DNA from: Candidatus Latescibacterota bacterium | GTDB lineage: Bacteria > Latescibacterota > UBA2968 | DNA length: 64,000 nucleotides | Assembly: GCA_965205975.1 (NCBI GenBank) | Contig: OZ242195.1 | Span: 1,216,001-1,280,000 of the forward strand | Direction of reading: 5' to 3' | Shown here: positions 1 to 64,000 of the stretch, one piece after another | Layout of the letters: each line of letters opens with the position of its first letter | Position numbering within the stretch: position 1 is the stretch's first letter | Program-made: the position numbers and the translations under genes | Notes under the pieces: model-generated | Databases searched by the model: none | The model's input: the letters and a program-made list of their open reading frames with translations, nothing else | What the model was told of the DNA's origin: nothing

Positions 1-1652
1 GTCCGAATCGCGAGCGGCACGCCCTGGGGTTCTGGCCGGTTCTTGAGATCGGACAGGTGATCTGTTGAGGTCTGTCGCCAGGTGCGCCATATCGAGACTT
101 GCGCGTGTGCGGCCTTTTCGCCTTTGCTGCGTTCTCCCGAGGCGATTTTGCAGGTCAGGTCAAACATATCGCTGCCGAGGTCGTCCATGGAGGTGCCATC
201 CAGATATGCGCCCGCATTGACATCCATATCTTTGCTGAGCAACTGATAGCGTTCGGATGTGGTCACAATTTTGATGGTGGGTACAAAGGGGAAGTTTGTG
301 ATTGAGCCATTGCCCGTGATAAAGAAGATCATATTGCATCCGGAAGCCACCTGTCCGGCAATGCTTTCGAGATCATTGCCGGGGCTGTCCATAAAATAGT
401 ACCCCGGATCGGTCATTGGTGCCGCGTAATCAATGACCGAATCGAGACGGACATCCGGGTGGCGTTTCATGGCCGCGCCAATTGATTTGAGTACGATATT
501 GTAGAGGCCGCGAAATTTGTTGCCACCAGAAGGATTGCCTTCTGCTGTTGTGCCGTGCCATGCCGCGAGGGTTTTATAGGCTTCTACTTTGTCGAGAAAG
601 CACTGGGCAACATCGTAAGACGATACATTTTGGAGGACATAGGACTCTGCGCCGATGAGTTCGTCGGTTTCTGCGAGGTTGGCCGAGCCGCCGTGGCGAA
701 TGATTTCTCTCGCTACCCACGAGGCCAAGGGATTGCCAGAGATGCCCGAGAAAGCATCTGACCCGCCGCATTGCAGTGCGATTTTGATGTGCGATAGGGG
801 TTCGGGTGTGCGGACCATTGCCTGGACTTGTGGCAGCCATTTGGCAATGATGTTTTCGCCCTGTTGCAACGCGTTTTCAAAGCTGCCCACAAGCGTGAGA
901 AAGTGGTGCAGAACATGGTCGATGGGATAGTTGTTTTTCGCGAGATATTCCCGGAGGTGCTGGTTGGTGATGGCTTCGTGACCGTAGTCAATCGCGAGTA
1001 CTGCACCGACGTTTGGATGTACTGCAAATCCTGCGAGTGTACGCAATAAGAGGTCTTTGTTATTGGGGATTTCAGTGCCGCCGCCTTCGGTGTGGGCAAC
1101 TGCAACAATGCCATCAATATTGTGATAATCTCGTACGCGATCTTTTAATCTCGCTTCGAGCTGTTTGGCATAACTTGCTGTGCGAGAGGATGTTCCCAAT
1201 ATGACAATATTATTTCTCGTGCCTACGCCTCGACTTCCCGATCTTCTGTATCCATGAAAATTACCGTAATGATCATAGCGTTTGACTTGCTTGCCTGCCT
1301 CAAAAGTGGTGATCTGGTATGGAACAATGCGATCTTCAAAGTTGGGCACGTCTGGAAGCTCAAAGTCGAGATCGCGGAGTTTGAGAGCACCGAGGATCTC
1401 CGGATTACAGGCGTAATCTCCGGGAGAAATATGGCGCGTTGCAATGCCAAAGGGCAAGCCCCATGAGAGGAGAGGGGCATTAGGGGCGATGTGTTGGATG
1501 GCAAAGCGATGGCCTTCGAGGATGGTGTGCTGAAGTTCGAAGGTGCGATCTGAATGGATAATCTGCGTGCCTCTGTCCAGTTTTCGTGTCGCAATGCCGA
1601 CATTGTCTCCTGGAAGAGGGAGACGACCGATTTCAGAAAAATTATATTTCAT
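1..1652 (-). CDS. uxaA: UxaA-family altronate/galactarate dehydratase with N-terminal SAF domain (3' end outside window)
   Basis: Not in ORF track (runs off the edge). Manual translation from ATG 1652 (AAAGGA upstream): MKYNFSEIGRLPLPGDNVGIA...GHRFA...GVGTRNNIVILGTS...HPNVGAVL...IALQCGGSDAFSGISGNP, typical UxaA/GarD motifs. Confidence 0.85.
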   Translation of the reverse strand, partial: MKYNFSEIGRLPLPGDNVGIATRKLDRGTQIIHSDRTFELQHTILEGHRFAIQHIAPNAPLLSWGLPFGIATRHISPGDYACNPEILGALKLRDLDFELPDVPNFEDRIVPYQITTFEAGKQVKRYDHYGNFHGYRRSGSRGVGTRNNIVILGTSSRTASYAKQLEARLKDRVRDYHNIDGIVAVAHTEGGGTEIPNNKDLLLRTLAGFAVHPNVGAVLAIDYGHEAITNQHLREYLAKNNYPIDHVLHHFLTLVGSFENALQQGENIIAKWLPQVQAMVRTPEPLSHIKIALQCGGSDAFSGISGNPLASWVAREIIRHGGSANLAETDELIGAESYVLQNVSSYDVAQCFLDKVEAYKTLAAWHGTTAEGNPSGGNKFRGLYNIVLKSIGAAMKRHPDVRLDSVIDYAAPMTDPGYYFMDSPGNDLESIAGQVASGCNMIFFITGNGSITNFPFVPTIKIVTTSERYQLLSKDMDVNAGAYLDGTSMDDLGSDMFDLTCKIASGERSKGEKAAHAQVSIWRTWRQTSTDHLSDLKNRPEPQGVPLAIR

Positions 1653-1683
1653 AGATTGCGTTCCTTTGAAAAGTTTATTCACA

Positions 1684-1761
1684 GTTATACGGAAAATAAA
1701 AAATGATGTCAAGTTTCATATAAAAAAGCCCTTGACAGATTATATACATTTGGTTTATGTT
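1684..1761. promoter_or_regulatory. Divergent sigma70-type promoters (uxaA and dtxR-feo)
   Basis: Minus strand TTGACA (1712-1707)-17 nt-TATAAC (1689-1684); plus strand TTGACA (1732-1737)-18 nt-TATGTT (1756-1761). Confidence 0.5.
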
Positions 1762-1770
1762 TTTATCAGT

Positions 1771-1788
1771 TGTTTTATTAGCAAAACA
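1771..1788. promoter_or_regulatory. Putative DtxR/MntR-family operator upstream of the feo operon
   Basis: Palindrome TGTTTT-ATTAGC-AAAACA just downstream of the predicted -10. Confidence 0.5.
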
Positions 1789-1831
1789 TCGGTTAAGCGG
1801 ATAAACGCACTGTTCAAGGGGGGGTGGTCAT

Positions 1832-2356
1832 ATGATGGTATCGGATGTATGGAAAGAATACGAGAGCAACGAGATCTCTCACAGTGTTGCCCATCATCTA
1901 ACTGCCATTCACGAGTTGATGGGCGATCTGGGCTATGCGCGGGTTTCGGATGTGGCACGTGCGTTGGAGATCACCCGGGGCAGTGCATCGCTGACGCTCA
2001 AAGCTCTCAAAGCGCGCGGGCTGGTCGTGGAAGATCACAATAAGTTTTTGAAATTATCCGAAGATGGCCGCCGCATTGTCGATTCTATTTTAGCCAAACG
2101 CGCCGTTGTTCGCAAATTTCTCAACGAGGTGCTCAAGCTCGACGAGCATCAAGCCGAAGTGGATGCGTGCAAGGTTGAGCATCTTTTGAGCGCGCAAACT
2201 GGTGGGCAATTGCTGCATTTTGTGCGTTTCTTGCTCTCCGATGATCCCACTGCGCGACAATTTCTCTCTGAGTTCTGGTCCAGGCTGGATCAAAATGAGG
2301 ATTGGCAGTGGCCCGTTCAGGATGTTGATCAATTATTCAATTTGGAGTCTCGATAA
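1832..2356 (+). CDS. DtxR/MntR-family metal-dependent repressor (no SH3 domain), probably Fe-sensing
   Basis: wHTH ARVSDVARALEITRGSASLTLKAL; DACKVEH matches DtxR EACRWEH; first gene of feo operon. Confidence 0.9.
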   Translation: MMVSDVWKEYESNEISHSVAHHLTAIHELMGDLGYARVSDVARALEITRGSASLTLKALKARGLVVEDHNKFLKLSEDGRRIVDSILAKRAVVRKFLNEVLKLDEHQAEVDACKVEHLLSAQTGGQLLHFVRFLLSDDPTARQFLSEFWSRLDQNEDWQWPVQDVDQLFNLESR

Positions 2357-2598
2357 TGGCTTATGCAACGGATGCTGCAACCCCACTTTCAATATGGAGC
2401 CGGGGTGATGAAGGTACTATTGAAGGCATTTCAGGAGCCAATCAACTGGTGAATCGGCTGCGTGAGGTGGGTGCTATGCCAGGTGTCCCGGTGCGCGTGT
2501 TGCGAGTTGGGCGCACTGTGGTTATTCAGGTGGGTAGCAGCAGATTTTGCTTGCGAAAAACCGATGCTGCATGCATCAAAGGAATGAAAGCGGCCTGA
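2356..2598 (+). CDS. feoA: Ferrous iron transport protein A
   Basis: RLREVGAMPGVPVRVLR motif, 80 aa, directly before feoB. Confidence 0.9.
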   Translation: MAYATDAATPLSIWSRGDEGTIEGISGANQLVNRLREVGAMPGVPVRVLRVGRTVVIQVGSSRFCLRKTDAACIKGMKAA

Positions 2599-2604
2599 TT
2601 TATT

Positions 2605-4785
2605 ATGGCAATGAATATAGCGAATCGAGAGCGACCTTATGTGGGTCGTGCCACGGTCGCTGTGGTTGGCAATCCCAATACGGGTAAGACAACGCTTTTT
2701 AATGCTCTGACAGGGCTTTCGCAGCGCGTGGGAAATTTTCCTGGCGTTACGGTTGAGCGCAAGGTCGGACAATTGACATTGCCCAACACGGGTGCGGTTG
2801 ACCTGCTGGATTTGCCCGGTACATACAGCCTTTCAGCCAAGTCTCCGGATGAACTTATTGCCGTTGAAGCACTGATGGGGTTGTTGGAGAGCGAGAGCGC
2901 CATTCAAGCTGTGCTCGTGGTTCTCGACGCCAGCAATTTGAGGCGCAGTTTATACGTCGTATCTCAACTTCTCGAAATTGATTTGCCCCTGGTTGTGGCC
3001 CTCAATATGTTAGATGTGGCCAAGGCCAGGGGCATTGTTATTGATGCACCAGCTCTGAGCGAGCATTTGGGCGTCCCCGTTATTCCCATACAGGCCAATA
3101 AACGCGTGGGGCTTGATGAGTTGAAAGAAGCCCTTTCCCAGATTGTTGAAAAGGGCGAAGTCCCATCGCGCAGTCCGATATTGCCGCAATCCTGGTGGGT
3201 AGAAGCCGAGCAGTTGGCGCGAAAATACGAAGGCGTATCTACGGGTCTGGCGTTGCGTGTGTTGATTGACAATCAGAACGCCTTTGCATCCCATGTCGTG
3301 GAACGCTTTGGCGATGACTTTGCCACCGATCTTCACGCGTTGCGAACACAGGTCAAGGCGGATGATGCGCTGGCGAATCGAGAGATCGAATTGCGATATA
3401 GATGGATCGATGAGGTTCTCGATGATGTGTTGCGCGATCCCGAACCGCTTCGCGTGACTCGTTCTGATCGACTGGATCGAATTTTGACCCATCCGCTGTG
3501 GGGGAGCCTGAGTTTTGCTGTAATTATGGCCTTTATTTTTCAATCGATTTTTTCGTGGGCAGTGCCATTAATGGATGGTATTGACGCGTTGTTTGGGACG
3601 ATAGGAGGAAGGGCTACTGGCTCTCTTCCCGAGGGTGCGCTGCAAAGTATGGTGGTGGATGGGGTGATTGCCGGGGTGGGGGGCGTGGTCATCTTTTTGC
3701 CCCAAATCTGCATCCTGTTCCTCTTTATTGCCATACTGGAAGATTGTGGTTACATGGCCCGCGCGGCGTTGTTGATGGATCGCCTGTTAACGCCTTGTGG
3801 TTTGTCGGGAAAGTCCTTTATTCCTCTTTTGTCGAGTTTTGCCTGTGCGATTCCGGGAGTGATGGCTACACGGACGATCAATGACCCCAAAGACCGCATT
3901 GCCACGATGCTGGTTGCGCCGTTGATGAGTTGCTCAGCGCGTTTGCCGGTGTACGCGATTTTTATTGGGGCTTTTATTCCCGATCGAGATGTTTGGGGAG
4001 GCATTGGACTGCAGGGGCTTACGCTTTTCGCGCTGTATTGCACGGGGATTTTTGTGGCTATTCCCATTGCGTGGATTTTAAAAAAGACGCTGTTGAGAGG
4101 GCAGCCCACGCCTTTTTTGCTCGAGTTGCCGTCTTACAAAATACCAGATGTGGGTACTGTTGGGATGCGTATTTATCAAAGTGGTCGGCATTTTCTCGAA
4201 AGAGCCGGCACATTGATTCTCGCCGCGACGATTGTGATGTGGGCATTGGCGTATTTTCCGCGGTCCGAAACGATTGCCGCGCATTACGAGGCTGAGCGCG
4301 AGCGATTGATTGGGGCACCAGAAGATGTTTTGAATGATTTGAGCGCGAAAGAAGCTGGCGAGATGCTCCAGCAGAGTTTTCTCGGGCGGATGGGGCATGC
4401 TATTGAACCCGTCGTAGAGCCATTGGGATGGGATTGGCGGATTGGGATGGCGGCACTGGCATCTTTCCCCGCGCGGGAAGTAATTGTTGCCGTTCTGGGC
4501 ACGATTTACAGTCTGGGAGAGGTGGATGAAGAATCGACGTCGCTTAGAGACGCGCTTCGGTCTGCGACCTGGTCCGATGGGCAGAAGGTATTTAATATCC
4601 CGGTTGCACTGTCTATTATGGTGTTTTTTGCACTGTGCGCGCAGTGCGTTTCCACGCTTGCGGTTATTCAACGCGAAACAGGCGCCTGGCGGTGGCCCGT
4701 GCTGACTTTTGTTTATATGACGGTGCTCGCCTATATCGGCGCATTTGTGACTTATCGTCTCGGTATGGCGCTTGGATGGGGGTAA
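2605..4785 (+). CDS. feoB: Ferrous iron transport protein B
   Basis: GNPNTGKTT, VGNFPGVTVE, DLPGTYSL, NMLD G-domain motifs; LEDCGYMARAA, MSCSARLPVY membrane motifs. Confidence 0.97.
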   Translation: MAMNIANRERPYVGRATVAVVGNPNTGKTTLFNALTGLSQRVGNFPGVTVERKVGQLTLPNTGAVDLLDLPGTYSLSAKSPDELIAVEALMGLLESESAIQAVLVVLDASNLRRSLYVVSQLLEIDLPLVVALNMLDVAKARGIVIDAPALSEHLGVPVIPIQANKRVGLDELKEALSQIVEKGEVPSRSPILPQSWWVEAEQLARKYEGVSTGLALRVLIDNQNAFASHVVERFGDDFATDLHALRTQVKADDALANREIELRYRWIDEVLDDVLRDPEPLRVTRSDRLDRILTHPLWGSLSFAVIMAFIFQSIFSWAVPLMDGIDALFGTIGGRATGSLPEGALQSMVVDGVIAGVGGVVIFLPQICILFLFIAILEDCGYMARAALLMDRLLTPCGLSGKSFIPLLSSFACAIPGVMATRTINDPKDRIATMLVAPLMSCSARLPVYAIFIGAFIPDRDVWGGIGLQGLTLFALYCTGIFVAIPIAWILKKTLLRGQPTPFLLELPSYKIPDVGTVGMRIYQSGRHFLERAGTLILAATIVMWALAYFPRSETIAAHYEAERERLIGAPEDVLNDLSAKEAGEMLQQSFLGRMGHAIEPVVEPLGWDWRIGMAALASFPAREVIVAVLGTIYSLGEVDEESTSLRDALRSATWSDGQKVFNIPVALSIMVFFALCAQCVSTLAVIQRETGAWRWPVLTFVYMTVLAYIGAFVTYRLGMALGWG

Positions 4786-4789
4786 TGAT

Positions 4790-4951
4790 ATGACCGACTG
4801 GCAAAATTGGATCGCGGTTGCAGTGGCACTCTGGTGTGCCTATCGCGTCATTGGCGAGATTGTAAGGCCGTTTTTGGCTTCGTCGTGTACGGGTTGCGGT
4901 GGTGCGTGTGAGGGAGAAGAGACGCGCGAGGATTTGATAGAGATTGAGTGA
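4790..4951 (+). CDS. FeoB-associated Cys-rich small membrane protein (53 aa)
   Basis: Below ORF cutoff; MTDWQNWIAVAVALWCAYRVIGEIVRPFLASSCTGCGGACEGEETREDLIEIE: one TM plus CxxCxxxC, 4 nt after feoB stop. Confidence 0.8.
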   Translation: MTDWQNWIAVAVALWCAYRVIGEIVRPFLASSCTGCGGACEGEETREDLIEIE

Positions 4952-4991
4952 GTCCCGTTGGGATATTAAATGGGAATATTTTAGGTGTATC

Positions 4992-5020
4992 AAAAAACAC
5001 GTCCTTTGGGCGTGTTTTTT
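4992..5020. terminator. Bidirectional intrinsic terminator between feo operon and higA
   Basis: AAAAAACACGTCC-TTT-GGGCGTGTTTTTT. Confidence 0.8.
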
Positions 5021-5315
5021 ATGTTTCGGACAGTTCTGAAACGGTTTGTAGCTGTTTCGCCATTGCTGCCTCAGTCGTTTGCAGGTCGTAGGTCATTTGC
5101 AAATTAAGCCAGTATTGGGGCGATTGACTGAGTACTCGACCAAATAAAAGGGCCAATTCAGTAGTCACGGGACGAGAGCCGTTTACGACATGCGATACGC
5201 GCATCGGCGAAATGCCAATGGTGCGTGCCAATTGTGCCTGAGAGATGCTTAACTCGTCCAGTATTTCACACAAAAACTGTCCGGGATGAATAGGAGGTAA
5301 ACCATTCTCAATCAT
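5019..5315 (-). CDS. higA: HigA-family (XRE HTH) antitoxin, orphaned
   Basis: MIENGLPPIHPGQFL...SQAQLARTIGISPMRVSHVVNGSRPVT...SPQYWLNLQMTYDL; the track merges it in frame with the upstream fragment (5019-5837). Confidence 0.9.
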   Translation of the reverse strand: MIENGLPPIHPGQFLCEILDELSISQAQLARTIGISPMRVSHVVNGSRPVTTELALLFGRVLSQSPQYWLNLQMTYDLQTTEAAMAKQLQTVSELSET

Positions 5316-5331
5316 AGATATCTTTCCAGAG

Positions 5332-5349
5332 TTAATGATAATCAACGGT
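5332..5349 (-). pseudogene. higB: Last codons of a deleted HigB toxin gene
   Basis: ACC GTT GAT TAT CAT TAA = T-V-D-Y-H-stop ending 16 nt before higA ATG; HigB toxins typically end in (E)I(V)DYH. Confidence 0.6.
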
Positions 5350-5876
5350 ATGGTTCCATCCAGATCCATATCAGCATTAAAACCATCGTCGCCTTCCGCT
5401 AGACCAAACACGGCTAAAAAAAGTGTATAATCTGACGTATCGACTACACCATCATCATTAAAGTCGCCTATCAGACTGACAGCCATTGAGAAACTTTCAG
5501 TTGCAGTTGCACTTGCATTATCCGTTACAGTCACCGTCAGTGTGAAAGTCCCTCTCTGTGTGGGTGTGCCAGTGATCTGTCCACTGCTCGAGTTGATAAA
5601 AAGACCAGAACCGGCAGGGTTGCTGGACAGGGAATAGGCATAAGATGTTTGTCCGCCTGATGCTGAGACCTGAATAGGAGTAATAGCAGTGTTTTGTGTG
5701 ACGGTTATATTGCCGATTGCCGAGACGGTTACGGACGGTCTCACGCGCATGGTGAAAGAACGACTGACCTGTGTGGGCACATCACAGCTACCAGCACCAT
5801 CTCGCACAGCCACTGTGATCGTGAAATCTCTACTCACTGTGGGTGTGCCATTGATGCGGCCATTCGAATCGATAGA
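5350..5876 (-). pseudogene. Truncated paralogous copy of the 3' end of the 7073-11509 gene (Ig repeat plus partial dockerin-like domain)
   Basis: Clear nucleotide similarity to about 7125-7370 and 7660-7955; no signal peptide, one Ig repeat fewer, second EF-hand cut off. Confidence 0.8.
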
Positions 5877-6995
5877 TTAGAAATTGAATGTGAGTGTGGC
5901 GCGAAGGCCTTTGCTGTATGTGGGTGCAAGGCTCAGGTTGAGGCGTTGGGGTGACACCTCGACCCATTTGTCTGATTTTTTTGCAGCACCAATGAGAGTG
6001 GAGAGAAGGCACACTAATGCACCGGTGGAATATCCCACTAATGTTGCCATACCGAGGGTGTAATATGAGAGACTGGTATCGCCACTTCTCTGGTCAATAC
6101 GCTTTTCTTCTCTATCTGTAGATATAATTGTGAATCCAATGATGACGGCTCCGGCACCAAGCCCAATTATCAAGCCTTTGCCTGTGTTTCTATACTGTTT
6201 GAGGCTGACGTCGAATGTAGAGATTGAAGAAATAGGCACCTGATAAAAACTACGCCCTTTTTGGATAACGAGTGTGTCATCCATCATTTTAATAAGCCTG
6301 CCAACCATCTGTCCCCTCTGAATCGACGGGGCATACACACGCACTCGGGCATTGTATTTGGCTCCGGTCTCTCGATATCGCTCAATCTCTTGCATGCGTT
6401 TGGCGACAATGAGAGTATCAATGTCGTTGTATGCTATGTTATGGGTATCAGCCCCATATTTGAGTGCGATACGGCTTGAGTCCTTGTCTGCAATTCGGCC
6501 TATTCTTGTGGCTCCTTGAGATGTATAGACGATGTATGCATACCACCCCTTTGTGATCTCTGATGGGTCAATCTGTCCGCGTGGCATGACTGTGACGGTC
6601 TTTTGGTTGAGCCGTTGGATAGCGGCTTGCTCTATCTCTGGTCCTCTTTCTGCCATATTTCCAATAAACCACTGATTTACCTCATTCATTTGCTTTAGCG
6701 TGGTTGCTTCCTCACTCATGATCACGGACAGGACTTTGGCGTAAGCAATCGTCTTCTTTCCCCAAAGACCATTCCGAATGGTAAACGAAGTCTTTCCAAC
6801 AGCATCAATCCAGCCCTTGTCTAATATCTGTTTATTCTTGCTATCGTAATAGGTGAATGCAACATAAGCATCTCGGACCAACGTATTGGCATTTACCTCT
6901 GCCCCTTTCAGGTATGTGGCTGCATACGCGAGTGTGGGAGCCATCGCGTTGAGCAAGAGGGTCGCGGTTACAAAGACAGCAGCTAATTTTTTCAT
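5877..6995 (-). CDS. Secreted/outer-membrane-associated hypothetical protein
   Basis: Signal peptide (..LAYA), AAGGAG RBS, Gly-rich hydrophobic hairpin, C-terminal GLRATLTFNF. Confidence 0.75.
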   Translation of the reverse strand: MKKLAAVFVTATLLLNAMAPTLAYAATYLKGAEVNANTLVRDAYVAFTYYDSKNKQILDKGWIDAVGKTSFTIRNGLWGKKTIAYAKVLSVIMSEEATTLKQMNEVNQWFIGNMAERGPEIEQAAIQRLNQKTVTVMPRGQIDPSEITKGWYAYIVYTSQGATRIGRIADKDSSRIALKYGADTHNIAYNDIDTLIVAKRMQEIERYRETGAKYNARVRVYAPSIQRGQMVGRLIKMMDDTLVIQKGRSFYQVPISSISTFDVSLKQYRNTGKGLIIGLGAGAVIIGFTIISTDREEKRIDQRSGDTSLSYYTLGMATLVGYSTGALVCLLSTLIGAAKKSDKWVEVSPQRLNLSLAPTYSKGLRATLTFNF

Positions 6996-7072
6996 GAGAT
7001 TCTCCTTTTAAAACAAATGTACCTCATTGATTCCGCTCAAAAGTCAATGAGCTATCTCCTGCATCCAAAAAA

Positions 7073-10000
7073 CTATGCAGAGGAGCCAAAGTGGTTTACA
7101 AAGATCAGAAAATCAGGCGTGCCAATGGTTCCATCACCATCCAGATCCATATCCGCATTAAAACCATCATCACCTTCAGATAGACCAAACGCGGCTACAA
7201 AAAGTAAATGATCTGCTGTATCGACCATACCATCATCATTAAAGTCGCCTATCAGACTGACAGCCATTGAGAAACTTTCAGTTGCAGTCGCACTTGCATT
7301 ATCCGTCACAGTCACGGTCAGTGTGAAAGTGCCTCTCGCTGTGGGTGTGCCTGTGATCTGTCCACTGCTGGCATTGATAGACAGACCAGAACCTGTGGCG
7401 GGATTGCTGGACAGGGAATAGGTGTATGGCGTTTGCCCCCCTGAGGCTGAGACCTGAATAGGCGTAATCGGGCTGTTGGTCTGCACACCACTGATCTTGA
7501 CGGTTATATCACTTATCTCTGCGACTGTCAGTGTTGAAATGGGTGTGGGCGCATTTACTGTCAGGGAGAAACTACGCGTGCCTGTCCTGCCGTGATCATC
7601 GGTCACAGTCACGGTCAGTGTGAAAGTCCCTGTCTGTGTTGGCGTGCCAGTGATACGACCACTGCTCGAATTGATAGAAAGACCAGAACCAGCAGGGTCG
7701 CTGGACAGGGAATACTCATAAGACGTTTGCCCTCCCGATGCTGAGACCTGAATAGGCGTAATAGCGGTGTTTTGTGTGACGGTGATATTGCCAATTGCCG
7801 AGACGGTCACGCGCGGTCTCACGCGCATGGTGAAGGGACGACTGACCTGTGTGGGTAAATCACGGCTACCAACCCCATCTCGCACAGCCACTGTGATCGT
7901 GAAATCTCTACTTGCTGTAGGTGTGCCAGTGATGCGGCCATTCGAATCAATAGAAAGGCCAGAACCTGTAGGAGGGTTGTGCGCTGGGAGAGGGCTACTC
8001 GCTGGGGGCCGGTTGCTCCCTATCCAATACGTGTAGGACCCACTACCGCCTGAAGCTCTTACCTGTATAGGGTTAATTCTCACATCCTGAGTCGCTACCA
8101 CATCCGCTATTACCGAAATACTCAAGGCCGTGGGAGCCGCAGAAACAGACAGGTTAAACGTTGTCGATGCCTCGCCACCTACAGCATCTCGCACGGTCAC
8201 TGTAATGTCAGATTCGCCAGTTGCTTTGGGCCTACCGGTGAGGAGAACCCCGTTTTGATCAAATACGATACCTGAAGGCAAGTCAGATGTGGAATACGTA
8301 TAAGTTCCCCACCCTCCTGATGCATTTACTGATATATCTGTAATTGCCACATTCTGGGTTGCTGTCACATCCGCTATTGATGCGATTGTCAGGGGAGTGG
8401 TATTATTTCTGGTGTTGTTCGACAATGTCATATCCGTCAGTGTCTGCGTCCCTTGCAAATCCAGGCCCACCACGGAATGTTGAATCGTAAAATGGCTCAT
8501 AGTCAAGTTACCGTGATTCCTGATGCCATACCAGTGTCCAGACGCGGGACTTGAACTGTCGGAACGAAATACAATAGGCTGCGAGCTTGTTCCATTGGCG
8601 TTTATCGTTCCATAGTTGATAATATCAACGCGATTTGAATCCTTCATGCTATGAATATCTCTGTTGGGGTAAGCCTTAATCGTCGTGCCAGCGTCAATTG
8701 TCAGGGTTGCGCCAGGATAGACCACAATATCACCAATCAGCTTGATTGTATCACGCCAGGTGACGTTTTGCACGATTGGGAATTGTTGAAACCACCTTTT
8801 ACTGTTGTAAGAAATTCGTCTTTGTTCTGGAGGATCGCCGATAAATTCTCCATAAGGAACTTTAAAAAATGAATAACCACTTGCTCCTGAAGTGCCCCAG
8901 CTACCATTATGAAATGGCCCTACAGGAGAATCATTTGTTTTTTGTAACCTCTCATTTGGAAGTCCACTCCCCGGTGAGTCAACTTCCAATGTCCCCCATC
9001 TTGCTCCGGTGCCCAACCAACTCATTTCTGGTGATAACCCCTTATTGGGTTGACCTGGATCGAGATTGGGCAGAAATATTAAATCATAAGATTGTGCAAC
9101 ATCAGGATTTGTGTCCTCAACATTGGTGCTCAGGACAACGCCACTCTTTGTCATACCTTCATCCCAACCTCCCGCTTCTATTGGGCCCAAATCAATATAA
9201 CCACCGGGATCCGGATATGTGTCTCCCGTAGGATAGCCGCCATGGGAACCTGCTCCTACATAGACAACAGGATGAGTTCCGCCTTCAGCCGGTGCAAAAT
9301 GTGTTTGGGGGTCAAAAACCCTTCCACCAATGCTGGTATAGGTTAGGCCATTCCCATGAAATTTGTAGTCAATTCCAACGAGTTGTGCCATACCTGGGTT
9401 AAAGGAGTTCACAATAACATTAATGTGCTGCCAATCTCCCTCATGGTTATTTTGAAAATCATTGAAGGGATAAAAGTAATAATACTGTATGACGACATTA
9501 CCATCACCTTTGTCAAAAATATGTACGTATGCTGTGTTGGGAAATCCGAGGGCTGCGCCACGTTTAGGATGGGTAGTTGAAAAATAATAGTGATACCAGT
9601 TTTTAGAGGTGCCTCCGTCGTTGTCTTCACGTACGCCAGGATATTCAAAATGTGCCGTCACCTGATAGGTATTACTTAATGCACTACTTGGAGGACTTCC
9701 AACATATGTGAACGTTTCAGGCAAGAAGGCAAATTTATTCTGTGAAAAATTAACAAAAGACATCTGGCTATCCAGACCGGGACTCCATCCTGATGCTGGA
9801 TATTGGACATAGATAGGCTCGTGTCCTTCTCTATCAAGATAAAACCAAAGACCATCAACAGATGTAGCCTCCATTATTTCCACAGGTTCAGGGAAGATCA
9901 CTCTGCGGTTCTCTCTACTTGGATGTTCTGTCAAAATTAAAATCGGAGAAAATTTCTCGGCAAGTTCTATCGAATAAACACTCATATTGAAACTGCGCTC

Positions 10001-11509
10001 CGCAGTATTGCCGTGATCATCGGTCACGGTTACGGTAATTGTGGAAGTCCCATCCTGTGAGGGTCTGCCGGTGATGCGATTGCCACTTGATAAAGAGATA
10101 CCTGAAGGTGCGCCAGATATGGAATACGTATAGGGTTCCCAACCGCCGGATGCGGATAAATGAATCGGGGTAATCAGGTTGTCTTTTTCGACTGTTTTAT
10201 ACGCTATAGGTGAGACGCTCAGTGCTGGAGAAATGGTTATGTTCAGGGCATCATTACTCACACTCTGACCTGCTTCATCCCGCACTACGACTCTTACTGT
10301 GAAATCCCCATTCTCTGTTGGGGTACCTGTGAGGGTTCCCGATAGGTCATCAATATCCAGGCCATCGGGTGCGCCGTTTGTGTCTATGTGATATGTATAG
10401 GATGGTCGGCCTCCGGATACAATTATCCGAGGGGTCTGAGGAGGCGTAGATGTTAATGAGGTCCAGATGGAACTGTCTTCTGTGCCCTTTATATCTTCAG
10501 GCCATGTCACTGTCAATGGCGGCAAGACCGGCGTGGCACTCACACTGACGGACGCGCCATCACCAGTCGCATTCACCGCACGTATCTCGAAGGTGTACTC
10601 GGTGTCATTTGTCAGGTTATCTATTCTGTGACTGGTTGTGTTTGCATCACTGTCGGTAATATCTGTCCAGTCCGGAGAATAGGTGCTGCCGCTATCTTCG
10701 CTTTGTCGATACTGATAGGTCGTGATGCTCGCATTGTTCGGGTTGTCCCAACTCAGTGTGACGTGTTGATCCCCTGCCTCAGCAGCGAGGTTTGTCACCG
10801 CAACAGGTGCAGATACCGCTAATACTGGCGTGGCGTAAAAACGCTGTGTCGTGGGACCATTGCCCACACTGTTCACCGCATACAGGGTAAAGGCATATTC
10901 GAGGTTGTTGGTCAGATTAGTCACTGGATAGCTCATTGTAGTGCCATTGGTCGTGATCGCACTATTCGAGATTTCTGTCGTGCCCAACCATCCTCGTTCT
11001 GGATGCCTTGTGTTGTAGCGATAACGCGTGATAGTCGCGTCATTGGGATCATCCCAGCTTAGTGTCACCTGACCATTACCGGCTTGCAATGCAAAGTTGC
11101 CCGGTATGTGGGGCACGGCTGCAGGTGTGGCACTTACGGTGGCTGATGCTGCACCATCGCCTGCACTGCTGACTGCGCGTATCTGAAAATCGTATCTCCT
11201 GCCATTGGTCAGACCTGTCCTGATATAACGGATGGGAACACCGGGTCTATTGGCGTGCCTTTCATCGCTACCTACAATGTCTGTCCAATTTGACCAGGTG
11301 CTACCGCTATCTTCGCTCTGCTGATATTGATACTTTTCGATAGCAGACCCATTGTCAGAACCAGGTTTCCACTTAAACACGACCAGACCATTGCCTCTTT
11401 CCACAACAAATGATGCTGGCGCAGAAGGTGGCGAGGTTTGGGCAGCAACACGTCCAGAGATCAGGATAGCACTTATGACTATGGCAGGCAATACAGATTG
11501 TATCTTCAT
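7073..11509 (-). CDS. Large secreted protein: 3x FN3, multiple He_PIG/Ig-like repeats, central Vps62/NPP1-like domain, C-terminal dockerin-like EF-hand pair
   Basis: Signal peptide; FN3 motifs (GLTNGRRYDFQIRAVS); SASGG..Y.YS..GLSI..SG.ITGTPT repeats; YYYFYPFND..HEGDWQH; GDFNDDGMVD..DLDGDGTIGTPDFLIFVNHFG. Confidence 0.85.
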   Translation of the reverse strand: MKIQSVLPAIVISAILISGRVAAQTSPPSAPASFVVERGNGLVVFKWKPGSDNGSAIEKYQYQQSEDSGSTWSNWTDIVGSDERHANRPGVPIRYIRTGLTNGRRYDFQIRAVSSAGDGAASATVSATPAAVPHIPGNFALQAGNGQVTLSWDDPNDATITRYRYNTRHPERGWLGTTEISNSAITTNGTTMSYPVTNLTNNLEYAFTLYAVNSVGNGPTTQRFYATPVLAVSAPVAVTNLAAEAGDQHVTLSWDNPNNASITTYQYRQSEDSGSTYSPDWTDITDSDANTTSHRIDNLTNDTEYTFEIRAVNATGDGASVSVSATPVLPPLTVTWPEDIKGTEDSSIWTSLTSTPPQTPRIIVSGGRPSYTYHIDTNGAPDGLDIDDLSGTLTGTPTENGDFTVRVVVRDEAGQSVSNDALNITISPALSVSPIAYKTVEKDNLITPIHLSASGGWEPYTYSISGAPSGISLSSGNRITGRPSQDGTSTITVTVTDDHGNTAERSFNMSVYSIELAEKFSPILILTEHPSRENRRVIFPEPVEIMEATSVDGLWFYLDREGHEPIYVQYPASGWSPGLDSQMSFVNFSQNKFAFLPETFTYVGSPPSSALSNTYQVTAHFEYPGVREDNDGGTSKNWYHYYFSTTHPKRGAALGFPNTAYVHIFDKGDGNVVIQYYYFYPFNDFQNNHEGDWQHINVIVNSFNPGMAQLVGIDYKFHGNGLTYTSIGGRVFDPQTHFAPAEGGTHPVVYVGAGSHGGYPTGDTYPDPGGYIDLGPIEAGGWDEGMTKSGVVLSTNVEDTNPDVAQSYDLIFLPNLDPGQPNKGLSPEMSWLGTGARWGTLEVDSPGSGLPNERLQKTNDSPVGPFHNGSWGTSGASGYSFFKVPYGEFIGDPPEQRRISYNSKRWFQQFPIVQNVTWRDTIKLIGDIVVYPGATLTIDAGTTIKAYPNRDIHSMKDSNRVDIINYGTINANGTSSQPIVFRSDSSSPASGHWYGIRNHGNLTMSHFTIQHSVVGLDLQGTQTLTDMTLSNNTRNNTTPLTIASIADVTATQNVAITDISVNASGGWGTYTYSTSDLPSGIVFDQNGVLLTGRPKATGESDITVTVRDAVGGEASTTFNLSVSAAPTALSISVIADVVATQDVRINPIQVRASGGSGSYTYWIGSNRPPASSPLPAHNPPTGSGLSIDSNGRITGTPTASRDFTITVAVRDGVGSRDLPTQVSRPFTMRVRPRVTVSAIGNITVTQNTAITPIQVSASGGQTSYEYSLSSDPAGSGLSINSSSGRITGTPTQTGTFTLTVTVTDDHGRTGTRSFSLTVNAPTPISTLTVAEISDITVKISGVQTNSPITPIQVSASGGQTPYTYSLSSNPATGSGLSINASSGQITGTPTARGTFTLTVTVTDNASATATESFSMAVSLIGDFNDDGMVDTADHLLFVAAFGLSEGDDGFNADMDLDGDGTIGTPDFLIFVNHFGSSA

Positions 11510-11815
11510 CTTAAATTTACCTCTTTTTTTGAGAAGTTGAGTGGTGAATGCGGTGCGGAGTTCATTTGTATTTCAGACATTTCTTTGTATTTTTATTTTC
11601 CATTTTTATCCGTACATGATTATCACCTGTCCTTATAGATTAAATAAATTTTAGAAGTCTAATTCATTGTTTGGAAATAGGCTACATTATTTAATGCTTT
11701 TTGTCGAGAATATTTTTTCACACGATTCACACAGTTTCTACATACGTTTGCAAATGAGGATATGGCTATCGGGCTATCCACACCTTTGAAACAGCTATAT
11801 ATGGACGCTATCTTC

Positions 11816-11859
11816 TTGACTGGATCTCCAGGTTTTTATATATTTAGTCCTGGCTAAAT
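11816..11859 (+). promoter_or_regulatory. sigma70 promoter with overlapping DtxR/MntR-type operator for the tro operon
   Basis: TTGACT(11816)-17 nt-TATATT(11839); palindrome ATTTAG-TCCTGG-CTAAAT at 11842-11859. Confidence 0.7.
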
Positions 11860-11912
11860 TTTATTTTAGCAGCACTATAAGAAGTATTGTAGGCATGTAT
11901 AACGGAGGGTGT

Positions 11913-12827
11913 ATGTACAGATTTTTTATTATGGCTGGTGTATTATTGCTGTGCGCGTGTGGTGGTGGCGAAACGCCGCCGGTTGAACAAGACAAAAAGC
12001 TGGTGGTGTGTACGACCGGGATGGTCGGCGATCTGGTGCGCCATGTTGCGGGGGATCGCGCAGAGGTGATTTCTCTGATGGGACCTGGGATTGATCCGCA
12101 TTATTACAAGGCGACGCAGGGCGATTTGCAGAAACTGTCTCGAGCAGATGTGATATTTTACAATGGTCTTTTTTTGGAAGGCAAGCTGGAAGGTATTTTT
12201 GAAAAGATGGCGCGCAGCAAGACGGTAATTCCCATATCGCGGGATATTCCCAAAGACAGACTGCGAAAACCGGTTGCTGGACAGGGAGAGCACGATCCGC
12301 ATATCTGGTTTGATGTCAGCATGTGGGCAGAAACGCTGCCCGTGGTTGTTCAGACACTGAGTGAGATTGACGCCAAAGGTGCCGACGTATTTCGCGCCAA
12401 TGCCGAGGCTTATCGCAAGCAATTGCTCGATCTCGATGCCTGGGCAAAGGAGCAGATTGCGCGCATTCCCAGCGATCAGCGCGTGCTGATTACGGCACAC
12501 GATGCCTTTGGATATTTTGGCCTTGCTTACGGTATTGAAGTGCGCGGGCTTCAGGGGATTTCAACTGTGGCCGAATACGGCGTCAACGATGTGTCCCTGC
12601 TGGTAAATTTTATAGTCAAACGACAGGTGAAAGCCATTTTTGTGGAAAGCAGTGTGCCCGAGCGTTCGATCAATGCTGTGCGCGAAGGGTGCAAAGCGCG
12701 AGGGTGGGATGTAGCAATTGGAGGTACGCTGTATTCCGACGCAATGGGACCTGCGGGCAGTGGAGCCGATACGTACATCGGTATGGTGCAGTCAAATGTG
12801 AACACAATTGTCGAGGCGTTAAAATAA
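11913..12827 (+). CDS. troA: Mn/Zn/Fe ABC transporter substrate-binding lipoprotein (TroA/MntA)
   Basis: Lipobox LCAC; GIDPHYY, DPHIWFD, TAHDAFGYF; start placed after GGAGG (track start 11895). Confidence 0.92.
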   Translation: MYRFFIMAGVLLLCACGGGETPPVEQDKKLVVCTTGMVGDLVRHVAGDRAEVISLMGPGIDPHYYKATQGDLQKLSRADVIFYNGLFLEGKLEGIFEKMARSKTVIPISRDIPKDRLRKPVAGQGEHDPHIWFDVSMWAETLPVVVQTLSEIDAKGADVFRANAEAYRKQLLDLDAWAKEQIARIPSDQRVLITAHDAFGYFGLAYGIEVRGLQGISTVAEYGVNDVSLLVNFIVKRQVKAIFVESSVPERSINAVREGCKARGWDVAIGGTLYSDAMGPAGSGADTYIGMVQSNVNTIVEALK

Positions 12828-13612
12828 TGTTACACGCAGTTGATGAATCGGTGACGCCCATTCATATTCACGATATGACGGTGGCGTATCACAAGAAACC
12901 CGTTCTTTGGGATGTCGATCTCGCCGTGCCAGAAGGCAAACTCGTGGGGGTTGTGGGTCCCAATGGCGCGGGCAAGAGTACGATGATCAAAGCCATTATG
13001 GATCTCGTGCCCAAGGCTTCGGGGTGGGTCCACATCTACGGCAAGCCCTATTCGCGCATGCGCCAGGCCATTGGCTATGTGCCGCAACGCGAGTCAGTGG
13101 ATTGGGATTTTCCCATCAATGCCTTAGATGTGGTGCTTATGGGACGTTATGGGCACGTTGGGTGGGTGAGACGTCCGGATAAAATTGATAGAGAACTGGC
13201 CGAGGAAGCACTTGAAAAGGTCGGTATGACCGATTTTGGGCATCGGCAGATCAATCAGCTTTCGGGAGGCCAGCAACAGCGGGTTTTCTTGGCTCGAGCC
13301 CTGGCGCAAGATGCACAAATTTATTTAATGGACGAACCCTTTGCCGGCGTGGATGCGGCGACCGAACGCGCCATTATTGATATTTTGATGGATCTAAGGG
13401 CGCGAAAAAAGACCATGCTGGTTGTACATCACGATTTGCACACAGTGAACCAGTATTTTGACTGGCTGGTTTTGATCAATATGCGGATTGTTGCCGCGGG
13501 CGAGACGAGAGGTGTGTTCACTGAAGATAATTTGAATAAAACCTACGGCGGGCGGTTAACGGTTCTTTCCGAAGCCGCACAGGCTGTTGCCCATCATCAA
13601 CGGGGTTTATGA
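12827..13612 (+). CDS. troB: Metal ABC transporter ATP-binding protein
   Basis: GPNGAGKST, LSGGQQQRVFLARALAQ, MDEPF; ATG overlaps troA stop. Confidence 0.93.
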   Translation: MLHAVDESVTPIHIHDMTVAYHKKPVLWDVDLAVPEGKLVGVVGPNGAGKSTMIKAIMDLVPKASGWVHIYGKPYSRMRQAIGYVPQRESVDWDFPINALDVVLMGRYGHVGWVRRPDKIDRELAEEALEKVGMTDFGHRQINQLSGGQQQRVFLARALAQDAQIYLMDEPFAGVDAATERAIIDILMDLRARKKTMLVVHHDLHTVNQYFDWLVLINMRIVAAGETRGVFTEDNLNKTYGGRLTVLSEAAQAVAHHQRGL

Positions 13613-13613
13613 G

Positions 13614-14900
13614 GTGATTTGGGACGCGACATTTCAACTGGTTTTGCTCGGCTCGCTGTTGATTGGGGCGACATCGGGTACGTTGGGAGCATTTGCCGTG
13701 TTGCGGCGGCGTAGCCTTTTGGGCGATGCGCTGGCGCATGCAGCACTTCCGGGTGTTGCGCTGGCATTTCTGTGGTCACAGAGCAAGGCATTGCCCATAC
13801 TACTTTTGGGCGCGACAGTTTCCGGTGTGGTGGGCGTGCTTATTATTGAGGCTATTGTCAATTATACGCGCATCAAATCAGACGCTGCGCTGGGCATTGT
13901 TCTTTCGGTATTTTTTGGTGGGGGAATTGTGTTGCTCACGCATATTCAACAAAGCGAGGTGGGCAATCAAAGTGGTCTGGATAAATTTCTTTTTGGGCAG
14001 GCGGCTTCTATTGTGCGCACAGATCTGTATGTGATGTGCATCGTGTCTGCGCTGGTTATGATTGCAGTTTTTCTTTTTTTTAAGGAGTTTAAGGGGCTCA
14101 TTTTTGATGCGGAGTTTCTATCTTCACTGGGATTTTCCCAGCGTGTGGTCGATCTTTTGTTGATGGGCTTGATCGTGCTTACCGTTATGGTGGGGCTTCA
14201 GGCTGTGGGGGTTATTCTCATTGCTGCGATGTTGATTACCCCGGCTGCTGCTGCGCGGTTTTGGACAGACCGGCTGCATGTGATGGTGCTGGTATCGGGC
14301 ATTTTAGGCGCGTTATGCGGTGCGCTGGGCGTTGGCCTGAGCGCGCTGGCACCCCGAGTCCCAACGGGGCCAGTGATGGTGCTGGTTGCTACGGCTGCAT
14401 TTCTCATTTCTGTGCTGATTGCTCCCAGACGCGGGGTGCTGGCCAGATGGGCGAGGCTCAGGGCAAATGCGTTGCGGGAGAATGGTCAGCATTTTTTGCG
14501 GGCATATCTCGCGTTGCAGACGCAGGACAAGGAGGAGGTCGTATTGGCGGACCTCGCCAGCGAGCTTCAGTTACCACTTTATCGCATACGTCGGCTTGCA
14601 AAGCGTCTCGCGCGCGATAGGTGGGTGAACCTGCACAATGGTGCGTGTTCTTTGACGGAATTGGGACACAAAGAGGCGAATTTTGTGGTAAAGTCCCATC
14701 AGCTATGGGAATATTATCTGGTTTATCGGTCTATCCTGGAGGAGGATCACGTGGATAGGCCCGCCGATGAGGTCGAGCATATTTTAACGCCTGAGATTAT
14801 TGAACAGCTTGAACTAATTCTGGCACAAGAAGATATAGATGTTTCGGGAGATATCCACAAAACGCATAGCGGTTATCGGAGGACTGGCAAAGATGGGTGA
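13614..14900 (+). CDS. troC: Metal ABC permease with C-terminal DtxR-like domain
   Basis: LLGDALAHAALPG; tail with wHTH and SHQLWEYYL..ADEVEH; GTG start assumed. Confidence 0.88.
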   Translation: MIWDATFQLVLLGSLLIGATSGTLGAFAVLRRRSLLGDALAHAALPGVALAFLWSQSKALPILLLGATVSGVVGVLIIEAIVNYTRIKSDAALGIVLSVFFGGGIVLLTHIQQSEVGNQSGLDKFLFGQAASIVRTDLYVMCIVSALVMIAVFLFFKEFKGLIFDAEFLSSLGFSQRVVDLLLMGLIVLTVMVGLQAVGVILIAAMLITPAAAARFWTDRLHVMVLVSGILGALCGALGVGLSALAPRVPTGPVMVLVATAAFLISVLIAPRRGVLARWARLRANALRENGQHFLRAYLALQTQDKEEVVLADLASELQLPLYRIRRLAKRLARDRWVNLHNGACSLTELGHKEANFVVKSHQLWEYYLVYRSILEEDHVDRPADEVEHILTPEIIEQLELILAQEDIDVSGDIHKTHSGYRRTGKDG

Positions 14901-16167
14901 GTTTTGGGGACCATTTTGGATTGTACTTGCAGGTGCGCTGGCCGGGGCTTCGTGTGGTCTGTTGGGCGCGTATCTCGTGTTGCGCAAGATGTCGCTTTTG
15001 GGCGATGCACTAAGCCATGCTGTTTTGCCGGGCATTGTTATTGCGTTTCTACTTTCGGGCAGCCGCGATGTGATTCCGATGTTTATTGGTGCTGCTATAT
15101 GTGGGGTGATTGCCACGGTGTTGATCGAGACATTTCACCGCAGGTGGCGCGTGCAAGAAGACTCGTCAATAGGCATTACTTTCACAGCGCTTTTCGCGCT
15201 GGGAGTCGTTTTGATCACGGCATTTGCCGGGCAGGTCGATCTCGATCAGGAATGCGTGCTTTACGGAGAGATCGCGTACACGCCCTGGGATCGCCTATTC
15301 TGGGGAGAATGGGATCTGGGACCGCGTCCGATATGGATTCTCGGAACAGTATTTGCGCTTAATATCGCGCTTGTTCTGGTGTTCTACAAAGAACTTTTGA
15401 TCTCGTCTTTCGATGCCGAGATGGCACTTTCTGTGGGCGTGAGTGCCGCGCTGGTTCATTATATGCTGATGGGAGCCGTTTCTGTAACAACAGTAGCCGC
15501 ATTTGAGTCCGTAGGGGCTATTCTCGTTGTGGCAATGCTGATTGTTCCCGGCGCCTCGGCTTATTTGTGGAGTGATCGGTTAAAAGTTATTTTGAGCCTG
15601 TCTGCGTTGATGGGCGTTATTTCCGCAATTGCCGGGTATTTTCTCGCAGGGGTTTGGAATAGTTCTATTGCCGGGGCTATGGTTGTCGTTATGGGTGCGC
15701 TGTTCGCGCTTTCCCTGATTTTTGCACCCCACTATGGGCTGCTGGGGCGATTTGTGCGGCGGGTGCGACTCTCTTTGAAGGTTGCGCGAGACCACGTTTT
15801 GTTGAAGTTGCTTCGAGATAGGGAATCGCAGCGCGTCTCTGCCCTCAGTTGGGGCGATCTCGTCGATACGGCGGCGCGTTGGGTATCCGGTATTGCGATT
15901 CGGTCGTTGATCTGGCAAGGGTTGATCACGCGGAAAAATGGACATTTTTCACTGGGAGAACAGGGCGTTATACACGCGACCAGATTGCTCCGCAATCACA
16001 GGCTTTGGGAGTCCTACCTGAACCAATTGGGGCTTCCGCCAGATCATGTACACGCTCCTGCCGACGCGCTGGAACACTTTACGGATGACCACTTGCGGGA
16101 AGAAATTCGAGCGGCATTGCCCAATATCGCAACCGATCCACAGGGCAAGCGCATTCCCGATGGATAG
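14893..16167 (+). CDS. troD: Metal ABC permease with C-terminal DtxR-like domain
   Basis: LLGDALSHAVLPG, VDLDQECVLYGEI; tail NHRLWESYL..ADALEH..DPQGKRIP. Confidence 0.88.
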   Translation: MGEFWGPFWIVLAGALAGASCGLLGAYLVLRKMSLLGDALSHAVLPGIVIAFLLSGSRDVIPMFIGAAICGVIATVLIETFHRRWRVQEDSSIGITFTALFALGVVLITAFAGQVDLDQECVLYGEIAYTPWDRLFWGEWDLGPRPIWILGTVFALNIALVLVFYKELLISSFDAEMALSVGVSAALVHYMLMGAVSVTTVAAFESVGAILVVAMLIVPGASAYLWSDRLKVILSLSALMGVISAIAGYFLAGVWNSSIAGAMVVVMGALFALSLIFAPHYGLLGRFVRRVRLSLKVARDHVLLKLLRDRESQRVSALSWGDLVDTAARWVSGIAIRSLIWQGLITRKNGHFSLGEQGVIHATRLLRNHRLWESYLNQLGLPPDHVHAPADALEHFTDDHLREEIRAALPNIATDPQGKRIPDG

Positions 16168-16231
16168 GATATCCTTGCTTGTATGTGAGGTTTATCTTAC
16201 TTTTGTTTCATAGCTATTTAGGGGAAGGACA

Positions 16232-16909
16232 ATGATTAGTCAATCGTCACAGGACTATTTGAAAACGATCTACAAGCTGACACACGGGCAAAATCCCGTT
16301 GCATCTGTGACGACTTCTCTCATTGCAGAGCACAGGGCGGTTGCTCCCGCTTCGGTCACCAATATGCTCAAGAAACTCGCCGCGATGAAATTGGTGGAAC
16401 ACACGCCCTATCAGGGCGTTGTACTCACATCGACTGGAAAACGCATTGCCCTTGAGGTTCTTCGCCACCACCGTTTGCTCGAGCTTTACCTATCCGAAGT
16501 GCTGGGATTTGATCTGGATAAGGTCGATGAAGAGGCGGATCGGCTGGAGCATGTGATTTCTGAGGAGTTTGAAGATAAAATTGATCGAATGCTGGGGTAT
16601 CCAACAGTCGATCCGCACGGCGCGCCGATTCCGCGTAAAGATGGTTCGATAGAGTACGACCATTATCTGTGTTTGTCAGATATTCCAGCGGGGGAAAATG
16701 TACGCGTGCGGCAGGTGAGTGATCAAAGTGCGGAGATGTTGCGCTATATGGCGACGATGGATATTAAACCGAATGTCGAGATCAAGGTGGTGGGGCGCGC
16801 GCCTTTTAATGGGCCGCTGGAAATTGTGGTCAATGGCGAGGCCACGTATTCTCTCGGCCTTGAAGTGGCTGCACATATTTATGTTTCATCATTGGGGGAA
16901 GATGGTTGA
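16232..16909 (+). CDS. troR: DtxR/MntR/TroR-family repressor with FeoA-like SH3 domain, probably Mn-sensing
   Basis: QDYLKTIY, RHHRLLELYL, EADRLEH, DPHGAPIP. Confidence 0.9.
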   Translation: MISQSSQDYLKTIYKLTHGQNPVASVTTSLIAEHRAVAPASVTNMLKKLAAMKLVEHTPYQGVVLTSTGKRIALEVLRHHRLLELYLSEVLGFDLDKVDEEADRLEHVISEEFEDKIDRMLGYPTVDPHGAPIPRKDGSIEYDHYLCLSDIPAGENVRVRQVSDQSAEMLRYMATMDIKPNVEIKVVGRAPFNGPLEIVVNGEATYSLGLEVAAHIYVSSLGEDG

Positions 16910-18527
16910 TATGGGTAGGGTTGTCCTTTTGTTGGCGATTGTTTTGTTGTCGGGCGGATCTGTGCATGCACAAGTACCGCCCATTTTTGCGCCCGGTACC
17001 GAACAGCACGATATTTATTGCCGCGCATGTGCCCATTTTTTTCCCGAGGTTTTGCCTGCAGACAGCGAGTTTCGACTGGATAGAGCTATTTGTGGGACAT
17101 CGGCAATAAGGGGGTTGACCGCAAATTGGGATCGTTTGCCTCCCGCTGCAAAGGAGGCATTTGCGTTTCTCCAGCAGCGTCCCATTTTGAGTCATTCAAT
17201 TCTGTCTTCGGAGGGGCGTTTCAAAATTCACTACAATACGACGGGGACACACGCTGTTGCTCCAATCGATGCAGATGCCAATGGCGTTCCGGATTATGTC
17301 GATGAGGCCGCGCGCGTTTTTGAGTCGGTTTGGGACCTGGAGATCAATCAGTTGGGCTACAATCCCCCTCCATCCGATGGCGATGGTGTTTACGACATTT
17401 ATATCAAAAATCTCGCCATTCAGCAGGCTTATGGTTTTACATATCCAATTGCATATACGGAATTGACAACGCCGAGTTATATGGAGATTGACAATAATTT
17501 TACGGATAACATTTACCCTGTGAATTCACGCGGATTCAACGGGTTGCGCGTGACGGCTGCACACGAGTTTTTTCACGCGATTCAATTTGGGTATTATGCC
17601 GATTTTGCCGCTGCGTGGTGGCAGGAACTCACGGCGGTATGGATGGAGGATGTGGCCTATCCCGACGTGAATGATTTTTATCAGTACCTGAGTTGCCCGA
17701 GCAACTTTTCGTGTTTTTACGACGATCCCGAAGCGTCATTGGTAAAATTTTCTAACAGTCTTCATCCTTTCGGCGCGTCGATTTTTGCCCACCATGTGGA
17801 GCAGGTGTACGGTGCCGATGTGATTAAAAGCGTTTGGGAGTTGCTCAGAAGACGCGATCCGAGTACATATAGTTTGTCGCTTATTGATGACGGGATGCCT
17901 CTGGACGGATTTGCGCAGGTGATGCCGCGGTTTGCCGCGTGGAATTATTTGACTGATGTGCGCACGCGCCCCGGGTATTATGTTGAAGCGCGCGATTTGC
18001 CTTCAATAAAGCATGCCAATATTGTCCTCGGCACAGGTGGCTCTTTTGAAGGGTCTGAGACGATAGATCATTTGGGGACGACATATTTGCGCGTAGATAC
18101 TTCAAATATCTTTGGTGGGCTTCGGGGAACATTTACACTGGACGACCGCGGGCAGTGGAAGTTACTGGTTATGCTGATTTCTCCATCTGGGGTTGAGCTA
18201 TTGTACCCGCGCGGGACAACGGTGGTGATTCCCAGAGCCAATCGTTTTGCCGAGGTGGTATTTATTGTGATGGAGACATCGCTTTCGGGAGAAAGGCGGC
18301 GTGTGAATTACACGCTGTCAACAGGCGGGAGTACGGCGACGGATCTCGTATGCGATGTCGATGGCGACGGGCGCGTTGCATTTTCCGATTTCCTGCGCTT
18401 TGCGGATGGTTTTAAGCGCTTGCACACAGATAATAATTACGATCCAAAATTGGATTTCAACGGGGATGGGCCTGTTGATTTTCGCGATTTTCTCATTTTT
18501 GTTTCCCATTTTGGTGAATCGCGTTAA
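16902..18527 (+). CDS. Secreted zinc metalloprotease (MXAN_6640-like) with C-terminal dockerin-like domain
   Basis: Signal peptide, FKIHY, NGVPDYVD, TAAHEFFHAIQFGY (HExxH), DVDGDGRVAFSDFL..DFNGDGPVDFRDFLIFVSHFG. Confidence 0.8.
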   Translation: MVDMGRVVLLLAIVLLSGGSVHAQVPPIFAPGTEQHDIYCRACAHFFPEVLPADSEFRLDRAICGTSAIRGLTANWDRLPPAAKEAFAFLQQRPILSHSILSSEGRFKIHYNTTGTHAVAPIDADANGVPDYVDEAARVFESVWDLEINQLGYNPPPSDGDGVYDIYIKNLAIQQAYGFTYPIAYTELTTPSYMEIDNNFTDNIYPVNSRGFNGLRVTAAHEFFHAIQFGYYADFAAAWWQELTAVWMEDVAYPDVNDFYQYLSCPSNFSCFYDDPEASLVKFSNSLHPFGASIFAHHVEQVYGADVIKSVWELLRRRDPSTYSLSLIDDGMPLDGFAQVMPRFAAWNYLTDVRTRPGYYVEARDLPSIKHANIVLGTGGSFEGSETIDHLGTTYLRVDTSNIFGGLRGTFTLDDRGQWKLLVMLISPSGVELLYPRGTTVVIPRANRFAEVVFIVMETSLSGERRRVNYTLSTGGSTATDLVCDVDGDGRVAFSDFLRFADGFKRLHTDNNYDPKLDFNGDGPVDFRDFLIFVSHFGESR

Positions 18528-18539
18528 GGGAGTAACGCT

Positions 18540-19304
18540 GTGATTGTATTGCGAACAGATCGAGAGCTGGATTTGATGGTTGAGGCAAACCGCATTGTGG
18601 GGCTGGTGCATCGCACACTCAAGCCGCTTGTCAAGGTGGGAACGACGACCAGAGAACTGGATAGCGTGGCCGAAGATGTGATCCGGTCACACGGCGCAGA
18701 ACCCGCATTTAAGGGCTATAAGGGGTATCCCGCAGCGAGTTGTATTTCTATTAATGAACAGGTTGTACACGGGATCCCCGGATCGCGAAAGCTGGTGGAT
18801 GGCGATATTGTCAGTATTGATATCGGCGTGAAATTGCGAGGCTACTACGGCGACCAGGCGATTACGCGAGTTGTTGGCAATATTTCGGAGCGGGAGAAAG
18901 AGTTACTCAAGGTAACGCGAGAAGCCCTGTTTAAGGGGATCGAGCAAGCTATTGCCGGGAGACGCCTGAGCGATATTTGCGGCGCAGTACAAAATTGGGT
19001 CGAGCAATTTGGTTTTTCTGTTGTACGGCAGTTTGTAGGACATGGCATTGGGCGCAGATTGCACGAAGAACCCGCCGTGCCCAATTATGTTCCCCCAGAG
19101 CGCAACCCGCGTTTGCGAAAGGGGATGGTGCTCGCTATTGAGCCGATGGTCAATTTGGGAACGCATGAAGTTGTGGTGGCAGATGACGGGTGGACGGCAT
19201 CGGCGGCTGATGGGTTGCCTTCGGCGCATTTTGAACATGTGGTGGCAATTACGCGTGGTGAACCCAGGATTTTGACGATGTTTGAGGAAGATATCGATGC
19301 GTAA
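18540..19304 (+). CDS. map: Methionine aminopeptidase type I
   Basis: CISINEQVVHGIP, DIG..GYYGD, GHGIG..HEEP, AIEPM, SAHFEH. Confidence 0.97.
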   Translation: MIVLRTDRELDLMVEANRIVGLVHRTLKPLVKVGTTTRELDSVAEDVIRSHGAEPAFKGYKGYPAASCISINEQVVHGIPGSRKLVDGDIVSIDIGVKLRGYYGDQAITRVVGNISEREKELLKVTREALFKGIEQAIAGRRLSDICGAVQNWVEQFGFSVVRQFVGHGIGRRLHEEPAVPNYVPPERNPRLRKGMVLAIEPMVNLGTHEVVVADDGWTASAADGLPSAHFEHVVAITRGEPRILTMFEEDIDA

Positions 19305-19782
19305 ACCTATTCTCCTATGCGTTCTTATGTGGTTGATGTCTTGTAGTCAACACTATGAGGAAGGGGCGCATCCACCGCCAAAGCCTCCATCTGCTCAGAC
19401 GCCGGCGGCAGATAAAGAGGGACCACAGACATCCGATGCCGTGGTTTCGGGGACGATTCGGTTGGCCGATGGGCTGGACGAGCGCGTTGGGGGCAATGCC
19501 GTGCTATTTGTTATTGCGCGACCTGCCCCTGTTGGCGGACCACCGCTGGCCGTGAAGCGGCTCGACATTTCTGATTTCCCCCTTTCTTACACGCTGACGC
19601 AAGGGGATGCAATGATCGAAATTGATTGGTCTGAGATCGATGCGTTGTACGTTTCTGCAAAAATTGATGCAGACGGACGTGTGGGTGGTTCGACGGCAGG
19701 GGATATGGAGGGGATTTATCCGCAAAATCCCGTTGCACCTGGAGCCGTAGATGTGGATATTTTGATCGATACGGTACATTGA
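19297..19782 (+). CDS. Lipoprotein resembling the CcmI/CycH C-terminal domain
   Basis: Lipobox LMSC; LFVIAR..GGPPLAVKRL..FPLSYTL..AM..SAKIDADG. Confidence 0.6.
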   Translation: MRKPILLCVLMWLMSCSQHYEEGAHPPPKPPSAQTPAADKEGPQTSDAVVSGTIRLADGLDERVGGNAVLFVIARPAPVGGPPLAVKRLDISDFPLSYTLTQGDAMIEIDWSEIDALYVSAKIDADGRVGGSTAGDMEGIYPQNPVAPGAVDVDILIDTVH

Positions 19783-19785
19783 GTT

Positions 19786-21525
19786 ATGAGCTATACGGTG
19801 ATTCACGCGACACACGAAGCGGTTCGCAAGGCCGGTGGTATTGGGACGGTTCTCGATGGCTTGATGACCTCTTCTGTGTACCAGAAAGCTGTGCGGCGAT
19901 CTTTTCTTGTCGGCCCGCTTTCGCGCTCAGAGGATGAAGATCTTCTTGCGGAAAGTGGAGAGATAATTTTTTCGACTATTTCCGGGGTGCAAAATGTGGA
20001 TTGTGCCGACGCTCTCAATCGCATAGCAGAGCGGTACAATGTCAATATCGTTTATGGGATACGCCAATTTACAGGCGGATATGAAGCCGATGTGTTGCTC
20101 GTTGATGCCGAAGATATCAACCCGCGAAAGTCCCGCAATTTTAAATACAATCTCTACCGGCATTTTGGCCTTACATCTGACCGATACGATGCGATTGCGG
20201 ATTACGCGCTGTATATCGACAGTGCAGAGGCTATTTACGACGCTGTTATCGCGCTGATAGGAGAGGCAGCCGGGCCGCATATTGTGCTGTCCCATGAGTA
20301 TATGGGCATGCCTATCGCACTTAAAACTATTATGGAAAATGATCCGCGCTTTTGGGCGATTTTTTACGCACATGAAGTTTCTGCAATGCGCGGGATCACA
20401 GAGGGGAACTCGGGGCATGACGTGATGTTTTACAACGCGATGGCGCAGGCACTTGCGCGGGACGAAGTGGTTGAGGATGTATTTGGAGATCAGTCCGGTT
20501 ATTATCGGCACGCGTTGGTTCAATTGGCGTCGCACTGCGATGGTATTTTTGCTGTGGGTGATCCAACGTTTGATGAACTTCAGTTTATAGGGTTTGAGGC
20601 ACAGGCGATAGATCTGGTTTACAATGGGATTCCATCTGTGCAGATTTCTTATGCAGAGAAATTACAGTCTCGCACGCGCTTACGGGATTACGCGCAGAAT
20701 TTGCTCGGATATAAGCCAGATGTGGTGGTGACTCATGTCACGCGCCCGGTGATTAGCAAAGGATTGTGGCGGGATTTACTCGTGTTGGCACATCTCGATA
20801 AGTTATTGGGGGATAAGGGACAGACAGGCGTGTTTTTTGTGCTTACAACGGCTGCAGAACAGCGGAGTTCGCAAGATGTCGAGATTATGGAATCCGAATA
20901 TGGCTGGCCGGTTTACCATGAGATAGGGGCTCCCGATCTGGTTTCAAATGAGGTGGATATCTGGCGGGATATGGAAATGTTTAACCGCGAGTCTGTTGCC
21001 ATTCAAGCGATTTTGGTCAATCAGTTTGGATGGGATCGGGCAAGTTGCGGGCAACGCATGCCGCAGGATATGGCGTTTGTGGATTTGCGCCGGGGCACGG
21101 ATATCGAATTTGGACAATCGATTTACGAGCCGTTTGGCATTGCCGTGCTCGAGCCTCTGACTTTTGGCGGGTTGTGCGTACCGAGTAGTGTGTGCGGGTG
21201 TTGCGGATTTTTGGATCGCGTAACACAAGAAAAACCGAATTCTCTCGTCGTCGTGGCCGATTATACGGCGGATGTAGCATTGGAGAGTGCCGCGTCTGCC
21301 CGTGTGATAGGCGAGTATGAACGCCGCATTCAGGAAGGCAAAGTAGCAGAAAAAGTCGCGTGGGATATCGCAGATGCGTTGCCATCATCGGATAGAGAAC
21401 GCGAAGCGCGATTGCATTCGGGTTACAAGTTAGCTGCACAAATGAGCTGGGATCGCGTGTGCGAAGCATTTTTTTTCCCCGGTATAGAACGCGCGATTTC
21501 CCGTCGATCACAACGAAACGTTTGA
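19786..21525 (+). CDS. Glycogen synthase-like (GT3-type) glycosyltransferase
   Basis: EAVRKAGGIGTV and SIYEPFG resemble GT3 motifs EVANKVGGIYTV and SYYEPWG. Confidence 0.7.
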   Translation: MSYTVIHATHEAVRKAGGIGTVLDGLMTSSVYQKAVRRSFLVGPLSRSEDEDLLAESGEIIFSTISGVQNVDCADALNRIAERYNVNIVYGIRQFTGGYEADVLLVDAEDINPRKSRNFKYNLYRHFGLTSDRYDAIADYALYIDSAEAIYDAVIALIGEAAGPHIVLSHEYMGMPIALKTIMENDPRFWAIFYAHEVSAMRGITEGNSGHDVMFYNAMAQALARDEVVEDVFGDQSGYYRHALVQLASHCDGIFAVGDPTFDELQFIGFEAQAIDLVYNGIPSVQISYAEKLQSRTRLRDYAQNLLGYKPDVVVTHVTRPVISKGLWRDLLVLAHLDKLLGDKGQTGVFFVLTTAAEQRSSQDVEIMESEYGWPVYHEIGAPDLVSNEVDIWRDMEMFNRESVAIQAILVNQFGWDRASCGQRMPQDMAFVDLRRGTDIEFGQSIYEPFGIAVLEPLTFGGLCVPSSVCGCCGFLDRVTQEKPNSLVVVADYTADVALESAASARVIGEYERRIQEGKVAEKVAWDIADALPSSDREREARLHSGYKLAAQMSWDRVCEAFFFPGIERAISRRSQRNV

Positions 21526-21566
21526 TGCTTTGAAGCGTGTAAAGAGCTGACTACTATTTTATCCAT

Positions 21567-22754
21567 ATGAGAAATAATATGATGAGAAAACGATTTTTAC
21601 TGATTTTGGGGGTCGTAACATGTCTCATCGGTTGCAACACCGAAAAGCGCAACCCATTGGGCGAGGGCTTTGTTGGACGCGATCCCGGCGATACGGTCGT
21701 ATTGCCCGCTGTTCCGCTAACGTCGGCACGGTCCTTTCATTCTCTAATTTTTCCCACTGTGATGGGGGAACAAGAGGAATTGCTGGTCGGGCAGATGAAT
21801 GGGTTTTTGCTGCGGAGCCTGTTGCGTTTTAATGTGCCAGATGAGTTTTCCGGCGGTGTGCCATCGGGGTTGACGATTGATTCCCTGCGCATCAATCTGG
21901 GTATTCGGTCGGCGCGATTGGTCGAAAATACGTCGCTGATTGTATTGCGGCCCGATTCGCCGTGGGAAGAACTTCAAACCTATGTCGATACGCTCTCGCT
22001 GGTCGAGACCGAGGTGCTTGCAACGCCAATCCCCGATGCTGTGGCGCAGGTGTTTGCCGATCGCGTTCGGATCGATTTGCCAGTGTCACTCTTAAAGGAT
22101 GCGATAGAATCAAGTTCTCTATCTATGGAAATTTTGTTGCAACCCGATGGGGAGATGCCTTTTTTATTAGATATTTTTGCACGCGAAGCTAATATTCTTC
22201 GTGCAGATGCGCCGATTCCCGAATTGGAGGCGGTGTATCGGGTGGGAGATGTGACAGAGCGTGTAGCTGTTCAGACCGATGCAGACACCTATTGGAGTGC
22301 GCGGACCAATGGCGGTCCGCCAGAAAATCTGGTGATTCTTTCCGAGGGTTTGTTTTACGGCAGTGTCCTGAATTTCGATCTGCCCAATATCCCGCCAGGT
22401 GCGACGATCAATTCGGCTAAATTGCAATTGGATATCGATCTGGATCGTTCCTATTTTTCATCTTTTCCCTTTGAAGTATATGGCCTGACAATTGCAGAAG
22501 GAGATACCTCATTTACGCGGTATAATGAGCGGTTGCTTATCGAACCTACGACAACGACTTACACAATTAATCACACTTTGATTCAGGCCTGGATATCTGG
22601 TGCGCGATTAAATCATGGGTTGGCACTTTCGCCTCTCAATTTTACTTCTTCAACAGGTTTACCCGCGCTCTTAAATTCGCCCCCGCTCATCCGATGGCTT
22701 GTGTTGAAAGATGTGCGTTTGAACCTTATTTACTCTCTTCCTCCGGAATTGTAA
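21567..22754 (+). CDS. Lipoprotein of unknown function (DUF4270-like)
   Basis: Lipobox LIGC, NPLG, LLVG..RSLLRF, ATINSAKLQL; position after glycogen synthase. Confidence 0.55.
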   Translation: MRNNMMRKRFLLILGVVTCLIGCNTEKRNPLGEGFVGRDPGDTVVLPAVPLTSARSFHSLIFPTVMGEQEELLVGQMNGFLLRSLLRFNVPDEFSGGVPSGLTIDSLRINLGIRSARLVENTSLIVLRPDSPWEELQTYVDTLSLVETEVLATPIPDAVAQVFADRVRIDLPVSLLKDAIESSSLSMEILLQPDGEMPFLLDIFAREANILRADAPIPELEAVYRVGDVTERVAVQTDADTYWSARTNGGPPENLVILSEGLFYGSVLNFDLPNIPPGATINSAKLQLDIDLDRSYFSSFPFEVYGLTIAEGDTSFTRYNERLLIEPTTTTYTINHTLIQAWISGARLNHGLALSPLNFTSSTGLPALLNSPPLIRWLVLKDVRLNLIYSLPPEL

Positions 22755-22755
22755 T

Positions 22756-23919
22756 ATGATGCGAATAATTCTCGCTTTGGGTTTTATTTTTGCGCTGGTG
22801 CTGCCGGCTTGCGCCAATACAATTTTTTCTTTTTACGGTGTTGGCGATCCAGTCAGACGCGTCGATGCGCGGTCTCGAAGTATGGGGGGCGGTGGTCGGG
22901 CGCTGGCCGATGGGCTAAATTTTTCATCCCACAATCCCGCATTATTGGGGGCTTTCCGCAGGGCGTCCGTGAGTCTGCAATTTATGGCTCAGCACCGATT
23001 TTTGAATGGCGAAAGCATCGTAAATGACGGGGATATTGGGGCTTTTCAGATCGCGCTACCTATGAGCCGTGGTCCTGTTTTGGGTGTGGGACTTGAACCG
23101 CTTACCGATATGGATTTCGGAGCAATAGAAGATCGCGGCACGGGTGATTTGAAGTATCAGCTGGAGGTGGAAGCGACTGGGGGGATCCAGGCAATTTCTC
23201 TGGGGCTGGGGCATCGGATCGGGCGCAGAATTTTTGTAGGAGGGCGTATAAATTGGGTAGCTATGGGAACATTTAACGAGTCCTGGATCAAGAATTTCGA
23301 CAATGAGACGGTCTTCTTTTCTCACGACAAAATTACGCGTACCCACCGTGGATGGCTGCCTTCATTTGGTATTATCTATACTCCCACTTCGCAGTGGAGC
23401 CTGGGCGCGAATGTCGATATTGGAGGCAGTATCAAGCAGCGTCAGTTTCAAAGAAATCGTTTTGTAGAACAGCGCGAAGCTGTTGAGGTCGAGACGGAAA
23501 GCGATGTGGAATTTCCCCGAGAACTTGGGGTAGGGATAACGTATCTGGCTGGCTATCGCTGGCTGGCGTCGGTCGATGTTTCTCGAGGGCTGTGGCGCGC
23601 GACAGGGGATGGACGTTTTGATACGTGGGATGTGAGTGCCGGGATGTTGTGGCGCACGGGAAGTCCCGATGTGCTGGTGCGGAGCCGGCGCTTTGAACTC
23701 GGCGCGGGTTTTCATTATCGGTCACTTTATTTTCCAACGGCCTCTAATAGCCAGATTGACGAATTGGGCGCCAGCTTTGGTGTGGCGTTACCATTTGTAA
23801 ATAATAGCGGTCATTTTCGCTATGTACTCGAGGCGGGAAGGCGCGGTGATCGGTCAAAACACGGTGCGTCAGAACGGTTTATTCAGCACTCTTTTTCCGT
23901 GGTCGGTTTTGTAAGATAG
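22756..23919 (+). CDS. Outer-membrane beta-barrel protein (FadL/PorV-like)
   Basis: Signal peptide, FSFYGVGD..ARSRSMGG..NPALL, amphipathic beta strands. Confidence 0.7.
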   Translation: MMRIILALGFIFALVLPACANTIFSFYGVGDPVRRVDARSRSMGGGGRALADGLNFSSHNPALLGAFRRASVSLQFMAQHRFLNGESIVNDGDIGAFQIALPMSRGPVLGVGLEPLTDMDFGAIEDRGTGDLKYQLEVEATGGIQAISLGLGHRIGRRIFVGGRINWVAMGTFNESWIKNFDNETVFFSHDKITRTHRGWLPSFGIIYTPTSQWSLGANVDIGGSIKQRQFQRNRFVEQREAVEVETESDVEFPRELGVGITYLAGYRWLASVDVSRGLWRATGDGRFDTWDVSAGMLWRTGSPDVLVRSRRFELGAGFHYRSLYFPTASNSQIDELGASFGVALPFVNNSGHFRYVLEAGRRGDRSKHGASERFIQHSFSVVGFVR

Positions 23920-23935
23920 TTTGCGGCTGGACAGT

Positions 23936-25126
23936 TCAAACGGCCTGTGTTCGGCGCGCAAGCGCTCGGATGCGGCCGTTTTTGATTTTTTGAGCGATTT
24001 GATTGACTAAAAGGTACAGAAGGTGCAGACCAATCCCCGTGAAAATAAAGTACAGGGGTGCGGTTTCGTGGGCAATGGATTCAAAGCAGACGATTGCAAG
24101 GAGGCCCTGTGATAATAGTGGAAGCCAGGCTTGAACGGGTTGTGACGTGAGGCGACTACATAGCAGACCTCCGGCAATCTTGCCCAGAATCAAGGCTGTA
24201 ATCAGGGGAAAAAAATGAGAAGGCGCAGAAGGCATTTGCCAGTCTAAAATAAGGCCACTAACATAGTGTGCGAGGGCAAAAGCTATTAGTGCTTCCGCTT
24301 TGGGTGGGCGGATATTAGGTCTCAGTCCGAGTTTGGTGCGCAAGGATAATGCAAGCCCTACAGCCCAAGATAAAATAAGAGGCTGAACCCAAACGTGCCA
24401 CGAAGCAAGTGCGATCAGGAATGACAGGGCAAACCAACTCGTAAACTGGCCTGTAGGGGTGTGGATATGTCGCAGCCAGCGATGCACGAGTTCAATGCCA
24501 ATAACTCCGATCAAAACGGCCAGTGCTATATCCGCGGCCAGATTCAGAAAGGAATCGAACCCGTCGTTCAGGATGAATTCTACGCCAAAAATAAGTCCTG
24601 TTAAAAAAAGCGAACAGAGACCGATTGCAGTAACGCATAAAGAAAAAGGCCAGGTGTCTCGCAGGTTGTGTTCTGCGCGGTCTAAAAATATGGGGGCCGG
24701 GATACCCGATAGGATGGCGAGTTGCAAGGTAGTGACCAGGTGAAGGTCGAAGAAGATGAGCACGAAGAAGGTCGTAAGAACGGGTGCAGCATATAGATAA
24801 AGACTGCCCGTAAGCAAACGCCGATTTGTAAAAATAGAGCGGGAGAGCGATGTGCCTAAATAAAGACCAATCCAGGCCATCGCGATATCTGCGAAGGGTT
24901 TTATGCTTTGATGGCTGTCAGCGGTTGTAATAGGTGCGAAGCCAATGGCGAGACCCGCTGCAATTATGCCCAGGACATCTGGCAATTTGGCACGCTGAGC
25001 CAGTCGCGCACCCACGATAGAGGCCGTCAGGAGGAATCCGACCCAGACCATTTCGGGAGGTGATTGAAGTAGCCAGATCAGGATACCGATACCAAGTGTA
25101 ATACACAGAAGGCGCATGGGAATCAT
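23936..25126 (-). CDS. Cation:proton antiporter-like membrane protein
   Basis: Many TMs; KLPDVLGIIAAGLAIG, LGKIAG, LLSQG. Confidence 0.6.
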   Translation of the reverse strand: MIPMRLLCITLGIGILIWLLQSPPEMVWVGFLLTASIVGARLAQRAKLPDVLGIIAAGLAIGFAPITTADSHQSIKPFADIAMAWIGLYLGTSLSRSIFTNRRLLTGSLYLYAAPVLTTFFVLIFFDLHLVTTLQLAILSGIPAPIFLDRAEHNLRDTWPFSLCVTAIGLCSLFLTGLIFGVEFILNDGFDSFLNLAADIALAVLIGVIGIELVHRWLRHIHTPTGQFTSWFALSFLIALASWHVWVQPLILSWAVGLALSLRTKLGLRPNIRPPKAEALIAFALAHYVSGLILDWQMPSAPSHFFPLITALILGKIAGGLLCSRLTSQPVQAWLPLLSQGLLAIVCFESIAHETAPLYFIFTGIGLHLLYLLVNQIAQKIKNGRIRALARRTQAV

Positions 25127-25127
25127 C

Positions 25128-26345
25128 TCAAGTATGAGATTGCGGCGAATTTGCGGGTGGAATAAGTATTATTTGACTTAAAAAAACGGCAATCACGAGG
25201 CCCGTAATGAGTGTATAGTGCTGAAAGTCGAGGAGGTAAATGGCCTGTACGCCAACAGCGATACTCAGCGTGCCTTGAGGATGCCAACTCAGGGCAAGCA
25301 ATTCGCGCCAGGTCTGCGGTATTTGCCAGAGAGTTTGGGAGACTGTAAAACCGATTGTACGGCCCATTCCACGCACGAGTATCATTGTGAGGCCAAGTGG
25401 AAAAAGAGGTGACCAGAGAAAAAATATATCACCACCAAATTCCCCTATTATTGAGCCGATCAGAGCAAAAAAGATTGGCTCAATCACGTCATTGGCGCGT
25501 GTTGTAAATTCGACGACCTCGCGTTTTGCCACGGTTGTGTTAATCAGCCAGATACCCGACAGAAATCCCACAGCAAGGGATGGCAGGCCCGGTGCCTGGC
25601 ACAAACCAGAAAGGGCGATCACAATGCCCAGAACGAGACTCAGTGCACGAGCACCCGTGCGGTGGCTGCGAAATGAAAAATCAAGCGCGATGCCTCCGAC
25701 CGCGCCTGCGCCGAGCATGAGCAGTGCAATACCAACTGTGCCTATAAATGGCAAGTTTCCCAAATAAAAAATGGAATTTTCTGCAAGCGGAGGGAAAGCG
25801 AGACACAACACAGCCATGGCCGCGATATTGCCAAGTGGCAGATTTTGCACCGGCACCGGATTTGGTATAGGGCGGTTGGGCCATTGAAAAAACGGGGTGG
25901 GAAAACGTGCAGTAAGAGCGAAACTGGTGAGCAGGACGATGGCGAGGGGTAAATTTTGGAGCAAGCCGAGGTAGCGATAAAGTATCAGACCACTGGCGAA
26001 GGCCGCAAGGACAGTGAATCCGCCTGTGGCGAGTACTACGGCTGTTTGTGAGTAAATCACTGAGGTGCCGTGGTCTCGCAGATTCTGAAGATCTGTTGAC
26101 AGGCCTGTTTGCAGGCCAATCCACAGTAAAATAGCACCGATGCAATTGTACCGCACCATTTCAAACAGGTGAAAGACCTCATTGGTTTTGGGAAAAAACA
26201 TCCCGATGAGAACACCGAGGAGCAAATAATGTACTTTGCCTATTCGCAGACTATCTATCAGCGGATGTGGCGGCATCCACCGAAAAATTTTTTGGCCGAA
26301 AAAAAAAGCACCAAAACCGACAATTAGGCTGAAAATAAAGGCCAT
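25128..26345 (-). CDS. Cation:proton antiporter-like membrane protein
   Basis: Many TMs; YLLLGVLIG, EPIFFALIG, LVRGMGR, PQGTLSIA. Confidence 0.65.
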   Translation of the reverse strand: MAFIFSLIVGFGAFFFGQKIFRWMPPHPLIDSLRIGKVHYLLLGVLIGMFFPKTNEVFHLFEMVRYNCIGAILLWIGLQTGLSTDLQNLRDHGTSVIYSQTAVVLATGGFTVLAAFASGLILYRYLGLLQNLPLAIVLLTSFALTARFPTPFFQWPNRPIPNPVPVQNLPLGNIAAMAVLCLAFPPLAENSIFYLGNLPFIGTVGIALLMLGAGAVGGIALDFSFRSHRTGARALSLVLGIVIALSGLCQAPGLPSLAVGFLSGIWLINTTVAKREVVEFTTRANDVIEPIFFALIGSIIGEFGGDIFFLWSPLFPLGLTMILVRGMGRTIGFTVSQTLWQIPQTWRELLALSWHPQGTLSIAVGVQAIYLLDFQHYTLITGLVIAVFLSQIILIPPANSPQSHT

Positions 26346-26444
26346 AAAATGCCTGCACTTTAGGGATAACAGATGTCGTCTTTACCGCGGTGGATTATAC
26401 TTTTTTCCAAAGTTTGGGTCAAGGACGAAGTTGACGCCCCACGC

Positions 26445-26473
26445 TTGACAGTCGTTAAAATATAGTGTATAGT
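26445..26473 (+). promoter_or_regulatory. sigma70 promoter of rsbW-like/hpf/hprK operon
   Basis: TTGACA(26445)-17 nt-TATAGT(26468). Confidence 0.65.
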
Positions 26474-26592
26474 CAAGATTGAGTTGTATATAGATGGGAT
26501 TTGAGAGAGCCCCTTCCCCATAGTTCTGCTAATGTTGTGCTGTGTGTAGGGGCGGATGGCCGGGTACTCATAGCACAAATTCTGGAGATCCT

Positions 26593-27039
26593 ATGTCCAA
26601 TTCATTACCTCAGGTGCTAATGCACAGTGCCCCAAGTTTGTACGAGCATCTCGACGCATTTGCCCAAGTTGTTGAGTCGGCTATTCGCATATCCAGTGCT
26701 TCAGAAGATGAGCAAGTCGATCTAATGGTTGCAGTCATGGAAGCTCTCAATAATGCGATTGACCATGGCAATGGTGTAGATGCTTCTAAGAAAGTACATC
26801 TCAAGATCGATATCCAACCCGCGTTCATCACGGTCTGGGTACAAGATGAGGGGCGAGGTTTTGATCCCAATGCAGCACTTGACCCGCTTGCGCCAGAGAA
26901 TCTAATGAATGATTCTGGGCGCGGGCTTTTGATGATGCGTGCATTTATGGATGAGGTGGATTTTATGCCCTCTCAGAAGGGCACATTGGTTAAAATGATC
27001 AAGTATTTTTCCTCTAAATCGTCACCATCTCACTGTTGA
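26593..27039 (+). CDS. RsbW-like anti-sigma factor / Ser-Thr kinase (HATPase_c)
   Basis: EALNNAIDHGN, DEGRGFD, GRGLLMMRAFMDEV. Confidence 0.88.
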   Translation: MSNSLPQVLMHSAPSLYEHLDAFAQVVESAIRISSASEDEQVDLMVAVMEALNNAIDHGNGVDASKKVHLKIDIQPAFITVWVQDEGRGFDPNAALDPLAPENLMNDSGRGLLMMRAFMDEVDFMPSQKGTLVKMIKYFSSKSSPSHC

Positions 27040-27050
27040 GGAGGATGCCC

Positions 27051-27368
27051 ATGCAAATTCTCATTTCTGGACGTCATTACCATGTCTCGGACAGCACGCG
27101 TACCCATATTGAAGCTGCTGTCTCTCGGTTTGAGCGATTTTACACGCCAGTACTGGGTTGTCATATCACCATTACAAAAGAGGAGCCTGCATTTCGCGTT
27201 GATATTATTGTCAATGTGCATGGTCAAACCCTCAAAGCTTCCAATACTGGTAATAAACTCTTTCCCGTTATTGATGGTTCGGCAAAGAAGATGATTCGAC
27301 AATTAAAGAAACTTCGCGACCGACGTAGAAAACCTCGCGTTATTTCTGAACCTGAGATTGAGGCATAA
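27051..27368 (+). CDS. hpf: Ribosome hibernation promoting factor (short HPF/RaiA)
   Basis: MQILISGRH..KMIRQLKKLRD; adjacent to hprK. Confidence 0.85.
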   Translation: MQILISGRHYHVSDSTRTHIEAAVSRFERFYTPVLGCHITITKEEPAFRVDIIVNVHGQTLKASNTGNKLFPVIDGSAKKMIRQLKKLRDRRRKPRVISEPEIEA

Positions 27369-27371
27369 GCC

Positions 27372-28340
27372 GTGCCACAGATTTCTATTGGTAAGATGTT
27401 AGAGGATTATGGCGACCAACTCTCGCTATCGTCCATTGCTGGGGAGCGGGGAATTAGCAATACACTATCTACCAGCGATGTCCATCGGCCAGGTCTCGCA
27501 CTTGCGGGTTTCCTCGGTCTTTTTACTTTTGACCGCGTTCAGGTTATGGGCAATACGGAGATGCTATATCTGTCGAGCCTTGATCCCGATATATGTCGCC
27601 ACACTCTTGAAACCATTTTTCAGTTTGATATTCCCTGTATGGTTATTACAGACGGCAATGAAGTGCTGCCCGTGATGGTCGAATTGTCCAATGCGCGGCA
27701 AATTCCCCTGCTGACTACACCGTTTGCAACGACCAAGTTTGCCCACCTTTTTTCTCATTATCTCGACGATGTGTTTGCACCGCGAACGGCCATCCACGGT
27801 TCTCTGGTTGATGTGTATGGCATTGGGCTGTTATTTGTCGGTGCAAGTGGGATTGGAAAAAGTGAAATTGCCGTTGATCTCGTTGAACGCGGGCATCGAT
27901 TGGTCGCGGATGATGTCGTACTCGTGTCGCGCAAGTTACAAGGCATAATTGTAGGCAGCAGTGGGGAAACACTGCGCGATCATATAGAAATACGCGGTCT
28001 TGGCATTTTGAATGTCCGCAATATGTTTGGTGTGCGTGCCGTTCGTCTGCAGAAGCGCATTGAGGTTGTTGTCAAGCTCATTAAATGGGATGAGACCGCG
28101 GCGTATGATCGCATTGGACTCGATGAGGATTGGATCTCGATTCTGGACCTCGAAGTGCCACAGGTTACAGTGCCGATCTATCCTGGGAAAAATATTACGG
28201 TGATTGCAGAGACGATTGCCCTGAATTATCAACTCAAAATACAAGGCTATCACACGGCGCAAGAATTCAATCGCCGCCTGGTTGAGCGCATGAAAAACAA
28301 AATCCAGGATGATATGTCTATCCGCGCGGATATCGAGTAA
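27372..28340 (+). CDS. hprK: HPr kinase/phosphorylase
   Basis: RPGLALAG, GASGIGKSE, GHRLVADD, EIRGLGI. Confidence 0.97.
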   Translation: MPQISIGKMLEDYGDQLSLSSIAGERGISNTLSTSDVHRPGLALAGFLGLFTFDRVQVMGNTEMLYLSSLDPDICRHTLETIFQFDIPCMVITDGNEVLPVMVELSNARQIPLLTTPFATTKFAHLFSHYLDDVFAPRTAIHGSLVDVYGIGLLFVGASGIGKSEIAVDLVERGHRLVADDVVLVSRKLQGIIVGSSGETLRDHIEIRGLGILNVRNMFGVRAVRLQKRIEVVVKLIKWDETAAYDRIGLDEDWISILDLEVPQVTVPIYPGKNITVIAETIALNYQLKIQGYHTAQEFNRRLVERMKNKIQDDMSIRADIE

Positions 28341-28355
28341 TTTATGGAGGTTTAA

Positions 28356-29282
28356 ATGAAATTTAAATGTGTTATTTTATTGTTGTTTGGACTTATTGGG
28401 TGTGGGGGACAGAGTGCTTTAGAAAGCGATGCCCAGCGCATGCTGGCTTCTATACGAGATTTGGAAGAGGAATTGGACGATTTGCCACAGGCGGTTGCGC
28501 GGTATGGAGAAGTTTCAGCGCAATTCCCACATACTGAAGCGGAAAAAACCGCGCGCGCACGCCGGGCGATGCTCGAGCAGGTACAGACGCGCCTGGCAGA
28601 ACGAGAAGCTGTTCCGAAAGATAGTATAGAGTCATTTTATGAGGCCGTTGTCGAGATCGCGCCCGATTATTTTGCCACGTTGAAGAAGCTCGGCACCAAT
28701 TACAGTAATCAGATACACTTTACCACGCGTTTTGCTGCCAATACAGGGGCAGTACAGATAAAAGAACAGGCTATAGGAATATGGGAGAAGCAGGATCGCT
28801 TGTGGTCACGCTATACCTTTCGCCCAATCCCATCAAATCGTTTCTGGCAGGATCAGTTGTGCAAGGACGCGCTGAATATTACGGAAATGTTAATTGCCAG
28901 GCCCTTTCGCGATTACAACCGCGCACTGGATATCATCAATAAGGGATTGGATTATGCTTCGGGCGAGGATGTGATATCACGAGCCAAAGTCTATGCTGCC
29001 TATTGCACGTTTTGGCAGGGCAAAGCAGAAGACTTTGAGCAGGGTGTCGCACTGGCAAAAGAGGCTTTGAACTATGAATTTTTGTCGGATAATAACCGCG
29101 CGCGAGCCTATCATGTTATTGGCCTGTGTTATGCGTATATCTATCAGGACTCAGAGGATAGGGCGCATCTCGATGAGGCGATAAAAGCGCTCAATGAAGC
29201 CGTGAATATCGATGGGAATATGGGCGACGCCAAGGAATTGCTCAAAGCGTTGCGATTACAGAGAGAAAGGGTAGCGTCTTAA
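28356..29282 (+). CDS. TPR-like helical lipoprotein
   Basis: Lipobox LIGC; TPR-like ARAYHVIGLCY..AIKALNEAVNID. Confidence 0.65.
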   Translation: MKFKCVILLLFGLIGCGGQSALESDAQRMLASIRDLEEELDDLPQAVARYGEVSAQFPHTEAEKTARARRAMLEQVQTRLAEREAVPKDSIESFYEAVVEIAPDYFATLKKLGTNYSNQIHFTTRFAANTGAVQIKEQAIGIWEKQDRLWSRYTFRPIPSNRFWQDQLCKDALNITEMLIARPFRDYNRALDIINKGLDYASGEDVISRAKVYAAYCTFWQGKAEDFEQGVALAKEALNYEFLSDNNRARAYHVIGLCYAYIYQDSEDRAHLDEAIKALNEAVNIDGNMGDAKELLKALRLQRERVAS

Positions 29283-29301
29283 GAAGTGTGAAGGGGGGGC
29301 G

Positions 29302-29383
29302 ATCCGCAGATAAACGCAGATGAAAGAAGATGGTCTGAGGGATGGTTGGGTGGGGTAACTGACAACTGACAACTGACAACTGA
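29302..29383 (+). repeat. Intergenic composite repeat: CGCAGAT decamers plus AACTGAC heptamers
   Basis: atccgcagataaacgcagatgaaag (29302-29326); aactgac x3 + aactga (29357-29383). Confidence 0.8.
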
Positions 29384-29386
29384 TTT

Positions 29387-30694
29387 ATGAAAAAAATTGT
29401 TTGTAAATTTGGTGGTTCATCGGTTGCCGATGCCGCACAGATCGGGAAGGTAGTGTCTATTGTGCGGAGCGATGAACGCCGCTGTTTTGTCGTGCCTTCC
29501 GCGCCGGGTAAGCGGTCTGACGATGATACAAAAATTACTGATTTGCTCTATTTGTGTCACGAACTCGTGCGGCAAAATATTGATTTCTCGGAGCCTTTTA
29601 AAAAAATTAGTACGCGATTTTTGGATCTTTCAAAGGCTCTTGCAGTGTCTATTGATATAGGTGAATTGCTTGCTGAAGTCGAGAGCAAAATTGCGGGTGG
29701 TGCGGGACGAGATTACGTGGCGTCTCGCGGCGAGTATTTGTGTGGGCGCATTCTATCCGATGTTTTGGGTGCAGTGTTTGTCGATCCAGCCGAGGCGATA
29801 CTCTTTCGGTCTGATGGGCGGCTCGACAGCGATTCATATCGGCGATTGCGGACGCATCTTTCAGATGATCGGCTCTATGTTATTCCGGGATTTTACGGTG
29901 CGAATGCAGAGGGCGAGATCGTGACGTTTTCGCGCGGGGGGTCGGATATTACCGGCGCAATTGTCGCCCGCGCAGTTGGAGCAGAAGTGTACGAAAACTG
30001 GACGGATGTATCCGGATTGCTCATGGCCGATCCTCGTATGGTGCCCGATCCTTTGCCCGTAGAGGAAATTACGTATCGCGAGATGCGCGAGTTGGCCTAT
30101 ATGGGAGCCGATGTTTTTCACGACGAGGCGATGTTTCCGGTTCGAACGGCTGAAATTCCCATTCACATACGCAATACCAATCGGCCAAAGGATGCGGGTA
30201 CGCGGATTTTATCGAGTCGAGAGCTAACAGAGCGCATGGTTGTCGGGGTTGCGGGGCGGCCCAATTTTAGTATGCTATTTATTGAAAAAGCCCTGATGAA
30301 TCAGACGACGGGGTTTGGACAACGGGTCTTAGAGGTGGTCGCGCGCCATGGGATCAGTTATGATCACACGCCGTCTGGCATCGATACAATGTCGGTGATC
30401 ATACAGGATGAACAATTGGATGGCAAGGGCGAGCTTCTCGTCGAAGATATTCAACGCATTCTTGAGCCTGATCGCATTGAGTTGATCCACGGACTTGCGC
30501 TGGTTGCGACGGTTGGCGAGGGGATGTCGCACAGGGTTGGCATTGCTGCGCGTCTGTTTACTGCGCTGGCAGATGCAGGTGTGAATGTACGAGTGATCGA
30601 TCAGGGGGCTTCAGAGATCAATATTATTGTGGGGGTCGAAGAAGCCGATCTCGAGACAGCACTGGTCGCTATTTATCGCGCTTTTGTTCATTGA
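29387..30694 (+). CDS. lysC: Aspartate kinase
   Basis: KFGGSS, SAPGKR, TFSRGGSDITG, WTDVSG..ADPR, C-terminal ACT domains. Confidence 0.95.
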   Translation: MKKIVCKFGGSSVADAAQIGKVVSIVRSDERRCFVVPSAPGKRSDDDTKITDLLYLCHELVRQNIDFSEPFKKISTRFLDLSKALAVSIDIGELLAEVESKIAGGAGRDYVASRGEYLCGRILSDVLGAVFVDPAEAILFRSDGRLDSDSYRRLRTHLSDDRLYVIPGFYGANAEGEIVTFSRGGSDITGAIVARAVGAEVYENWTDVSGLLMADPRMVPDPLPVEEITYREMRELAYMGADVFHDEAMFPVRTAEIPIHIRNTNRPKDAGTRILSSRELTERMVVGVAGRPNFSMLFIEKALMNQTTGFGQRVLEVVARHGISYDHTPSGIDTMSVIIQDEQLDGKGELLVEDIQRILEPDRIELIHGLALVATVGEGMSHRVGIAARLFTALADAGVNVRVIDQGASEINIIVGVEEADLETALVAIYRAFVH

Positions 30695-30716
30695 AGAGAG
30701 AACTGGGGAGGGATTT

Positions 30717-31766
30717 ATGAAAATTCTCGTGACGGGATCGCACGGAAGAGTAGGGGGCAATCTGGTCAGACGCTTGCTCGCTAAAGGACACGACATACGC
30801 GGCTTTGTCTATCCCGGCGATGCCAGCCGCGCGGGCAAATGGGAAGGCATTGATGCAGTCGAGGTCGTAGAAGGCGACTTGCGCGATTACGATGCCGTAT
30901 CTCGTGCGGTTGAGGGTGTGGATGCTGTATATCATCTGGCTGCGGCTTTTGCAAGTCCGCACAGCCATATCGAATATTTGCAAATCAATGGACTGGGCAC
31001 ACTACATTTGCTCGAAGCGGTGCGCGAGAAAATTCCCAATTTGCAGCGTTTTGTCTATGCCTGTACAGAAGCAATATACTGGAAGGTTGAAGAATCTGGC
31101 CGTTTATTTGAGAAGCCAATTTCCGAAGATATGGTCAGCGCGACGCATGCGATGCCGTATTTTTTGACCAAGTGGATCGGTGAAGAACTGGTGATGAATT
31201 ACCATGTTCAATACGGCGTGCCGAGCGTCGTGTGTCGGTTTGCGACTATTTTTGAACCGAGTGAATTTTTGACCGAAGATGGCGTTCCCAGGTTTTGTAC
31301 GCTTAGACCTGTGCTCGAACGATTGCGACGCCAGAAAAACCCCACAGATGAACAGATGAAGCAACTCGCATCGGTGGAAAAAGCGTGGGCAGATGGCGCA
31401 CGGGTTCTGGTTAGCAGGTGCCCCGATGGCAGGAGTTTTAAGCAGGAGTGGGCAGATGTGCGGGATATCGCCCTGGGCCTTTCTCTGAGTTTGGAGCGCG
31501 ATGAAGCCGTGGGCGAGGCATTTACCCTGGGCGGAATGCTCATCGTGTGGGAAGACGATGTTCCAAAAGTTGCCGATTATCTCGGCGTAGGCTATACAGA
31601 AGCGACTATGCCTGCGCCGAATTTTTTTGAATTTGATCGGACAAAAACGCAAAATCTGCTCGGATATCACGCCGAGCACGATCTGTGGAGTACGCTGAAT
31701 ACGGCTCTGGCGATGCAAGAGGGCAAGGAGACAGATGTTGTCCCCACAGGTGTGCGATACGGATGA
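30717..31766 (+). CDS. NAD-dependent epimerase/dehydratase
   Basis: MKILVTGSHGRVG, VYHLAA, YFLTK. Confidence 0.9.
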   Translation: MKILVTGSHGRVGGNLVRRLLAKGHDIRGFVYPGDASRAGKWEGIDAVEVVEGDLRDYDAVSRAVEGVDAVYHLAAAFASPHSHIEYLQINGLGTLHLLEAVREKIPNLQRFVYACTEAIYWKVEESGRLFEKPISEDMVSATHAMPYFLTKWIGEELVMNYHVQYGVPSVVCRFATIFEPSEFLTEDGVPRFCTLRPVLERLRRQKNPTDEQMKQLASVEKAWADGARVLVSRCPDGRSFKQEWADVRDIALGLSLSLERDEAVGEAFTLGGMLIVWEDDVPKVADYLGVGYTEATMPAPNFFEFDRTKTQNLLGYHAEHDLWSTLNTALAMQEGKETDVVPTGVRYG

Positions 31767-31790
31767 AACTCCACATAATGGGGAGGTTCT

Positions 31791-34700
31791 ATGGCTTTTT
31801 GGCGCAGATCTATTCCTATTCTGGTATGCGCGGGATTGTTTTTTGGCGTGAGCGAGGCTCAATCTGTTGGCAATATTACTGGCACAGTGACCGATGCTGC
31901 AAGTGGGGAGAAGTTGGATGGGGTGCAGATCTATATTCCGGCCCCGAAACTTGGCGCAGTGTCGGATGCGCAAGGCCGCTTTATCATCGAAAATGTGCCA
32001 GTTGGCACGTATGAACTGAAGGCCGATTTGATCGGCTATGCGAGTGCGACAGCGGTTATGGAGGTGATGGCTGGACAGACGACGACGGTTGCTTTGCAGA
32101 TGGAGTTGTCTGCACTTTATCTGGATGAAGTGGTGGTGACGGGTACAGCTTTTAAGGAATCGCCTATCAATTTGCCCTATGCGGTTACCGTGGTCGGGCG
32201 GGAAAAGATGGCAGAACAAGGGTCTCCGCAGGCGGTTGATTTCTTCAAGAATCTGGGGGCGAGTCACGGCGTAATCGGCGAGGCGAATAGCTGGTACAAC
32301 GACCAATCTGTTTCGGTTCCAGAGACCGTGGCTAATGTGAATCTCCGCGGACTGGGAGCTTCGAGGACTTTGGTACTGATCAATAGCCGCAGACAAGTGT
32401 ACATACCCGCGCGTTTGTTCGGCGGTCGCTTTGTGGATGTGAATGCCATTCCATCAATTGCGATTGACCGGGTCGAAGTGCTCAAGGAGGGGGCTTCGGC
32501 CATTTACGGATCTGATGCAGTAGCTGGTGTTGCCAACTTTTTGACGCGCAACGACTTCACGGGTTTTGAAATTTCGGCAGGGCACGACTATTTCGCCGGT
32601 GCGGGCGATACGAATTTCGGTGCAATATGGGGTGGAAAGCTCGGCAAAGCCCACGCGGTTATTTCTGCGGAATGGATGGGGCGACAGGAATTGAACGCAC
32701 GCGAGCGGAGTTGGACATTGCGCAGGTTCCCATTTTGGGGATGGTCGGGTACTGGCAATCCCGGTGCATTTCTTATGCCGTCGCTATCGGGCGAGGAGAA
32801 CAAGGATGAATTTATTCAGGCACTCGTCAATGCGCCCCGATTTATTGACCCCAATTGTGAGGCTCTTGGCGGACATGCCGAAAGCTGGACATGCCGCTTC
32901 CGCTATCAACCTTGGGATATTTTGATTGAGAAACAGCGCCATCTCCGAACTTTTGCCGAAATCAATGGACCTTTGGGCGATGACGCGAAGTATCACATAG
33001 AGGCCATGTGGGCCGATACCTATATGCCTCATTACACGACGACGCCTTCTTTTCCGCCGATCACGCTGTTCAATGGGAATCAACTCGTTGCGAGCAATCA
33101 CCCGGGACGGCAGGCGTTTTGCCGTTCGCTGGTAGGTTCTGAACTTCAAGAAAACTGTCTCGAAGGCGACTGGTACTTTTTCGGTCGGCTCGTTGGCAAC
33201 GAGGGACCTGGACGCTCACTGAGCCGTCAATCGCAGACTGGACGTCTCTCAGGGTCTGTCACGCGCGATTTTCAGATTGCAGATCGAGATGCCCGGTTTG
33301 ATTTTGGCATCAGTTATTCCCGTAGCAGTGGAAATATGAACCAGCCAGCGGAATACGCCTACCGCAAGTTTCTCGCCTTTCGCGGCTTTGGGGGACCAGA
33401 TTGCGGCGTCGAGGTTATCGCAGATCCAACTGCTCCCGAAGGGATGCGCCTGGGTCCTCTCAATGGCAAAGTAGCTGGGCAGGGGGATTGCATGTACTAC
33501 AACCCGCTCAGCAACGCGATTCAGTTTTCCACGCAAGCTCCTGACGGATTGGATCCCATTGCGTTTGTATTTGCGGACAAGCAAAACCCCGACTATGTCC
33601 CCGGTCTTGAGAATAGTGCGTCGTTGATCGATTGGATCAACGAGGAAGTCGATTTGGAAAACGACGCTGCGCTACTGGTCGCAGACGCGACACTGACGGG
33701 AACATGGACGGAAAATGTCTGGCTCAACGCGAGTTATGCCGCCGGGTATCAGTTCCGCCGCCTCGATGTGTCTGCACAGCCAAATGATCCGGGCAATCTG
33801 ACTACCAATCCCTGTCTGGTTCCCGGCGATAGATCGTGTATTGACGCGGCTGGGCGTCAGATCGGTTTTGGCTCTGGTCTTTTTACGCTTACCAACGGAC
33901 ATTATCCCTACGAAGACAATCAGATCGTGCATCGGATTTTTGGCGAACTTCCCCTTAGTATGGGCGAGAATCTCGACGCGCAATTTGTTGCCAACTACGA
34001 GTTTCACAAGGAAGCAAGCAGTTTTAATCCCAAGGCTGCGGCAAGCTGGCGTTTTTCGGATTCTGATGCCCACTCATTGGATTTGCGCGGTTCAGTGCAG
34101 ACGACTTTTCGCACGCCTTCGGTAGATGATTTGAACACAGATGTTCGCACGACTCTCGAATATCTCGATCCCGTAGGGGTTTACAAAGCGATAGACGCTT
34201 ATGGGAGTACTGATCTCAAACCCGAAGAGGCGTTTACTTATAATGTAGGAGTTGTCCTGCTTGCAAATTCAGATATAGAAATGACCTTCGATTACTGGCA
34301 TTATGATTTCAAAAATGTGATCGCCACGCTACCACAAAACGATGTGGTGCGGCTCTACGGTGAAGGCTATAACGGCGACGAAAGAAAATTAAACGCGGTA
34401 AAGGATCGCATTTCATGCCCTGGCAATGTCACGGACGGTTCTTGTGTTCCTGGAGATATTGAGCGCGTGCGGATCGATTTGATCAATTGGCCCGGTGTCC
34501 AGACTTCGGGATTCGACTGGCATATAGGAACGCGTTTCAATGCCGGGACGGGTCAGCTTTCTGCCAGTCTGGATGGCACATACACGCGCGATTATTACAT
34601 GAAGGAACTTCGTATAGATGGCGTGGAATACCGCGCTGCGCTGGATGGCGCGGGATATTACAATAGAACTCATCCGCTGGCGTCACCGATTCCACAGTGG

Positions 34701-35006
34701 AAATGGCGAGGTTCTGCTGGCTACCACTGGGGCAACTACAGTCTCGTCAATTACGTCAATTACATATCCGCGTATGAGGATCGCGACGTATGGACGCTGG
34801 ATGGTCCCATTGACTCATTTCTCACCTATGATGTCAATTTTGTGTGGCACTTGCCCCGGCGCGGTATGAATATCACCTTCTCCGCGTTGAATATGACCGG
34901 AAAAGTGCCGCCTCTCGTCGATTTTGAACTGGGGTTCGATGGCCTGACGCACAATCCCAAAGGTCGGCGGTTTAAGCTGGCCGCTACATATCAACTCGGG
35001 CGTTGA
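31791..35006 (+). CDS. TonB-dependent receptor with N-terminal carboxypeptidase-regulatory-like domain
   Basis: ITGTVTDAASGE, LDEVVVTG, NLRGLGASRTLVLINSRR, RVEVLKEGASAIYGSDAVAGVANF. Confidence 0.95.
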   Translation: MAFWRRSIPILVCAGLFFGVSEAQSVGNITGTVTDAASGEKLDGVQIYIPAPKLGAVSDAQGRFIIENVPVGTYELKADLIGYASATAVMEVMAGQTTTVALQMELSALYLDEVVVTGTAFKESPINLPYAVTVVGREKMAEQGSPQAVDFFKNLGASHGVIGEANSWYNDQSVSVPETVANVNLRGLGASRTLVLINSRRQVYIPARLFGGRFVDVNAIPSIAIDRVEVLKEGASAIYGSDAVAGVANFLTRNDFTGFEISAGHDYFAGAGDTNFGAIWGGKLGKAHAVISAEWMGRQELNARERSWTLRRFPFWGWSGTGNPGAFLMPSLSGEENKDEFIQALVNAPRFIDPNCEALGGHAESWTCRFRYQPWDILIEKQRHLRTFAEINGPLGDDAKYHIEAMWADTYMPHYTTTPSFPPITLFNGNQLVASNHPGRQAFCRSLVGSELQENCLEGDWYFFGRLVGNEGPGRSLSRQSQTGRLSGSVTRDFQIADRDARFDFGISYSRSSGNMNQPAEYAYRKFLAFRGFGGPDCGVEVIADPTAPEGMRLGPLNGKVAGQGDCMYYNPLSNAIQFSTQAPDGLDPIAFVFADKQNPDYVPGLENSASLIDWINEEVDLENDAALLVADATLTGTWTENVWLNASYAAGYQFRRLDVSAQPNDPGNLTTNPCLVPGDRSCIDAAGRQIGFGSGLFTLTNGHYPYEDNQIVHRIFGELPLSMGENLDAQFVANYEFHKEASSFNPKAAASWRFSDSDAHSLDLRGSVQTTFRTPSVDDLNTDVRTTLEYLDPVGVYKAIDAYGSTDLKPEEAFTYNVGVVLLANSDIEMTFDYWHYDFKNVIATLPQNDVVRLYGEGYNGDERKLNAVKDRISCPGNVTDGSCVPGDIERVRIDLINWPGVQTSGFDWHIGTRFNAGTGQLSASLDGTYTRDYYMKELRIDGVEYRAALDGAGYYNRTHPLASPIPQWKWRGSAGYHWGNYSLVNYVNYISAYEDRDVWTLDGPIDSFLTYDVNFVWHLPRRGMNITFSALNMTGKVPPLVDFELGFDGLTHNPKGRRFKLAATYQLGR

Positions 35007-35019
35007 TGAAAGGAATATT

Positions 35020-36561
35020 TTGAAAACGCGTGTAGAAGGACCACCTGATCGGGAGTATCGCAAGCTATTCGGTTTAGATATTTACCTGACGCCAGTGTTT
35101 GTGATTTCCAGTATTATCATTATTGCATTTGTCACTGGTGCTCTTGTTTTTCAGGAAGCCGCGACTGAAGGGTTCAAAAATATCCGCGAGTGGCTCACTG
35201 CAAACCTCGATTGGTTTTTTATCATTGCGGCCAATCTCGTCGTGATCTTTTGTTTTTATGTGGCGCTATCGTCCCTTGGAAAGGTGCGCCTGGGCGGCGC
35301 AGATGCAAAACCCGAATACACCTATTTAACCTATCTTGCCATGCTTTTTGCTGCTGGCGTGGGCATAGGTTTGCTGTTTTTTGGGGTGGCGGAACCGGTG
35401 TACTACTTTAAAGCGCCACCACTCGGCATTACGCCAGGAACAGAGGATGCCGTTGCCGTGGGGATAGCGGCGACGGTTTTTCATTGGGGGTTACACGGTT
35501 GGGCGATCTACGGCGTCGTTGGACTCGCTCTGGGTTACTTCTCGTACAACCGGGGGTTGCCCCTCACCATTCGCTCGGCGTTCTATCCCTTATTTGGCGA
35601 CCGCGTCTGGGGCTGGCCCGGACACATTATCGATACATTCGCCATATTCGCCGGTTTGTTTGGGCTTGCAACCTCCCTCGGTCTGGGGGTTCAGCAGGTT
35701 ACTTCCGGATTAAACTATCTGTTTGATATTCCCGCAAATAACACCACTATGGTGGTGCTGATTGTTGCGATCACGTCCATCGCGCTCATATCGGTGTTGA
35801 CGGGTATTAATGTCGGCATTAAGCGTTTGAGCCAGTTCAATATCATTCTCGCGTTTTTGTTGTTATTGACTGTTATCTCGCTCGGTCCAACGCTCTACAT
35901 TTTTCGCAGTATTTTCGCTGGTCTCGGCAGTTATTTCGCGCAGGTTGTGCCGCTCAGCAATTGGATTGGGCGCGAGGATGTCGCCTTCGTGCGAGACTGG
36001 ACGACTTTCTACTGGGCGTGGTGGTTTGCCTGGGCACCGTTTGTCGGCACGTTCATCGCCCGCATTTCAAAGGGGCGCACAGTGCGCGAATTTGTCGTCT
36101 CTGTGCTTCTGCTGCCAACGCTTTTATGCCTGCTGTGGTTCGGTACTTTTAGCGGTACGGCGTTTTATCAACACATTGTTGAGGGCTATACCGGGGTAAC
36201 TGAGAATGTCGAGGCGTGGAAGCTCGAAATCGCATTGTTCAAAATGTTTGATAAACTGCCGATGGCGACGTTGCTTTCATCTGTGGCTATGCTGCTGACC
36301 GTCGTGTTTTTCGTTACTTCTTCGGATTCTGGATCGCTGATCCTTGACGCCATTGCAGCTGGCGGCAGGGTTGATGCGCCAGTTGCGCAACGCGTTTTCT
36401 GGTGTACTATTGAGGGTTTAGTCGCAATTGCACTTCTGCTCGGCGGAGGCCTGAGTGCGTTGCAAGCTGCCTCGCTCACTACTGGTTTTCCATTTGCTAT
36501 TGTGCTATTGGGAATGGCTGTCTGCGTGTGGATGGGGCTTCGCAGTGAAGTGCGCGAATGA
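35020..36561 (+). CDS. BCCT-family betaine/choline/carnitine transporter
   Basis: MLFAAGVGIGL, FHWGLHGW, WTTFYWAWWFAWAPFVGTFIARISKGRT, VTSSDSG. Confidence 0.95.
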   Translation: MKTRVEGPPDREYRKLFGLDIYLTPVFVISSIIIIAFVTGALVFQEAATEGFKNIREWLTANLDWFFIIAANLVVIFCFYVALSSLGKVRLGGADAKPEYTYLTYLAMLFAAGVGIGLLFFGVAEPVYYFKAPPLGITPGTEDAVAVGIAATVFHWGLHGWAIYGVVGLALGYFSYNRGLPLTIRSAFYPLFGDRVWGWPGHIIDTFAIFAGLFGLATSLGLGVQQVTSGLNYLFDIPANNTTMVVLIVAITSIALISVLTGINVGIKRLSQFNIILAFLLLLTVISLGPTLYIFRSIFAGLGSYFAQVVPLSNWIGREDVAFVRDWTTFYWAWWFAWAPFVGTFIARISKGRTVREFVVSVLLLPTLLCLLWFGTFSGTAFYQHIVEGYTGVTENVEAWKLEIALFKMFDKLPMATLLSSVAMLLTVVFFVTSSDSGSLILDAIAAGGRVDAPVAQRVFWCTIEGLVAIALLLGGGLSALQAASLTTGFPFAIVLLGMAVCVWMGLRSEVRE

Positions 36562-36990
36562 GAATATTAAGCAGTTCAACGTCGGCTCAAACACTTTGCC
36601 TTTTCGCGTAACATCAGTCAGGTAGTATCCATATATAATTTTTTGATCATATATGGTCAAAAAAATCTAAGATGTCGATTGGGTTTTTGCAGGGATAAAA
36701 AATATATCTTCATTAAAAATAATATTTTATGAATAAAATTATTTATAGAAGTCCTGTATTAATGCAAGCTATCCATCAACACAATCGTGCCTTAAGGGAT
36801 GATTGCTCTTTTCCCTGATTGTAAAGAATGTCCTGGACATTTTGCAATCGTTTACGTCACAATTTGGGTTAGGCAAGAATTTGACATTGGGAGAATTCTA
36901 CCATATTTTTTTATTAATTCCAAAGAGTCTCTAACCCCAAAAACTACCCGAAAGTATTATAGTACGGGAAAATAACAAAAGGGAAGACCA

Positions 36991-39900
36991 ATGTTTTTTT
37001 TGAGCAGATTTATTCCGATTCTTGCATGCGTGGCATTGTTTTCTAACGTGGTCCAGGCACAATCTGTTGGAACTGTTACCGGCACAGTGACCGATGCCGC
37101 AAGCGGCGAAAAATTGGAAGTGGTGCAGATCCATATTCCGACTCTGAAACTGAGCGCAGTGTCGGACGCGCAAGGCCGTTTTACCATCCCAAATGTGCCT
37201 TCTGGCACGCATGAACTGAGGGCAGATCTGATCGGTTATGCGAGCGCGACAGCGGTTATTAATGTGACGGCTGGCGAAACAGTGACGGTTTCGTTGCAGA
37301 TGAATTCCTCTGCGCTTTATCTCGATGAAGTGGTGGTGACGGGTACGGCATTTAAAGAGGCACCCATCAGTATGACGTATGCAGTTGCTGTGGTTGGGCG
37401 AGAGAAGATGGCTGAGCAAGGGTCTCCACAGGCTGTTGATTTCTTCAAGAATCTGGGTGCGAGCCACGGGGTGATCGGCGAACGGAGCAGTTGGTACAAT
37501 GCGGGCCAAGCTGCCACCTTGACGGAGAGCATCGCCAATGTGAACCTGCGCGGGCTTGGTGCATCGCGGACGCTGGTGTTGATCAACAGCCGCCGCCAGA
37601 CCTATGTCCCCGCGCGCTTGATCGGTGGACGCTTTGTCGATGTCAATGTTATTCCCTCTATCGCCCTTGACCGGATTGAGGTGCTCAAGGAGGGAGCTTC
37701 GGCTATCTACGGATCGGATGCAGTGGCCGGTGTTGCCAATTTTTTGACCCGATCCGATTTTGAGGGCTTTGAAGTGTCTGGTGCCTACGAGCATTTCGCT
37801 GGCGCTGGCGATACAAATATAGGCGCGATATGGGGTAAAAAACTCGCGGATGGAACTCATGCGGTTATTTCTGCGGAATGGATGGGGCGCCAGGCGCTAC
37901 CATCTACGGAGAGGGATTATTTGTTGCAGCCGTGGCATGGCGGAGGGCAGCGTCTGGGATGGTCGAGTTTGGGGAATCCAGGCACCTTTGCCATTGGTGC
38001 GCCAGCTCCCTGGACAGCAGCCATCCACGCCCCTCGTTGTGAGGAGTTTGGCGGTTTCAGGGAATCTTGGACATGTCGATTCCGCTATCAGCAGTATGAG
38101 AATCTGGTCGAAAAAATGAGTCATATCCGTGTTTTTTCTGAGATCAATGGCACTCTGGACAATGGTACGGATTATCACGTGGAGTACCTGTGGGCCGAGG
38201 CCGAGATCCCCGATTGGTACACGACGCCTTCTTATCCTCCGTTCCCACTAACAGATACGAGTATTATGGAGGTCGCGTCCGATCATCCGGGGCGCCAGGC
38301 ATTTTGCGAGGACTACGGTGCAAATCCTGGCGATTTATATTACGACGCCTGCCAAGGCGGGGAGAACTGGTATTTCAATGGTCGGCCCTTTGGAAACTCT
38401 GGTCCCGGACGTATTTTGAGCCGTCAATCGAATACTTTGCGCATGGCGGCTTCGGCAAATGGCGATTTTAAGGCGTTCGGCGGTCGAGACGCCCATTTTG
38501 ATGTGGGTCTCTCTTATTCGCGCACGTCGGGCAATTACAATTTGCCGGGGGTGTACATCGAGCGGCTGTTCCTCGGCTTTCGCGGTTTTGGGGGACCAGA
38601 TTGCGGCGTTGACGTGGTAGCAGATCCGACGTCTCTCGCAGGGATGCGACTTGGACGGATCTACGACCAGGTAGCAGGGCAGGGCAACTGTCATTACTAC
38701 AACCCCTTTGGCAATGCCATCGAGTTCACGGATCAACATGGCTCGAGTTTTGAGAACTCGCCAAATCCCGATTACCGCTCCGATCTTGCGAATAGTCCCG
38801 AATTGCGGGAATGGCTCGCCAATCAAGAAGTTGATCTGCAGAGTACGGCGGAGATGCTGGTCGCCGATGCGACGCTGACGGGAACTTGGACAGAGAACGT
38901 CTGGCTCAACGCGAGTTATGCCGCCGGGTATCAGTTCCGCAAGCTCAATGCGACTGGCGATCCGAACGATCCGGGTGATGTGACCATCAACCCATGTCCG
39001 GTTCCGGGGGATAAGGGTTGCTCAGAAGAAGATAAGTTCGGTCCCTATGCGTTCACGAATGTGAATCGACCATACTCCGAAGACCAGACGGTACACCGAT
39101 TTTTTGGCGAAATTCCCTTGAGTCTGGGCGAGCGCGTTGATGTGCAACTCGCCGCGAATTACGAGTTCCACGATGTGGCGAGCAGTTTTGATCCCAAAGT
39201 CGGCTGGCGCGTGCAGCTTTCGCAATCCCCGACCCATTCCCTGTTTATGCGAGGCTCGGTGCAGACGACGTTTCGCACGCCATCGCTGGACGATGTAAAT
39301 GAAAGTCCGTTATCAACGCTCGAGTGGATCAACCAGACGGGTGCGTACCAGACGGTCGATAGAATCGGGAGCAAGGACCTCAAACCCGAACAGGCATTTA
39401 CCTATAATGCGGGTCTCGCGCTGGTCACAGAGGCCGGAGCAGAAGCGACATTCGACTATTGGAGCTACGATTTCAGCGATGTCATCGGCGCTATGCCCCA
39501 CGGGAGAATTACTGATTTATATGCCGAAGAAGCCAATAAGAATGCCCTGAAGCAATTCATTGTCTGTCCTGATGGCGTAGGTACTGGTACATGCGCGGCC
39601 TCAGAACTTGAGCGGGTGCGCGTTGATATCGTCAACTGGCCCGGGGTCAAGACTTCGGGAATTGATGTACATCTGGGCACGCGAATGCCAGCGGGTGCAG
39701 GACAATTCGCGGCCAGTCTGGATGGCACTTATACGCTGTCGTATGAGACAAAGGCTCTGATGCATGGCAATTTGGTGCTCCAGGAGGCGGCAGACGCCGC
39801 GGGGTACTTGAATTTTGGCAATCCCATTGCGACTTCGCTTCCCAAGTTGAAAGGGCGAGTATCGGCGGGCTATCACTGGAAGACCTACAGTTTGGTGAGT

Positions 39901-40179
39901 TATCTGAATTATATTTCGTCTTATGAGGACCGCGGGTCAATGGGAGCCGATAATGCGACTATTAGTAATCTGTTCGGCACTATTGACTCGTTTGTCACAT
40001 GGGATGTGAGTTTTCTTTGGAACGTGTCCAGAGGGGTGAATATCGCATTCTCCGGGATGAATCTGCTCGGCACCAGGCCACCTCTGGTGAATATCGAACA
40101 AGCCTACGACGGCTTCACGCACGATCCCAAAGAGCGGCGGTTGAAGCTGGGCCTTACATATCAATTCGGGAGTTTATAA
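36991..40179 (+). CDS. TonB-dependent receptor, paralogue of 31791-35006
   Basis: Same plug motifs; highly similar N-terminal part. Confidence 0.95.
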   Translation: MFFLSRFIPILACVALFSNVVQAQSVGTVTGTVTDAASGEKLEVVQIHIPTLKLSAVSDAQGRFTIPNVPSGTHELRADLIGYASATAVINVTAGETVTVSLQMNSSALYLDEVVVTGTAFKEAPISMTYAVAVVGREKMAEQGSPQAVDFFKNLGASHGVIGERSSWYNAGQAATLTESIANVNLRGLGASRTLVLINSRRQTYVPARLIGGRFVDVNVIPSIALDRIEVLKEGASAIYGSDAVAGVANFLTRSDFEGFEVSGAYEHFAGAGDTNIGAIWGKKLADGTHAVISAEWMGRQALPSTERDYLLQPWHGGGQRLGWSSLGNPGTFAIGAPAPWTAAIHAPRCEEFGGFRESWTCRFRYQQYENLVEKMSHIRVFSEINGTLDNGTDYHVEYLWAEAEIPDWYTTPSYPPFPLTDTSIMEVASDHPGRQAFCEDYGANPGDLYYDACQGGENWYFNGRPFGNSGPGRILSRQSNTLRMAASANGDFKAFGGRDAHFDVGLSYSRTSGNYNLPGVYIERLFLGFRGFGGPDCGVDVVADPTSLAGMRLGRIYDQVAGQGNCHYYNPFGNAIEFTDQHGSSFENSPNPDYRSDLANSPELREWLANQEVDLQSTAEMLVADATLTGTWTENVWLNASYAAGYQFRKLNATGDPNDPGDVTINPCPVPGDKGCSEEDKFGPYAFTNVNRPYSEDQTVHRFFGEIPLSLGERVDVQLAANYEFHDVASSFDPKVGWRVQLSQSPTHSLFMRGSVQTTFRTPSLDDVNESPLSTLEWINQTGAYQTVDRIGSKDLKPEQAFTYNAGLALVTEAGAEATFDYWSYDFSDVIGAMPHGRITDLYAEEANKNALKQFIVCPDGVGTGTCAASELERVRVDIVNWPGVKTSGIDVHLGTRMPAGAGQFAASLDGTYTLSYETKALMHGNLVLQEAADAAGYLNFGNPIATSLPKLKGRVSAGYHWKTYSLVSYLNYISSYEDRGSMGADNATISNLFGTIDSFVTWDVSFLWNVSRGVNIAFSGMNLLGTRPPLVNIEQAYDGFTHDPKERRLKLGLTYQFGSL

Positions 40180-40203
40180 TATCCACGCATCCTTGAGTAT
40201 AAT

Positions 40204-40239
40204 AAAAAAGCCCGTCAAGTAGTGATGACGGGCTTTTTT
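40204..40239. terminator. Bidirectional intrinsic terminator
   Basis: AAAAAAGCCCGTCA-8 nt-TGACGGGCTTTTTT between convergent genes. Confidence 0.9.
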
Positions 40240-40271
40240 GATTGAATATGTACACAACACGTGAGGTGATT

Positions 40272-41528
40272 TCACGCCTCACGTGTTTTTTTTCGCACAG
40301 GAGATTTTTGCGATTCGCTGTACAATTTCTCAAATGCTTCTGTGCCGTCGTCTTCAATGACATCGAGTGATGAGGCGGGTTCTGATATGGGCTGGGAATC
40401 GCTGGGATAGACGTGGTGCATGTCCTGCTTTGTGCAGGCATAATAGGTAACTTCACCGCTTTTGCGGCGGTACGCGTAAAGGTGGCGGGGGGGATCGACC
40501 CAGGTGTAGTCTGCGGCGTATTGTTCCAATGCAGCGGGGTCAATTTCCACCCCGAGGCCAGGGGTTTCGGTGACGCGGTAAAAGCCGCCCCGAACTTCAA
40601 TCGCGGGTTTTATGAGTTGATGCTCCCAGATGTTCATACACGTAATAGCCGGCCATTTGGCCTGGGGGAGGACCGCGCCCAAATGCGCTGCCCAGGCTGT
40701 TGTGATGCCAGAGCCGACGAGTTGCAGCCAGAAGGGCTTGTTCCATTGCTCGCACACAGATGCTTGTTTGAGGAGACGCGAGGCGCCTGCACAGATGACA
40801 AATCCATCGGTGACATCTTCTTTCATGGTCGTTTCAATGGGTGGATTGTTGTAGTGCATGGCAATGGGCCGCGCGATCAGATTTCTGATTTGCTTGTTGC
40901 CCGCCACGTCGTTTTGCGGAATCGGCGTTTCGATCATCGCCACTTCGGGATAGGCTTCCAATTCTCTAAGGTGCGGGATTGCATTGGCAGAATTGGCGAG
41001 GGTGCCGTTGTAGTCGAGGTCGAGGTGAAAGCCGGGGGGAACTACTTTTTGAACGGCCTGAATGGCTGCGTACAGGTCAAACCAGGGGCGAGCTTTGAGT
41101 TTCGAGCTGGTATATCCCGCCTGGGCGGCCTGTCGGCACTCTTCAGCCCATCCTTCGGGCGGCATGTCCATATTCCACCACGATATCGGACACCAGGCGC
41201 GCACTTTTGTGCCCAGCAGGCGATATATAGGAACATCTTGCGCTTTTGCTATGGCATCAAATAGAGCCATTTGGACGCCAGCACCGAGGCTGTCATTCCA
41301 CATCAATTCAGCGGCAGGTCTGCCGACAATTCTGTCTTCAATATCGCCCGGTACTTTAGCCCAGGTGTAGTTGGGTATGGTTTCTCCCCATCCTTCAATG
41401 CCATTTTCGAGCGTGATATGACAAATCTGGTGTATCCGCCAGTGGGGAAGCCAGTAGCCGAGGTGTTTCTGGCTGTGTGGCGTGAAGGGGACGTCGAGAT
41501 TGATGAGTTCTATGGTTTTGATTTTCAT
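40272..41528 (-). CDS. Mandelate racemase/muconate lactonizing enzyme family protein
   Basis: GWGE, ALFDAIAK..PIYRLLG, KLK, LDYN, ETP, PGLGVEID. Confidence 0.85.
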   Translation of the reverse strand: MKIKTIELINLDVPFTPHSQKHLGYWLPHWRIHQICHITLENGIEGWGETIPNYTWAKVPGDIEDRIVGRPAAELMWNDSLGAGVQMALFDAIAKAQDVPIYRLLGTKVRAWCPISWWNMDMPPEGWAEECRQAAQAGYTSSKLKARPWFDLYAAIQAVQKVVPPGFHLDLDYNGTLANSANAIPHLRELEAYPEVAMIETPIPQNDVAGNKQIRNLIARPIAMHYNNPPIETTMKEDVTDGFVICAGASRLLKQASVCEQWNKPFWLQLVGSGITTAWAAHLGAVLPQAKWPAITCMNIWEHQLIKPAIEVRGGFYRVTETPGLGVEIDPAALEQYAADYTWVDPPRHLYAYRRKSGEVTYYACTKQDMHHVYPSDSQPISEPASSLDVIEDDGTEAFEKLYSESQKSPVRKKTREA

Positions 41529-41745
41529 GGCTTACCTCTGGGAAAAAGTTGATATAACGCACGATATGACACCTAAAGCGCGATGTCAAGCACAACGGAA
41601 GAAAGAAAACGTGCATGGGCTAAAAAGTTGGTTATATTGAGGGCCTGGTAAGCGAATCTACGAAGTTCGCACTGATTTTGGGTAGTAGGGTGGGGTTCGT
41701 CTATTCGTCTATTCGTCAGGCATCAACAATTCAAGGAGGCGATGT

Positions 41746-42735
41746 ATGGCAGTGCAGTGTATTCATCTGGGTGTTGGTGGCAGAGGAAAGTGGCCGGTTG
41801 CTATGTTTGCCGAGCGGGATGATGTGGAGAGCGTGGCTTTTGTCGATGTTGACGAAGGCAATATGAATGCCGCTATGGAAGTGTCGGGTTTGCCCGAGTC
41901 GAGATGTTTTAGAACGCTTGAACAAGCCATGAACAATGTGGAATCGGATTGTGTAATTGTTATTACACCTCCAGATTCCCATGTGGATATGATTTTGGAA
42001 GCGGTTAGAGCGGGTAAGCACGTTCTGGTCGAAAAGCCTTTTACAAAGACCCTGGCGTCGGCAAAGCATGTTGTGGAGGAGGCCGATCGCATGGGGGTCA
42101 AAGTGGGGGTGAGCCAAAATGCCAAATACAATCCGGCGACGATGACACTATCGCGCCACTTGAGAGAAGAGACGTATGGCAAGGCGAGTTTCGGGCTTTT
42201 CACCAAGATTGGTTGGCGCAGCAAGGGGGTACACCATTCGGGTCACGACGATCATTCTTATTTGTGGGAGCGCGGGATTCACGATCTGGATACCATGCGA
42301 TATATTATGGGCGTGTTGCCCGTGCGGATGTGGGCACATAGCTTTAATCCACCCTGGAGTCCGTATAAGGGCGGAGCAGGAGTTTCCGGATGGGTGGAGT
42401 TTGATGGGGGAGCGACTGCGACCTATTTTGCGACTTTTGAACCGCATAAATCGGGCGGGGAAACCCGGGTAGATGTGGATGAAGGTACGCTTTCCCTTGA
42501 GGGGGGCAATCTCGTTTTGACGCGCCGCAAAGCCGATCCCGAAATATTGCCTCTGGACGCGGGTCCTACTTCCACAGATCTGATTGTCAATCAATTTGTC
42601 GCGTGGATCAATGGCGGTGAAGAACCCGAGTTTTCAGGGCGCAATAATCTGGTGACTGTGGCGATGGTCGAGGGGATGGGCATTTCCTCAGAGTCCGGGC
42701 GGATTGTGTCGCTCAAGGAGTTTGTGAATGTGTGA
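41746..42735 (+). CDS. Gfo/Idh/MocA oxidoreductase
   Basis: GVGGRG, GKHVLVEKP, IHDLD. Confidence 0.9.
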   Translation: MAVQCIHLGVGGRGKWPVAMFAERDDVESVAFVDVDEGNMNAAMEVSGLPESRCFRTLEQAMNNVESDCVIVITPPDSHVDMILEAVRAGKHVLVEKPFTKTLASAKHVVEEADRMGVKVGVSQNAKYNPATMTLSRHLREETYGKASFGLFTKIGWRSKGVHHSGHDDHSYLWERGIHDLDTMRYIMGVLPVRMWAHSFNPPWSPYKGGAGVSGWVEFDGGATATYFATFEPHKSGGETRVDVDEGTLSLEGGNLVLTRRKADPEILPLDAGPTSTDLIVNQFVAWINGGEEPEFSGRNNLVTVAMVEGMGISSESGRIVSLKEFVNV

Positions 42736-42768
42736 GCAGGGCGTTGCCATCATCCGGATGAGAGATAC

Positions 42769-43818
42769 ATGAACTATATCGGAAGCAAGTACTCTCTGCG
42801 TGACTTTCTCGAAGCGGGTATCCTGAAAAATGTAAATTCGGACTGTAAGGTATTCTGCGATGTGTTTGCGGGGACTGGCGTTGTGGGGGCGCATTTTAAG
42901 CAGAAGGGCTTCAAGATTATCTCTAACGACATTCAGTACTACGCCTATTGTCTCAACCGCGCACTTGTAGGTATTAGTCAAGTACCCGCATTTGCTGGCG
43001 TTCTGGATGATCTGATACCAGATGCAACTGACGTTGTATTCGAATATCTCAATAACCTCAATGGAAAATCCGGCTTTATCTATCGCAATTATTGCCCGGG
43101 GGGAACAGAGGGGACAGAGTTTAAGAGACAGTATTTTTCTGATGAGAATGGCATGCGGTGTGATGCGATTCGGATGCAGATTGAAGACTGGTGGCAGGTG
43201 GGAAAATTGACGGAAGATGAGTATTTTTACCTTCTGGCGAGTTTGATCGATGCGGCAGACCGGGTTGCAAATACGGCGTCAGTCTATGGTGCGTTTTTGA
43301 AGCATATCAAGAAAAGTGCTCTGAAACCTCTGCAACTGAAGCGGCTTGTCATTGTTGAGAGCGATGAAAAACACGAAGTACACAATGTGAATGGGCAAGC
43401 GTTGGTCGAGAGACTGTCTTGCGATGTGCTGTATATGGACCCGCCCTATAATCATCGCCAGTACTGTGCGAATTACCATGTGCTGGAGACGATTGCGCGG
43501 TATGATGAGCCGGCCTTGAAAGGTGTGACGGGGCTGCGGCCACAGGACGATCAAAAGTCGGATTTTTGTATGAAGAGACGGGCTTTACTCGCGTTTGATG
43601 ATATGGTTAAAAAGACTTCGGCGCGATATGTATTCCTCAGCTATAATAGCGAGGGGATTATGGGTAAGGATGAGATTTTGCAGACAATGGGGCAATACGG
43701 AGAGGTGGATTTAATGACGCGGGATTACCAGCGTTTTCGGGCGGATGTAGATCGGGAAAACCGGGTTTATAAAGCAGACCAGGTGGAGGAGTATCTGTTC
43801 TGTCTAAATAAGCAGTGA
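42769..43818 (+). CDS. DNA adenine methyltransferase, M.NlaIII/M.HpyI-like, no adjacent endonuclease
   Basis: MNYIGSK, DVFAGTG, ADRVANTASVYGAFLK, DPPYN..NYHVLETIA. Confidence 0.9.
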   Translation: MNYIGSKYSLRDFLEAGILKNVNSDCKVFCDVFAGTGVVGAHFKQKGFKIISNDIQYYAYCLNRALVGISQVPAFAGVLDDLIPDATDVVFEYLNNLNGKSGFIYRNYCPGGTEGTEFKRQYFSDENGMRCDAIRMQIEDWWQVGKLTEDEYFYLLASLIDAADRVANTASVYGAFLKHIKKSALKPLQLKRLVIVESDEKHEVHNVNGQALVERLSCDVLYMDPPYNHRQYCANYHVLETIARYDEPALKGVTGLRPQDDQKSDFCMKRRALLAFDDMVKKTSARYVFLSYNSEGIMGKDEILQTMGQYGEVDLMTRDYQRFRADVDRENRVYKADQVEEYLFCLNKQ

Positions 43819-43830
43819 GGTACAGGACAG

Positions 43831-44967
43831 TTGATAGATCGGATCACATATATTGCGTCGTTTTTGGTGCTATCCTTCGCTACTTACTTTCCATCTCAAA
43901 TACAGGGTAGGACAATGATTGTTGCAACGCAGAGTTCATCGGAAAAGTCAAAAGCTGCAGCCGATTTTGTGGGCGATGGAGTGGGCGACCAGGAGGAGAT
44001 TTACGCGGCGATTCACGCGCTGCCAGCATCCGGTGGGACGGTGACGTTGATGGAGGGAACGTATGATATCCGCAAGGTGGAGGGCACGTTAGGGGGAGTG
44101 ATTATTGATCGCAGCAATGTGACACTAATAGGGCAGGGTGCAGCCACGCGGTTGATTCTGGCGCCGGATCAGAATACCAATGTGATCCGAATTATCGGGA
44201 ATGGCGTGGGAAATATTGTGATTCGGGATCTTTGGGTGGATCAAAATCGGGATCAGAACCCATATAATGGAGCGGAGTTTGTAAATATTTCTCACGGACG
44301 GTTTGAGTATAATGGCATTAAAGCATTTTGTGCAGAGCCGGGTGGGTCCTGTCCGGAGCCGACACACAATATTACGATTGAGAATTGTACGGTGCTGAAC
44401 GCGCAGAGGCTGGGCATTATGCTGGAAGGTCCCAATATGCGGGTGGTGAATAACCGTCTGGGCAATGCCCATTCCGATGCGGTAGAGTTGCTGACGGGTC
44501 CGGGCTTTGTGATGGGAAATTTTGTAGAGATTACCGGGCGCACGCATGTGGCGGTGGGTTCTGATCGCGGAAATTCGATCATTATGGCAAATAATGTCGT
44601 GCATGTGCGAGAGGGGGGCGACCTGGATATTGCTTTTCGGTCCTGGGCAGATTCCGAGCGGCATGTGATTTCCAATAATATTGTTATGGTGGATCAGGGT
44701 GGAAAGCTGGGTCTGGCGATGGATGTGCGTGGGTTTGATACGTCTATTACGGGGAATGTGATTCGGGGGCGCGACGAGGCGGAGCGTCTGCCGATGTGGC
44801 TTACTGGCGCGGGTATGGCGGTAACAGGCAATCATTTTCAGAATGTGGAACTGATTGTAAACGACCAGACCGGTACGAATCGCCCGATTTTGATTCGGGG
44901 CAATGTGATGGAAAATTCTGGTATCTCACATGAAGTAGGGAACCTGATTCGCCCGGAGGGAGATTGA
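43831..44967 (+). CDS. Right-handed parallel beta-helix protein
   Basis: ADFVGDGVGDQEEIYAAI..GGTVTL.EGTY; repeated I.NN/GN beta-helix turns; start uncertain. Confidence 0.75.
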   Translation: MIDRITYIASFLVLSFATYFPSQIQGRTMIVATQSSSEKSKAAADFVGDGVGDQEEIYAAIHALPASGGTVTLMEGTYDIRKVEGTLGGVIIDRSNVTLIGQGAATRLILAPDQNTNVIRIIGNGVGNIVIRDLWVDQNRDQNPYNGAEFVNISHGRFEYNGIKAFCAEPGGSCPEPTHNITIENCTVLNAQRLGIMLEGPNMRVVNNRLGNAHSDAVELLTGPGFVMGNFVEITGRTHVAVGSDRGNSIIMANNVVHVREGGDLDIAFRSWADSERHVISNNIVMVDQGGKLGLAMDVRGFDTSITGNVIRGRDEAERLPMWLTGAGMAVTGNHFQNVELIVNDQTGTNRPILIRGNVMENSGISHEVGNLIRPEGD

Positions 44968-44969
44968 GC

Positions 44970-45077
44970 ATGGGAGAAAATGAACTGTCATGGGAATTTA
45001 TTCCCGGTAGCGGTGGTGTGATATGCTATATCGCCGCACCCGATGGCGTCAGTATTGAGCTTGTTCAGGCGAGGTAG
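44970..45077 (+). pseudogene. Remnant of a VOC/glyoxalase-family gene (35 codons)
   Basis: MGENELSWEFIPGSGGVICYIAAPDGVSIELVQAR: VOC C-terminal PDG..IEL.Q motif only. Confidence 0.55.
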
Positions 45078-45178
45078 CGTTGATTGGTAGAGCACGCTGT
45101 GGATAAAATAGCATCTTGCCTCCTAAAGCCATCTGTATTATGTTTAGAATAGGTTATGAGAACTCCAAAGGAGTCTTT

Positions 45179-45490
45179 ATGTCTCAGAAAATTACTGATG
45201 TAATAGGTGCAGACGATCAGTCTGATGTGCTGAAAACCATGGCACAACAAGAACTTGCCAGAGCAAAAAAAAAGATTCAAGCCATCAATGAAGATGTACT
45301 GAACTCCGAGGGACTTACTGACGATGAGGCAGATGCTGCTATTGAAGCAGGACTGATAGCAGCAGATCAAAAATACTGGTGGCTTGAAGAGTGGCAGAAG
45401 CATCATCGAAAAGCGGAAGAGGATATTAAAAAAGGATGTGTCAAGGAGTTTGATAGCCCCGAAGCATTTCTCAATTCCCTGCCTTCATGA
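45179..45490 (+). CDS. Putative type II antitoxin
   Basis: DQKYWWLEEWQ..AEEDIKKG.VKEFDS tail; stop overlaps toxin ATG (ATGA). Confidence 0.7.
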   Translation: MSQKITDVIGADDQSDVLKTMAQQELARAKKKIQAINEDVLNSEGLTDDEADAAIEAGLIAADQKYWWLEEWQKHHRKAEEDIKKGCVKEFDSPEAFLNSLPS

Positions 45491-45744
45491 GATATATCCA
45501 AACCAACCAATTCAGGGAGGCATTTGCAAAGCTCCCGCAACACATCCAACAACGAGCCAAAAAACAACTCGCCCTCTTTTTTCAAGATTATCGTTACCCC
45601 TCCTTGCAAACTAAAAAGATGGAAGGTCACAATGACCTTTTTGAAGGTAGAGTTACCAGAGGCTACCGCTTTATCTATCGCATTACTGGTGATATTTGTT
45701 ATATCATTGATATTGGTACACATGATATTCTAAACCGATATTAA
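45487..45744 (+). CDS. RelE/ParE-superfamily toxin
   Basis: FREAFAKLP, YPSLQTKKMEG, FEGRVTRGYRFIY, DIGTHD. Confidence 0.85.
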   Translation: MRYIQTNQFREAFAKLPQHIQQRAKKQLALFFQDYRYPSLQTKKMEGHNDLFEGRVTRGYRFIYRITGDICYIIDIGTHDILNRY

Positions 45745-45774
45745 TTATTTGTGTCGGAAAAAAGGAGATTTGAT

Positions 45775-46671
45775 ATGTCAGAACAGAACTATCGCGTTGC
45801 GCCGCTGGGGTTTACGCGGGATCAGTGGGAGGAATTTCAAGAGGATGGCATGCTCGTTGTGGAAGACGCGTTGACAGACGAAGAATGCGATCGCTATATC
45901 GAGATGATGGATGCTGCGGCTGCCCGTAGTGAAAAATACGATCCCGGTAAATTTTTTGGTCCAAACAATATCGTGGAGCGGTATCCGGAATTTGCCGAGT
46001 TGATCGATCATCCCCGGCATATCGGCTTTATGCACGATGTGTATGGCGAATTGTTAAAACTCCATATTTCTCAATTTTTCTTGCGTCCTCGCGATACGAG
46101 CCGCAACAAATGGCATCCCGATGGCGCGCGCGCTTTGCCCTATGGCGTTTTTTCACCGGTTTTGCCCATACAAATCAAAGTGGCGTATTGGCTGACTGAT
46201 CTTCCCGAGCCGGATATGGGAAATTTTGTCTATATGCCCGGCAGTCATAAAGGGCAGTATTTTGATTTTTACGATACCCATGATGAAGTTCCCGGCGAAA
46301 AAGTAATTTGTCCAAAGCGCGGCACGATGACGTTTATGCACTGCAATACCTGGCATCGCGTGGCACCCAATAATACGGATGTTGTGAGAAAAAATATCTT
46401 TTTGGCTTATTGTCCATCGTGGGTTTGCGAAGCGGACCGGCACCAATGTGATCCCGGTTGGCTCGCTACACTGAACCGCGAACAGCGCATTATTATGCGT
46501 AGCTACAATAGTGGCTATGCGAGGACCAAGCCCGCAGCCAGTGAATTTCCGCTCTTTCTGGATCGGGAAACGGGTTCTGATCGAGACTATGGCGTTTGGC
46601 CCGATCACGTTGAGTTGCATCGGCGCAAACGCATGACCACAGTTGAAAAATTTGAGTTGGCATCTACTTGA
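45775..46671 (+). CDS. Phytanoyl-CoA dioxygenase (PhyH) family Fe(II)/2OG oxygenase
   Basis: WHPD, PGSH, TWHRV, RKNIF. Confidence 0.88.
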   Translation: MSEQNYRVAPLGFTRDQWEEFQEDGMLVVEDALTDEECDRYIEMMDAAAARSEKYDPGKFFGPNNIVERYPEFAELIDHPRHIGFMHDVYGELLKLHISQFFLRPRDTSRNKWHPDGARALPYGVFSPVLPIQIKVAYWLTDLPEPDMGNFVYMPGSHKGQYFDFYDTHDEVPGEKVICPKRGTMTFMHCNTWHRVAPNNTDVVRKNIFLAYCPSWVCEADRHQCDPGWLATLNREQRIIMRSYNSGYARTKPAASEFPLFLDRETGSDRDYGVWPDHVELHRRKRMTTVEKFELAST

Positions 46672-47630
46672 TGCAGGAGGCTGTTGTGAAGGTTTTGATT
46701 AATGATCGCCTGGACGATCATCACCTAAGGCAGATTCAATCGTCGGTTGAGGATATCGATCTGGTCATCCCCGATTCAAGTGACGATGCGCTGGAAATTA
46801 TGCCCGAAATTGATATCGTTTTTGGGGGTATGAGCCGCGATATGTTCAAACGCGCCGAACGCTTGAAGTGGGTGCAGACCTGGGGCGCGGGCGTCGATGG
46901 GATGATGTATGCCGAGTTTGTCCATAGTGAGGTGATTCTGACGAGTGCAAAGGGCACTGTAGGCGTTCATTTGTCGGAACACGCGATGGCTCTTTTGCTT
47001 GGATTGACCCGAGGAATTGCACGCGCGATCAGAACGGCTGATTGGGATGAGCGCATGCCGATCCGCCACGCATCGTGGGAATTGATCGATAAAACAATGG
47101 GAATTGTGGGATTGGGGGGCACGGGATGCGATGTCGCTATTCGAGCGCATGCGTTTGGCATGAGAATTATAGCTGTTGATCCAGAGGACGTCGAGGTGCC
47201 AGACTGTGTAGAGGCCTGCTGGAAGATGGATCGCTTTTACGATCTTTTATCCGCGTCTGATGTCGTGGTGGTCTGCTGCCCACTGACCGAGGAAACGCGC
47301 GGGCTTTTCGACCACCTGGCATTTGAGAAGATGCAGAATCACGCGCTTTTGGTCAATGTCACGCGGGGTAAAATTATGGATGAGGCATCTCTGGTCAAAG
47401 CATTGACAAGCAGGCAGATTGCCGGGGCGGGGTTGGATGTGACGCCGCAAGAGCCATTGCCTGATAGTCATCCGCTGTGGCATATGCCCAATGTTATTAT
47501 CACACCTCATACTGCGGGAGGCTCTCCCAATAGGCAGAACCGTATTGTGAATCTGTTTTGCGAAAACTTGCGGCGTTTTCTAAATGGGGAAGATATGCTG
47601 AGTGTAATCGATAAAAATAAGGGGTATTGA
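46671..47630 (+). CDS. D-2-hydroxyacid dehydrogenase
   Basis: GAGVD, GLGGTG, NVTRG, LDVTPQEPLP, TPHTAG. Confidence 0.92.
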   Translation: MQEAVVKVLINDRLDDHHLRQIQSSVEDIDLVIPDSSDDALEIMPEIDIVFGGMSRDMFKRAERLKWVQTWGAGVDGMMYAEFVHSEVILTSAKGTVGVHLSEHAMALLLGLTRGIARAIRTADWDERMPIRHASWELIDKTMGIVGLGGTGCDVAIRAHAFGMRIIAVDPEDVEVPDCVEACWKMDRFYDLLSASDVVVVCCPLTEETRGLFDHLAFEKMQNHALLVNVTRGKIMDEASLVKALTSRQIAGAGLDVTPQEPLPDSHPLWHMPNVIITPHTAGGSPNRQNRIVNLFCENLRRFLNGEDMLSVIDKNKGY

Positions 47631-47724
47631 ATACGTTTTCTCTTGACACAATGTTACAAATATATTGATATTTACAACGAAGCAGGTGCTGGCGTGTATT
47701 ATTTAGTATAATTCTATGTATTTA

Positions 47725-47819
47725 ATGGTCTCGGGCAAGGGTGACCCGAGGTCATGTGCCCTTCTCCTAAGTAGGAATCCCTGTGTTGGGGTCACCGAAT
47801 CGGGAGAAGGGCGTTTTTT
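47725..47819 (+). promoter_or_regulatory. Structured leader RNA / attenuator candidate
   Basis: TATAAT at 47707; hairpin 47725-47755; stem 47758-47767/47803-47812 followed by T6; alternative 8-bp pairing 47740-47747/47789-47796. Confidence 0.5.
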
Positions 47820-47883
47820 GTGTGGCAGCACCACAGTAAGGCGTTATATTAGGCGGTCAAAAAGGTAAGAAGGAGGTTTTTGA

Positions 47884-49830
47884 GTGGCTTTAGCAAGAGA
47901 AGCTGTTGTTCCAGAAACTGCCAGACCTGCCGTGACATTCCGCGCACTCGTTTTGGGTACTTTTCTCACGATGATGGCGACGATTGCCGGGTCTTACGCG
48001 AGATTTATTCTTCACACTACGAGGTTGGACCAAAACCATCTTTCAGTCGCTGCTGTTTTTCCCATTGTTGTGATCGCGCTCGTGCTTTTGCGCCCGCTCA
48101 AGCTGAGTCGGGGCGAGCTTATCGTCATGTTTTCTATGGCATTGATTGGCGCGACTATGCCCACGTATTTTGTCGGGAAATTGATCGCCAATTTTACGGT
48201 GCCGTACTATTTGGCAACGCCCGAGAATCAGTGGGCAACCTATTACGAACCCTATTTGCCAGAGTGGTCTATTCTGCCCGCGGGCGAATCTCTGCGATGG
48301 TTTTTTGAAGGGCTACCGCGCGGAGTTTCCGTGCCGTGGGATGCGTGGATTGTGCCCGTGTTCTGGTGGATGACCGTGATTGTGGCTTTTTATGGCTGCT
48401 GCCTTTTTTTAATGGTCATTCTGCGAAAGCAGTGGATAGAGCACGAACGCATTGATTATCCGCTGATGGAAATGCCTTTGGCTGTGATGGAGGAGGATAG
48501 ACGACAGGGCTTTTTTCCAATTCCCATTATGAATAACCCGTTGTTCTGGGCGGGCTTCAGTCTTACGTTGTGTATTATCCTGTGGAATGTCATTTCCTAT
48601 TTTAGTCCGACTTTTCCGACGATTCCATGGCGCTTTGCGAGTATTCAGTTTGGGCGCGAATTTCCCCCCATTCCCGTGCGTCTATATCTGATGGTTGTGG
48701 GCTTTGGGTATTTTATAAATCTGGATATTTCGCTGAGCCTGTGGGTGTTCAATGTGCTGACCAATCTGGAAAATGGCTTTTTTAACCGCTTTGGGCTAAA
48801 AGCCGGTACAGATGAAGAGTATTCCACAGGACCGCTGGCGATGGGTGCGCAATCCATGGGGGCATTTATTGTGGTGGTGCTCGTGGGCTTCTGGATGGCG
48901 CGCGGGCACTTGCGCGGGGTTTTTCGCAAGGCATTTTATCGCGATGATTCGGTTGACGATTCCGATGAGATCGTTTCGTATCGCACGGCGGTTTTTGGCC
49001 TTATGGCCTGTTCTGCCTACCTGATTGTGTGGCATTTGGCAACGGGCATGGCGTTTAAGTATATCCCAATTTTTCTTTTTGGTGCTCTGGTCATGTATCT
49101 GGGGATTACGCGGGTTATAGCAGAGACCGGTCTGATTTCTATTCGCGCCCCCCTGATGCCGCAACCTTTTGCCATGTTTGTAATGGGATCAGATGTGCTT
49201 TCGCAGCAGACGCAGGTTTCTATCGCGCTTTCGTATTCATGGTGCAGCGATACCAAAACCACAATCATGCCCGCGCTTGCCCATTCCGTAAAGCTTTACG
49301 ATACTATCCGGGTCAATCAGCGGAGGTTGATCATTCCCATTGTTCTGGCAATGGGTGCCGGGGTGTTGGCTACATTTGTCTATACAATTTATATGGGCTA
49401 TTTGAATGGCGCTGCAAATTACGGCGGTATTTTTCACGGAGGTCTCGCGCGGTTTCCCTGGGATAATCTGGTCAAGAAGTCAAAAGATCCATTTTCTGTG
49501 CAGTGGTTGCCTATTATGTATATGGGTATTGGCGCTGTGGTGACGCTGCTTTTTATGATTTTGCGCTATCGAGTCGCGTGGTGGCCGCTACATCCGATTG
49601 GATTTGCGGCTGGGCCGGTTTATCCGGTTAATAATGTCATTTTTGCAATTTTTCTCGCCTGGGCGATCAAGTCTATTGTTTTGCGGATTGGGGGCATTCG
49701 CGCCTATCGCACGGGTCGGCCTTTTTTTATTGGGCTTATTATGGGGCATTTTGTAGGAGCTGGCATTTCGTTTGTCGTCGATATGATCTGGTTTCCGGGA
49801 CAGGGGCATAGTATTCCGTTTTCGGATTAA
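47884..49830 (+). CDS. DUF6785/DUF6784-type polytopic membrane protein (putative transporter)
   Basis: Many TMs; ILRKQWIEHERIDYPL, RVIAETG, WWPLHPIGF. Confidence 0.75.
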   Translation: MALAREAVVPETARPAVTFRALVLGTFLTMMATIAGSYARFILHTTRLDQNHLSVAAVFPIVVIALVLLRPLKLSRGELIVMFSMALIGATMPTYFVGKLIANFTVPYYLATPENQWATYYEPYLPEWSILPAGESLRWFFEGLPRGVSVPWDAWIVPVFWWMTVIVAFYGCCLFLMVILRKQWIEHERIDYPLMEMPLAVMEEDRRQGFFPIPIMNNPLFWAGFSLTLCIILWNVISYFSPTFPTIPWRFASIQFGREFPPIPVRLYLMVVGFGYFINLDISLSLWVFNVLTNLENGFFNRFGLKAGTDEEYSTGPLAMGAQSMGAFIVVVLVGFWMARGHLRGVFRKAFYRDDSVDDSDEIVSYRTAVFGLMACSAYLIVWHLATGMAFKYIPIFLFGALVMYLGITRVIAETGLISIRAPLMPQPFAMFVMGSDVLSQQTQVSIALSYSWCSDTKTTIMPALAHSVKLYDTIRVNQRRLIIPIVLAMGAGVLATFVYTIYMGYLNGAANYGGIFHGGLARFPWDNLVKKSKDPFSVQWLPIMYMGIGAVVTLLFMILRYRVAWWPLHPIGFAAGPVYPVNNVIFAIFLAWAIKSIVLRIGGIRAYRTGRPFFIGLIMGHFVGAGISFVVDMIWFPGQGHSIPFSD

Positions 49831-49940
49831 TCCGCAGATGAACGCAGATGAACGCAAATGAAAGGCAAGGGATTGGGGGATCGTCTCACGCCTTGCGGGT
49901 GGCGGGGTTGGGCGGACTGACAACTGATAACTGACAACTG
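49830..49940 (+). repeat. Second composite repeat (CGCAGAT decamers plus AACTGAY heptamers)
   Basis: tccgcagatg aacgcagatg aacgcaaatg aaaggcaa ... actgacaactgataactgacaactg. Confidence 0.8.
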
Positions 49941-49950
49941 GAGTCTTGAA

Positions 49951-51042
49951 ATGAAAATTACAGGTATTGAACTCGACGCCGTGCAGGTCAATCACCGGGG
50001 GGATTGGGTGTTTGTACATGTACTTACGGATGAAGGCATCCAGGGTATAGGGGAGATGCGCTCGGGTAGCAATTATGCGGCGCAGTTGGCGGCTTTGCGC
50101 GATTTGGGCGAAGCGGCCAAAGGGTGCGATCCGAGAAGGATTGAGGCTTTTGTTTCTCGCTATACAAGCACAGAGCGCACAAAGGTGGAATTGTTTGCCT
50201 TGAGTGCGTTTGAACAAGCGCTATGGGATATTTTGGGCAAATCGCTCAATGTGCCAGTTCACGCGCTTTTGGGAGGCGCCTGTCGAGACGAGATCCGGCT
50301 GTATGCGAATATCAATCGGGCGACGACAGACCGTTCACCCGAGGGATTTGCCAGGAATGCCGCTGCTGCGGTGGCCGAGGGGTTTGATGCAGTCAAGTTG
50401 GATCCTTTTGACGGGGTACGCGGTGCCGACAATGCCAGAGATGCTGCCGGGGGAATTGCGTGTATGCGTGCAGTTCGTGAAGTCATAGGACCAGAGGTCG
50501 ATTTGCTCGTGGACTGTCACAGTAAGTTTACGGTTCGCGGCGCGCTTGAAGTTGCGGATGCGTTGCGCGATGTCAATCTGTTCTGGTTTGAGCAACCCAC
50601 ACCCGAATCGAGTCTCGACAATTGTCTCGCAGTAAAAGAAGGATGCGGACTGACGATTGCGGGAGGCGAGCAGCGGGGCTTGCGGCGGGATTGGGTTGAG
50701 GTGGTGGAGAATCTCAGTATGGATATTCCCATGCCCGATGTAACAGTTGTGGGTGGGATTGGCGAGTTAAAGAAAATAGGGGATATGCTCCACGCCTGGG
50801 GGCTGCCCACAGCGCCACATGGTCCCTTTGGTCCTGTGGTGATCGCGGCTGGCGTGCATGCGATGGCTTCTTTGCCGGGATTTCTCATTCTGGAATACGG
50901 ATGGGGAGAGATTCCCTGGCGAAAAGATCTGACCATTCCCGGCGAGGAGATTGTGAATGGACGCATTCGCATCAATGATCGCCCAGGCCTCGGCGTTGAA
51001 TTAAATCCCGAGATGGTTGAAAAGCACAGAGTTCAGGTGTAA
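49951..51042 (+). CDS. Enolase-superfamily acid-sugar dehydratase (galactonate dehydratase-like)
   Basis: ALWDILGK, LYANINR, KLDPFD, VDCH, EQP, GE, PHGP. Confidence 0.85.
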   Translation: MKITGIELDAVQVNHRGDWVFVHVLTDEGIQGIGEMRSGSNYAAQLAALRDLGEAAKGCDPRRIEAFVSRYTSTERTKVELFALSAFEQALWDILGKSLNVPVHALLGGACRDEIRLYANINRATTDRSPEGFARNAAAAVAEGFDAVKLDPFDGVRGADNARDAAGGIACMRAVREVIGPEVDLLVDCHSKFTVRGALEVADALRDVNLFWFEQPTPESSLDNCLAVKEGCGLTIAGGEQRGLRRDWVEVVENLSMDIPMPDVTVVGGIGELKKIGDMLHAWGLPTAPHGPFGPVVIAAGVHAMASLPGFLILEYGWGEIPWRKDLTIPGEEIVNGRIRINDRPGLGVELNPEMVEKHRVQV

Positions 51043-51073
51043 ATACAATACTGATAAAACAAAGGAGCATTTG

Positions 51074-51931
51074 ATGTTCAAAAGTCTCAATGCGGGTGCA
51101 ATTGGCGTAAGAGGAAGCGTTGATGAATTGATCGGCTATGCAAAACGCGCTGGTTTTCAGGGTGTTGATCCCAATATTCAGGAGATTGCTTCTCTCGTCA
51201 ATGTGCATGGTGCAGAACATGTGAAGGGGCTGTTTGCCGATGCCGGTTTGAGAATAGGCGCGTGGGGTTTGTCTGTGAATTGGCGAGGGGATGAAGCCGA
51301 GTTCAAGGCTGGTTTATCAAAGCTGGCCGATTTCGCCGCTGCTGGTGCTGCGGTAGGAGCTACGCGGGTTGCTCAATGGGTGCCTTCTGCTTCTGAAGAT
51401 CGCAAATTTGGCGACAATTTCAGGTGGCATATTGATCGCTTTAAGCCGATTGCCGAAATTTTGGGTGAGCATGGATGTAGCCTAGGGCTGGAATTTATTG
51501 GGCCGCGCACTCTGCGGGTGGATAAATCTTATGGGTTTATTCATTCGATAGATGGCATGCTCGCGCTTGGTCATGCGATTGGCACCGGCAATGTGGGGCT
51601 GCTTCTCGATTGCTGGCACTGGTACACGGGTTTGGGGACTATATCAGACCTGATGGCATTGACCGCTGACGATGTGGTGCATGTCCACGTCAATGATGCG
51701 CCCGATGGCGTTGATGTGGGCGATCAGATTGACAATAAACGCGCCCTGCCAGGTGAGACAGGCGTGATTGATCTCGTTGGCTTTTTGGGTGCGTTGCAAA
51801 AAATTGGCTATGACGGTCCGGTGTCACCCGAGCCTTTTAGCCAGTCGGTGCGGGAAATGGCAGCGCAAGATGCGGTGCAAACAACACACGACGCGCTGGA
51901 TAAGAGTTGGCAAGCCGCTCAGTTATCCTGA
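51074..51931 (+). CDS. Sugar phosphate isomerase/epimerase (xylose isomerase-like TIM barrel)
   Basis: LEFIG, LLDCWH, HVHVND, R.LPGE.G, GYDGPVSPE. Confidence 0.88.
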   Translation: MFKSLNAGAIGVRGSVDELIGYAKRAGFQGVDPNIQEIASLVNVHGAEHVKGLFADAGLRIGAWGLSVNWRGDEAEFKAGLSKLADFAAAGAAVGATRVAQWVPSASEDRKFGDNFRWHIDRFKPIAEILGEHGCSLGLEFIGPRTLRVDKSYGFIHSIDGMLALGHAIGTGNVGLLLDCWHWYTGLGTISDLMALTADDVVHVHVNDAPDGVDVGDQIDNKRALPGETGVIDLVGFLGALQKIGYDGPVSPEPFSQSVREMAAQDAVQTTHDALDKSWQAAQLS

Positions 51932-51942
51932 GGAGAATTGCG

Positions 51943-52497
51943 ATGGAGGCTTTTGTCGAGAATTACATCGCGCAAAATTTGACCTTGCTCAAGTCGCTGG
52001 ATGCCAGAGAGATTGCCTGTATTATTGCCGAGTTTGGGAAAGCGAGAGATACGCATAAGAGAATTTATGCCATTGGCAATGGGGGCAGCGCGAGTACGGC
52101 GTCGCATTTTGTCAACGATATGGGCAAGGGCGCTTCAATTGGGCGCGAAACGCGCTTTAAGACGATTCCGCTGACAGATAATGTGGAATGGATGACGGCG
52201 CTGAGCAATGATTTGTGCTACGAAGATGTGTATGTTGAGCAATTGAAAAATTTTGCAGAACCCGGCGATGTTTTGCTGGCGATAAGCGGCAGTGGAAATT
52301 CCGAAAATGTGTTGCGGGCGGTGCGGTATGCCAACGGTGTGGGCTGTGTTACTATTGGATTTACGGGATTTGAAGGAGGAAAGCTGAGAGAACTCGTTCA
52401 ACATTGCGTGGTGATTCCCTCCGACCACATGGGGCGTATCGAAGATATGCATCTTATTTTGCAACACATGATCTGTTATTATTTTATGGAACAGTGA
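51943..52497 (+). CDS. SIS-domain phosphosugar isomerase (GmhA-like)
   Basis: GNGGSASTASH, TALSND, ISGSGNSENV, IEDMH. Confidence 0.85.
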   Translation: MEAFVENYIAQNLTLLKSLDAREIACIIAEFGKARDTHKRIYAIGNGGSASTASHFVNDMGKGASIGRETRFKTIPLTDNVEWMTALSNDLCYEDVYVEQLKNFAEPGDVLLAISGSGNSENVLRAVRYANGVGCVTIGFTGFEGGKLRELVQHCVVIPSDHMGRIEDMHLILQHMICYYFMEQ

Positions 52498-52506
52498 GCA
52501 TCATGC

Positions 52507-53541
52507 ATGGTTCGATTGTCTGGGTGTCTGCTAATTCTCGTGTTCGGCTTTGGATCCGAGATCGGGTATCTCTATCAGTTGTTCAAAGGTCAGGTCGCGC
52601 TTCTGTGGAAAGCAGAACCCATTGACGAGGTTCTGAAAGCGAGAAGGCTCTCGCCCGATCAGCGCGCAAAATTGGAACTCGTGCAGGCTATCCGAGCGTT
52701 TGCCCAGAGCGAAATCGGTCTGAATACCTCAAAAAATTACACCACGTATGTCGATATCGGACGCGGGCCGGTGTCGTGGAATCTGGTTGTTTGTCCCAAA
52801 GATCGTCTTGAACCGCTTGAGTGGTCTTACCCTATCGTGGGCGCGGTTCCCTACCGGGGGTATTTTGATCGCGAAAAAGCCGAAGAGGCGCGTGATCGCT
52901 ATGTAGCTGAAGGGTATGACACCTATTTGCGACCGGTGAGCGCGTATAGCACACTGGGATGGTTTTCCGATCCGGTATTGAGCTCTATGTTGCGCTATTC
53001 CGAAGGCAATCTGGTCGATCTCATCATTCACGAGTTGACGCATGCAACGGTGTGGATTGAAGGAGATGTTACCTTTAATGAGAGTCTGGCGAGTTTTGTC
53101 GGTGAAGCCGGGGCATTGATGTGGTTGCAGCGCAAATACGGCGCTGATTCAGAAGCGGTGCATCGGATACTTGCCGAGCGTGCAGATGGTGTTGTTTTTC
53201 GAAAATTTATGCGCGATATTGCTTCCCGCCTCAATTCACTTTATCAGTCCAATTCTCCCCATAAAATAACGCAACGCCAGCAGATCTTTGATTCCGCACG
53301 CGCAGAATTTCACACTCTCCCTCTTAAAACCGATCTATATGCCCGCTTTCCTTCGTGGGAAATCAACAATGCGCGGATGGCTCTTTATCGGATTTATAGG
53401 GAGCGCACGGATGTGTTTGCGCGCGTGTATCTGGCATATGATAATGATTTGAAAGCGACTGTTGAGGTCTTGCAACAATGTGCAAATACAGAGGACCCAG
53501 CAGCGTGGCTGGAAGAATGGCTTATGAGAATTAAAAATTAG
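52507..53541 (+). CDS. Putative zinc aminopeptidase (DUF2265-like)
   Basis: VPYRGYF, AYSTLGWFSDP, IHELTH, FNESLA. Confidence 0.85.
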   Translation: MVRLSGCLLILVFGFGSEIGYLYQLFKGQVALLWKAEPIDEVLKARRLSPDQRAKLELVQAIRAFAQSEIGLNTSKNYTTYVDIGRGPVSWNLVVCPKDRLEPLEWSYPIVGAVPYRGYFDREKAEEARDRYVAEGYDTYLRPVSAYSTLGWFSDPVLSSMLRYSEGNLVDLIIHELTHATVWIEGDVTFNESLASFVGEAGALMWLQRKYGADSEAVHRILAERADGVVFRKFMRDIASRLNSLYQSNSPHKITQRQQIFDSARAEFHTLPLKTDLYARFPSWEINNARMALYRIYRERTDVFARVYLAYDNDLKATVEVLQQCANTEDPAAWLEEWLMRIKN

Positions 53542-53644
53542 GAATTGAGAATTAGGAATTGGAAATAGGGCAGCCTGACAATTCGTGGTTTTTTCTTTAT
53601 CCCGTTGCCTTTCATCTGCGTACATCTGCGTACATCTGCGGATT
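53528..53644 (-). repeat. Third composite repeat, inverted (CGCAGAT decamers plus RAATTRR heptamers)
   Basis: gaattaa aaattag gaattga gaattag gaattgg (53528-53562); ttgcct ttcatctgcg tacatctgcg tacatctgcg gatt. Confidence 0.8.
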
Positions 53645-53661
53645 GGCCTTTGGAGGTTGTT

Positions 53662-54810
53662 ATGACTTACAGAGTCGGTATTATTGGATGCGGTTCAATT
53701 GCGCGCACTCACGCCGATGGGTATTTGCGCGTTGCCAATGCAGAGATGGTGGCGGTTGCCGATCCCCATCCGGTTGCGCGAGAGCAATTTTGCGAGGAGT
53801 TTGGCATTCCCAATGCCTATGCTTCGGTGAAGGAGATGGTCGCAAAGGAAGATCTCGATATCGCCAGCATTTGTACGTGGCATCTTCTTCATCCCGATTG
53901 TACGATTGACGCGGCGAATGGCGGTGTGCCGGGTATTATTTGTGAAAAGCCCATGGCGATTGGGCTTGGTGAGGCAGATCGCATGCTGGATGCGTGTGAA
54001 AAAAATGGGACAAAGCTGGTGGTCAGCCATCAGCGGCGTTTTACACCTGGTTGGGTGAAAGCGCGGGCTTTGATGCGGCAAAAGGTTATCGGCGATGCTG
54101 TGATGGTGCATGGACAAGTCGCTCAGGGATTGATCAACTGGGCGACGCATACCATTGATGGCATTCGCTTTGTACTGGATGATCCAGAAACTGAGTGGGT
54201 GATGGGTGCTGTCGAGCGGCAGACGGATCGCTTTGAGCGCGATACACCGATTGAGGATGCGTGTATGGGTTTGATCGCTTTTGCCAATGGTGCTCAGGCT
54301 TTGATACAGGCGGATTTGAACCGTCCAGGTGAACAGGCAGGGCATTTTCAGATTCGCGGCTCAGAGGGATTGATGGAGGTGACCGAGCGCACCATTCGCG
54401 TGTTCAATACAGGTGGATGGAAGGATGTGGAAATTGCAGCCGATGAGGCGTATCGCGCAATTGGCGGCGAGACCAATGCCGATTCTGTGCGCGAATTAAT
54501 CGCGTGGTTGGAAGGGGGCAATGAACACCGCTCTTCGGGGCATAAGGCGCGTGCAACTGTCGAGATTATGATGGCGCTGTTTGAATCTGCGCGGCAACAT
54601 CGGGTTGTGCATCTGCCGCTTGAGGAAATAGGCTATCCGCTACAATTGATGATCGAAGAGGGCAAGTTGCCCGTTACTGTTCCCGGGAGATATGATATTC
54701 GCGCATTTCTCAATCCCGAGGGTATGGATGAAGCAGCGTACAGGCGGCTGAGAGCCGAAGGTGTGAGCCATTCTGCGGCGATGCGACAGCTTGCAGAAGA
54801 AAAGCAATGA
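53662..54810 (+). CDS. Gfo/Idh/MocA oxidoreductase
   Basis: IIGCGSIA, CEKPMA, HQRRF, HTID. Confidence 0.9.
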   Translation: MTYRVGIIGCGSIARTHADGYLRVANAEMVAVADPHPVAREQFCEEFGIPNAYASVKEMVAKEDLDIASICTWHLLHPDCTIDAANGGVPGIICEKPMAIGLGEADRMLDACEKNGTKLVVSHQRRFTPGWVKARALMRQKVIGDAVMVHGQVAQGLINWATHTIDGIRFVLDDPETEWVMGAVERQTDRFERDTPIEDACMGLIAFANGAQALIQADLNRPGEQAGHFQIRGSEGLMEVTERTIRVFNTGGWKDVEIAADEAYRAIGGETNADSVRELIAWLEGGNEHRSSGHKARATVEIMMALFESARQHRVVHLPLEEIGYPLQLMIEEGKLPVTVPGRYDIRAFLNPEGMDEAAYRRLRAEGVSHSAAMRQLAEEKQ

Positions 54811-57221
54811 GTGCTACTATGGACGCAAACCGTCAATTTTTACCTTTTCTAATTACCCTCTTTGTGGGGAGTGGATGCGCTGCGCTCATTTACGAAATTG
54901 TCTGGTTTCAGATGTTGCAACTGATTATCGGGTCTTCGGCAATTTCTCTGGGTATATTGCTGGGTACGTTTATGGGCGGGATGTGCGTTGGCAGTGTGAT
55001 GCTCTCGCGCATTATTTCAACGCGCTACCATCCGTTAAAGGTCTATGCGCTTTTGGAATTGGGCATTGGTGTCATGGGCCTGATTTTGCTTTTCGTCCTA
55101 CCCCTGATCGGTACGGTTTATATCGGTGTGGCAACGTATGGATTTGGGGGACATTTCTTGCGGGGGATTGTCTGTGCAATCTGTCTTTTTTTCCCCACAG
55201 TGTTGATGGGCGCGACCCTGCCTGCGATAGCGCGGTGGACAGAGTCAACGCCTCGCGGTGTTTCGTGGCTCGGTTTTTTTTATGGAGGAAATATTGCCGG
55301 TGCTGTTTGCGGGTGTTTGTTCGCGGGTTTTTATCTTTTGCGCCTGTACGATGTGGTTACGGCGACTTATGTGGCGGTCGCGCTTAATTTAGCTGTGTCA
55401 CTTATCGGATATGGGTTGGCGAAATGGGCTGAATACGATGCGCCAATGGGAAAGACGGCCACGCGCAGTTTGTGGATTTCAGAAGCGCGATCAGTTTATG
55501 TGACCATTGGAATTTCCGGCGCGTGCGCGCTGGGTGCTCAGGTAATTTGGACGCGGTTGCTGTCGCTAATGATGGGGGCAACTGTTTACGCTTTTTCGAT
55601 TATCCTGGGGGTTTTTCTAATCGGGTTGGGTGTAGGTAGTAGTGTGGGGGCGTATTTTGCACGCACAAAAGTAAACCCCAAAATTGCGCTTGGTTGGTGC
55701 CAACTTCTTCTTGTTGGTGCTATTGCCTGGGCGGCTTACTCGCTTGCCCATTTGCTTCCTTACTGGACATCGGGAGGAACAACCGCAGTGCGATTTCAAC
55801 TGGATTTGCTGCGTTGTTTTGTGGCTATTTTTCCCGCGACCGTGCTGTGGGGGGGCAGTTTTCCGCTGGCTCTCGCTGCGGCGCGTTCGCAGGAAGGCGA
55901 TCCCGGTGCTCTGGCCGGGAGCGTGTATGCGGCCAATACGGCAGGTGCAATTGTGGGAGCGCTCGGTTTTAGTGTGGTTTTGATCGCGCTTTTGGGGACG
56001 CAGATGGCGCAACAGGTGTTACTCATCCTTTCTGCATTTGGGGCTGTTTTGATGTTTGGGAGAAGTTTGTGGCAGGTGCGCGATGCGGGCAGAACTGTCA
56101 GGTCAGATCGATGGGTAGGTGTTATGGTAGGTGTAGCCTTGCTGGTGTGGAGTATGCCGGGGCCACCGCCGTCGTTAATTGCTTATGGTCGTTCACTTCT
56201 CGATTGGGGAGAGGACGCGACATATATTTACGCTGGTGAAGGGATGAATGCATCGGTTGCAGTGTCTGAGTTGGACAATGGCGTGCGGAATTTTCACGTT
56301 AGTGGAAAAGTCGTAGCTTCCAGCGAACCACAGGATATGCGTTTGCAGCGCCTGTTGGGGCATCTTTCTGCATTGATGCACAGGGAGCCGCGTTCTGTGC
56401 TCGTGGTTGGGTGTGGTGCAGGAGTGACGGCGGGAACTTATGTTTTGTATCCGAGTGTTGAACGCATTGTGATCTGCGAGATCGAGCCGTTGATTCCTCC
56501 TGCAGCTGAGGTGTATTTTGGTCCTGAGAACTACGATGTATTAAAAGATCCCCGCGTGGAAGTTGTGATTGATGATGCGCGACATTATCTGCTGGCAACA
56601 GATGAGAAATTCGATATTATTACGTCAGATCCGATTCACCCCTGGGTTAAGGGTGCTGGCGCACTGTATTCGAAAGAGTATTTTGGGTTGTGCAAAGAGC
56701 GTTTGAATCCCGGAGGTGTTGTGACGCAGTGGGTACCGCTTTACGAGTCGCGGTTAGATGCGGTAAAGAGCGAGATCGCGACATTTTTTCAGGTGTTCCC
56801 AGATGGAACAATTTGGGGTAATCAAAATGAAGGCGAGGGATATGATGTTGTGCTATTGGGACAGAAAGATTCTCGCGTCGTCGATGTGGATGCCTTGCAG
56901 GCGCGTTTGGATCGCGAGGATTACACGGAGGTATGGTACTCGCTTGATGATGTGTCTTTGGGATCATCTGTCGCGCTGCTTTCGACGTATGCCGGGCGTG
57001 CATCTGATCTGGGCGAATGGCTCGCAGATGCCCAGATCAATCTGGATCGCAATATGCGGCTTCAGTATTTGGCGGGGTTGGGTTTGAATAACTATGAAGC
57101 AGATGCGATTTATACGGCGCTCTTAGAGCATGCGCGTTATCCCGCAAATTTTTTTGTTGCGACTGAAGCGACAGAAGCCGCATTGAAGGCGCAACTTAAT
57201 CGGCAGCACGAGGGGCGATAA
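54807..57221 (+). CDS. Fused membrane domain / spermidine synthase-like protein
   Basis: SGCAALIYEIVW TM repeats; VLVVGCGAGVT, CEIE, DDAR, DIITSDP. Confidence 0.88.
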   Translation: MSATMDANRQFLPFLITLFVGSGCAALIYEIVWFQMLQLIIGSSAISLGILLGTFMGGMCVGSVMLSRIISTRYHPLKVYALLELGIGVMGLILLFVLPLIGTVYIGVATYGFGGHFLRGIVCAICLFFPTVLMGATLPAIARWTESTPRGVSWLGFFYGGNIAGAVCGCLFAGFYLLRLYDVVTATYVAVALNLAVSLIGYGLAKWAEYDAPMGKTATRSLWISEARSVYVTIGISGACALGAQVIWTRLLSLMMGATVYAFSIILGVFLIGLGVGSSVGAYFARTKVNPKIALGWCQLLLVGAIAWAAYSLAHLLPYWTSGGTTAVRFQLDLLRCFVAIFPATVLWGGSFPLALAAARSQEGDPGALAGSVYAANTAGAIVGALGFSVVLIALLGTQMAQQVLLILSAFGAVLMFGRSLWQVRDAGRTVRSDRWVGVMVGVALLVWSMPGPPPSLIAYGRSLLDWGEDATYIYAGEGMNASVAVSELDNGVRNFHVSGKVVASSEPQDMRLQRLLGHLSALMHREPRSVLVVGCGAGVTAGTYVLYPSVERIVICEIEPLIPPAAEVYFGPENYDVLKDPRVEVVIDDARHYLLATDEKFDIITSDPIHPWVKGAGALYSKEYFGLCKERLNPGGVVTQWVPLYESRLDAVKSEIATFFQVFPDGTIWGNQNEGEGYDVVLLGQKDSRVVDVDALQARLDREDYTEVWYSLDDVSLGSSVALLSTYAGRASDLGEWLADAQINLDRNMRLQYLAGLGLNNYEADAIYTALLEHARYPANFFVATEATEAALKAQLNRQHEGR

Positions 57222-57250
57222 AAGAAAACAGCGCGGGCACTACAAGTTAG

Positions 57251-57282
57251 AAAAACGCCGTCGGAAAATAACTGACGGCGTT
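57251..57282 (-). terminator. Intrinsic terminator
   Basis: AAAAACGCCGTCGG-7 nt-CTGACGGCGTT; U-tract on minus strand. Confidence 0.7.
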
Positions 57283-57316
57283 CATTATTGTATGTGGGCG
57301 TGATCTCTGATATGAG

Positions 57317-58295
57317 CTAATACCCCTCAGTAAAGTTCAGATTCCAGGCACCACCTGCTGAGATATAGAGCATGTATTCCTTACCTGGCTTGATTTCGGT
57401 CGGATGGTCTTCGATGTGAAACTGACCTTCTTCATAATGATACACAAGGCACTGGTGCATTCCATCAACACTGTAAGCAGAGGCGAAGAAGTCCCCACCA
57501 CCCCTGTGACGAATCGTGGTGAGCAAAGGCCGAGAACCGGACATCAAAATTGTTGTGTGCTCGGGCTTTGAACTGATCCCAGTGGGTCATATTTCCGTCA
57601 CCACGGGCGAGATTTTCGCGGGAGTTTTCCCAAAGGATGTTCCTTGATTCCTTTGCCAAGTGCGGCGCGTTGTGGAAGGATTGGATATGGCTAGCGTGTT
57701 TGTTTTGCAGGAACTCTCTCACAGTATCTTCACCATAGTTGCGAATGCGATAGGGAATGCTATCGTGGTAGAAGCCTTGGGCTTCAGCCAAGGTGCGGGC
57801 ACCGCGCTCGCCACCTAATCCAGCATTTATAAACTTTTTCTTTAAACTGTCACTGAGGCTGTCAAACGGGAGACTGTCAAGCGATCTGGATGGTACGCTA
57901 CGAATCAGAATGTCTATACCAGCAGCGGCGGTAGCAGTTCCGATAGTAGCGGCAGTCGATCTGTTGCTTGTAGTTTCAGCTACTGCTTCTGGCCATTCGT
58001 AATAGATATCAACGCAGGCATTTTCACCAGATCCGATGCGTCGTCCGCAACGAGCGCAAGGCAGACTGCGGGGTGTATTACCGGTATTTTTGCCAGCATC
58101 CAGATAACGAACATAGCAGGCGTGTTTGCCATGCCGCCAGCATTCGGGGCAGCCGATGCAGTAGTTTTTGAAGTCGCCGCGACTGACGCCAGCCGGGGTT
58201 TCCTCGGGTAGTTCCGACAGGCACAGTCGACCGGGTTGGATAGTGTGCCTGCATTCAGCGCAACTCAGGCCGGGTTCTGCAATCATTGGCCACAT
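57317..58295 (-). pseudogene. Disrupted gene(s): Cys-rich Zn-finger plus HNH-like region joined out of frame to a beta-rich C-terminal fragment
   Basis: CAEC, CIGCPEC, CARC; HASHIQS..NILWENSRENLARG; protein-like sequence continues in another frame from about 57541 (SGSRPLL..GAWNLNF). Confidence 0.55.
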
Positions 58296-58427
58296 TTCTA
58301 TACTCCATATAAAAAATAAAATACCTGAACAAAATGAGAAGTTGTCTCGAATTATACAACTTCAAAATTCAGGCAAGGGTATTTTCTATGGTATAAAGTG
58401 CGAGGGTAACTATGGCAAACTATATAT

Positions 58428-58458
58428 AAAAAACGCCATCAGCAAATGCTGATAGCGT
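58428..58458 (-). terminator. Intrinsic terminator of AAA ATPase gene
   Basis: AAAAAACGCCATCAGC-AAAT-GCTGATAGCGT. Confidence 0.7.
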
Positions 58459-58606
58459 CTTGGCTCACCCCCGATCTCATTTCTTCTACCCCGTAAAGCA
58501 GATTTAGCGCACAAACTTGATCTGGAGATAGTTCATATAGTATTTTTCCCGTTGTCATTACATTTGTTACAATATGATTGCCTATCCCTCTTTACCCTTC
58601 AAATTT

Positions 58607-60202
58607 CTACATTCCCCACACGGTAACTTTCGCATCTCCTATGCCCTCCTCGCGGCGGAATATCTTATCATCCCACGACTTGCCAGCGGTGCGGTCAAAG
58701 ACCACGAGATGGCCTTCCGTAGCGGCGCAGAGATCCATGTAAGCGCGGGTCTGTTCGAGGCTCTCGCGCACCGTCTGATCTAAGCTCTTGTAAAGCAATT
58801 TGCATTCGATCACCACCCGCTGAATCGCTTGAATAGGCCGAGTATCTCCAGGGGCTGGCCACAAAATCAGCAGGTCTGTACGCATGCGCCCCAACCCATA
58901 CTCTCGCTCGATCCGTCCGCCGCTGTTGACGATGCGCTGAAGGAACGCCTGAAGCAGCAACTGTGGACCGGCTTCTTTGTACTGAAACCGTTCGACCCAG
59001 TGTTCTGAGTGTTCGCGGAAGAATGACTGAAATGCGGTCAGTAGATCAGCGAGGCGCAGGCTACCATCCGCATCCACGTACCAGGCCGGGTCTTGAACGA
59101 GGTATTCTTGCGTGGTGTAGGTGAGATCGCGAGGGATGACTTCCTGATAGATCGGGTTGGCGATAGCGATGGGGCTTTGCCGACGCACGAGACCCAAATC
59201 GCGCACGTATTCCAGGTCGTCTTGGGGAATTGCTTCATCGGATCCAGCACCGCTCAACAGGGGTTCGATCACGCGGCGCACACGCTCTTCCTGGAGCTTA
59301 TCGGTGAGTTGATCAAGGTGGGTCTCGCGGCGCAAGATGAGTTGCTCGCGGGCGTCGCATATCGCGTTGGCTGTGACGGACTGGCTGCGATCCCGTCCGG
59401 CCTTGTTCCTGAAGCAGGCTTCATATGCCAGAGCATTCACGAGCCAGGGCTGTCCCTGTGTCAGTTCCCAAATTTTGCTTTGCGCGTTCTTGGCAAACAC
59501 CTGTCCGGTTTCCTCGGTGTGTTGCGCCAGTAGCTCTTGCACATCGTCCGCTGTGAAATCGCCCAGTCGTAGAGACTCAGCGCGGATGTTGAACGCGCTG
59601 CCGCCAGCGATACTCGCATTCTCCGAGGTGGATTGGATGCGGTAATCGCGCACATCGCGCACGCCGCACAGGACAACGCTCTGTGGAAACCTTTGTGGTC
59701 GTTGCGGGTACCCGGCACGGAGTTGCCGCAACACGGACAGGAGCGAGTCGCCGATCAGTGCGTCTATTTCGTCAATCAGCAGCACAAGCGGCCTATCATC
59801 AGCCGATGCCCAAAGCGTCAACACCTCCTGGAGTGCATCGTGTGGGCCGACCTCTTCGAGGGTATTGCGCCACACCTCTTTCACGGTGCGGTCACTCAGG
59901 ATGTATTCCGCCTCGCGAGCCATTTGGCTCAGTATGGGCCGCATGGCTGCCTCTACGTCTTCGCGGGCTGGTTGGGCGGTCTCGACATTTATATACAGGC
60001 AACGATACCGCCCGATCCCGTTCAGTTCGCCCATCAGTGCCAGCAACGCCGATGTCTTTCCCGTCTGCCGGGGTGCGTGCATAACGAAATACCGTTTCTC
60101 CTCAATTAGTCTCATGACCTCATCTAAGTCAATCCGTTCCAATGGGGGGATGTGGTAGTGATCCTTCGACCTGATGGGCCCGGCGGTGTTGAAAAAACGC
60201 AT
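58607..60202 (-). CDS. AAA-like ATPase with C-terminal PD-(D/E)xK-like domain
   Basis: MRFFNTAGP, APRQTGKTS, LLIDEID, GQPWLVN, EREYGLGRMRTDL..IECK. Confidence 0.85.
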   Translation of the reverse strand: MRFFNTAGPIRSKDHYHIPPLERIDLDEVMRLIEEKRYFVMHAPRQTGKTSALLALMGELNGIGRYRCLYINVETAQPAREDVEAAMRPILSQMAREAEYILSDRTVKEVWRNTLEEVGPHDALQEVLTLWASADDRPLVLLIDEIDALIGDSLLSVLRQLRAGYPQRPQRFPQSVVLCGVRDVRDYRIQSTSENASIAGGSAFNIRAESLRLGDFTADDVQELLAQHTEETGQVFAKNAQSKIWELTQGQPWLVNALAYEACFRNKAGRDRSQSVTANAICDAREQLILRRETHLDQLTDKLQEERVRRVIEPLLSGAGSDEAIPQDDLEYVRDLGLVRRQSPIAIANPIYQEVIPRDLTYTTQEYLVQDPAWYVDADGSLRLADLLTAFQSFFREHSEHWVERFQYKEAGPQLLLQAFLQRIVNSGGRIEREYGLGRMRTDLLILWPAPGDTRPIQAIQRVVIECKLLYKSLDQTVRESLEQTRAYMDLCAATEGHLVVFDRTAGKSWDDKIFRREEGIGDAKVTVWGM

Positions 60203-60265
60203 AGCTTAAACCTCATTAACCAGTGGCAGAGCGAACTACTGATCATCTAAAATGACCTTTTGTGC

Positions 60266-60294
60266 AATATAGCCCGAATCCAAAGGGGTGTCAA
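60266..60294 (-). promoter_or_regulatory. sigma70 promoter of AAA ATPase
   Basis: Minus strand TTGACA(60294-60289)-17 nt-TATATT(60271-60266). Confidence 0.65.
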
Positions 60295-60438
60295 TAAAGC
60301 GCGTTCAATTACAAGGAGATATACGACCAAAACCCTCGCCGCTTAAACTCCTTGACAGTCGAGAGTATATCTCAGAATTTTAATCTTCATGCGAGATTGC
60401 GGTTAAAGAAGACAATTTGTAGAGGAGGAATTAACAAT

Positions 60439-61557
60439 ATGGAAAAGGTGAGAGTTGGTATTATTGGCATTGGTGGAAGAGGGAGTGGTCACGCAAAGTA
60501 TTTTCCGGCAGGCGATATTCCGCATGGGGAGTTGGCGGCGGTCTGCGATATCGATCCGGATAGGATTCAGTGGGCGCGCGACAACCTCGGGGAAAACGTG
60601 CGGACATTTGACAATGGCGACGATCTGATTGCGTCGGGGGCTGTTGATGCGATTATTGTGGCGACGCCGCATTACGATCATCCGACTTATGCTATAAAGG
60701 GATTTGAGAACGATTTGCATGTATTGATCGAGAAACCCGCAGGTGTATATACCAGGCAAGTTTATGAGATGAATGATGCCGCTGAAAAAAGTGGCAAAGT
60801 GTTTGCTCTGATGTTCAATCAGCGAACCCGCCCACACCACCAAAAATTGCGAGAATTGGTGGCTTCTGGCGAATTGGGAGATATTCAGCGCACGAATTAT
60901 CTCGTCACAAGCTGGTTTCGCGCTCAAAGTTATTACGATAAGGGCGAATGGCGCGCGACCTGGTCGGGTGAGGGGGGCGGTGTGTTGATGAATCAGTGTC
61001 CTCATAATTTGGATCTGTGGCAGTGGATTTGCGGGATGCCCTCGCGCGTGCGCGCGTTTATTAGCTATGGCAAATATCACGATATTGAGGTGGATGACGA
61101 TGTCACTGCGTATGTGGAATACGACAGCGGTGCGACGGGGGTGTTCATTACTACAACCGGAGAGTTTCCCGGAAGCAATCGCCTAGAGATAGCGACGGAT
61201 CGCGGCAAGGTGGTTATGGAAAACAACAAAATTGTGTGGTGGCGTTCAAATGTTTCTCTGAGCGAATTTTCTCGGGGATATACGGGCGGCTTTGGCAAAC
61301 CCAGATCGGAAAAACTCGATATTCCTCTCGGCGACGATGGTGGGGCGCACCGCGGCATAATTAACAACTGGTGTGATGCCATATTGAATGGGAGTCCGCT
61401 TCTCGCGCCCGGAGTTGAGGGCATTCGTGGGGTTGAATTGGCGAATGCGATGCTTTTGTCTTCATGGCTGGACGATTGGGTAGATATTCCCGTTGATCGA
61501 GATCTGTATTTTGAAAAATTGCAGGAGAAAATTCAAAATTCGCAACAGGGGACTTAA
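60439..61557 (+). CDS. Gfo/Idh/MocA oxidoreductase
   Basis: GIIGIG, ATPHYDH, EKPAG, WRATW.GEGGGVLMNQCPHNLD. Confidence 0.92.
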   Translation: MEKVRVGIIGIGGRGSGHAKYFPAGDIPHGELAAVCDIDPDRIQWARDNLGENVRTFDNGDDLIASGAVDAIIVATPHYDHPTYAIKGFENDLHVLIEKPAGVYTRQVYEMNDAAEKSGKVFALMFNQRTRPHHQKLRELVASGELGDIQRTNYLVTSWFRAQSYYDKGEWRATWSGEGGGVLMNQCPHNLDLWQWICGMPSRVRAFISYGKYHDIEVDDDVTAYVEYDSGATGVFITTTGEFPGSNRLEIATDRGKVVMENNKIVWWRSNVSLSEFSRGYTGGFGKPRSEKLDIPLGDDGGAHRGIINNWCDAILNGSPLLAPGVEGIRGVELANAMLLSSWLDDWVDIPVDRDLYFEKLQEKIQNSQQGT

Positions 61558-61558
61558 A

Positions 61559-62710
61559 ATGGTACCGAGTATTGCGGCATTGGATGAGGCGGCTGAAAAT
61601 CCCGTTCTGGTCTTAGATGGGCTGGATGAACCGGTTGTGATCGAATCCATTCAGTTGCTCAAAGATGAGCGGGAGTATTACGTTCATGTGCGTTCGAAAG
61701 ATGGCGCGGAAGGCCTGGCGTTTACGAATGGACGGGCGCAATATGTGTATCCGATTCTCACGAAGTTGGTAATTCCCTATTTTATTGGCAAAGATGCTCG
61801 CGACCTCGAAGACCATCTGTGGGGTGTGTACCGCCACAGTAGCAATTACAAATTGCAGGGATTGGCTTTCTGGTGTTGTGTGGCTTGGGTCGAGATGGCG
61901 CTGTTGGATTTACTCGGTAGGATTGCGCAAAAATCCATTCCCGAACTCCTGGGCGGTGTCGTGCGCGAGTGGGTTCCATTTTACGTTGCGAGTGGGCGGC
62001 GAGATAGCACACCAGAAGAAGAAGTGGTTTATTTGCAGGGGCTGATCGACGAGACGGGCGCGCCGGCCGTGAAATTTAGAATTGGCGGACGCATGAGCAA
62101 AAATGCGGATGCCATGCCCGGTCGAACACCAAATTTGATCGCGTTGTCTCGCAAGGTGCTCGGGGATGAGATTGATATTCACGCGGATTCCAATAGTTCT
62201 TACGATCCGCCACAGGCGATTGAAGTGGGGCGCATGCTCGAGGATATTGGGGCTGTTTATTTTGAAGAGCCTTGTCCGTTTGATCACCTCGAAGATACAA
62301 AGGTCGTTGCCGATACGCTGGATATTCCCGTTTCTGGGGGCGAACAGGAGTTCAGCGACCGGCGGTTTCGATGGATGATTGCCAATCGCGGCGTGGATAT
62401 TGTACAACCCGACCTGCATTATTACGGGGGGCTTATTCGCTCGACGCGCGTTGCGCGAATGGCCGCTCTGGTCGGAATGCCGACAACTGTTCACATTTCT
62501 GGAGGCTTTGGTTTTATTTATATGCTCCACTTTGCCGCCTGTACGCCAGATATCGGGCGGTATCAGGAATACAAAAGGGGAATCGAGAAATACCGCGAGT
62601 GGTTTGATCCTGCACTCGAGATTCGAGATGGGAAAATGAGTGTTCCCAGGGGACCGGGGTGTGGGATTGTGGATATTCAAGGGATTATTGATGGTGCGGA
62701 TCGCTTATAG
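61559..62710 (+). CDS. Mandelate racemase/muconate lactonizing enzyme family protein
   Basis: ALLDLLG, KFR, ADSN, FEEP, GEQ, VQPD. Confidence 0.88.
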   Translation: MVPSIAALDEAAENPVLVLDGLDEPVVIESIQLLKDEREYYVHVRSKDGAEGLAFTNGRAQYVYPILTKLVIPYFIGKDARDLEDHLWGVYRHSSNYKLQGLAFWCCVAWVEMALLDLLGRIAQKSIPELLGGVVREWVPFYVASGRRDSTPEEEVVYLQGLIDETGAPAVKFRIGGRMSKNADAMPGRTPNLIALSRKVLGDEIDIHADSNSSYDPPQAIEVGRMLEDIGAVYFEEPCPFDHLEDTKVVADTLDIPVSGGEQEFSDRRFRWMIANRGVDIVQPDLHYYGGLIRSTRVARMAALVGMPTTVHISGGFGFIYMLHFAACTPDIGRYQEYKRGIEKYREWFDPALEIRDGKMSVPRGPGCGIVDIQGIIDGADRL

Positions 62711-62721
62711 GGCATACTAAC

Positions 62722-64000
62722 ATGGAAATGGCACAGCATGGAGGACCGCCGTTGCGCGATGTGGTGGCGGCGAGGCGCGCGCAAAAGGAGACGCGCCGAA
62801 ATAGCTGGTTGCTGGTGATCAATGGCGGTATGGTGATGATGGCCTATACGTTTATCAGCGCAGATCTGGTGATGCCGGCCTTTGTGCAAACGCTGACTAC
62901 GTCCAGTATTCTGGTCGGGATGGCCGGTGCGCTCATGAGAATGGGATGGGCCTGGCCGCAGGTTTTTATCTCTCGGATTATCGAACCCAAACCCCGCAAG
63001 ATGCCCTTGCTGATCTGGGCGGGCCTGGCCCGAAGTGTGATGTGGATTCTGGTGGGCGTAATGACCATTTTTTTAGGCGGGCAAAACCCCGCATTTTTTT
63101 TGTTTTTATTTATGGTGTTTTACGCTTTGGGGACATCGCTGATGGGTGTGATGAATGTGCCGTGGATGGATTTGATGGGCAAGGCGATTCCCGCGTCGCA
63201 TCGGGCAAAAGTTTTTGCTCTGCGCCGATTTTCAGGCGGTATTATGTCCATGGTCGCGGGCGTTCTGATTTCCTATATCCTGAGTACGCAGAGCGGTCTC
63301 TCGTTTCCGAATAATTACGCGGTGTTGTTTATGCTCTCGGGTTCGGGCACTGCGCTGGCTGTATTGACATTTGGCATGATCCGGGAACCTATTGAAAAAA
63401 GCACGCGCGCACAGCTTTCTCTGAAGAATTATTTGATCAGTGGCTTGAGTCTGATGAAAGATGATGTGAATTTCAGGCGTTTGTGCATGGTGCAATTTTT
63501 GTGGGGCTTTAGTATGATGGGCGGGCCGTTTTACGTGCCTTATGCGATTTCTGGGTTGGGTATTGGAGCCGTTTATATTGGGTTTTATGTGATTGCGATG
63601 CAGTTTAGCTCGGTTTTTTCAAATGTGGCGTGGGCATGGGTGGGGCGTTACAAGGGCAATCAGGCGTTGTTTTTATATGGGACCTGCTTGCTCGCGTTGT
63701 CTATTCTGATTCCGATATGTATCGTGTATGTGCCCAATCACCTCCTCAATTTCTGGGGCACAGAGGTGGATTTAAGAGTTGTTGTGTATGCGTTTACGTT
63801 CATTTTTTCAGGCGCAGCGCAAAGCGGCATGTATTCGGGACGCATGACGTATGTTCTCGACATCGCACCTGCTGACCGACGGCCTACCTATACCAGCTTT
63901 ATGAATATGTTTATGTTTCCACAGGGGTTATTGCCCATGCTGGCCGGGGTGCTGGTCGCGTGGATTTCCTATCAGAATTTGTTTCGCATTTCCCTGTTGT
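62722..64000 (+). CDS. MFS transporter (3' end outside window)
   Basis: Not in track; manual translation MEMAQHG..LVMPAFV..WPQVF..VPWMDLMGKAIP..RA..IAPADRRPTY, TM pattern running to window end. Confidence 0.8.
   Translation, partial: MEMAQHGGPPLRDVVAARRAQKETRRNSWLLVINGGMVMMAYTFISADLVMPAFVQTLTTSSILVGMAGALMRMGWAWPQVFISRIIEPKPRKMPLLIWAGLARSVMWILVGVMTIFLGGQNPAFFLFLFMVFYALGTSLMGVMNVPWMDLMGKAIPASHRAKVFALRRFSGGIMSMVAGVLISYILSTQSGLSFPNNYAVLFMLSGSGTALAVLTFGMIREPIEKSTRAQLSLKNYLISGLSLMKDDVNFRRLCMVQFLWGFSMMGGPFYVPYAISGLGIGAVYIGFYVIAMQFSSVFSNVAWAWVGRYKGNQALFLYGTCLLALSILIPICIVYVPNHLLNFWGTEVDLRVVVYAFTFIFSGAAQSGMYSGRMTYVLDIAPADRRPTYTSFMNMFMFPQGLLPMLAGVLVAWISYQNLFRISLL

Follow-up and report, generated by a model that had tools for sequence, protein, structure and literature searches.

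The stretch of DNA analysed here, referred to throughout as the window, comprises 64,000 nucleotides of contig OZ242195.1 from a Candidatus Latescibacterota bacterium. The intergenic region between open reading frames ending at 47630 and starting at 47880-47884 houses an element that has no coding overlap, is single-copy in the genome and ends in a U-tract 64 nt before the GTG start of a DUF6785 gene. A preliminary description of this region, made from the letters alone, had pointed to a TATAAT box, an 11-bp hairpin, a perfect 10-bp stem closing a 35-nt loop and a run of six T, all of which were recovered at the same positions. The features of the locus are as follows.

46668..47630, + strand: 2-hydroxyacid dehydrogenase gene (Pfam), upstream; its synteny identifies the locus across the genus and in genome G024
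47643-48 and 47667-72, + strand: sigma-70-type promoter motif (TTGACA, 18 nt, GATATT; 10/12 consensus match), predicted and likely the promoter of the RNA
47707..47712, + strand: TATAAT, a possible second -10 element without a conserved -35, which would place the start just 5' of P1
47725-47735/47745-47755, + strand: P1 hairpin, 11 bp including two G-U; pair probability 0.86-1.0
47736..47744, + strand: P1 loop, CAAGGGUGA, with the GGGUGA core that is the exposed conserved sequence of type A members
47758-47767/47803-47812, + strand: P2, predicted intrinsic-terminator stem enclosing the 3' module, a perfect 10 bp around 35 nt; pair probability ~1.0
47770..47776, + strand: 5' strand of the 3' module, AGUA (sarcin-ricin/bulged-G-like), GG and an unpaired A
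47774-75/47795-96, + strand: GG/CC pairs inside the P2 loop; pair probability 0.91
47777-81/47788-92 within 47777..47792, + strand: P3 hairpin with variable loop; pair probability 0.81-0.88
47793..47799, + strand: 3' strand of the 3' module, CA (GA in most homologues), CC and GAA
47814..47819, + strand: U-tract T6, predicted 3' end; 4-7 T in 21/21 genus sequences
47822..47850, + strand: promoter-like site after the terminator (GTGGCA, 17 nt, TATATT; sequence match)
47884..49830, + strand: DUF6785 + DUF6784 protein gene (Pfam), 648 aa, downstream, GTG start at 47884

The element is a real, conserved and uncatalogued structured RNA. Its core (47725-47819) is 95-98% identical in 20/20 genomes of the same genus; in the four most distant of these the flanks are 35-58% (52 nt upstream) and 48-56% (64 nt downstream) identical. 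The region 47720-47820 folds at -46.5 kcal/mol (z -4.4), a value reached by 0/200 shuffles, and since the minus strand likewise folds better than its own shuffles (-38.4, z -5.1), the strand was assigned from the promoter and the U-tract. In a MAFFT alignment of 23 diverse members, the combined P1, P2, GG/CC and P3 structure is 91.9% paired with two-sided change in 14/25 pairs and is equalled by 0/500 shuffles, in a shuffle-based covariation test that is inflated by kinship among the sequences. Two-sided changes occur in 6/8 counted pairs of P1, where 91% of cells are paired, and in 4/11 pairs of P2 among the same 23 homologues; across 50 sequences all three core pairs of P3 covary (19 two-sided cells vs 5.7 in shuffles, 0/500), P3 encloses 3-23 nt and the GG/CC pairs are invariant in 50/50. 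The collected homologues are thus conserved and covary in P1, P2 and P3. The preliminary description had recognised no known riboswitch class. Comparison against Rfam 15 gave no match over the element at E<=10, and in 13 and 15 homologue loci no Rfam family attained its gathering threshold; no match to a known repeat emerged either. No description of the family was found in the openly readable literature; a motif listing confined to a supplement or an unpublished record may exist.

The 35-nt segment, described at first as a loop, is indeed closed by the 10-bp stem; it is not open, however, as it holds the GG/CC pairs and P3, which had been overlooked. Forbidding P2 costs 23 kcal/mol, and an antiterminator stem was searched for and rejected, with no terminator-free fold found within 23 kcal/mol. 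A leader peptide was likewise discarded on inspection: some members have an ATG or GTG at the base of P2, without a common frame or stop. Within the P1 loop, columns G18, T19 and G20 of alignment A3 are invariant at >=90%, and the GGGUGA sequence is a candidate seed or protein site.

It had also been proposed that an 8-nt stretch of the P1 loop and 3' arm, GGTGACCC (47740-47747), pairs with GGGTCACC (47789-47796) as a kissing pseudoknot or competing fold. The complement is present as claimed, and when the 35-nt loop is shuffled 20,000 times, 0.6% of the shuffles contain a complement to P1 of at least 8 nt; it exists because the family carries a near-palindromic motif (GGT-N-ACC) twice. In most homologues the 3' domain reads GGUGACCGA, which repeats the near-palindromic P1 motif in direct orientation, and one G-to-C change in this genus turns the direct repeat into a complement. 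The 8-bp helix itself is not supported and is rejected: among the 23 diverse homologues it is 64.7% paired vs 64.9% in shuffles (336/500 shuffles as high), it is perfect in only 13/21 genus sequences, forcing it as a nested fold costs 17-19 kcal/mol, and GG/CC and P3 occupy most of its supposed partner strand. A 4-bp version of the contact, intact in 12 close sequences, fails more widely at its G-G middle (9/23 paired there) and was also set aside. A 3-bp GGU/ACC contact is possible in 20-22/23 homologues.

The family to which the element belongs is found in uncultured Latescibacterota. An exact 20-nt pattern from the element occurs in 20 genome records, of which 18 are Latescibacterota, one is unclassified and one is Devosia, the last without a score under the covariance model and hence discarded. 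Covariance model R1 detects the family in 37/132 genomes of the class and R2 in 38/132, with up to four copies each; by taxonomic family, R2 matches 29/30 (f1), 5/22 (f2), 3/3 (f3) and 0/76 (f4) genomes, and three further credible genomes belong to other classes. A metagenome pattern yielded 27 loci, 25 with R2 E<1e-5 and some identical to genome loci; the other two (L127 and L130) are chance matches. A model of the 3' module only, R3, gives at least 43 bits in 36/151 genomes of the phylum, compared with a best of 26.4 bits in 151 control genomes of an unrelated phylum, and its matches below 30 bits were dropped as being at control level. The weak model matches at L156, L157, L100 and the plus strand of L105 were rejected as plain terminators or antisense echoes. 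An interspersed repeat or mobile element is ruled out by the single copy here and by the lack of any family match in viral contigs, phages or plasmids, and a housekeeping role was dismissed as well, SRP and 5S RNA being encoded elsewhere in the genome and 6S RNA being found nowhere in it, the element included. At the ancestral type A and type B loci, this genome retains the flanking genes without the RNA.

Outside the genus, 51 non-redundant loci divide into 23 of type A, 16 of type B, 6 of type C and 6 others. Type A members are built as this element is, with a GGGUGA P1 loop; type B members are ~75 nt long, with a near-invariant 5' stretch; and type C members are multi-hairpin RNAs of ~190 nt. 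Within a type the 5' parts show strong conservation, between types they differ, and the 3' module is the only part common to all of them. One and the same module thus follows different 5' hairpins, including the GGGUGA hairpin of type A, others at L140 and L123 and, behind a sigma-54 box at L142, a hairpin with an anti-Shine-Dalgarno loop. Most type A and type B members carry a GUGR(U)RCCGA motif in each of their two domains, and type C members have several copies of it.

The near-invariant signature of the family inside P2 reads GUA-GG-A, P3 and GA-CC-GAA. Among 61 distinct sequences (68 hits less 3 non-members and 4 duplicates), GUA is found in 59 and the A in 59; GA is found in 45 and GAA in at least 50, both of these counts being lower bounds with two rows mis-anchored. 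GAA is the opposite strand of the sarcin-ricin (bulged-G) signature. The AGUA strand has the sequence of the sarcin-ricin motif as given in the accessible text of PMC13085918, and the 3' module probably forms a sarcin-ricin (bulged-G) loop, a three-dimensional motif that we infer from its sequence. A mimic of 5S rRNA loop E directed at L25 was considered: the 5S RNA of this genome has AGUAGG and CCGAUGGU, but only half of the loop is matched.

The family members stand behind predicted promoters of several kinds. In the genus, TTGACA-N16/18-GATATT is present in 21/21 sequences and lies only 14-15 nt before P1 in G011, G017 and G018. The TATAAT singled out in the preliminary description is present in 16/21 genus sequences; it has no conserved -35, however, and the conserved promoter motif is TTGACA/GATATT. 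TATAAT also overlaps an inverted repeat, visible in several relatives, at its 3' arm. At 16/23 type A loci a CRP-like box lies upstream, in 15 cases 93-101 nt from GUAGG, and at 16/16 type B loci there is an upstream sigma-54 box at 64-70 nt, against backgrounds of 1.3% and 0.8% per searched segment, respectively, for patterns that were written after the sequences had been seen. Downstream of the U-tract, the promoter-like site keeps its spacing in 18/21 genus sequences and is a probable promoter of the DUF6785 gene in its own right, to judge from its sequence; G017 has no such motif although DUF6785 follows.

Some RNA data bear on the 3' end. Part of 47400-48200 is contained in 18 RNA runs, 13 of them with small word shares, and four runs (X1, X3, X8 and X9), two of which come from the small-share set, were compared as contigs. 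The X8 contig ends at 47820 and those of X3 and X9 cross the terminator to 47855-47856 (~36 nt), positions that describe contigs only; X1 has no contig over the element, and parts left uncovered, like the other small-share runs, are uninformative.

Taken together, the promoter motif and the U-tract, each kept in 21/21 genus sequences, and a conserved, covarying core absent from Rfam favour the second option of the preliminary description, a stand-alone sRNA of about 100 nt; on this sequence-level evidence the element is likely a stand-alone RNA gene. The RNA would measure ~100 nt if it starts at P1, or ~140 nt if transcribed from the distal promoter, and would end at its own intrinsic terminator. 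The multi-copy Latescibacterota family, of which this genome has one member, would be assembled from two modules. The 5' module is a hairpin presenting a short loop (GGGUGA in this element), and the 3' module is a terminator hairpin that would contain an internal loop of the rigid sarcin-ricin type, followed by two G-C pairs, an A/GA loop and a variable cap. In this lineage, which lacks Hfq, the 3' module may serve to dock a putative protein that would stabilise the RNA or act as its escort, and the 5' loop may pair with RNA targets. This complete mechanism, a trans-acting sRNA with a protein-docking handle and a seed loop, we hold to have an even chance of being correct.

Searches for partners and targets define the setting in which such an RNA would act. 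Hfq (PF17209) was found in 0/132 genomes of the class by a search that was positive in 5/14 control genomes; CsrA and RRM_1 were each found in 0/20 genus genomes, and in this genome neither they nor KhpA and ProQ had a match. An exact 11-mer target search gave no convincing 11-nt complement in non-coding DNA, and a loop scan of 407 sites yielded 19 candidate loops, three of which were inspected and none of which is outstanding; neither search exceeded what chance would give. For sRNA regulation in bacteria without Hfq, ProQ, CsrA, KhpA or RRM proteins, the family offers a concrete bait for a putative partner: a 60-nt module, near-invariant across much of the class and also present in two other families of the phylum, that is fused to different 5' hairpins.

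The same architecture may be read as one of sequestration, in which paralogues under CRP-like, sigma-54 and sigma-70 promoters titrate one RNA-binding protein through the module and the GUGR(U)RCCGA motif, by analogy with RsmY/RsmZ and CrcY/CrcZ, sRNAs that titrate an RNA-binding protein. That a genome can hold several paralogues with promoter motifs of different types, that the module is their only common part and that the motif recurs within single RNAs (in each domain of most type A and type B members, repeatedly in type C) is consistent with such a role. However, each RNA has a single module, its 5' part is strongly conserved within a type and yet type-specific, and CsrA, Hfq and RRM_1 were not found in the genus; moreover, a sponge of the CsrB/RsmZ type would be expected to carry multiple looped GGA, and here there is a single GGA with its GG paired. 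Protein sequestration thus appears unlikely.

Regulation in cis, as first proposed, would make the element a conditional terminator (a riboswitch or protein-controlled attenuator) of the next gene, here DUF6785, operating through a guanidine-IV-like loop-loop contact without an antiterminator stem. The missing antiterminator stem is, on its own, still compatible with a switch of that kind, and the two-hairpin outline, the many invariant unpaired bases, the feasible 3-bp GGU/ACC contact, the two RNA contigs that cross the terminator and the occurrence of DUF6785 in G017 without the downstream promoter motif may all be cited in its favour. The U-tract is followed at 2-30 nt by a start codon in about 5 type A loci (L090, L104, L105, L133 and L135), whose genes may thus need read-through. 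The 8-bp contact is nevertheless without covariation and its CC is taken by the invariant GG/CC pairs, and the next genes speak against a shared regulatory target. DUF6785 follows the element in 19/21 genus genomes, at 64-176 nt; in the other two, G011 and G018, it is absent behind a core that is unchanged. It is the next gene in no homologue outside the genus, and of the 34 DUF6785-like loci of this genome only 1 carries the element. The downstream protein, called an uncharacterised transporter in the preliminary description, has the Pfam domains DUF6785 and DUF6784 only and no NCBIfam match. Among the 51 loci outside the genus, 9 face a convergent next gene with a Pfam identity and ORF calls add four or five further convergent cases; same-strand next genes are unrelated to each other (CHASE4 kinase, response regulator, transglycosylase, PQQ repeat, aroA, cupin and sigma factor), with aroA lying downstream of some type B copies and divergently upstream of others. 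Unfavourable to a stand-alone RNA is that most type A copies precede a same-strand gene, largely at one syntenic zinc-ribbon locus, and only 2/23 type A loci (L110 and L092) are clearly convergent. Against a role in cis, the type B RNAs span ~75 nt between sigma-54 promoter and terminator. A cis-acting switch is therefore quite improbable for the family, the DUF6785 gene is probably not a regulated target of the element, as judged from gene order and conservation, and a probably false riboswitch lead for DUF6785 is removed.

Turning again to a trans-acting RNA, the G-rich P1 loop might act as a Shine-Dalgarno mimic that decoys the 16S anti-Shine-Dalgarno sequence or sponges C-rich anti-Shine-Dalgarno sRNAs. 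Type A loops pair with the 3' end of this genome's 16S rRNA at -8.3 to -10.9 kcal/mol (-13.4 kcal/mol for the DUF6785 ribosome-binding site), the loop of the present element doing so with its own 16S 3' end at -8.3 kcal/mol, and a relative with an anti-Shine-Dalgarno loop exists at L142. The type B 5' region, on the other hand, pairs weakly (-5.2 kcal/mol), inspection revealed no conserved reading frame after the loop and no matching partner loop is outstanding in this genome, which leaves mimicry very unlikely. A cis-antisense RNA, paired in the manner of a type I toxin-antitoxin system with a small holin-like membrane gene opposite, is suggested by a sigma-70-like antisense promoter facing the 3' end at 8/23 type A loci and by six loci with a divergent hydrophobic ORF of 80-84 aa (five weak holin matches to phrog_1299, E 0.0009-0.14), but is extremely improbable given that this genome has no tblastn match to the ORF family and no antisense promoter at its own locus, and that types B and C have neither ORF nor antisense promoter.

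As a stand-alone sRNA, the element invites comparison with several known systems. Qrr, RsmY/RsmZ, CrcY/CrcZ and GlmY/GlmZ are redundant sibling sRNAs expressed from different, often sigma-54, promoters, and they need Hfq, CsrA or RapZ. The Latescibacterota family differs from these siblings in that Hfq was not found in the class nor CsrA in the genus, and in having no Rfam match. The element was also found to be a member of none of the TEG147, FopS and guanidine-IV families, each of which it resembles in part.

Within Rfam, the closest likeness to the 3' module is offered by TEG147 (RF03535) of Staphylococcus aureus, listed in the available text of PMC5826253 as a bona fide sRNA of 60 nt and an Rfam family since release 14 (PMC7779021, as far as its accessible text shows). 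In the consensus of TEG147, AGUAGgA, a short hairpin and CGAAA are set in a terminator stem, and its loop is reported in the accessible part of PMC13085918 as a strong sarcin-ricin match by JAR3D. Against the TEG147 model the best score, that of family member L113, is 31.8 bits (E 0.013); the cut-off of 56.1 bits was reached in 0/31 family genomes, and no match was obtained in this genome. TEG147 differs, in the consensus available, in having no 5' domain and no GG/CC plus A/GA unit, and the likeness may reflect either convergence or remote kinship. A broader reading would have the terminator-embedded module act as a general handle in place of the Hfq system, with one protein serving unrelated seed hairpins (G-rich, anti-Shine-Dalgarno and others) under CRP-like, sigma-54 and sigma-70 promoters and TEG147 as a handle-only member of the wider class; this generalisation is tentative and rather doubtful.

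The guanidine-IV riboswitch (GGAM-1) has an aptamer that includes the terminator and does not need an antiterminator stem, according to the accessible text of PMC7736828. The likeness is one of outline only, in that a 5' hairpin is followed by a hairpin forming the terminator, bases in the loops are conserved and a contact between the loops has been proposed (PMC7736828, in its accessible part; PMC11611296, as listed). GGAM-1 is described there as consistently upstream of genes, mostly sugE, and as having a covarying pseudoknot, whereas the Latescibacterota family has neither.

In its presumed mode of action the element would work most like FopS of Bacteroides thetaiotaomicron, described in the accessible part of PMC11697453 as paralogous, multi-copy sRNAs in which a conserved 5' seed is followed by an intrinsic terminator and which are bound by the RRM protein RbpB. 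Both are families of paralogous seed-plus-terminator sRNAs. They differ in that the FopS seed is single-stranded, its copies number 12-15 and its partner is an RRM protein, a domain not found in this genus; in addition, the same portion of that source describes no internal terminator module for FopS. Multi-copy sRNAs are thus a kind of regulator already known, and what is new in the Latescibacterota family is the reusable module embedded in its terminator.

The type C relatives of the RNA, the homologues of about 190 nt with several hairpins, begin at their 5' end with an additional structure, and tandem copies occur at two loci:

L094, L112, L132, L144, and also L101 and L102, just 5' of the matches to the family covariance model R2: H-type pseudoknot at the 5' start of type C relatives
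L101:2900-3174 (-) and L102:2167-2430 (+): two tandem copies of the RNA

The pseudoknot is formed by pairing of the hairpin loop GAAGCCG with CGGCTTC, approximately 12 nt downstream, and compensatory changes are seen in both the stem and the loop pairing. In L094, L112 and L132 an unannotated gene has its stop codon 8-11 nt ahead of the pseudoknot; in L144, L101 and L102 the pseudoknot follows at a greater distance. Such a structure could serve as an exonuclease block on an RNA derived from a 3'-UTR. The second tandem copy in L101 and L102 is without a pseudoknot, has a TTGACA-type promoter of its own and bears a decayed 3' module, the signature within the terminator that is common to all homologue types. 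The window genome lacks the type C 5' pseudoknot.

A sigma-54 sRNA (L142:540-650) is followed by a sigma-70-family gene and exposes an anti-Shine-Dalgarno loop by means of a long hairpin, which is fused to the 3' module of the family.

Features of the window and its genome:

Window 47686-47709: inverted repeat overlapping TATAAT
Window 45116-45744: two small genes forming a pair, of which the second has a ParE-like domain
Genome contig C1 near 3921522 (-): hairpin of 15 bp, rich in G-U pairs, whose loop reads UUCACCC, just ahead of the start of a 321-aa gene

The inverted repeat comprises 8-9 bp in several relatives and has been reduced here to pairs that are mostly G-U, and the same-genus relatives G010 and G019 have an additional hairpin inserted near this region. 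The gene pair is a probable type II toxin-antitoxin module. The UUCACCC-loop hairpin, single-copy in the genome, is complementary over 6 nt to the GGGUGA loop of P1. Across the whole genome there was no match to 6S RNA (RF00013), and GGTNACC occurs 554 times, about half the count of two of the three similar words compared (803-1131), perhaps reflecting restriction-site avoidance.

Around the type A RNAs, those resembling the window element, two neighbours recur:

L106, L107, L109, L093, L086, L114, L115 and L122, just 3' of the RNA: antisense sigma-70-like promoter
L107:1985-2233, L135:248-490, L109:1241-1489, L115:30-284, L122:891-1136 and L120:203-448, divergent from the RNA: hydrophobic protein family of 80-84 aa

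The promoter, found at 8 of the 23 type A loci, faces the RNA 3' end. The hydrophobic family has no match in the window genome and none in Pfam for the two members searched; it shows weak similarity to holins.
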